From: a virus
Taxonomy: Duplodnaviria; Heunggongvirae; Uroviricota; Caudoviricetes
IMG/VR virus record: IMGVR_UViG_2684622617_000023
Direction: 5' to 3' (one strand)
Length of the DNA stretch: 21,333 nt
How positions within the stretch are numbered: the first letter of the stretch is position 1; each line of letters opens with the position of its first letter. The position numbers and the translations under genes were made by a program. This document shows positions 1 through 21,333 of this stretch, piece by piece. The notes beneath the pieces were generated by a model. It did no database searches, had not been told where the DNA came from, and was given only the letters and a program-made list of their open reading frames with translations.

Positions 1-223
1 CCTCCGCACAGGGGGATTCACCATGCAGAAGTGTTTTTAATAAACAGCAAACAAAAAAATCAAGCATTATGCAGGCTGTTTCTTTTTATCACCGGCCACA
101 GCAATACCACAATGCCGCAGACCAGCACCCCATCCGCCAGCACCGACATGATTCTGCTGGTGAAATCCACCATCACCACCAGAAACAGCAGGAGTGCAGC
201 CACAGCCAGGCGCAGTTTTACCG

Positions 224-655
224 TCACAGGTGATTCTCCAGACGAAGACCCAGAACACCGGCAATCTCTTCCAGCACCTTGCGCTCTTCCGGCTCAATTT
301 CGCCGTCTGCCTCCGCAATGGCCACCGCCACATCCAGCACATCTTCCGCTTCACGCGTATCGTGTTTCACATCCTCAATCTCACGTAACGCCGCACGACG
401 ACCAGTTTTAAAGTTCGTATCCAGCTGACCGATAATGGTTGCGCTAATCGCATTAATTTCTGACGTAAACGCGGACAGCGCAGGCTGATTACGCAGTACC
501 TGTTCGATCTTCGCTTTCTCGGATGCCTCACATTCACCATCTGCACAGGCCACCAGGTATGCGGCGTTAATCACCACCTGTGCCAGATCGCGTTTTTCAA
601 ACTTTTTAATTTCCGTTGCCGCTCTGCGGGTTTTCTTTTTGAAGATTCCAAACAT
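224..655 (-). CDS. TerB-like (tellurite-resistance TerB family) protein, 143 aa
   Basis: ORF 224..727 trimmed to the internal ATG at 655-653 (MFGIFKKK...), which has an AAGGAA Shine-Dalgarno 7 nt upstream. Acidic helical protein with ADGE...EPEE repeats typical of TerB-like domains. Family call is from visual similarity only. Confidence 0.5.
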   Translation of the reverse strand: MFGIFKKKTRRAATEIKKFEKRDLAQVVINAAYLVACADGECEASEKAKIEQVLRNQPALSAFTSEINAISATIIGQLDTNFKTGRRAALREIEDVKHDTREAEDVLDVAVAIAEADGEIEPEERKVLEEIAGVLGLRLENHL

Positions 656-785
656 CGTGACGTTCCTTTGGGTGGGTGAGCCAACGCCCGGGAGCGATCT
701 GCCCACAGAGAAAGTCACACTGACCACTCCGTAAGCTCACCCCCGAAAGGCTCTGTGGTTGGTATGCGCCGGGCGTGGCGCAGAT

Positions 786-811
786 ACAAAAAAGGCCCGC
801 CGAAGCGAGCC
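786..811 (-). terminator. Rho-independent terminator downstream of the tRNA pair
   Basis: On the - strand: GGCUCGC-UUCG-GCGGGCC (7-bp stem with one G.U pair, UUCG tetraloop) followed by UUUUUU, starting 14 nt after the tRNA-Arg 3' end. Confidence 0.6.
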
Positions 812-824
812 TGGAAAATAAGTG

Positions 825-901
825 TGGCGCGTTGTAGTGGAGTCGAACCACTGACCGATTGCTTAGAAGGCAATTGCTCTGTCCGGCTGAGCTAACAACG
901 C
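825..901 (-). tRNA. tRNA-Arg (anticodon UCU), phage-type
   Basis: Reverse complement folds as a 77-nt cloverleaf: acceptor GCGTTGT/ACAACGC, D-stem GCTC/GAGC with G18G19, anticodon stem ATTGC/GCAAT, loop CTTCTAA (anticodon TCT), T-stem AGTGG/CCACT, T-loop TTCGACT, 3' CCA encoded. Differs from host argU as I recall it, consistent with a prophage-borne rare-codon tRNA. Confidence 0.8.
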
Positions 902-1001
902 AGAATACCGATAATGGACCGCCATCGGGGACCCGGCCCCGCACCAACAACCCTGTTATGGTGTCGTCTGCTCTTCCTGATAAGCTAATGGCGGTTTGTG
1001 A

Positions 1002-1077
1002 TGGTGGCCCTTGCTGGATTTGAACCAGCGACCTGGCGATTATGAGTCGCTCGCTCTCACCACTGAGCTAAAGGGCC
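1002..1077 (-). tRNA. tRNA with CAU anticodon (Ile2/lysidine-type or Met), phage-type
   Basis: Reverse complement folds as a 76-nt cloverleaf: acceptor GGCCCTT/AAGGGCC, D-stem GCTC/GAGC, anticodon loop CTCATAA (CAT), T-stem GCTGG/CCAGC, T-loop TTCAAAT, CCA encoded. Closely resembles E. coli ileX-type tRNA from memory; Ile2 versus Met cannot be decided by eye. Confidence 0.8.
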
Positions 1078-1105
1078 GAGCCAAAAAATAATAATCAGAT
1101 GAAAA

Positions 1106-1819
1106 TCAATAATCAAGCCCTTGCCTGGATACATATCTGTCTGGCGGGAAGCCATAATAGCGGTGAAATACAGAAATAAAGTAGGACCGGCTTGAATAAC
1201 CACATTTTTCTGCTACAGCCTGTCCATATCCATACCGGGAACATAACATATTTACAGCAACACGCATCCGCTCTTCCAGCAACAAGCGACTGAACATGCC
1301 CCCTTCATTTTTCAGTTTTGTCTTTAACAAACTCTCACTCATATGCAACTGTAGAGCAATCGCACCAAGCGTCCAGCTTGCTGATATATCTGTCTGAATT
1401 ATCGCCCTGACTTTGGCACTTATGCTGGATAAACATCCACTTAAAAACAATGACATCCGTTCATCTGTTTCAAACAGAGACAGGCAGGCCATCATAAGAA
1501 ACATATCCGTGACCTCTCCGGAAAATCCCTGGCTGGTAATTAAAGCCGCAGCCAACGCAGGATTGTTGGGTTCCAGCAACAGGTAAAGCGGAATGTCAGT
1601 CAGACGAGTCCTCGTCAGCTTATGCTGACTTTCCAGATATTGACTTACGACGGATTCGCTTATATCGACAATTTTAACTTTGCCATAATGCATAAGGAAA
1701 AGCTCCCTGATGCATTTGGTGGCCAGAACGACTGAGCCTGGCTTAAGTGACAACGTATCCTTTTCAAGAAAAATATTAATTGGGGAGCAAACCATGATAA
1801 CTGAACAGACAACAGCCAT
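1106..1819 (-). CDS. AraC-family transcriptional regulator (prophage-encoded, PatE/Psr-like position)
   Basis: 237-aa ORF whose C-terminus carries the AraC-type HTH signature (...GYSSRSYFISVFHRYYGFPPDRY...). No clear Shine-Dalgarno at either candidate start (1819 or 1795), so the start is uncertain. Confidence 0.75.
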   Translation of the reverse strand: MAVVCSVIMVCSPINIFLEKDTLSLKPGSVVLATKCIRELFLMHYGKVKIVDISESVVSQYLESQHKLTRTRLTDIPLYLLLEPNNPALAAALITSQGFSGEVTDMFLMMACLSLFETDERMSLFLSGCLSSISAKVRAIIQTDISASWTLGAIALQLHMSESLLKTKLKNEGGMFSRLLLEERMRVAVNMLCSRYGYGQAVAEKCGYSSRSYFISVFHRYYGFPPDRYVSRQGLDY

Positions 1820-1954
1820 TATAATTTTACTTTCATTAGCAATTGGTTAGCTCAATTATAGCCCCAAAAGGTAAATTATCATCAACACATAAGCAAAGGA
1901 CTGACAGGTGCCGCCCCCCCCACCAGCCGCCCATTTACCACAAATAAAAAGCCT

Positions 1955-2152
1955 TCAGGACTGAATGCGTCTGTAACAACCGCACTGATAGTCTGCCAGA
2001 CCCGCCATAACCAGCTGGGTCAGTATTAACTGGCAGCGTTCGCGTGAAAGGTAAGTATTCTGCGCAATCTCCCCGACTGTCGCCGGTTCGGTAACGCTTA
2101 ATTCATTAAACACCACTCTGGCGGTTTCTGTCATATCCTGCTGTTTTAGCAT
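1955..2152 (-). CDS. Small hypothetical protein (65 aa), first ORF after the tR'-like terminator
   Basis: Track ORF 1955..2275 would start inside the terminator U-tract; the internal ATG at 2152-2150 has an AAGGGA Shine-Dalgarno about 8 nt upstream. Function unknown. Confidence 0.3.
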   Translation of the reverse strand: MLKQQDMTETARVVFNELSVTEPATVGEIAQNTYLSRERCQLILTQLVMAGLADYQCGCYRRIQS

Positions 2153-2273
2153 GTCTTTTTCCCTTTTCCGGTTAACGTGACATACCAATAACTCTTGTCG
2201 AAAAAGCCAGCAAGTTGAAAGACCGGTATTAGCAACCACCAGCGCGTTTAACGCCCCGTGCCGTTTTTCAGTC

Positions 2274-2298
2274 ATAAAAAAACCCGCAAAAAGCGGGC
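2274..2298 (-). terminator. tR'-like rho-independent terminator about 80 nt downstream of the Q-like gene
   Basis: On the - strand: GCCCGC-UUUUU-GCGGGU hairpin followed by UUUUUUU. The position matches the lambda pR'/qut/tR' layout where Q-modified polymerase reads through. Confidence 0.6.
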
Positions 2299-2376
2299 TC
2301 TTTCAAATGTCCATGTCTGCTATTCGCCTCGCGGTACAGCTTTGCGAAGCTTACCGGAATTGAAGCAGTTTTTACG

Positions 2377-2931
2377 TCAAAAAGCAATAACTTTTTTCTC
2401 TATACCAAAAGCCATAACCATTGGTTTGTACAAAATAAATTCTGCCACCTTTAGCCAATGCTCAATGCGTCTTTCACAGGTTCTTAAACTCCATTCCGGA
2501 TGTGCATCATTCAGCAGTTCAGCCATTTTGCGCTTAGTCATCCCCCGCCCCACATAACGCTGACTCAGAACATTGAGCAGCCCGGGATAACCTGCCAGTA
2601 CTTCACCAATAACCCTGTCGATTATTAACGCCTCTGAATCGGTACAATGCACCAGCCAGCTTTTTTGCTTGCCGTTGATCATATCCCGCAAAAAAGCCTC
2701 AAGTTTAGGTTTGTCCAGACCTGCTTTTTTCATCCTCCGGAGCGCCTCGTTAATTGCCGTTTTTGTCAGCTTTTTAGAGGTCAGCAACTGGTTGAACATA
2801 TTTCCCGTCTTACCGCCGCCAATATACGACCAGCGCCCCCACATACGTAGTTTCCCCTGAATCCAGACACTTTCCAGCGTGGTGAGACGAAGGTGCTCTC
2901 CGCTTTTTCCTGTGTTCGTTGGGTAAATCAT
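2377..2931 (-). CDS. Putative late-gene antiterminator (Q-like), 184 aa
   Basis: ORF 2377..3051 trimmed to ATG 2931-2929, which overlaps the upstream gene's TGA stop (ATGA coupling). It is the last early gene before a terminator and the tRNA region, as for lambdoid Q. Family assignment is by position and memory, not by detected motifs. Confidence 0.5.
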   Translation of the reverse strand: MIYPTNTGKSGEHLRLTTLESVWIQGKLRMWGRWSYIGGGKTGNMFNQLLTSKKLTKTAINEALRRMKKAGLDKPKLEAFLRDMINGKQKSWLVHCTDSEALIIDRVIGEVLAGYPGLLNVLSQRYVGRGMTKRKMAELLNDAHPEWSLRTCERRIEHWLKVAEFILYKPMVMAFGIEKKVIAF

Positions 2932-3218
2932 AAATAACCGTCCTTTCTCCAGATCTCTTGTGTGCGAAAAACACCTTCTGCATGCATCAGGCGCAATTCT
3001 TCTTTGGTGTAATCGCTGGTTTTTACTCTCCCGTCGATTAAATCGTGGCATGAGTTACAGGCAATCGCTGCCTGCATATCGTGTGGCTTTATCGCTGTTC
3101 CGCACGTTCCCGCCAGCCTGTAATGCGCCAGCACAGAGGTTTCGGGATTGTGATTGCAGTAGCCAGGGATTCTGATCTGGCATATCTGGCCTTTAGCCGC
3201 TTTACGTAAATTCACCAT
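2928..3218 (-). CDS. YbcO-like nin-region protein (DUF1364-type, Cys/His-rich, putative nuclease)
   Basis: 96 aa, ...CQIRIPGYCNHNPETSVLAHYRLAGTCGTAIKP...ACNSCHD..., resembling DLP12 YbcO as recalled. Start ATG 3218-3216 overlaps the stop of the upstream gene by 1 nt. Confidence 0.7.
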   Translation of the reverse strand: MVNLRKAAKGQICQIRIPGYCNHNPETSVLAHYRLAGTCGTAIKPHDMQAAIACNSCHDLIDGRVKTSDYTKEELRLMHAEGVFRTQEIWRKDGYL

Positions 3219-3817
3219 TACGCAAACTCCAGTAGTTGTGCGGCCACATTTTCAACTTCCTCCTGAGAGGAGAATTTACGGAACAGAATCCAGTTCCACA
3301 GCACATTCAGTACAGATTTATAAACCTGCTGAAACTCGACTTCGTCCATATTCGCAAAAGCGATGGATTTTGCCCGACGCCCACGGCTACCGTCCGGATA
3401 AATATGCTCGGTGTAAAATCCGGCCTGAATGGTTACCCACTCGCGGAAAGCCTCAAACGACTTTAGCAACGCCGTATCCCGGGTTCTACGAGTCGCAACG
3501 GTGTTAAGGTATTGCTCTGCGGCATCACTCAGGGCTGGCGTGTGTTCCCGACCAACTGATTCGCACAGGTAATCAACGAAACCAGACAGCAGTTCTCGTT
3601 CGCGAGGCGTGATCGCCCCACCGACCGGAGTCCAGTAATCGAATCCCAGTTGCAGGAGTTTGAAAAAACGCTTGTGGAATGCGTAGTTACGCACACGCTT
3701 AAAATCTGCGTGTATCCACTCACCTATTTTGATTTGATGCAGAAAATCGCAACTCTCCGGCGTCGCCGGGAGAAGTAAACCAGAAGAAGTTTGTTTGACC
3801 AGTTGTATATGCGCCAT
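3218..3817 (-). CDS. Conserved lambdoid nin-region protein (199 aa), function unknown
   Basis: Complete ORF with a GAGAG Shine-Dalgarno-like element upstream of ATG 3817; first gene of a coupled three-gene block ending in the Q-like gene. Confidence 0.65.
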   Translation of the reverse strand: MAHIQLVKQTSSGLLLPATPESCDFLHQIKIGEWIHADFKRVRNYAFHKRFFKLLQLGFDYWTPVGGAITPRERELLSGFVDYLCESVGREHTPALSDAAEQYLNTVATRRTRDTALLKSFEAFREWVTIQAGFYTEHIYPDGSRGRRAKSIAFANMDEVEFQQVYKSVLNVLWNWILFRKFSSQEEVENVAAQLLEFA

Positions 3818-3896
3818 TTCTCAATCTCTCGATGGCGCAGTGCAGCAGATGCCAGTTGTTCAAGCTAGCACGCAAATTGTAAACCAGAATGCCAGG

Positions 3897-3925
3897 AAAA
3901 AACAAAACCCGCCGAAGCTGGTTGT
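3897..3925 (-). terminator. Possible tR2-like terminator upstream of the nin block
   Basis: On the - strand: imperfect stem AACCAGC-UUCG-GCGGGUU (one A/G mismatch) followed by UUUUGUUUUUU. Shares the GCUUCGGCGGG core with the terminator at 786..811. Confidence 0.35.
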
Positions 3926-4236
3926 GTGCGGTTGCGTTGAAGTCTCCTAGCCAAAGAGTAGCGGTGACCACTCCCCGCCGATAATCTTAGTTGTTTAATT
4001 TCGTAAGCTAACTAGGCTAAAAGCTCTCTGTTGTCTGCCTGTTGTACAATTAACAAAATGAACAACGAACTAGATATACCAACGCCAGAATGGTGCAACA
4101 AATCCCAAACAACACAGCAATGCAACAATAACATATGTTATTTTCCTCTCACGGGATTCAGTCCTGAATTCTCATAAAGCTAATCTTTTTTTAAAAACAT
4201 ACTGTTAGATCACATGCACTTTCTTTCTTAACATCG

Positions 4237-4264
4237 TTGACTTCGCATGCGAAGCGTTTAAAAT
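4237..4264 (+). promoter_or_regulatory. Candidate sigma70 promoter of the GHKL operon with an embedded 14-bp perfect palindrome (possible operator)
   Basis: TTGACT (4237-4242), 16-nt spacer, TAAAAT (4259-4264), about 50 nt upstream of ATG 4317. CTTCGCATGCGAAG (4241-4254) is a perfect palindrome spanning the -35/spacer. Confidence 0.45.
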
Positions 4265-4316
4265 CAACAATTTGCACTTAAGGTATTTATTTTCCCAAAC
4301 ACATAGAGAGTAAATT

Positions 4317-5708
4317 ATGACTGAGAACACGACTCCAACAGCAGACTTTAGTCCTAGTAAAAGATTTTTTGTAAGTATGCTAACTCGAGATATCGACTTA
4401 AACGATGCCATACTTGATCTGCTTGATAACTGCGTCGATGGGGCTTTACGTACAATAAAAGACACAAAAAAAACTTCAAAACCATATGAAGGATTTTATG
4501 CGAAACTTACGATTAATAAAGATGTCTTTATTATAGAAGACAATTGCGGAGGTATCCCTAAAAGCTTCCGAGAATATGCTTTTAAAATGGGACGACCCCA
4601 TCAAAAAGAAGAAGAAAATGAAGGCACCGTTGGCGTCTATGGTATTGGTATGAAAAGAGCCATTTTTAAAATGGGTAGAGATTGCTCAATACAATCGAAT
4701 AATCCCGATGGCGCATTCACTGTAGATATAACACCTGATTGGATCGATGGTGATGGTTGGAAAATACCGATGCACGAGAGTGACTATGATAACAAAAATC
4801 CAACAGGCACAACTATAGAGATAAAAAAACTCCATTCTAATGTGGCACAAAAATTTAATGAGAGCACATATCTTACTGATCTCTTTTTACAGATAAAACA
4901 CTCATTGTCATTTATTATTCAAAAAGGATTTAAAATAGAATTAAATGGAGTTGTTGTTGAACATAATCCGATTAACATCATAACTGATCATTCTAAAATA
5001 GAACCATACATATATAAAGCTAAAATAGACGATGTTGATATCGATTTAGTTGTTGGCTTCTATAAAAATTTAGAAGATGACAATGATGATGTTTTAGAAA
5101 AAAGGAGTTCTGATGATGCTGGATGGACTGTCATTTGCAATGACCGCGTTGTTCTATATTGTGATAAGACACATCTCACAGGTTGGGGCTTTGCTAATGT
5201 ACCAAGGTTTCATACCCAATTTATAGCAATTTCTGGGGTTGTTCGCTTTACCAGTAAAAACCCAGAAAAATTACCAATAACAACAACGAAACGAGGTGTC
5301 GATCTTAGTTCTACATTGTACAATGATGTACGAAATAAAATGATTGAAGGGATGATGCATTTTATTCGATTCACCAATCAGTGGAAAGGTGAGCATCTTG
5401 AAGAAGGGAAAAAATTACTTAAGTCAGCTCAGTCACATGAAGCTCAATCTTTATTTGAAATTACCCCACAATCAACTCCAGAAGATAAAAAAAATAACTG
5501 GTCCAACCCTAATAGAAACAAAAATGAGTGGCGATATACACCTAAGCTGCCTACCCCAGTAAAAAAAAGCTCTACTGTACGAATAATCTTCACCAGAGAG
5601 AAAGAAGATGTTAAAATTTTATCTAAATATTTCTTTGGACATGAAGATGCTAGCGCTTCTGATGTGGGGATGCAATGCTTTGATACGGTGATTGAAGAGG
5701 TGAAGTGA
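4317..5708 (+). CDS. GHKL (Bergerat-fold, MutL/MORC/Hsp90-like) ATPase, 463 aa
   Basis: N-box LDLLDNCVDGA (Asn38 codon at 4428-4430), G1 box IEDNCGGIP, G2 box GTVGVYGIGMKRA, in canonical order near the N-terminus. AGAGAG Shine-Dalgarno 6 nt before the ATG. Gene looks strongly AT-rich compared with flanking phage genes. Confidence 0.8.
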   Translation: MTENTTPTADFSPSKRFFVSMLTRDIDLNDAILDLLDNCVDGALRTIKDTKKTSKPYEGFYAKLTINKDVFIIEDNCGGIPKSFREYAFKMGRPHQKEEENEGTVGVYGIGMKRAIFKMGRDCSIQSNNPDGAFTVDITPDWIDGDGWKIPMHESDYDNKNPTGTTIEIKKLHSNVAQKFNESTYLTDLFLQIKHSLSFIIQKGFKIELNGVVVEHNPINIITDHSKIEPYIYKAKIDDVDIDLVVGFYKNLEDDNDDVLEKRSSDDAGWTVICNDRVVLYCDKTHLTGWGFANVPRFHTQFIAISGVVRFTSKNPEKLPITTTKRGVDLSSTLYNDVRNKMIEGMMHFIRFTNQWKGEHLEEGKKLLKSAQSHEAQSLFEITPQSTPEDKKNNWSNPNRNKNEWRYTPKLPTPVKKSSTVRIIFTREKEDVKILSKYFFGHEDASASDVGMQCFDTVIEEVK

Positions 5709-6697
5709 TGTCTGGACAATACATTCCCTATCACTTAAGGCATAATAAGTCTATTGATAGAGAGATTTTTCTCGAAAGCCTAAACCTCTTAAGCAAAAGA
5801 CTAAATATTCAAGAATATACATATATAGGTTTTGGTGGTCCGATGCTTGAAGATTTTAGAATCATGCATAATCGTATCGCTCTTTCTGATATGATTTCTC
5901 TCGAAGAACAAGAGTCTACTCACATCAGACAAAAATATAATTTGCCTTATAATTGTATTGATTGTAAGCTAATATCAGCTCATGACTTTATTCTTGATTA
6001 TAGTTTTTCTAAACCATCAATAACATGGTTAGACTATGCCTCCCCGAAAAAAATACAAACGGATCTAGATGATATACACTTACTAAGTACTAAAGTAAGC
6101 TCTTTTGATATTTTGAAGGTCACCTTCCCCATAAATCCTAGTTCTTATTACCAACGTAGAGTTGGAGAAAGTTTAGATATTTTTAAAGAAGCTTTTATTA
6201 ATTCATTAAAATCATTGCTTGGGAAAAAGTATCTTGATTTTAATCTTCAGATATCAAATGCAGATCTTTCAGATCGTAAGATTAAAGCTCTTTTAATACG
6301 AATTATTACAAACGCTTTTAGATCAGCAATAGAACGTGGTCTTTCAGGACGTAAGGATAAGATTCAGTATTACCCATTATCCTTAAATCAATATAATGAT
6401 GGCAGTCATACCATGTTGACAATATCAGGTTTTTTCTCCTCAGAACAAGAATATATAGAGTTATCTAAGGCATGCGACCTTTCTAACTGGCAATTTTATT
6501 CAACAAATTGGGAAGACGTGCAAGAAATAGCAATACCAACACTAACAATTAAAGAAAAGATAAATTTAGATAGTAAACTGCCTGATAAAGAAGCATATCA
6601 GGCAGCCGCTGAAGAGTTCTCTTTAAACGAAAATGAACGGGATAACTATTATAAATACTATAGGTTATACCCTAACTTCCAAAGAATTATGGTTTAA
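5708..6697 (+). CDS. Uncharacterised partner protein of the GHKL ATPase, 329 aa
   Basis: ATG 5708 overlaps the upstream TGA (TGATG) with a GAGG Shine-Dalgarno about 9 nt upstream; the track's start at 5705 is a GTG one codon earlier. No catalytic motif recognisable by eye. The 3' end overlaps the convergent methyltransferase gene by 33 bp. Confidence 0.7.
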   Translation: MSGQYIPYHLRHNKSIDREIFLESLNLLSKRLNIQEYTYIGFGGPMLEDFRIMHNRIALSDMISLEEQESTHIRQKYNLPYNCIDCKLISAHDFILDYSFSKPSITWLDYASPKKIQTDLDDIHLLSTKVSSFDILKVTFPINPSSYYQRRVGESLDIFKEAFINSLKSLLGKKYLDFNLQISNADLSDRKIKALLIRIITNAFRSAIERGLSGRKDKIQYYPLSLNQYNDGSHTMLTISGFFSSEQEYIELSKACDLSNWQFYSTNWEDVQEIAIPTLTIKEKINLDSKLPDKEAYQAAAEEFSLNENERDNYYKYYRLYPNFQRIMV

Positions 6698-7816
6698 ATA
6701 TTCGGGCTGTACTCTTTTATTTAATAAATTGTACAGCCCCTTTAATATATATTCAGCAACTATTGGTGACACGCTATTTCCTATTTGTCTGAAACTATGC
6801 CATTTAGTTACATGAAAGCGAAACCAATCAGGGAAGCCTTGTAATCTAGCAGCTTCTCTTGGTGTAATCACTCTTGGATGATAAGGGTGGATCGGCCTGA
6901 CGGCTTGAAAGCTTCCTTTATCTCTAGCGGTTCCCGCCCTTAAAGTCGGGCAAAAACCATTTGGATCTAATCTTGTAGATCTTGAAATTTTATCAGTTTC
7001 CCCAAAAGATAAGGAAGCATAACGCTCTTGGACGATTTTGCTATGTAATGTTCCGGTACATCCAGATATGATATTATTTTTTAACTTAGCGATCGATTCT
7101 GTATCACCAACATTCCGAGGGATCTGCCCCCATAATTTTTCATAAAATCCCCCTTTTCGATCTTTTTTAATTGTTCGCCAACTCTCAGAGTCTGATTGCC
7201 AATTGGCATCGATAATATCTGGTAATCCATACAAAGCATCTTTTACAGTAACCGGATCAATCATTTTAGGCATAAATACTTCATCTGAAATATCAAGCTT
7301 CAATGATTTTTTTACACCGATAAAAAAATATCTAGTTCGAATAGTTGGAGCACCATAATCAGATGCTTTTACCTTGATGGGATCAAGAATATCATAATCA
7401 CCGCTAACCAAATTAAATGCTTTATTTCTAATGCCAGAATATTTCTCTTGCATAATACCTGGAACATTTTCTGCCAAAAAGAATAATGGCTGTAATTCTG
7501 ATACTAAACGGTAGAAATGCATGTAAAGCTGATTCCTGCTATCATCAGGATTCCCCTTGCCTATTGAACTAAATCCTTGGCACGGAGGACCGCCAATAAT
7601 ACCATCTATGGGCATATCGTTTTTAAAAAAACCCTTAATTATTTCTGCATTTAGTAAAGAAACATCTTCTTGGACGTGCAAACTTCTTGGAAAATTAATT
7701 GCGTGAGTATTAATAGCATGTTGATCAATTTCAACTGCCATTTTAACATCAAATCCAGCACGTGCAGCACCAAGACTTAGACCTCCAACGCCAGAAAACA
7801 AATCTATTACATTCAT
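6665..7816 (-). CDS. DNA (cytosine-5)-methyltransferase, 383 aa
   Basis: C5-MTase motifs in order: motif I FSGVGG, motif IV GPPCQGFS (catalytic Cys), motif VI ENV, motif VIII-like RTRYFFIG, C-terminal motif X GNSVSPIVAEY. AT-rich. Target specificity cannot be read from sequence. Confidence 0.85.
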   Translation of the reverse strand: MNVIDLFSGVGGLSLGAARAGFDVKMAVEIDQHAINTHAINFPRSLHVQEDVSLLNAEIIKGFFKNDMPIDGIIGGPPCQGFSSIGKGNPDDSRNQLYMHFYRLVSELQPLFFLAENVPGIMQEKYSGIRNKAFNLVSGDYDILDPIKVKASDYGAPTIRTRYFFIGVKKSLKLDISDEVFMPKMIDPVTVKDALYGLPDIIDANWQSDSESWRTIKKDRKGGFYEKLWGQIPRNVGDTESIAKLKNNIISGCTGTLHSKIVQERYASLSFGETDKISRSTRLDPNGFCPTLRAGTARDKGSFQAVRPIHPYHPRVITPREAARLQGFPDWFRFHVTKWHSFRQIGNSVSPIVAEYILKGLYNLLNKRVQPEYLNHNSLEVRV

Positions 7817-7848
7817 ATAGTTGCAACGTCTCTTATTAGTTTCTATGT

Positions 7849-7857
7849 ATTATAACA
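7849..7857 (-). promoter_or_regulatory. Extended -10 promoter element (TGnTATAAT) upstream of the methyltransferase gene
   Basis: - strand reads TGTTATAAT with the -10 hexamer at 7854..7849, about 33 nt upstream of ATG 7816; no convincing -35. Confidence 0.35.
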
Positions 7858-8078
7858 CAACTGTTCTTGATGTTTTAACCCCATAAGATAACCTCATAAA
7901 GGCTATCCCTTGAAAATACCGGATCGCATAAATTTAATCTTTCAAAACTACTTGTCTATTAATCGAGCAATTTAAGGTTGTTTTAGTCATGTCGATACCG
8001 ACATAGTTAACTAAACCCATTTCATCGTCCAACAAATGGGGGTAATACACTTTGATTTATAGTCGGGTGGGTTTTTCT

Positions 8079-15947: not shown

Positions 15948-18548
15948 ATGAGCACAAAACCACTCTTCCTGTTACGGAAAGCGAAAAAATCATCCGGTGA
16001 ACCTGACGTCGTCCTGTGGGCAAGCAACGATTTTGAATCGACCTGTGCCACTCTGGACTACCTGATCGTTAAGTCAGGTAAAAAACTGAGCAGCTATTTT
16101 AAAGCTGTTGCCACGAATTTTCCTGTCGTTAATGACCTGCCCGCTGAAGGTGAGATCGATTTTACCTGGAGTGAACGCTATCAACTCAGCAAAGACTCCA
16201 TGACATGGGAACTAAAACCGGGAGCAGCACCAGACAACGCTCACTATCAAGGCAATACCAACGTCAACGGCGAAGACATGACTGAGATTGAGGAGAATAT
16301 GCTACTCCCAATTTCTGGCCAGGAACTGCCCATTCGTTGGCTTGCTCAACACGGCAGCGAAAAACCGGTAACGCACGTTTCACGCGACGGACTCCAGGCA
16401 TTACACATTGCTCGGGCTGAAGAACTACCGGCTGTTACTGCCCTGGCTGTTTCCCACAAAACCAGCCTGCTCGACCCGCTGGAAATTCGCGAACTCCACA
16501 AACTGGTTCGTGACACTGACAAAGTTTTCCCTAATCCTGGTAATTCAAACCTGGGACTGATAACTGCTTTTTTCGAAGCATACCTGAACGCTGACTACAC
16601 CGATCGAGGACTGCTGACAAAAGAGTGGATGAAGGGTAATCGTGTTTCACACATCACTCGCACGGCTTCCGGTGCTAATGCTGGCGGCGGAAACCTCACC
16701 GATCGCGGCGAAGGTTTCGTACACGATCTGACGTCACTGGCGCGCGACGTAGCCACTGGCGTACTGGCCCGTTCAATGGATCTGGACATCTATAACCTTC
16801 ATCCGGCACACGCTAAACGCATTGAGGAAATTATCGCTGAAAATAAACCGCCCTTTTCTGTTTTCCGCGACAAATTCATCACCATGCCTGGCGGGCTGGA
16901 TTATTCCCGCGCCATCGTGGTTGCGTCCGTAAAAGAAGCACCAATTGGGATCGAGGTCATCCCCGCGCACGTCACTGAATATCTGAACAAAGTACTGACT
17001 GAAACCGATCATGCCAACCCTGATCCGGAAATCGTGGATATTGCCTGCGGTCGCTCCTCTGCCCCGATGCCGCAGCGAGTAACAGAAGAAGGAAAACAGG
17101 ATGATGAAGAAAAACCGCAACCATCTGGAACAACGGCAGTTGAACAGGGAGAGGCTGAAACAATGGAACCGGACGCAACTGAACATCATCAGGACACGCA
17201 GCCGCTGGATGCTCAGTCACAGGTAAATTCTGTTGATGCGAAATATCAGGAACTGCGGGCAGAACTCCATGAAGCCCGGAAAAACATTCCATCAAAAAAT
17301 CCTGTCGATGCCGATAAATTGCTTGCTGCATCACGTGGTGAATTTGTTGACGGAATTAGCGACCCGAACGATCCGAAATGGGTAAAGGGGATCCAGACTC
17401 GCGATTGTGTGTACCAGAACCAGCCAGAAACGGAAAAAACCAGCCCGGATATGAATCAACCTGAGCCAGTAGTGCAACAGGAACCGGAAATAGCCTGCAA
17501 TGCCTGCGGCCAGACTGGCGGGGATAACTGCCCTGACTGTGGTGCGGTGATGGGCGACGCAACATACCAGGAAACATTCGATGAAGAGAGTCAGGTTGAA
17601 GCTAAGGAAAATGATCCGGAGGAAATGGAAGGCGCTGAACATCCGCACAATGAGAATGCTGGCAGCGATCCGCATCGCGATTGCAGTGATGAAACTGGCG
17701 AAGTCGCAGATCCCGTAATCGTAGAAGACATAGAGCCAGGTATTTATTACGGAATTTCGAATGAGAATTACCACGCGGGTCCCGGTGTCAGTAAGTCTCA
17801 GCTCGATGACATTGCTGATACTCCGGCACTGTATTTGTGGCGTAAAAATGCCCCCGTGGACACCACAAAGACAAAAACGCTCGATTTAGGAACCGCTTTC
17901 CACTGCCGGGTACTTGAGCCGGAAGAATTCAGTAACCGCTTTATCGTAGCACCTGAATTTAACCGCCGGACAAACTCCGGAAAAGAAGAAGAGAAAGCGT
18001 TTCTGAGGGAATGCGCAAGCACAGGAAAAACGGTTATCACTGCCGAAGAAGGCCGGAAAATTGAACTCATGTATCAGAGCGTTATGGCTTTGCCGCTGGG
18101 GCAATGGCTTGTTGAAAGCGCCGGACACGCTGAATCATCAATTTACTGGGAAGATCCTGAAACAGCAATTTTGTGTCGGTGCCGTCCGGACAAAATTATC
18201 CCTGAATTTCACTGGATCATGGACGTGAAAACTACGGCGGATATTCAACGATTCAAAACCGCTTATTACGACTACCGCTATCACGTTCAGGATGCATTCT
18301 ACAGTGACGGTTATGAAGCACAGTTTGGAGTGCAGCCAACTTTCGTTTTTCTGGTTGCCAGCACAACTATTGAATGCGGACGTTATCCGGTTGAAATTTT
18401 CATGATGGGCGAAGAAGCAAAACTGGCAGGTCAGCTGGAATATCACCGCAATCTGCGAACCCTGGCTGACTGCCTCAATACCGATGAATGGCCAGCTATT
18501 AAGACGTTATCACTGCCCCGCTGGGCTAAGGAATATGCAAATGACTAA
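15948..18548 (+). CDS. recE: Exodeoxyribonuclease VIII (RecE), full length 866 aa
   Basis: Single uninterrupted 866-aa ORF with a GAGG Shine-Dalgarno; C-terminal nuclease region and Cys-cluster [16 protein letters not shown]; length matches Rac RecE. Confidence 0.95.
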
Positions 18549-19350
18549 GCAACCACCAATCGCAAAAGCCGATCTGCAAAAAACTCAGGGAAACCGTGCA
18601 CCAGCAGCAATTAAAAATAACGACGTGATTAGTTTTATTAACCAGCCATCAATGAAAGAGCAACTGGCAGCAGCTCTTCCACGCCATATGACGGCTGAAC
18701 GTATGATCCGTATCGCCACCACAGAAATTCGTAAAGTTCCGGCGTTAGGAAACTGTGACACTATGAGTTTTGTCAGTGCAATCGTACAGTGTTCACAGCT
18801 CGGACTTGAGCCCGGTAGCGCCCTCGGTCATGCATATTTACTGCCTTTTGGTAATAAAAACGAAAAGAGCGGTAAAAAAAACGTTCAGCTAATCATTGGC
18901 TATCGAGGCATGATTGATCTGGCTCGCCGTTCAGGTCAAATCGCCAGCTTGTCAGCCCGTGTTGTCCGTGAAGGTGACGAGTTTAATTTCGAATTTGGCC
19001 TTGATGAAAAGTTAATACACCGCCCAGGAGAAAACGAAGATGCCCCTGTTACCCACGTCTATGCTGTCGCAAGACTGAAAGACGGAGGTACTCAGTTTGA
19101 AGTTATGACGCGCAAACAGATTGAGCTGGTGCGCAGCCAGAGTAAAGCTGGTAATAACGGGCCGTGGGTAACTCACTGGGAAGAAATGGCAAAGAAAACG
19201 GCTATTCGTCGCCTGTTCAAATATCTGCCCGTATCAATTGAGATCCAGCGTGCAGTATCAATGGATGAAAAGGAACCACTGACAATCGATCCTGCAGATT
19301 CCTCTGTATTAACCGGGGAATACAGTGTAATCGATAATTCAGAGGAATAA
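18541..19350 (+). CDS. recT: RecT single-strand annealing protein, 269 aa
   Basis: Track ORF trimmed to [14 protein letters not shown]...; ATG overlaps the 3' end of recE by 8 nt. Confidence 0.95.
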
Positions 19351-19358
19351 TTCAGCCT

Positions 19359-19377
19359 GGCGGTGTAATGCACCGCC
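19359..19377 (+). other. GC-rich stem-loop between recT and ralR (GGCGGTG-TAATG-CACCGCC)
   Basis: Perfect 7-bp inverted repeat 9 nt after the recT stop; the following tract is AT-rich but not an immediate U-run, so a weak terminator or processing site. Confidence 0.3.
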
Positions 19378-19405
19378 AACTTGAAATATTTTTATGAGAA
19401 AAATT

Positions 19406-19600
19406 ATGAGATATGACAATGTTAAACCATGTCCATTTTGTGGTTGTCCATCAGTAACGGTGAAAGCCATTTCAGGATATTACCGAGCGAAGTGTAACGG
19501 ATGCGAATCCCGAACCGGTTATGGTGGAAGTGAAAAAGAAGCACTCGAACGATGAAATAAACGAACCACTGGAAATAATAATGGAGGTGTTCATGTATAA
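19406..19600 (+). pseudogene. ralR: ralR (restriction-alleviation Lar / type I toxin) with an in-frame TGA at codon 50
   Basis: From ATG 19406 the frame reads MRYDNVKPCPFCGCPSVTVKAISGYYRAKCNGCESRTGYGGSEKEALER, then TGA at 19553-19555, then NKRTTGNNNGGVHV to TAA 19598-19600. 49 + 1 + 14 = 64 codons, the length I recall for K-12 RalR, where this codon is TGG (Trp). Confidence 0.6.
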
Positions 19601-19781
19601 AATTACCGCCACTATTGAAAAGGAAGGTGGCACTCCTACTAACTGGACAAGATATTCAAAATCTAAACTAACGAAATCAGAATGCGAAAAAATGCTCTCA
19701 GGTAAAAAAGAAGCAGGCGTTTCCAGAGAGCAGAAAGTAAAACTGATAAATTTTAATTGCGAGAAACTTCAGTCCTCGTGA
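19593..19781 (+). CDS. ydaC: Small Rac protein, 62 aa
   Basis: ATG 19593 with a GGAGG Shine-Dalgarno 6 nt upstream (MYKITATIEKEGGTPTNW...); the longer track ORF starting 19521 lacks a ribosome-binding site. Confidence 0.65.
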   Translation: MYKITATIEKEGGTPTNWTRYSKSKLTKSECEKMLSGKKEAGVSREQKVKLINFNCEKLQSS

Positions 19782-19880
19782 ATTGCATTGTATTCAAATT
19801 AAAACTTCATAGCTGATTATTAATAATCAACATCGGGCGTCAATTTAAGTCTAACATTGGCGCCTGCCAGAGGTGATGCG

Positions 19881-20096
19881 ATGGCACAAGTAATCTTTAA
19901 TGAAGAGTGGATGGTTGAATACGGCCTGATGCTTCGCACTGGTCTGGGGGCCAGACAAATTGAAGCATACCGCCAGAACTGTTGGGTGGAAGGCTTCCAC
20001 TTCAAACGAGTATCTCCTTTAGGGAAGCCAGACAGTAAGCGAGGGATTATCTGGTATAACTATCCAAAGATAAATCAGTTTATCAAAGACTCATGA
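19881..20096 (+). CDS. xisR: Excisionase, 71 aa
   Basis: Track ORF trimmed to [15 protein letters not shown]... with an AGAGGTGA Shine-Dalgarno; stop is 1 nt before the int ATG. Confidence 0.85.
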
Positions 20097-20097
20097 T

Positions 20098-21333
20098 ATG
20101 TCTAAATTACCAACAGGTGTCGAGATTCGAGGTAAATACATTCGCATCTGGTTCATGTTTCGAGGAAAACGATGTCGGGAAACATTGAAAGGCTGGGAGG
20201 TTACTAACAGTAACATTAAAAAAGCCGGGAATTTAAGAGCGTTGATAGTTCATGAAATCAATTCCGGTGAGTTTGAGTATTTAAGACGTTTTCCCCAGTC
20301 CAGCACTGGGGCAAAAATGGTGACAACGAGGGTCATAAAAACGTTCGGGGAGCTTTGTGATATCTGGACAAAAATTAAAGAAACAGAGTTAACAACAAAC
20401 ACAATGAAGAAAACGAAATCACAATTAAAAACACTCAGGATAATAATTTGTGAGAGTACTCCGATATCGCATATTCGTTATAGCGATATCTTAAACTACC
20501 GGAATGAACTGCTGCATGGAGAAACGCTTTACCTGGATAATCCAAGATCCAACAAAAAAGGAAGAACCGTGCGCACAGTTGATAACTATATCGCCCTGCT
20601 CTGTTCGTTGTTACGTTTTGCGTATCAGTCGGGATTTATATCAACCAAACCATTTGAAGGAGTAAAGAAATTACAGAGAAACAGAATAAAGCCTGACCCG
20701 TTATCTAAAACAGAATTCAATGCATTAATGGAAAGTGAAAAAGGACAGAGCCAGAACTTGTGGAAATTTGCCGTATACTCCGGGCTTCGTCACGGGGAAC
20801 TGGCTGCTCTGGCGTGGGAGGATGTGGATTTCGAGAAGGGAGTTGTGAATGTCAGAAGAAACCTGACGATACTGGATATGTTCGGTCCCCCAAAAACAAA
20901 TGCGGGGATCCGGACGGTAACACTACTGCAGCCTGCTCTTGAAGCACTGAAGGAGCAATACAAACTGACCGGGCATCATCGCAAAAGCGAAATCACCTTT
21001 TATCATCGGGAGTACGGCAGAACCGAAAAGCAAAAACTGCATTTTGTTTTCATGCCCAGGGTGTGTAACGGAAAACAAAAACCTTATTACTCGGTAAGCA
21101 GTTTGGGGGCAAGGTGGAATGCAGCAGTAAAACGTGCTGGTATTCGCCGCCGTAATCCGTACCATACGCGGCATACTTTTGCCTGCTGGCTGTTGACGGC
21201 AGGAGCGAACCCGGCATTTATAGCCAGCCAAATGGGGCATGAAACTGCGCAGATGGTGTATGAAATTTACGGTATGTGGATTGATGACATGAACGACGAA
21301 CAGGTAGCCATGTTGAATGCGCGGTTATCATAG
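20098..21333 (+). CDS. intR: Tyrosine site-specific integrase, 411 aa
   Basis: Full-length ORF with the C-terminal catalytic region (...HTRHTFACWLLTAGANPAFIASQMGHETAQMVYEIYGMW...); the window ends at its TAG stop. Confidence 0.95.
   Translation: MSKLPTGVEIRGKYIRIWFMFRGKRCRETLKGWEVTNSNIKKAGNLRALIVHEINSGEFEYLRRFPQSSTGAKMVTTRVIKTFGELCDIWTKIKETELTTNTMKKTKSQLKTLRIIICESTPISHIRYSDILNYRNELLHGETLYLDNPRSNKKGRTVRTVDNYIALLCSLLRFAYQSGFISTKPFEGVKKLQRNRIKPDPLSKTEFNALMESEKGQSQNLWKFAVYSGLRHGELAALAWEDVDFEKGVVNVRRNLTILDMFGPPKTNAGIRTVTLLQPALEALKEQYKLTGHHRKSEITFYHREYGRTEKQKLHFVFMPRVCNGKQKPYYSVSSLGARWNAAVKRAGIRRRNPYHTRHTFACWLLTAGANPAFIASQMGHETAQMVYEIYGMWIDDMNDEQVAMLNARLS

Follow-up and report, generated by a model that had tools for sequence, protein, structure and literature searches.

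A predicted, evolutionarily conserved promoter of a GHKL ATPase operon in a lambdoid prophage, and the palindrome that overlaps it

Gene content and setting of the cassette

The window, i.e. the whole stretch of 21,333 nucleotides analysed here (IMG/VR record IMGVR_UViG_2684622617_000023), is a lambdoid prophage, of which ~4 kb match prophage Sp10 of E. coli O157:H7 Sakai (ECs1953-1955) at 100% identity. This region is also identical in EDL933 and O111 strains. Of 5426 complete E. coli genomes, 176 carry it, each in a single chromosomal copy. The cassette itself is a 3.6-kb AT-rich island of three genes, with a GC content of 31-38% compared with ~50% in its flanks. It separates the replication genes from DUF1367/YbcO/Q (nin/Q module) and is oriented antisense to the early-right operon. 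In a different E. coli strain, the same insertion slot carries other cargo. The genes and edges of the cassette are as follows:

3903-4134, minus strand: decayed, frameshifted hok/gef-like toxin gene with a conserved 3' region, in flanking prophage DNA outside the cassette
4317-5708, plus strand: gene for a GHKL/S5 (paraMORC-like) ATPase of 463 aa, ECs1955/Z2386 (Pfam HATPase_c_3)
5705-6697, plus strand: Methyltransf_35 gene, ECs1954/Z2387 (Pfam PF20553, E = 2e-89)
6665-7816, minus strand: convergent m5C DNA methyltransferase gene, ECs1953/Z2389 (Pfam DNA_methylase, residues 1-361 of 383)
7849-7878, minus strand: the methyltransferase gene's own putative promoter, TTAAAA-18-TATAAT (10/12) with a TGt extended -10, located where the cassette ends on the right

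The GHKL and Methyltransf_35 ORFs share 4 nt and are translationally coupled, and the 3' end of the methyltransferase gene overlaps the Methyltransf_35 gene by 33 nt. The TG-n-TAnAAT block located 5' of the methyltransferase gene is conserved in orthologous cassettes. Directly to the left of the cassette, the hok/gef-like remnant is split into two ORF fragments in different frames, and matches, at 82% on the DNA level, a gene of E. coli NRZ103545 that is annotated as Hok/Gef.

Protein structure prediction yielded a model of the GHKL protein (pLDDT 83) with the ATPase modules of Hsp90/TRAP1, MORC2 and SMCHD1 as its top fold matches, and the protein is accordingly predicted to adopt a GHKL+S5 module of the Hsp90/MORC2/SMCHD1 type. 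The model of the Methyltransf_35 protein (pLDDT 89) showed distant fold matches to class-I SAM-methyltransferases, and a distant class-I Rossmann methyltransferase fold is predicted for this protein. The m5C methyltransferase is essentially the protein of PDB entry 3G7U (E = 1e-254), with residues 1-367 corresponding to residues 3-369 of that entry.

The same three genes are found together in 80 distant loci across many phyla, ranging from Enterobacteria to Cyanobacteria and Chloroflexi. In most of these loci, the genes follow the order methyltransferase, GHKL, Methyltransf_35, all in one direction and in a single operon. Since the methyltransferase gene of most relatives is positioned directly 5' of the GHKL gene within one operon, the promoter described below is specific to the convergent enterobacterial arrangement. 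ParaMORC GHKL ATPases have been described as components of methyltransferase-linked restriction-modification (R-M) systems (Iyer, Abhiman and Aravind, PMC2292703). Neither PADLOC nor NCBIfam returned a family for the GHKL or Methyltransf_35 proteins; no recognisable nuclease was found in the triad, and the system is absent from PADLOC.

Given the antisense orientation of the cassette, antiterminated early-right transcription at induction would cross the methyltransferase gene in the sense direction and the GHKL operon in the antisense direction, running toward nin/Q. Such a layout would favour expression of the methyltransferase over that of the effector genes in lytic growth, without any operator.

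The promoter of the GHKL operon and its conservation

The region upstream of the GHKL gene contains the following elements:

4237-4242, plus strand: -35 hexamer TTGACT (5/6 compared with TTGACA)
4259-4264, plus strand: -10 hexamer TAAAAT (5/6 compared with TATAAT), after a 16-nt spacer and followed by CA at 4265-4266
4269-4272, plus strand: predicted transcription start, placed at the usual 6-8 nt past the -10 hexamer and corresponding to ~1938670-1938673 (minus strand) in NC_002695.2 and ~2157859-2157862 (plus strand) in CP008957.1
4305-4310, plus strand: Shine-Dalgarno-like AGAGAG, 6 nt before the ATG at 4317, with an invariant GAG core at 4308-4310

An earlier note, made from the sequence of the window, had described TTGACT-16 nt-TAAAAT (4237-4264) as a near-consensus promoter positioned to drive the GHKL operon, and both parts of this description were borne out. 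The sequence was confirmed, and a promoter scan scored it at 10/12 against the sigma-70 consensus, with hexamers near TTGACA/TATAAT at a distance within the 16-18 nt range of sigma-70 promoters. The end of the -10 hexamer is located ~52-53 nt 5' of the GHKL ATG, the predicted start would give a leader of ~47 nt, and the promoter precedes a gene with a ribosome-binding site, with which it is conserved as a unit across nine diverged lineages (see below). No mapped transcription start for this locus was found in either of two papers on EHEC (PMC10469882 and PMC7547250), an EDL933 Cappable-seq study among them.

For the comparison of promoters, orthologous cassettes at 75-90% protein identity were used (75-87% for the GHKL protein and 68-90% for Methyltransf_35). 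Their sources are further lambdoid prophages, Klebsiella aerogenes and an Enterobacter asburiae locus adjacent to purB. The purB locus, a prophage remnant at most, also harbours a resolvase gene and tail-fibre-like genes. All nine distinct upstream sequences retain TTGAC, the 16-nt spacer, TAnnAT and the CA that follows, and neither the GAG Shine-Dalgarno core nor the ATG varies across seven to nine diverged lineages, while the upstream DNA and the leader are only 30-60% conserved. Similarity between cassettes starts ~10-25 nt 5' of the -35 hexamer, which suggests that the promoter constitutes the left end of a mobile module, and the same promoter was also found in prophages whose immunity and replication modules differ.

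Further promoter variants were sought in genome contigs, where a first scan gave no match and a second returned relatives at 41-47% identity only, usable for gene order and not for the promoter. In metagenome and viral collections, the pattern GTTGACTTC-N6-GAAG-N3-TTA-N-AATCA matched only the three known CTTC-N6-GAAG variants. Judged by its conservation among the nine lineages, the sequence at 4237-4264 is a genuine, selected and evolutionarily conserved promoter of the two-gene operon, for which we infer constitutive sigma-70 use.

Published expression data are available for the operon. Transcripts of ECs1954 and ECs1955 are detectable on arrays in exponentially growing Sakai cells, and at the transition to stationary phase both drop together, by log2 values of -2.6 and -3.2, respectively (6-9 fold). 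In the same study, the two genes cluster with ribosomal and biosynthetic genes, and the drop is common to hundreds of sigma-70 growth genes (PMC2241611). The methyltransferase gene Z2389 is listed as negatively RpoS-dependent in EDL933 (PMC2907692). As the GHKL operon is transcribed in lysogens, it is not silenced by the prophage repressor.

The palindrome and its possible readings

The promoter is overlapped by one further feature, which the earlier note had reported as a perfect palindrome spanning the -35 element and the spacer, and which was verified by direct reading of the sequence:

4241-4254, strandless: perfect 14-bp palindrome CTTCGCATGCGAAG, running from the last bases of the -35 hexamer through most of the spacer

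Of its 14 bases, two are the last ones of the -35 hexamer and 12 belong to the 16-nt spacer; the palindrome is not extendable, with A4240 lying opposite C4255. Perfect palindromes of at least 14 bp occur three times in the window, compared with 1.5-1.6 ± 1.25 in dinucleotide shuffles, and promoter-like sites scoring 10/12 or better occur seven times, compared with 5.1 in shuffles; neither the palindrome alone nor the promoter match alone is unusual. Finding the two together is uncommon: an overlap between a palindrome of at least 14 bp and a promoter site of at least 10/12 was obtained in 3 of 300 shuffled windows (1%), rising to 12% at 9/12, and the window itself contains two palindrome-promoter overlaps, the second of which is located at 19814-19829. 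Additional copies of the palindrome, which the earlier note had suggested looking for, did not turn up in the window at up to three mismatches, and among 175 loci compared no copy of CTTCGCATGCGAAG was found away from this promoter, where it is present once in each copy of the cassette. Matches to TTCGC-NN-GCGAA at up to two mismatches occurred in the window at chance level.

It is scarcely probable that the palindrome functions through its structure, either as a cruciform or as a hairpin that ends or pauses leftward transcription from the prophage or the hok-like gene. A perfect inverted repeat of this kind could form a 5-bp stem with a 4-nt loop, and leftward early-right transcription would cross it on its way to the nin/Q genes. 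However, predicted folding energies were -4.8 to -5.1 kcal/mol (z = -0.8 on both strands), with 40-43 of 200 shuffled sequences folding equally well. A T-run follows the palindrome on neither strand, a terminator scan returned no site at this position, and no Rfam match was obtained at the locus. Furthermore, the palindrome is positioned 5' of the predicted start, and would thus be outside the GHKL mRNA.

The palindrome was then compared with the corresponding 14-mers of the related cassettes (L numbers denote individual cassette loci), with the number of matching dyad pairs out of seven given for each:

Window: CTTCGCATGCGAAG, 7/7
L160 (K. aerogenes): CTTCCCTAGAGAAG, 6/7
L159: CTTCGCATAAGAAG, 5/7
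L004, L005 and L006: various 14-mers, 4/7 each
L089 (highest GHKL identity, 87%): CAATCAATCAGAAG, 2/7
L091 and L007: various 14-mers, 1/7 each

Invariance within the palindrome is limited to A4253 and to C4241, a base of the -35 hexamer, while GAAG on the right side is present in six of the nine lineages; the spacer of L089 reads AATCAATCAGAAGTGCT. At this axis the relatives exhibit a mean dyad score of 3.4, compared with 1.96 ± 0.64 over 65 axes, and the axis ranks third of the 65, as two other axes in the 78-nt region score equally high or higher. All four differences between the 14-mers of the window and L160 fall within two dyad pairs, and the central pair has changed from A-T to T-A, a double change in which pairing is retained. 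Paired changes of this kind would be expected under weak selection for symmetry. Conservation of the promoter is not matched by conservation of the dyad, and the perfect palindrome is confined to this lineage.

These sequences also bear on the possibility that the m5C methyltransferase of the cassette recognises a site within the palindrome, such that methylation tunes the GHKL operon in a manner similar to CfrBI. The cassette is organised like an R-M system, with a convergent m5C methyltransferase gene, and the core of the palindrome (CGCATGCG/GCATGC) is GC-rich, symmetric and CpG-containing in an otherwise AT-rich promoter. Control of R-M promoters by methylation is documented (CfrBI preprint; references in PMC3874152). 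Nevertheless, the L159 enzyme is 88% identical (80-89% in its variable middle blocks), yet the core in this lineage is GCATAA, and the core reads CCTAGA in L160 and AATCAATCAG in L089. The spacers share no motif that contains a C, even though the methyltransferases are 82-88% identical, and the methyltransferase gene's own promoter contains no related sequence. PDB 3G7U is a structural-genomics entry, and no methylome paper found, including one on O111, assigns a motif to the enzyme. Methylation-coupled control of the GHKL operon is considered unlikely.

The earlier note had also raised the option of a phage repressor. An operator for the resident CI/Cro proteins would tie the cassette to the lysis-lysogeny state, in keeping with its location within a lambdoid prophage and its antisense orientation to the early-right operon. 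The operators of the immunity region, however, are three copies of TGAACnnnnnGTWCA at 13107-13180, between cI and cro, which are unlike CTTCGCATGCGAAG, and no palindrome-like site was found in the immunity region at up to three mismatches. In addition, the GHKL operon is transcribed in lysogens, and its promoter is shared by prophages of other immunity modules and by the purB-side site. The reading as a resident CI/Cro operator is thus largely refuted, with a very low residual probability.

As regards other regulators, the earlier statement that no HTH gene is present inside the cassette was corroborated, as none of its three proteins contains an HTH domain by Pfam and the non-coding flanks (3972-4316 and 7817-8247) contain no ORF of at least 50 aa. 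Among 56 distant loci, no small gene recurs beside the system, except for a Vsr-like endonuclease gene in four. Consensus sites of several known regulators were also compared with the palindrome. For SlyA, PMC5797941 gives the consensus TTAGCAAGCTAA, refined by mutagenesis to TTA-N6-TAA. The palindrome matches TTAGCAAGCTAA at 9 of 12 positions, and 18 such matches occur in the window, compared with 23 ± 5 expected; its core, TTC-N6-GAA, fails at the critical third positions, and TTA-N6-TAA was not found in 4201-4800. The LexA box (CTGT-N8-ACAG) is absent at this promoter, and checks against PurR, GlpR (TTCG-N4-CGAA) and C-box consensus sequences gave nothing. Likenesses to the sites of RbsR, PurR, GlpR, NagC/Mlc, FNR, EvgA and lambda CII (TTGC-N6-TTGC) were partial and not conserved in the orthologues, and were dropped. 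In relatives, LexA-like boxes were seen to adjoin dinI-like genes next to the cassette.

The dyad, with its CTTC-N6-GAAG core, may alternatively represent a subclade-specific operator, at which a dimeric regulator acting in trans, from the host or another prophage, represses the GHKL operon and keeps a potentially harmful pair of ATPase and methyltransferase-like proteins at a low level until conditions change. A location across the -35 hexamer and the spacer is classic for steric repression, the relatives' mean score at this axis exceeds that over all axes, and the 6-9 fold drop on entry into stationary phase indicates some regulation. The explanation remains doubtful, though it retains a minor share of probability because of the 1% shuffle result, the 5-7 of 7 pairs held by the three nearest lineages and the single compensatory change from A-T to T-A. 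Against it, the dyad is lost while the promoter is perfectly kept in L089, L091 and L007, two other axes score equally high, no second site is present in 21 kb or in any cassette locus compared, and no candidate regulator accompanies the cassette. The neighbouring genes also differ, with the hok remnant and DUF1367 flanking the cassette in the window and dinI/LexA-like genes in L159 and L160, which argues against a shared neighbouring regulator. The consensus checks described above, including that for resident CI, gave nothing, and the growth-phase drop is common to hundreds of sigma-70 growth genes.

In a somewhat more specific and equally tentative form, the palindrome would be a recently evolved operator of the O157/O111 lineage, through which a dimeric enterobacterial or prophage factor gates the paraMORC-like ATPase and its methyltransferase-fold partner. 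If so, the gated pair would be the effector half of a widespread, uncharacterised and apparently nuclease-less m5C-methyltransferase-linked system, which in prophages has changed from a single-operon layout to two convergent units. The original proposal of an operator for a dimeric C-protein or phage repressor is not upheld: the dyad is unconserved, the site is single, controller genes are lacking, the methyltransferase has no regulatory N-terminus, the prophage operators differ and the operon is transcribed in lysogens.

The preferred explanation, to which a probability of roughly 0.58 is assigned, is that of a sigma-70 promoter of the GHKL/methyltransferase-like operon, in which the palindrome is an incidental product of a freely drifting spacer. 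RNA polymerase would read the conserved TTGAC and TAnnAT elements, 16 nt apart, and would start near 4270; the promoter would be constitutive and growth-rate-sensitive, driving two translationally coupled genes in growing lysogens. The spacer would be largely unconstrained except for its length, and the palindrome would most likely have no dedicated binding protein. The ancestor of the subclade may already have been near-palindromic (CTTC-N6-GAAG, ~6/7 pairs), the final C of the -35 hexamer providing part of the outer CTTC/GAAG arms. From this state, the O157 Sp10-type lineage could have reached 7/7 by one or two substitutions via drift or template-switch, either through a change from A to C at 4250 in a 6/7 ancestor or through a templated 'correction' of the quasipalindrome during replication, template-switch correction of this type being a known mutational route in E. 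coli (PMC7202029, PMC6357072). We infer a neutral origin for the palindrome.

Comparison with known systems

A dyad over the promoter of non-methyltransferase genes, in a methyltransferase-linked cassette, is reminiscent of R-M systems controlled by C-proteins at C-boxes, such as PvuII, AhdI and Esp1396I. C-boxes follow the pattern GACT...AGTC, which is not present in the palindrome. The convergent transcription units resemble those of AhdI in particular (PMC2275141). In contrast to these systems, a C gene is present neither in nor beside the cassette, nor in 56 distant relatives, a single dyad is found here compared with paired operators bound cooperatively by C dimers (PMC3874152), and the dyad has largely disappeared in some lineages that keep the promoter.

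SsoII, Ecl18kI, EcoRII and MspI share with the present locus an m5C methyltransferase-linked organisation and an inverted repeat in a promoter region; the class is cited in PMC3874152. Unlike the enzymes of this class, the 383-aa enzyme encoded here has its catalytic domain from residue 1 onwards, with no N-terminal HTH extension. The likeness to CfrBI consists of a symmetric, GC-rich site in a promoter near the cognate methyltransferase gene; CfrBI, however, has a shared divergent promoter region, whereas the genes analysed here are convergent with separate promoters, and no common motif is found in the orthologous promoters.

With regard to its origin, the palindrome resembles the quasipalindrome hotspots of the Lovett laboratory, as 5-6 of 7 pairs are present in relatives, symmetry is perfect in one lineage and the differences fall at partner positions. 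It differs from clear hotspots of this kind in its short stem, and a single conventional substitution (A to C at 4250) in a 6/7 ancestor would also be compatible with parsimony.

The closest overall likeness is to prophage 'moron' or defence cassettes with constitutive sigma-70 promoters, i.e. self-contained modules of promoter and genes inserted in lambdoid prophages, which share the near-consensus hexamers, the AT-rich foreign insert with a promoter of its own, the orientation opposite to the surrounding phage operon and the expression in the lysogen. Nothing essential distinguishes the locus from such cassettes, its sole peculiarity being the perfect palindrome in the spacer. The promoter is an ordinary feature, of the self-contained kind to be expected in a cassette gained by horizontal transfer; it marks the left boundary of this module in EHEC prophage Sp10 and is the likely constitutive, growth-phase-sensitive signal of ECs1954-1955. 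As the palindrome is probably incidental, a hunt for its regulator can be spared, and the cassette, with its m5C methyltransferase (3G7U), its paraMORC-type GHKL ATPase and its Rossmann methyltransferase-like protein, is of more interest than the promoter that drives it.

Cassette genes and their promoters

The promoter TTGACT-16-TAAAAT (4237-4264), which contains the perfect 14-bp palindrome at 4241-4254, lies at the left edge of an AT-rich island (window 4237-7878) that holds the three genes of the cassette and, at its right edge, a second promoter:

4317-5708, plus strand: GHKL/S5 ATPase, paraMORC-like
5705-6697, plus strand: methyltransferase-like protein with a Rossmann fold, Pfam Methyltransf_35
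6665-7816, minus strand: m5C methyltransferase, equal to PDB 3G7U
7849-7878, minus strand: separate promoter of the m5C methyltransferase gene, TTAAAA-18-TATAAT plus the extended -10 motif TGt

The TG-n-TAnAAT block of the methyltransferase promoter was shown to be kept across orthologous cassettes; two conserved promoters therefore bound the cassette and drive convergent transcription units, which overlap by 33 nt. The methyltransferase/GHKL/Methyltransf_35 triad was found to be kept in 80 distant loci from many phyla, most of which have all three genes in one operon and one direction. None of the three genes showed a recognisable nuclease domain, and neither the ATPase nor the Methyltransf_35 protein has a family in PADLOC or in NCBIfam. 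The cassette appears to be an uncharacterised defence or modification system of the methyltransferase-linked type.

The left flank and the cargo slot

To the left of the cassette lies the remnant of a toxin gene, recognised by comparison with the Hok/Gef protein of E. coli NRZ103545, which is intact and 41 aa long:

3903-4134, minus strand: decayed hok/gef-like toxin gene

A 21-aa fragment, MLFGICCTILALVYLVRCSFC, and a C-terminal fragment ending in NRELLA are encoded in different frames, while the 3' part of the remnant (3903-4040) still exhibits ~95% conservation; the Rfam hok/sok model gave no match at 3903-4134. The same intergenic region as 4241-4254 carries a second perfect palindrome, AATAACATATGTTATT (16 bp, 4127-4142), which is AT-rich and has the ATG of the hok-like remnant at its centre.

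The counterpart of window 3972-8250 in E. coli NRZ103545 (3001-6132 of the retrieved locus) encodes an S8 peptidase and two hypothetical genes instead of the methyltransferase/GHKL cassette. This slot, with the replication module on one side and the hok-like gene on the other, is a hotspot for cargo.

Related prophages carry CTGTATATATAAACAG or variants of it, sequences that resemble LexA boxes, ~280 nt 5' of the GHKL gene; the window does not contain them:

L004, ~4710-4730; L005, ~4712-4727; L006, ~4597-4612; L159, ~2300-2600 (loci of related prophages): LexA-box-like sequences

In L159-L162, the adjoining minus-strand gene encodes a DinI homologue and is followed by a gene for a LexA_DNA_bind protein; L004 also has a LexA_DNA_bind gene, farther left; in L006 the adjoining minus-strand gene belongs to the Rem family.

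Immunity region, early transcription and relationship to Sp10

Between cro, which ends at 13091, and cI, which starts at 13171, lie operator-like repeats:

13107-13180: three repeats of TGAACnnnnnGTWCA, immunity region

A 10/12 promoter, CTGACA-17-TATCAT (13135-13163), ends 7 nt ahead of the cI start codon, which suggests that the cI mRNA is leaderless, as at lambda PRM. The early-right operon runs on the minus strand from cro (12837-13091) down to Q (2377-3051). Antiterminated transcripts of this operon can get to the nin/Q genes only by running through the methyltransferase gene in its sense direction and, antisense, through the GHKL and Methyltransf_35 genes, which would imply transcriptional interference with the GHKL promoter upon induction.

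The window's other palindrome-on-promoter overlap lies at 19814-19843 on the minus strand, where TGATTATTAATAATCA (16 bp, 19814-19829) spans the -10 hexamer of TTGACG-16-TAATAAT, a promoter-like site that scores 10/12 and lies ~40 nt upstream of an antitoxin RNA:

19599-19777: RalA antitoxin sRNA (Rfam, 225 bits)

The segment 1106-2275 lies downstream of two tRNA genes and the gene for the Q antiterminator, and encodes two proteins:

within 1106-2275, minus strand: AraC-family regulator, 237 aa
within 1106-2275, minus strand: small protein, 106 aa, weakly matching a TrmB-like wHTH

In Sakai prophage Sp10 this segment is different, indicating that the window derives from a related, not identical, prophage.

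Follow-up and report, generated by a model that had tools for sequence, protein, structure and literature searches.

A methyltransferase-fold partner of a MORC-like ATPase and its probable place, with a C5 methylase, in a mobile restriction-modification-like module

In a Rac-like prophage of E. coli O157:H7, the gene directly downstream of a GHKL ATPase gene encodes a protein with a SAM-methyltransferase fold, from a family that is catalogued but unstudied. We conclude that this class I protein is probably the obligate partner of the ATPase, itself MORC-like, and that the two probably form, together with a C5 cytosine DNA methyltransferase, a mobile three-gene module that follows restriction-modification (R-M) logic. 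The module is most likely restriction-modification-like and nuclease-free. The whole stretch of DNA that was analyzed, called the window here, is 21,333 nt long, and the prophage that it represents is found in strain EDL933 and in 172 other complete genomes.

The partner gene occupies positions 5708 to 6697 of the plus strand, ends in a TAA stop codon at 6695 to 6697, and encodes 329 amino acids (WP_000016656.1). In agreement with the initial annotation, the sequence places its ATG (5708 to 5710) over the stop codon of the ATPase gene (TGA, 5706 to 5708), the two codons having one A in common (gaaGTGATGtct, TGATG). A Shine-Dalgarno-like GAGGTG at 5697 to 5702 lies 5 nt ahead of the ATG, within the ATPase coding sequence, and forms with the two codons a coupling junction that can be read from the sequence at 5697 to 5710 (plus strand). 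The open reading frame listing opens the gene one codon earlier, at a GTG at 5705 (330 amino acids); the ATG at 5708 is favoured, as homologues open with M-S-G or M-S-S-G and RefSeq uses the ATG. The arrangement was followed in a survey set of 80 genomic loci from many phyla and 49 viral contigs. The ATPase gene lies directly upstream of the partner gene in 79 of the 80 genomic loci, usually with a 4-nt overlap; among 78 related loci, the stop and start codons overlap by 4 nt in 58 and by 1 nt, as in the window, in 3. The translational coupling that had been proposed is thus real and conserved. The conserved overlap with the ATPase stop, a full-length Pfam match, and 2122 matching cluster representatives establish that the partner gene is genuine and no chance open reading frame.

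The initial annotation assigned the partner to no recognisable family and suggested that it might be a new domain, and both statements have to be revised. In a Pfam search, residues 1 to 328 covered positions 1 to 308 of the 309 positions of PF20553 (Methyltransf_35, "putative O-methyltransferase"), with an E value of 2e-89 and 300.4 bits against a gathering cut-off of 27; the protein is a plain member, with no difference from the family. Its homologues carry the same precomputed PF20553 match, RefSeq names it an O-methyltransferase, and it also corresponds to PHROG 19983. The family is therefore already known in databases. The partner profile matches 2122 representatives of half-identity clusters, and among the best 150 of these, length and single-domain architecture agree with those of the partner and no domain fusions were found.

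Searches of PDB chains with the single sequence or the profile returned chance-level matches only, so that a fold search was needed. In the AF2 model (pLDDT 90), the partner folds as a class I Rossmann methyltransferase: seven strands in an alpha/beta structure, in the canonical order 1-7, with a hairpin of beta6 and beta7. Many class I methyltransferases were matched to this model by Foldseek with a probability of 1.0; among solved structures, its closest neighbours are base methyltransferases of nucleic acids (RsmD-like, Trm1), N- and C-methyltransferases of RNA bases. With this fold and with invariant residues at the canonical cofactor-motif positions, the partner is no new domain. Pfam and fold searches found no HNH, PD-(D/E)xK, or Walker motifs in it, in line with the earlier reading by eye; that reading had also missed a SAM-binding signature, whereas G41-F-G-G-P45, E66, and D109 stand at the motif positions. 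If the partner is the effector, as had been suggested, it is one without a nuclease.

Conservation within the family was read from alignments of 79 divergent members, and the SAM-motif positions are putative, placed by the class I topology of the model rather than by residue-level superposition. All features are on the plus strand. The N-terminal motif Y8-H-L-R-x-N-K14...R18 (5729 to 5761) is family specific and at least 95% conserved in the 79 sequences; in the model, residues 1 to 9 are of low confidence and a helix follows at 12 to 28. The Gly-rich loop G41-F-G-G-P45 (5828 to 5842) takes the putative motif I position between a strand (38 to 42) and a helix (45 to 57), with G43 invariant (at least 95%) and G41 and G44 conserved at 80 to 95%. 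The invariant acidic residue E66 (5903 to 5905; at least 95%) lies at the end of strand 2, the putative position of motif II, which in class I methyltransferases binds the ribose hydroxyls of SAM. W107-L-D109-Y110 (6026 to 6037), at the end of strand 4 (104 to 109 in the model), stands at the putative catalytic motif IV position; W107 and D109 are conserved at 95% or above and Y110 at 80 to 95%. The partner reads W-L-D109-Y110-A-S-P here, not the (D/N/S)-P-P-(Y/F/W) of amino-methyltransferases: the Asp and an aromatic position after strand 4 are conserved, and Pro-Pro is absent.

The class I enzymes RsmD, Trm1, TrmN, and RlmJ, with DPPF or DPPY at motif IV, show no detectable sequence relationship to the partner, whose family reads W-L-D-Y-A-x-P at this point. 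Two closer resemblances were considered and rejected: an N-terminal motif like that of RlmJ (YRHxxHAGN versus YHLRxNK) and a motif register as in RsmD. When the family profile was aligned by hhalign with the E. coli sequences of these two enzymes, which were verified against PDB entries 4BLU and 2FPO, the probability was below 1% for each, and likeness is therefore claimed at the fold level only. Unlike these four enzymes, the partner adds the YHLRxNK motif, a variable helical insert (about residues 140 to 215), and a mostly helical C-terminal region of about 85 residues, and it always occurs beside a GHKL ATPase.

The ATPase (4317 to 5708, plus strand; 463 amino acids; WP_000138556.1) has MORC3, SMCHD1, and MORC2 as its best structural matches. 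As in MORC and paraMORC proteins, it combines Bergerat-fold motifs I to IV with a downstream S5-fold transducer in which a basic residue is conserved. In a by-eye alignment, GHKL motif I has an Asp (D34) where the catalytic base, usually a Glu, would stand, and turnover of ATP may therefore be atypical. When the ATPase profile was compared by hhalign with the N-terminal region of E. coli MutL, only the DNGCG motif was aligned, and the Asp-for-Glu statement hence rests on the by-eye reading. Homologues of the ATPase number in the thousands. Pfam and fold searches found no nuclease family or fold in it, PADLOC-DB v2.0.0 gave no match for either the partner or the ATPase, and an NCBIfam search gave nothing for the pair, MzaB (E = 0.037) being far below its cut-off.

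The third gene encodes a C5 cytosine DNA methyltransferase of 383 amino acids (6665 to 7816, minus strand; WP_001100703.1; Pfam DNA_methylase, E = 2.6e-61), which matches PDB entry 3G7U across residues 1 to 367 (E = 1.3e-254) and which alone of the three products is hit in PADLOC, by the generic MTase_II, DruM, and DrmMII models. The gene points toward that of the partner, and the two share 33 nt at their 3' ends. The three-gene cassette sits in an AT-rich island at 4001 to 8000 (no strand assigned), where the composition profile gives a GC content of 0.32 to 0.37; over the rest of the prophage, 500-nt windows lie mostly between 0.41 and 0.54, with a minimum of 0.38. The lambdoid nin/Q region (DUF1367, DUF1133/antiterminator Q) and the replication region (DUF977, DUF1627, DnaC-like) flank the cassette. 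The ATPase-partner pair runs against the phage operons, as a moron would, and the methylase gene lies on the strand of the early-right operon. Of the 173 E. coli carrier genomes, 172 have inherited the three genes together; in the sole exception, one deletion removed the methylase gene together with most of the partner gene. No cassette of otherwise similar make-up lacks the partner gene; such an absence would have counted against the initial annotation.

Of the 80 genomic loci, 57 have a C5 methylase gene no more than 300 nt from the pair and 67 have one no more than 2.4 kb away, and a C5 methylase of this subfamily is present in every one of the 49 viral loci. The pair thus has an adjacent cognate DNA methyltransferase, as type II R-M systems do, and in the window the two even overlap at their 3' ends. 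Neither the partner nor the ATPase has an endonuclease of the PD-(D/E)xK, HNH, GIY-YIG, PLD, or half-pipe type, and clustering of all open reading frames from the 80 loci revealed no recurrent nuclease near the pair. HNH_5 is present in only 6 of these loci and Vsr, a mismatch-repair nickase, in 26. In eight long loci, mostly cyanobacterial, the pair has no C5 methylase within 7 kb, so it is not obviously lethal in the absence of a linked methylase. Pairwise distances of the ATPase and the partner are correlated (Mantel r = 0.81); methylase distances correlate with those of both pair proteins at r of about 0.45 to 0.47 (p = 0.001), a signal that could, for the partner, come partly from shared host phylogeny. 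The target-recognition region and the catalytic core of the methylase covary alike with the partner (r = 0.45 versus 0.45), which provides no evidence for the partner as a specificity subunit, the other role that had been proposed for it.

The cassette occupies places where defence systems sit, namely the P2 hotspot, accessory loci of lambdoid and Pf prophages, and type I R-M islands, which supports the defence-type setting initially considered for it. The triad was found between P2 gpA and the portal gene, the old/tin site that is an established anti-phage hotspot (PMC9122126), in 21 of the 49 viral loci and in locus L090. It takes a lambdoid slot beside DUF1367, like that of the window, in 17 further viral loci of the 49, and in a Yersinia prophage its place is that of the window, with Q on one side and the replication genes on the other. 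The triad also occurs in the Pf phage PfAC20 and inside type I R-M loci, and in Ralstonia it adjoins Vsr and a ScoMcrA-like gene. The freely accessible literature that was searched held no experimental study or description of the ATPase-partner pair; the P4 loci entered as "hypothetical + HATPase_c_3" in the supplement of Rousset et al. might be this pair.

Several known systems resemble the module in part. ParaMORCs have been predicted to be R-M components together with Dcm and Vsr (Iyer, Abhiman & Aravind 2008, PMC2292703), and the ATPase described here, likewise a GHKL+S5 protein, occurs in mobile islands in linkage with C5 methylases and Vsr. In the published paraMORC operons, the ATPase is accompanied by helicases and by RE-fold, HNH, or TIR domains, whereas a methyltransferase-fold partner, present here, is not mentioned for them in PMC2292703. 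The GHKL paraMORC3 family supplies a validated defence ATPase in the Shedu protein VcSduA (PMC12137116). As in this type I-D Shedu system, a GHKL module is proposed to control an effector, although the anti-phage validation belongs to Shedu; there the effector is a fused PD-(D/E)xK nuclease (DUF4263), while the candidate effector here is a separate methyltransferase-fold protein in a module that lacks a nuclease and has a cognate C5 methylase. With type II R-M, BREX, and DISARM, the module shares a DNA methylase tightly tied to a second activity in convergent or co-directional layouts, as well as horizontal mobility and residence in defence islands. In contrast to type II R-M, it has no restriction endonuclease, and unlike BREX and DISARM it has the signature genes of neither and consists of only three genes. 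The HEF_HK/Response_reg_2 pair (Bellieny-Rabelo et al. 2021, PMC8011034) also combines a C5 methylase, an HATPase_c_3 ATPase, and a small partner; this arrangement occurs in R-M-rich regions and P2 hotspots and resembles in domain content the "Kinase-methylase" locus in the supplement of PMC9122126. The proteins of that pair are different, however: its ATPase contains HEF_HK and an additional HATPase_c, and a receiver-like domain takes the place of the methyltransferase-fold partner.

In the working that we propose for the module, the C5 methylase, whose identity is clear from its sequence, would mark resident DNA. The ATPase would dimerise on ATP and clamp DNA in the manner of MORC, MutL, and topo II modules, as its fold suggests, and would carry or activate the partner, which may bind SAM and act on nucleic acid without the C5 mark. 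The output is more speculative and might be SAM-dependent modification of invader nucleic acid or its ATP-dependent trapping or silencing; it is probably not cleavage, since neither pair protein has a nuclease domain. In one specific form, nuclease-free restriction, the MORC-like clamp would recognise DNA that lacks the cognate 5-methylcytosine and either direct its SAM-dependent modification, for example methylation of the Watson-Crick face or the backbone, or hold it silenced or compacted, and infection would be blocked without cleavage. We regard this specific form as unlikely. Possible, though still on the unlikely side, is that nothing is attacked at all: the partner would be a second ATP-dependent methyltransferase of DNA (or RNA), loaded processively by the MORC-like clamp, and would, with the C5 methylase, provide an additional epigenetic or anti-restriction mark for the prophage and its host. 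Both non-ATPase genes encode methyltransferase folds with intact motif positions, a nuclease is absent, orphan methylases are common in temperate phages, the C5 methylase of the window follows the early-right operon strand, and pairs without a linked C5 methylase occur, all of which fit such a mark. However, the moron-like orientation of the pair, the hotspots that it occupies, which usually hold defence genes, and the frequent Vsr and type I/IV restriction neighbours, which fit defence islands, speak against it, and a purely protective mark gives no obvious reason for an ATPase from a family otherwise tied to R-M and Shedu.

An abortive-infection toxin or SAM sensor, in which the partner methylates host RNA or protein, or senses SAM, once the ATPase detects infection, would make the C5 methylase a neighbour that is either unrelated or regulatory. 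The tight and wide linkage of a specific C5 methylase subfamily to the pair, complete in the viral loci, points instead to DNA methylation status in the mechanism, and MORC-type GHKL+S5 modules are DNA clamps; we consider such a toxin or sensor improbable. Deamination of 5-methylcytosine gives rise to T:G mismatches, and a MutL-like ATPase and its partner might aid their very-short-patch repair at the sites of the methylase. The Vsr genes that adjoin the triad in 26 of the 80 genomic loci, and the established stimulation of Vsr by E. coli MutL (discussed in PMC2292703), are consistent with a repair accessory of this kind, which we nevertheless judge very improbable. Finally, the database label could be literal, the partner being an O-methyltransferase of small molecules or secondary metabolites with no relation to nucleic acids. 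The Pfam and RefSeq names and the many natural-product methyltransferases in the Foldseek list agree with this, but the "O-" of the name is unsupported by the evidence gathered here, and we hold a literal O-methyltransferase to be the faintest of prospects.

The restriction-modification-like module is widespread: the partner alone makes up 2122 clusters at half identity, and carriers come from many bacterial phyla and from three types of temperate phage that are not related to one another. A prophage of the well-studied pathogen E. coli O157:H7 EDL933 bears it, and it occupies validated anti-phage hotspots and yet has no nuclease. If it defends, it would represent a mechanistically unusual, methylation-based immunity that uses ATP and SAM and no cleavage, and a tractable bacterial model for MORC-type ATPases that read or act with cytosine methylation. 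Should nuclease-free restriction prove true, the module would be a bacterial counterpart, and possibly an antecedent, of the eukaryotic silencing of invasive DNA by MORC proteins and cytosine methylation. In annotation, "O-methyltransferase" should be taken here as a fold label and not as a function. Defence-finder tools currently flag only the C5 methylase of the module, as "incomplete R-M", as was the case for phage PfAC20 (PMC11878078).

Candidate expression signals accompany both transcription units. A consensus scan, in which the region as a whole has no more sites than expected from shuffling, found, as weak evidence, a sigma-70 promoter-like site (TTGACT-16-TAAAAT) at 4237 to 4264 on the plus strand, 5' of the ATPase-partner operon, and another promoter-like site (TTAAAA-18-TG-TATAAT) at 7849 to 7878 on the minus strand, upstream of the methylase gene. 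A repeat search found an inverted repeat, GGGCTGTACTCTTT/AAATTGTACAGCCC, at 6704 to 6739 (no strand assigned), 7 nt past the partner stop codon; it was not called in a terminator scan. The repeat falls in the non-conserved C-terminal tail of the methylase reading frame (residues 361 to 383) and may be a terminator between the convergent partner and methylase genes.

The 329-residue partner protein (WP_000016656.1) is encoded on the forward strand at 5708-6697, where its ATG (5708-5710) shares one A with the TGA (5706-5708) of the 463-residue ATPase gene upstream (4317-5708, forward strand). A GAGGTG motif lies 5 nt before this ATG, within the ATPase gene. The initial annotation had proposed both the overlap with the ATPase stop and the 329-residue reading frame, and these are confirmed by the coordinates of the junction (5706-5710) and by the matching RefSeq annotation. 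The third cassette gene, a C5 cytosine DNA methyltransferase (methylase) on the reverse strand (6665-7816), overlaps the 3' end of the partner gene by 33 nt. A 14-nt inverted repeat (6704-6739) begins 7 nt past the partner stop, within the last ~20 methylase codons. Homologues do not conserve these codons (6665-6730; identity, 0.02-0.09), and the methylase reading frame may read through a terminator common to both convergent genes.

The partner had also been described as having no recognisable family and as a possible new domain. Neither description stands, as residues 1-328 match Pfam PF20553 (Methyltransf_35, "putative O-methyltransferase"; E=2e-89), an already catalogued family. RefSeq names the protein O-methyltransferase, its PHROG match (19983) is of unknown function, and PADLOC and NCBIfam hold no model for it. 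An AlphaFold2 model built with 34 homologues as input (pLDDT, 90.3; pTM, 0.88) has its strands in the order canonical for class I methyltransferases and adds an N-terminal helix, a helical insert (~144-212), and, at the C terminus, a region that is mostly helical (246-329). Foldseek searches with this model returned SAM-dependent methyltransferases by the hundreds. Conservation was computed over 79 members with 25-36% identity to the window protein, and residues Y8, H9, L10, R11, N13, K14, R18, Y39, G43, D49, E66, R74, W107, D109, T139, Y229, D231, M236, P277, E283, and P322 were at least 95% conserved. The model places G41-F-G-G-P45 after strand 1, E66 at the end of strand 2, and W-L-D109-Y110 at the end of strand 4; judged by topology, these would occupy the positions of SAM motifs I and II and catalytic motif IV. 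Overall, SAM binding by the partner is very probable, and transfer of a group from SAM is probable. Amino-methyltransferases carry D-P-P-F/Y at motif IV, in contrast to the W-L-D109-Y110 of the partner, and the partner profile had no significant match to RsmD or RlmJ sequences. The "O-" in its database name is unsupported.

The upstream gene product is a MORC/paraMORC-type "clamp" ATPase with GHKL+S5 architecture. Its family, with more than 5430 homologues, is highly conserved: Enterobacteria share ~45% identity with members as distant as those of Cyanobacteria, Nitrospirota, and Gemmatimonadota. Its invariant motifs are D34-x3-N38 (4416-4430), D75-N-C-G-G, G-x-Y-G-I-G, and T-T-T-K325-R. The Glu of GHKL motif I (E-x3-N) is the usual catalytic residue; by eye, this position is Asp in the window ATPase and in at least 95% of 80 members, and ATP turnover may be unusual on the strength of this substitution. 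The ATPase contains no nuclease domain and ends, over its last ~100 residues, in a small, conserved tail without a structural match. Residues 1-367 of the methylase match a chain of PDB 3G7U ("Cytosine-specific methyltransferase"; E=1.3e-254), followed by M.HaeIII (E=1.5e-34), and a solved structure therefore exists for one of the three components.

The arrangement was compared across 80 loci from many phyla, with contigs taken at one genome per species. The ATPase lay directly upstream of the partner in 79 of them, the remaining locus being cut by its end. Stop and start overlapped by 4 nt in 58/78 loci and by 1 nt, as in the window, in 3/78, and pairwise distances of ATPase and partner were correlated (r=0.81). 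In 57 loci, a C5 methylase gene lay no more than 300 nt away: upstream and co-oriented in 29, downstream and convergent (the layout of the window) in 22, and downstream and co-oriented in 6. A further 10 loci had one within 2.4 kb; in eight long loci, mostly from cyanobacteria, none occurred within 7 kb. The linked methylases belong to a single subfamily whose alignment extends through the target-recognition region, and their distances correlate with those of both ATPase and partner (r, ~0.45-0.47; Mantel P=0.001). Vsr accompanied the module in 26/80 loci and an HNH_5 protein in 6/80; no other neighbour recurred across the 80 loci. The partner family comprises 2122 half-identity clusters, and the best 150 of these 2122 representatives measure 211-381 residues (mostly 320-345), too short for any of the 150 to be fused to another domain.

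Two variant layouts were seen. In a Rhodoferax MAG (L015, 5616-12709), one C5 methylase is flanked by two divergent ATPase-partner pairs, the second far more distant from the window proteins (E=9e-51 and 1e-12; PF20553, E=2.4e-74). In eight further loci (L018, L019, L022, L023, L027, L029, L035, and L039), the pair has a second GHKL protein next to it, which is longer and in seven loci directly abuts the C5 methylase. In the four Pfam-scanned loci this protein has 572-610 residues, with only HATPase_c_3 recognised and a C-terminal half lacking a Pfam match; it may be a component of another paraMORC system linked to a methylase.

All 49 IMG/VR viral contigs encoding the partner also encode the methylase, and 48 encode the ATPase, the remaining contig being cut at the locus start. 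In 21 of these loci, which are P2-like prophages, the triad lies between gpA and the portal gene, an interval corresponding to the old/tin hotspot of anti-phage systems (Rousset et al., PMC9122126); another 17 are lambdoid, with the triad adjoining DUF1367, like the nin/Q-region slot of the window. Within prophages, the ATPase-partner operon runs against neighbouring phage genes (the early-right operon in the window) in a moron-like manner, and the methylase is co-directional with them. The filamentous Pseudomonas phage PfAC20 also carries the triad, at its accessory end; from this phage the cytosine methylase alone had been reported, as an "incomplete" R-M system. Further copies lie within type I R-M loci and, in Ralstonia, next to Vsr and a ScoMcrA-like gene. 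P4-satellite hotspot loci listed as "hypothetical + HATPase_c_3" (WP_047615349 + WP_089563614; PMC9122126, supplementary Table S1A) could be this ATPase-partner pair without the methylase.

Identity and fold are established for each of the three proteins, as are their coupling, linkage, and location. We rated the module as a paraMORC-associated R-M-like system in which the non-methylase arm has a methyltransferase fold and is not a nuclease. The C5 methylase would mark resident DNA, and a dimer of the MORC-like ATPase, acting as an ATP-dependent DNA clamp, would deliver or license the SAM-dependent partner onto nucleic acid lacking the C5 mark. The last step is more speculative: since the module lacks a nuclease, it probably does not cleave nucleic acid but modifies it chemically or traps it. 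Precedents are paraMORCs, for which R-M roles alongside Dcm and Vsr have been predicted (PMC2292703), and the Shedu protein VcSduA (paraMORC3), which is GHKL-regulated and experimentally validated (PMC12137116). HEF_HK/Response_reg_2 is a different C5-methylase-linked HATPase_c_3 pair (PMC8011034), indicating that the design recurs.

The triad could instead be a modification-only or anti-restriction module with two methylases, or the partner could be an abortive-infection methyltransferase acting on RNA or protein, or a SAM sensor; a role accessory to very-short-patch repair is a further alternative. A literal small-molecule O-methyltransferase is the least likely reading, since no biosynthetic neighbours were found in ~130 loci. 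The R-M-like module has no PADLOC entry, and a description of it was not found in the full-text literature searched, a scope that excludes most subscription journals, so that a prior description is possible.

The module is of interest in being widespread, directly testable, and carried by Escherichia coli O157:H7. Among 5426 complete E. coli genomes, 173 carry the core (4317-7816) at ≥99% identity, always as a single chromosomal copy; most are O157:H7 (EDL933 among them) or O111:H8. All three genes were co-inherited in 172 of the 173 carriers. In the sole exception, O157:H7 F6294 (L092, locus 6392-6895), a single deletion took out the entire methylase gene along with two thirds of the partner gene, on its 3' side, and spared the ATPase; anecdotally, this pattern of loss is the one expected of an addictive R-M-like pair.

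The window is a Rac-like lambdoid prophage, with RecE/RecT (15948-19350), an integrase (20098 to the window end), SieB, YdaT, cI/Cro-like repressors, a DnaC-like loader, DUF1627/DUF977, and DUF1367 with a Q-type antiterminator. A 4-kb AT-rich island, which separates the nin/Q region from the replication genes, holds the three cassette genes (GC, 0.32-0.37; rest of the prophage mostly 0.41-0.54, in 500-nt windows). Just past the putative methylase promoter, ~8069-8296 is 90-95% identical to a Stx phage segment in which the 933W record places the SokW antisense RNA and a small hypothetical gene (hok/sok-like); an Rfam search of this interval gave nothing at the gathering threshold. Two tRNA genes lie on the reverse strand downstream of the region with the Q antiterminator: tRNA-Arg (TCT; 825-901) and a CAT-anticodon tRNA (1002-1077; Met according to ARAGORN, Ile according to RefSeq). 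The RalA antitoxin sRNA (19599-19777, reverse strand; Rfam RF02694, 225 bits) is antisense to an 86-residue DUF1187 reading frame (19521-19781, forward strand), and the two constitute RalR/RalA, a type I toxin-antitoxin pair characteristic of the rac prophage.

Follow-up and report, generated by a model that had tools for sequence, protein, structure and literature searches.

The window, as we call the whole 21,333-nt stretch of viral DNA analysed here (IMG/VR record IMGVR_UViG_2684622617_000023), carries a natural W50* allele of ralR (lar), the toxin gene of the Rac-prophage RalR/RalA pair. It is highly probable, in our judgement, that this allele had a single origin and that it leaves the toxin disabled and RalA intact. 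Translation would stop at UGA-A, and the 49-residue peptide so released, with its four-cysteine zinc ribbon but with neither the W-N-[KR]-R motif nor the second half of the single helix, would thereby be without DNase activity and toxicity. With the RalA sRNA gene and both pairing sites unchanged, an intact antitoxin would lie next to a disabled toxin. The W50* change would have been inherited vertically and by recombination on a recE-recT-ralR-ydaC block, and would in this way have come to be present in O157:H7, O55:H7, O111:H8, O26, O103 and various other E. coli. We document here the base change with its polarity and frequency, show that ralA is intact, and trace how far the lost residues are conserved.

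An opal stop at codon 50 of ralR

By translation and in the list of open reading frames, ralR of the window consists of 49 codons and a TGA on the plus strand (Table 1). Its neighbours stand in the order recT-ralR-ydaC, as in K-12 Rac, and the gene is, by descent and synteny, ralR/lar of Rac. In K-12 MG1655, ralR (b1348) lies between recT and rcbA/ydaC and is 195 nt long, that is, 64 codons and a stop. Alignment of the two genes gave 193 identities in 195 nt, and one of the two in-gene differences, at codon 49, leaves Arg49 unchanged. The other is at position 19555, where the window has A and K-12 has G, so that the Trp50 codon TGG of K-12 is TGA in the window. The plus-strand translation of 19406-19600 reads MRYDNVKPCPFCGCPSVTVKAISGYYRAKCNGCESRTGYGGSEKEALER, stop, NKRTTGNNNGGVHV, stop; past the TGA, 14 further in-frame codons lead to the TAA used by K-12 (19598-19600), and with this original stop the ralR frame overlaps the ydaC start (ATG, 19593-19595). 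Codons 51-53 (N, K, R) of the invariant motif discussed below are among those 14.

The initial annotation, made from the sequence alone, had proposed that an in-frame TGA replaces a Trp codon of ralR and shortens the product from 64 to 49 aa, and that the frame stays open through the TGA to a stop overlapping ydaC (49 + 1 + 14 codons). The translation and the alignment to b1348 bear out both statements; the 64-aa length and the TGG codon that it gave for K-12 were also right.

Outside the gene, the window and K-12 also differ upstream of the ralR start, in a T-run that is 1 nt shorter in the window. This run (19384-19388) is T5 in the window and in strain E2865 and T6 in K-12, and it just precedes an alternative ATG at 19394, which is the start in some annotations (53-aa form).

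Table 1. Positions of ralR, ralA and ydaC features in the window
Feature	Position	Strand	Remarks
Truncated ralR (lar) ORF	19406..19555	+	CPFC...CxxC zinc ribbon and first 7 residues of the predicted C-terminal helix
RalA target in ralR, 16 nt	19528..19543	+	AAGTGAAAAAGAAGCA, codes Ser-Glu-Lys-Glu-Ala; intact; matches the repeat and the M1/M2 mutants of PMC4041452
Synonymous site, codon 49	19550..19550	+	C (CGA) in window, A (AGA) in K-12
Premature opal stop, codon 50	19553..19555	+	TGG in K-12 and outgroup Rac-like prophages; context UGA-A
Untranslated ralR remnant	19556..19600	+	14 in-frame codons, NKRTTGNNNGGVHV, and original TAA; identical to K-12
ydaC/rcbA (DUF1187), 62 aa	19593..19781	+	Pfam PF06688, 132 bits, profile 1-61 of 61; RefSeq WP_001302840.1
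ralA, 179-nt antitoxin sRNA gene	19599..19777	-	Rfam RF02694, 225.1 bits (gathering score 170), model 1-179 of 179
RalA repeat, 16 nt	19700..19715	-	RNA TGCTTCTTTTTTACCT (plus strand AGGTAAAAAAGAAGCA); RalA positions 63-78; pairs with ralR mRNA

Frequency of the allele and its standing in databases

Alleles were counted with 35-nt queries in which both variable sites were central. Every 28-nt megablast seed then spans both sites, and a match therefore implies the exact haplotype at codons 49-50. The ralR region was present in 1920 of 5426 complete E. coli genomes. The K-12 haplotype, AGA-TGG, was found in 1408 of the 5426, the window haplotype, CGA-TGA, in 310, CGA-TGG in 126, and AGA-TGA in none. 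Carriers of CGA-TGA, looked at in a spread sample of the 310, included O157:H7, O55:H7 RM12579, O111:H8, O26 and O103 strains as well as clinical, ESBL and environmental isolates.

For a single-base difference from an orthologue a chance test is not applicable, and the control is reproducibility across genomes. Many E. coli genomes, each finished independently, have the same 321 nt around ralR (19340-19660), with 100% identity. The TGA allele was also found in the GenBank phage record ON470616.1 (Escherichia phage vB_EcoS-673R7), and two further phage records show the same single mismatch as ON470616.1, which brings the allele to three phage records; phage Rac-SA53 has TGG at codon 50. That the true base at 19555 is G and that the A is a sequencing or assembly error is an explanation for which the single-base nature of the difference is the one thing to be said. 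Against it, the A at 19555 is always linked to the C at 19550 in the 310 independently assembled genomes, and an error is accordingly very improbable. The initial annotation had asked that such an error be excluded, and the TGA in 310 complete genomes (by the allele-specific 35-mer) and in three phage records, together with the identical 321 nt, excludes it.

The exact 49-aa RalR was encoded on at least 1000 contigs of a protein collection, and the protein has RefSeq and UniRef names. In RefSeq it is WP_001443846.1 ([quoted passage not shown], MULTISPECIES), a complete 49-aa protein on identical DNA, with no difference from the window's product; it is called RalR toxin, not pseudogene, and the entry is named as for a full-length toxin, without a remark on truncation. 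The initial annotation held that reference RalR sequences ending at this position would count against a truncation. Formally such a sequence exists in WP_001443846.1, which is the same derived allele elsewhere: what falls is the notion that the allele is rare, and the truncation stands. That other strains carry this derived allele as WP_001443846.1 does not show 49 aa to be the normal length of RalR. The ralR TGA allele is thus already catalogued in RefSeq, UniRef and GenBank, and is an ordinary nonsense polymorphism of a cryptic-prophage toxin gene. A literature search for a truncated ralR allele (O157, EHEC) found no paper discussing the TGA allele.

Polarity and origin

The divergent Rac-like prophages of O145 RM9872, L73 and ML35, which have a different recT and several changes at the 5' end of ralR, read CGA TGG at codons 49-50. 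With these prophages as outgroup, CGA and TGG are ancestral, the AGA of K-12 is derived, and the TGA of the window is derived. The TGA is apparently one G-to-A change on the ancestral CGA background, with a single origin, as far as sequence comparison can tell. A recurrent origin was also considered: TGA on the K-12 AGA background had no match among the 5426 complete genomes, which fits a single origin.

From recE through ydaC, the window and E2865, another carrier of the TGA, differ at 5 sites only, and in recE and recT the window differs from K-12 at more than 30 sites. Across xisR/intR (19847-21304), 44 SNPs part the window from both K-12 and E2865, which is of O26 type, and there E2865 agrees with K-12. 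The near-identity to E2865 from recE to ydaC, set against the 44 SNPs in xisR/intR, places a recombination breakpoint between 19779 and 19847. On these alignments, the TGA belongs to a single recET-ralR-ydaC haplotype block, which recombination has joined to different integrase modules.

The RalA antitoxin and ydaC

The locus is orthologous to the K-12 RalR/RalA type I toxin-antitoxin locus (Guo et al. 2014, PMC4041452; b1348, b4714), with the order recT-ralR-ydaC (ralA antisense)-xisR-intR, and in the best-matching genomes it lies beside ttcA. The ralA gene, which the initial annotation could not locate by eye, was placed by Rfam (Table 1). It is antisense to ydaC, of full length, and identical to K-12 ralA (b4714). 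RalA pairs with ralR mRNA via two 16-nt repeats, and its transcript starts 62 nt upstream of its own repeat (PMC4041452); the position of the RalA repeat in the window fits this start. Both repeats are identical to those of K-12, and the pairing between them includes 11 nt of contiguous perfect matches. The target in ralR ends 10 nt 5' of the TGA. An effect of the SNPs on RalA pairing was considered and discarded: the two SNPs are 7 and 12 nt beyond the 3' end of the 16-nt site, and by inspection the flanking bases give no extension of the duplex. The Hfq dependence of RalA's antitoxin activity is known for K-12 only (PMC4041452).

The premature TGA ends ralR translation 37 nt before ydaC. That gene has its own GGAGG Shine-Dalgarno sequence at 19583-19587, and only the stop-start overlap is lost. 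The ORFs of recE, recT, xisR and intR are intact in the window. Compared with K-12 RalR, then, the window's product has 49 residues instead of 64 and lacks W50-V64, and on sequence grounds the toxin half of the pair is probably non-functional, next to a ralA gene and two repeats identical to those of K-12. The locus is most likely a disabled toxin beside an intact antitoxin.

Several further observations concern this region. The ydaC stop (19779-19781) is TGA in the window and in the outgroup Rac-like prophages (62 aa, full DUF1187 profile, 1-61 of 61). K-12 rcbA has AGA at that codon and is 7 codons longer, 69 aa. Because the outgroups share the TGA and 62 aa fits the full profile, K-12 rcbA is a derived stop-loss. 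Relative to ralA, the SNP in the ydaC stop falls 2 nt before the RalA 5' end (19777), in the interval between +1 and a TACAAT -10-like hexamer. A hairpin, GGCGGTG-N5-CACCGCC (19359-19377), directly follows the recT stop and precedes ralR; in the divergent Rac-like prophages its stem is conserved and its loop differs (TAATG vs TAGCCT). A terminator scan of 19250-19900 gave no matches, this hairpin included, which went uncalled because no T-run abuts the stem.

Other forms of ralR occur in public E. coli genomes. Two of them encode RalR-YdaC fusion proteins, of 67 aa (P0012) and 96 aa (P0015). The junction of the 67-aa fusion (...SEKEA|GVSREQ...) falls exactly at the two 16-nt RalA/ralR repeats, which points to a deletion between the repeats in which the 3' end of ralR and part of ralA were lost, an independent destruction of the toxin. 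A frameshifted RalR (P0005) and a W50S form (P0002) were found in other genomes.

What the truncation removes

The Lar_restr_allev profile, PF14354, matched the 64-aa RalR with 53.5 bits over profile positions 2-58. The 49-aa product still matched with 39 bits (gathering cut-off 28.6, E 9.4e-10) over positions 2-52 of 58, so that the truncation costs 14.5 bits and profile positions 53-58. The window ORF keeps all the zinc-ribbon cysteines, C9, C12, C30 and C33 (CPFC ... CxxC), but not the W-N-[KR]-R motif: the stop is at W50, and N51, K52 and R53 come after it.

R49, W50, N51 and R53 do not vary among the orthologues from Escherichia, Salmonella and Citrobacter. When 1.8 billion cluster representatives were searched with a profile, 2391 proved to be members of the Lar family. 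Conservation was scored in an alignment of 80 of these, the single-domain representatives with a length of 45-85 aa in the top 150. W50 and R53 were present in all 80, N51 in 79, and the zinc cysteines in 79-80; none of the 80 ended before position 54. This sample was picked with a motif-containing profile, which inflates the apparent invariance, and the Pfam profile serves as an independent check. The 49-aa product thus shares with the Lar family (PF14354) the CPFC...CxxC zinc-ribbon core and a significant profile match, and differs in that the helix lacks its second half and the C-terminal W-N-[KR]-R motif is missing, an architecture seen in 0 of 80 sampled members.

An AlphaFold model of RalR, of moderate confidence (pLDDT 72.7, from a 7-sequence alignment), shows residues 17-30 as a beta-hairpin and residues 43-58 as the one helix; in this model the stop halves the only helix of RalR. 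A search of PDB sequences with the 64-aa RalR returned only a spurious weak match to the chitin-binding protein CbpD. A Foldseek comparison of the model with the PDB gave nothing at E < 0.1, only generic zinc-ribbon and dsRBD-like fragments, and there is thus no structural analogue to help explain the DNase activity of RalR.

Mutational data bear on the lost segment. Guo et al. 2014 found that error-prone PCR changes at residues 14, 37, 39, 49, 51 and 52 lower RalR toxicity, and that a purified residue-52 mutant (plasmid A154G) failed to cleave DNA (PMC4041452). Codon 52 in the window is AAA at 19559-19561, in agreement with the numbering of Guo et al., and residues 51 and 52 both lie past the stop. 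A text search of that paper (PMC4041452) found no truncation mutant of RalR. Because the lost W50, N51 and R53 are invariant in the family and mutants of residues 51 and 52 are impaired, loss of function is the best-supported reading. RalR of K-12 is a non-specific DNase that inhibits growth; the 49-aa form has most likely lost DNase activity and toxicity, a strong inference from these published mutants and from conservation. The suggestion of the initial annotation that a nonsense allele may inactivate a toxic gene is thus supported.

Lar of Rac was reportedly described by King and Murray in 1995. The proposal that Lar alleviates restriction is cited by Guo et al. 2014 (their refs 30 and 31; PMC4041452); a restriction-modification review made no mention of Lar. 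Restriction-alleviation activity is probably lost from the 49-aa form too. It is also conceivable that the truncation separated two functions, such that a stable 49-aa zinc-ribbon fragment, its DNase activity lost, keeps a non-toxic role, in alleviation of type I restriction or in binding a partner, and has been selected. The retention of the four cysteines and the beta-hairpin, with a Pfam score of 39 bits against the threshold of 28.6, would agree with this, as would the wide spread across phylogroups of an allele whose sampled copies have no further lesions, and the intact state of the rest of the operon (recE, recT, ydaC, xisR, intR) in the window. However, the W-N-x-R motif is universal in the Lar family, whatever its function, with no sampled full-length member ending before it; the helix would be halved in the model; and a recent single SNP persists without selection. 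We consider such a separation of functions improbable. Points contrary to a simple loss of function are that there is no second lesion, that local identity is 100% in many lineages, and that RefSeq treats the product as a complete protein, from which some residual function would be possible; low-level UGA read-through with insertion of Trp would also still supply some wild-type RalR.

Read-through and recoding of the UGA

The initial annotation had also raised partial read-through of the UGA. If the stop is leaky, tRNA-Trp would read the UGA and reinsert Trp50, giving full-length RalR at a few per cent, more under stress, and the toxin-antitoxin pair would be dimmed. Insertion by tRNA-Trp would restore wild-type RalR exactly. 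Nothing has changed, relative to K-12, in the 14 downstream codons or the natural stop, and ralA and its target site are retained. Further, TGA is the most read-through stop in E. coli, with Trp mostly inserted, and cold or a shortage of nutrients increases its read-through (PMC11126739); binding of RF2 to UGA-A is relatively weak (PMC5373646). The high read-through figures, however, were obtained in K-12, which has a defective RF2 with Thr246. Where RF2 carries Ala246, termination at UGAA is fast and the K-12 read-through products vanish (PMC5373646). The window's best matches are O157:H7-type, non-K-12 genomes, and a host with the efficient RF2 Ala246 is therefore expected.

Nor does the DNA around the stop favour a leaky codon. 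An 81-nt fold at this site had an MFE of -8.3 kcal/mol (z = +0.39), with the first 30 nt after the UGA unpaired, so that no hairpin or other stimulatory structure is present 3' of the UGA. An Rfam scan of the window at the gathering threshold returned RalA and two tRNAs only. The UGA is confined to one young haplotype, and the orthologues and distant relatives all encode Trp at this codon. The intact downstream frame is explained by recency and by its overlap with the ydaC ribosome-binding site and start and with the 3' end of RalA. Natural cases of tRNA-Trp read-through (nudL and pheL in K-12, PMC5373646; reporters in PMC11126739) share the UGA-A stop and the open frame with ralR, but nudL and pheL rest largely on the weak RF2 Thr246 of K-12, whereas the ralR host is of non-K-12 type and nothing marks the site as programmed. 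There is, in our view, little likelihood that the stop is leaky to the extent supposed. Read-through with Trp insertion is in principle possible; given the UGA-A context, the expected RF2 Ala246 and the lack of structure, a functionally meaningful level is unlikely.

A more elaborate form of the same idea is that the TGA acts as a "dimmer", in which low, stress-dependent Trp read-through (cold, starvation) lets EHEC-type strains keep a weak, RalA-controlled DNase toxin. If true, a toxin would here be tuned naturally by a leaky opal codon, with miscoding giving back the original residue; we regard this as a slender chance. Recoding of the UGA, as selenocysteine or as a programmed site, would likewise account for an in-frame UGA with an open frame behind it. 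The lack of a stem-loop 3' of the UGA, the lack at the gathering score of any Rfam family besides RalA and the tRNAs, and the presence in homologues of Trp, not Cys or Sec, at codon 50 make its likelihood negligible, and selenocysteine insertion and programmed read-through were rejected. Termination at the UGA, with release of the 49-residue peptide, is the reading that we prefer.

Other features of the prophage

The segment 1079-2322 of the window, 1244 bp, stands in place of 84 bp of the best-matching genome, that of strain 107, which is otherwise 99.99% identical. On its minus strand are the gene of an AraC-family HTH protein of 237 aa (1106-1819) and an ORF of 106 aa (1955-2275), and the segment occurs, 100% identical, at other places in genomes of O157:H7 and other STEC. 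The whole window is in none of the complete genomes of the collection, and the prophage is thus a mosaic. Genes for a tRNA-Arg (anticodon TCT) and for a tRNA with the anticodon CAT, typical cargo of lambdoid STEC prophages, lie at 825-901 and 1002-1077 on the minus strand; the CAT-anticodon tRNA is called Met by ARAGORN and tRNA-Ile by RefSeq. A further cargo block lies at about 3157-6656 (4657-8156 in the coordinates of locus L003). As annotated by RefSeq in the matching genome, its products are an ATP-binding protein (463 aa), an O-methyltransferase (329 aa) and, from a convergent gene, a DNA cytosine methyltransferase (383 aa); the block may be a modification or defence-related module.

Significance

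The importance of the finding is modest, as decay by a nonsense SNP is what one expects of a toxin gene in a cryptic prophage. There is a point of annotation, in that RefSeq names the 49-aa product as a toxin with no flag. The phenotypes of K-12 RalR/RalA include the fosfomycin response and DNase toxicity (PMC4041452); neither these nor the restriction alleviation earlier ascribed to Lar should be carried over to EHEC-type strains without a test. About one-sixth of the complete E. coli genomes that carry ralR, including those of the main EHEC serotypes, are probably without active RalR but with RalA.
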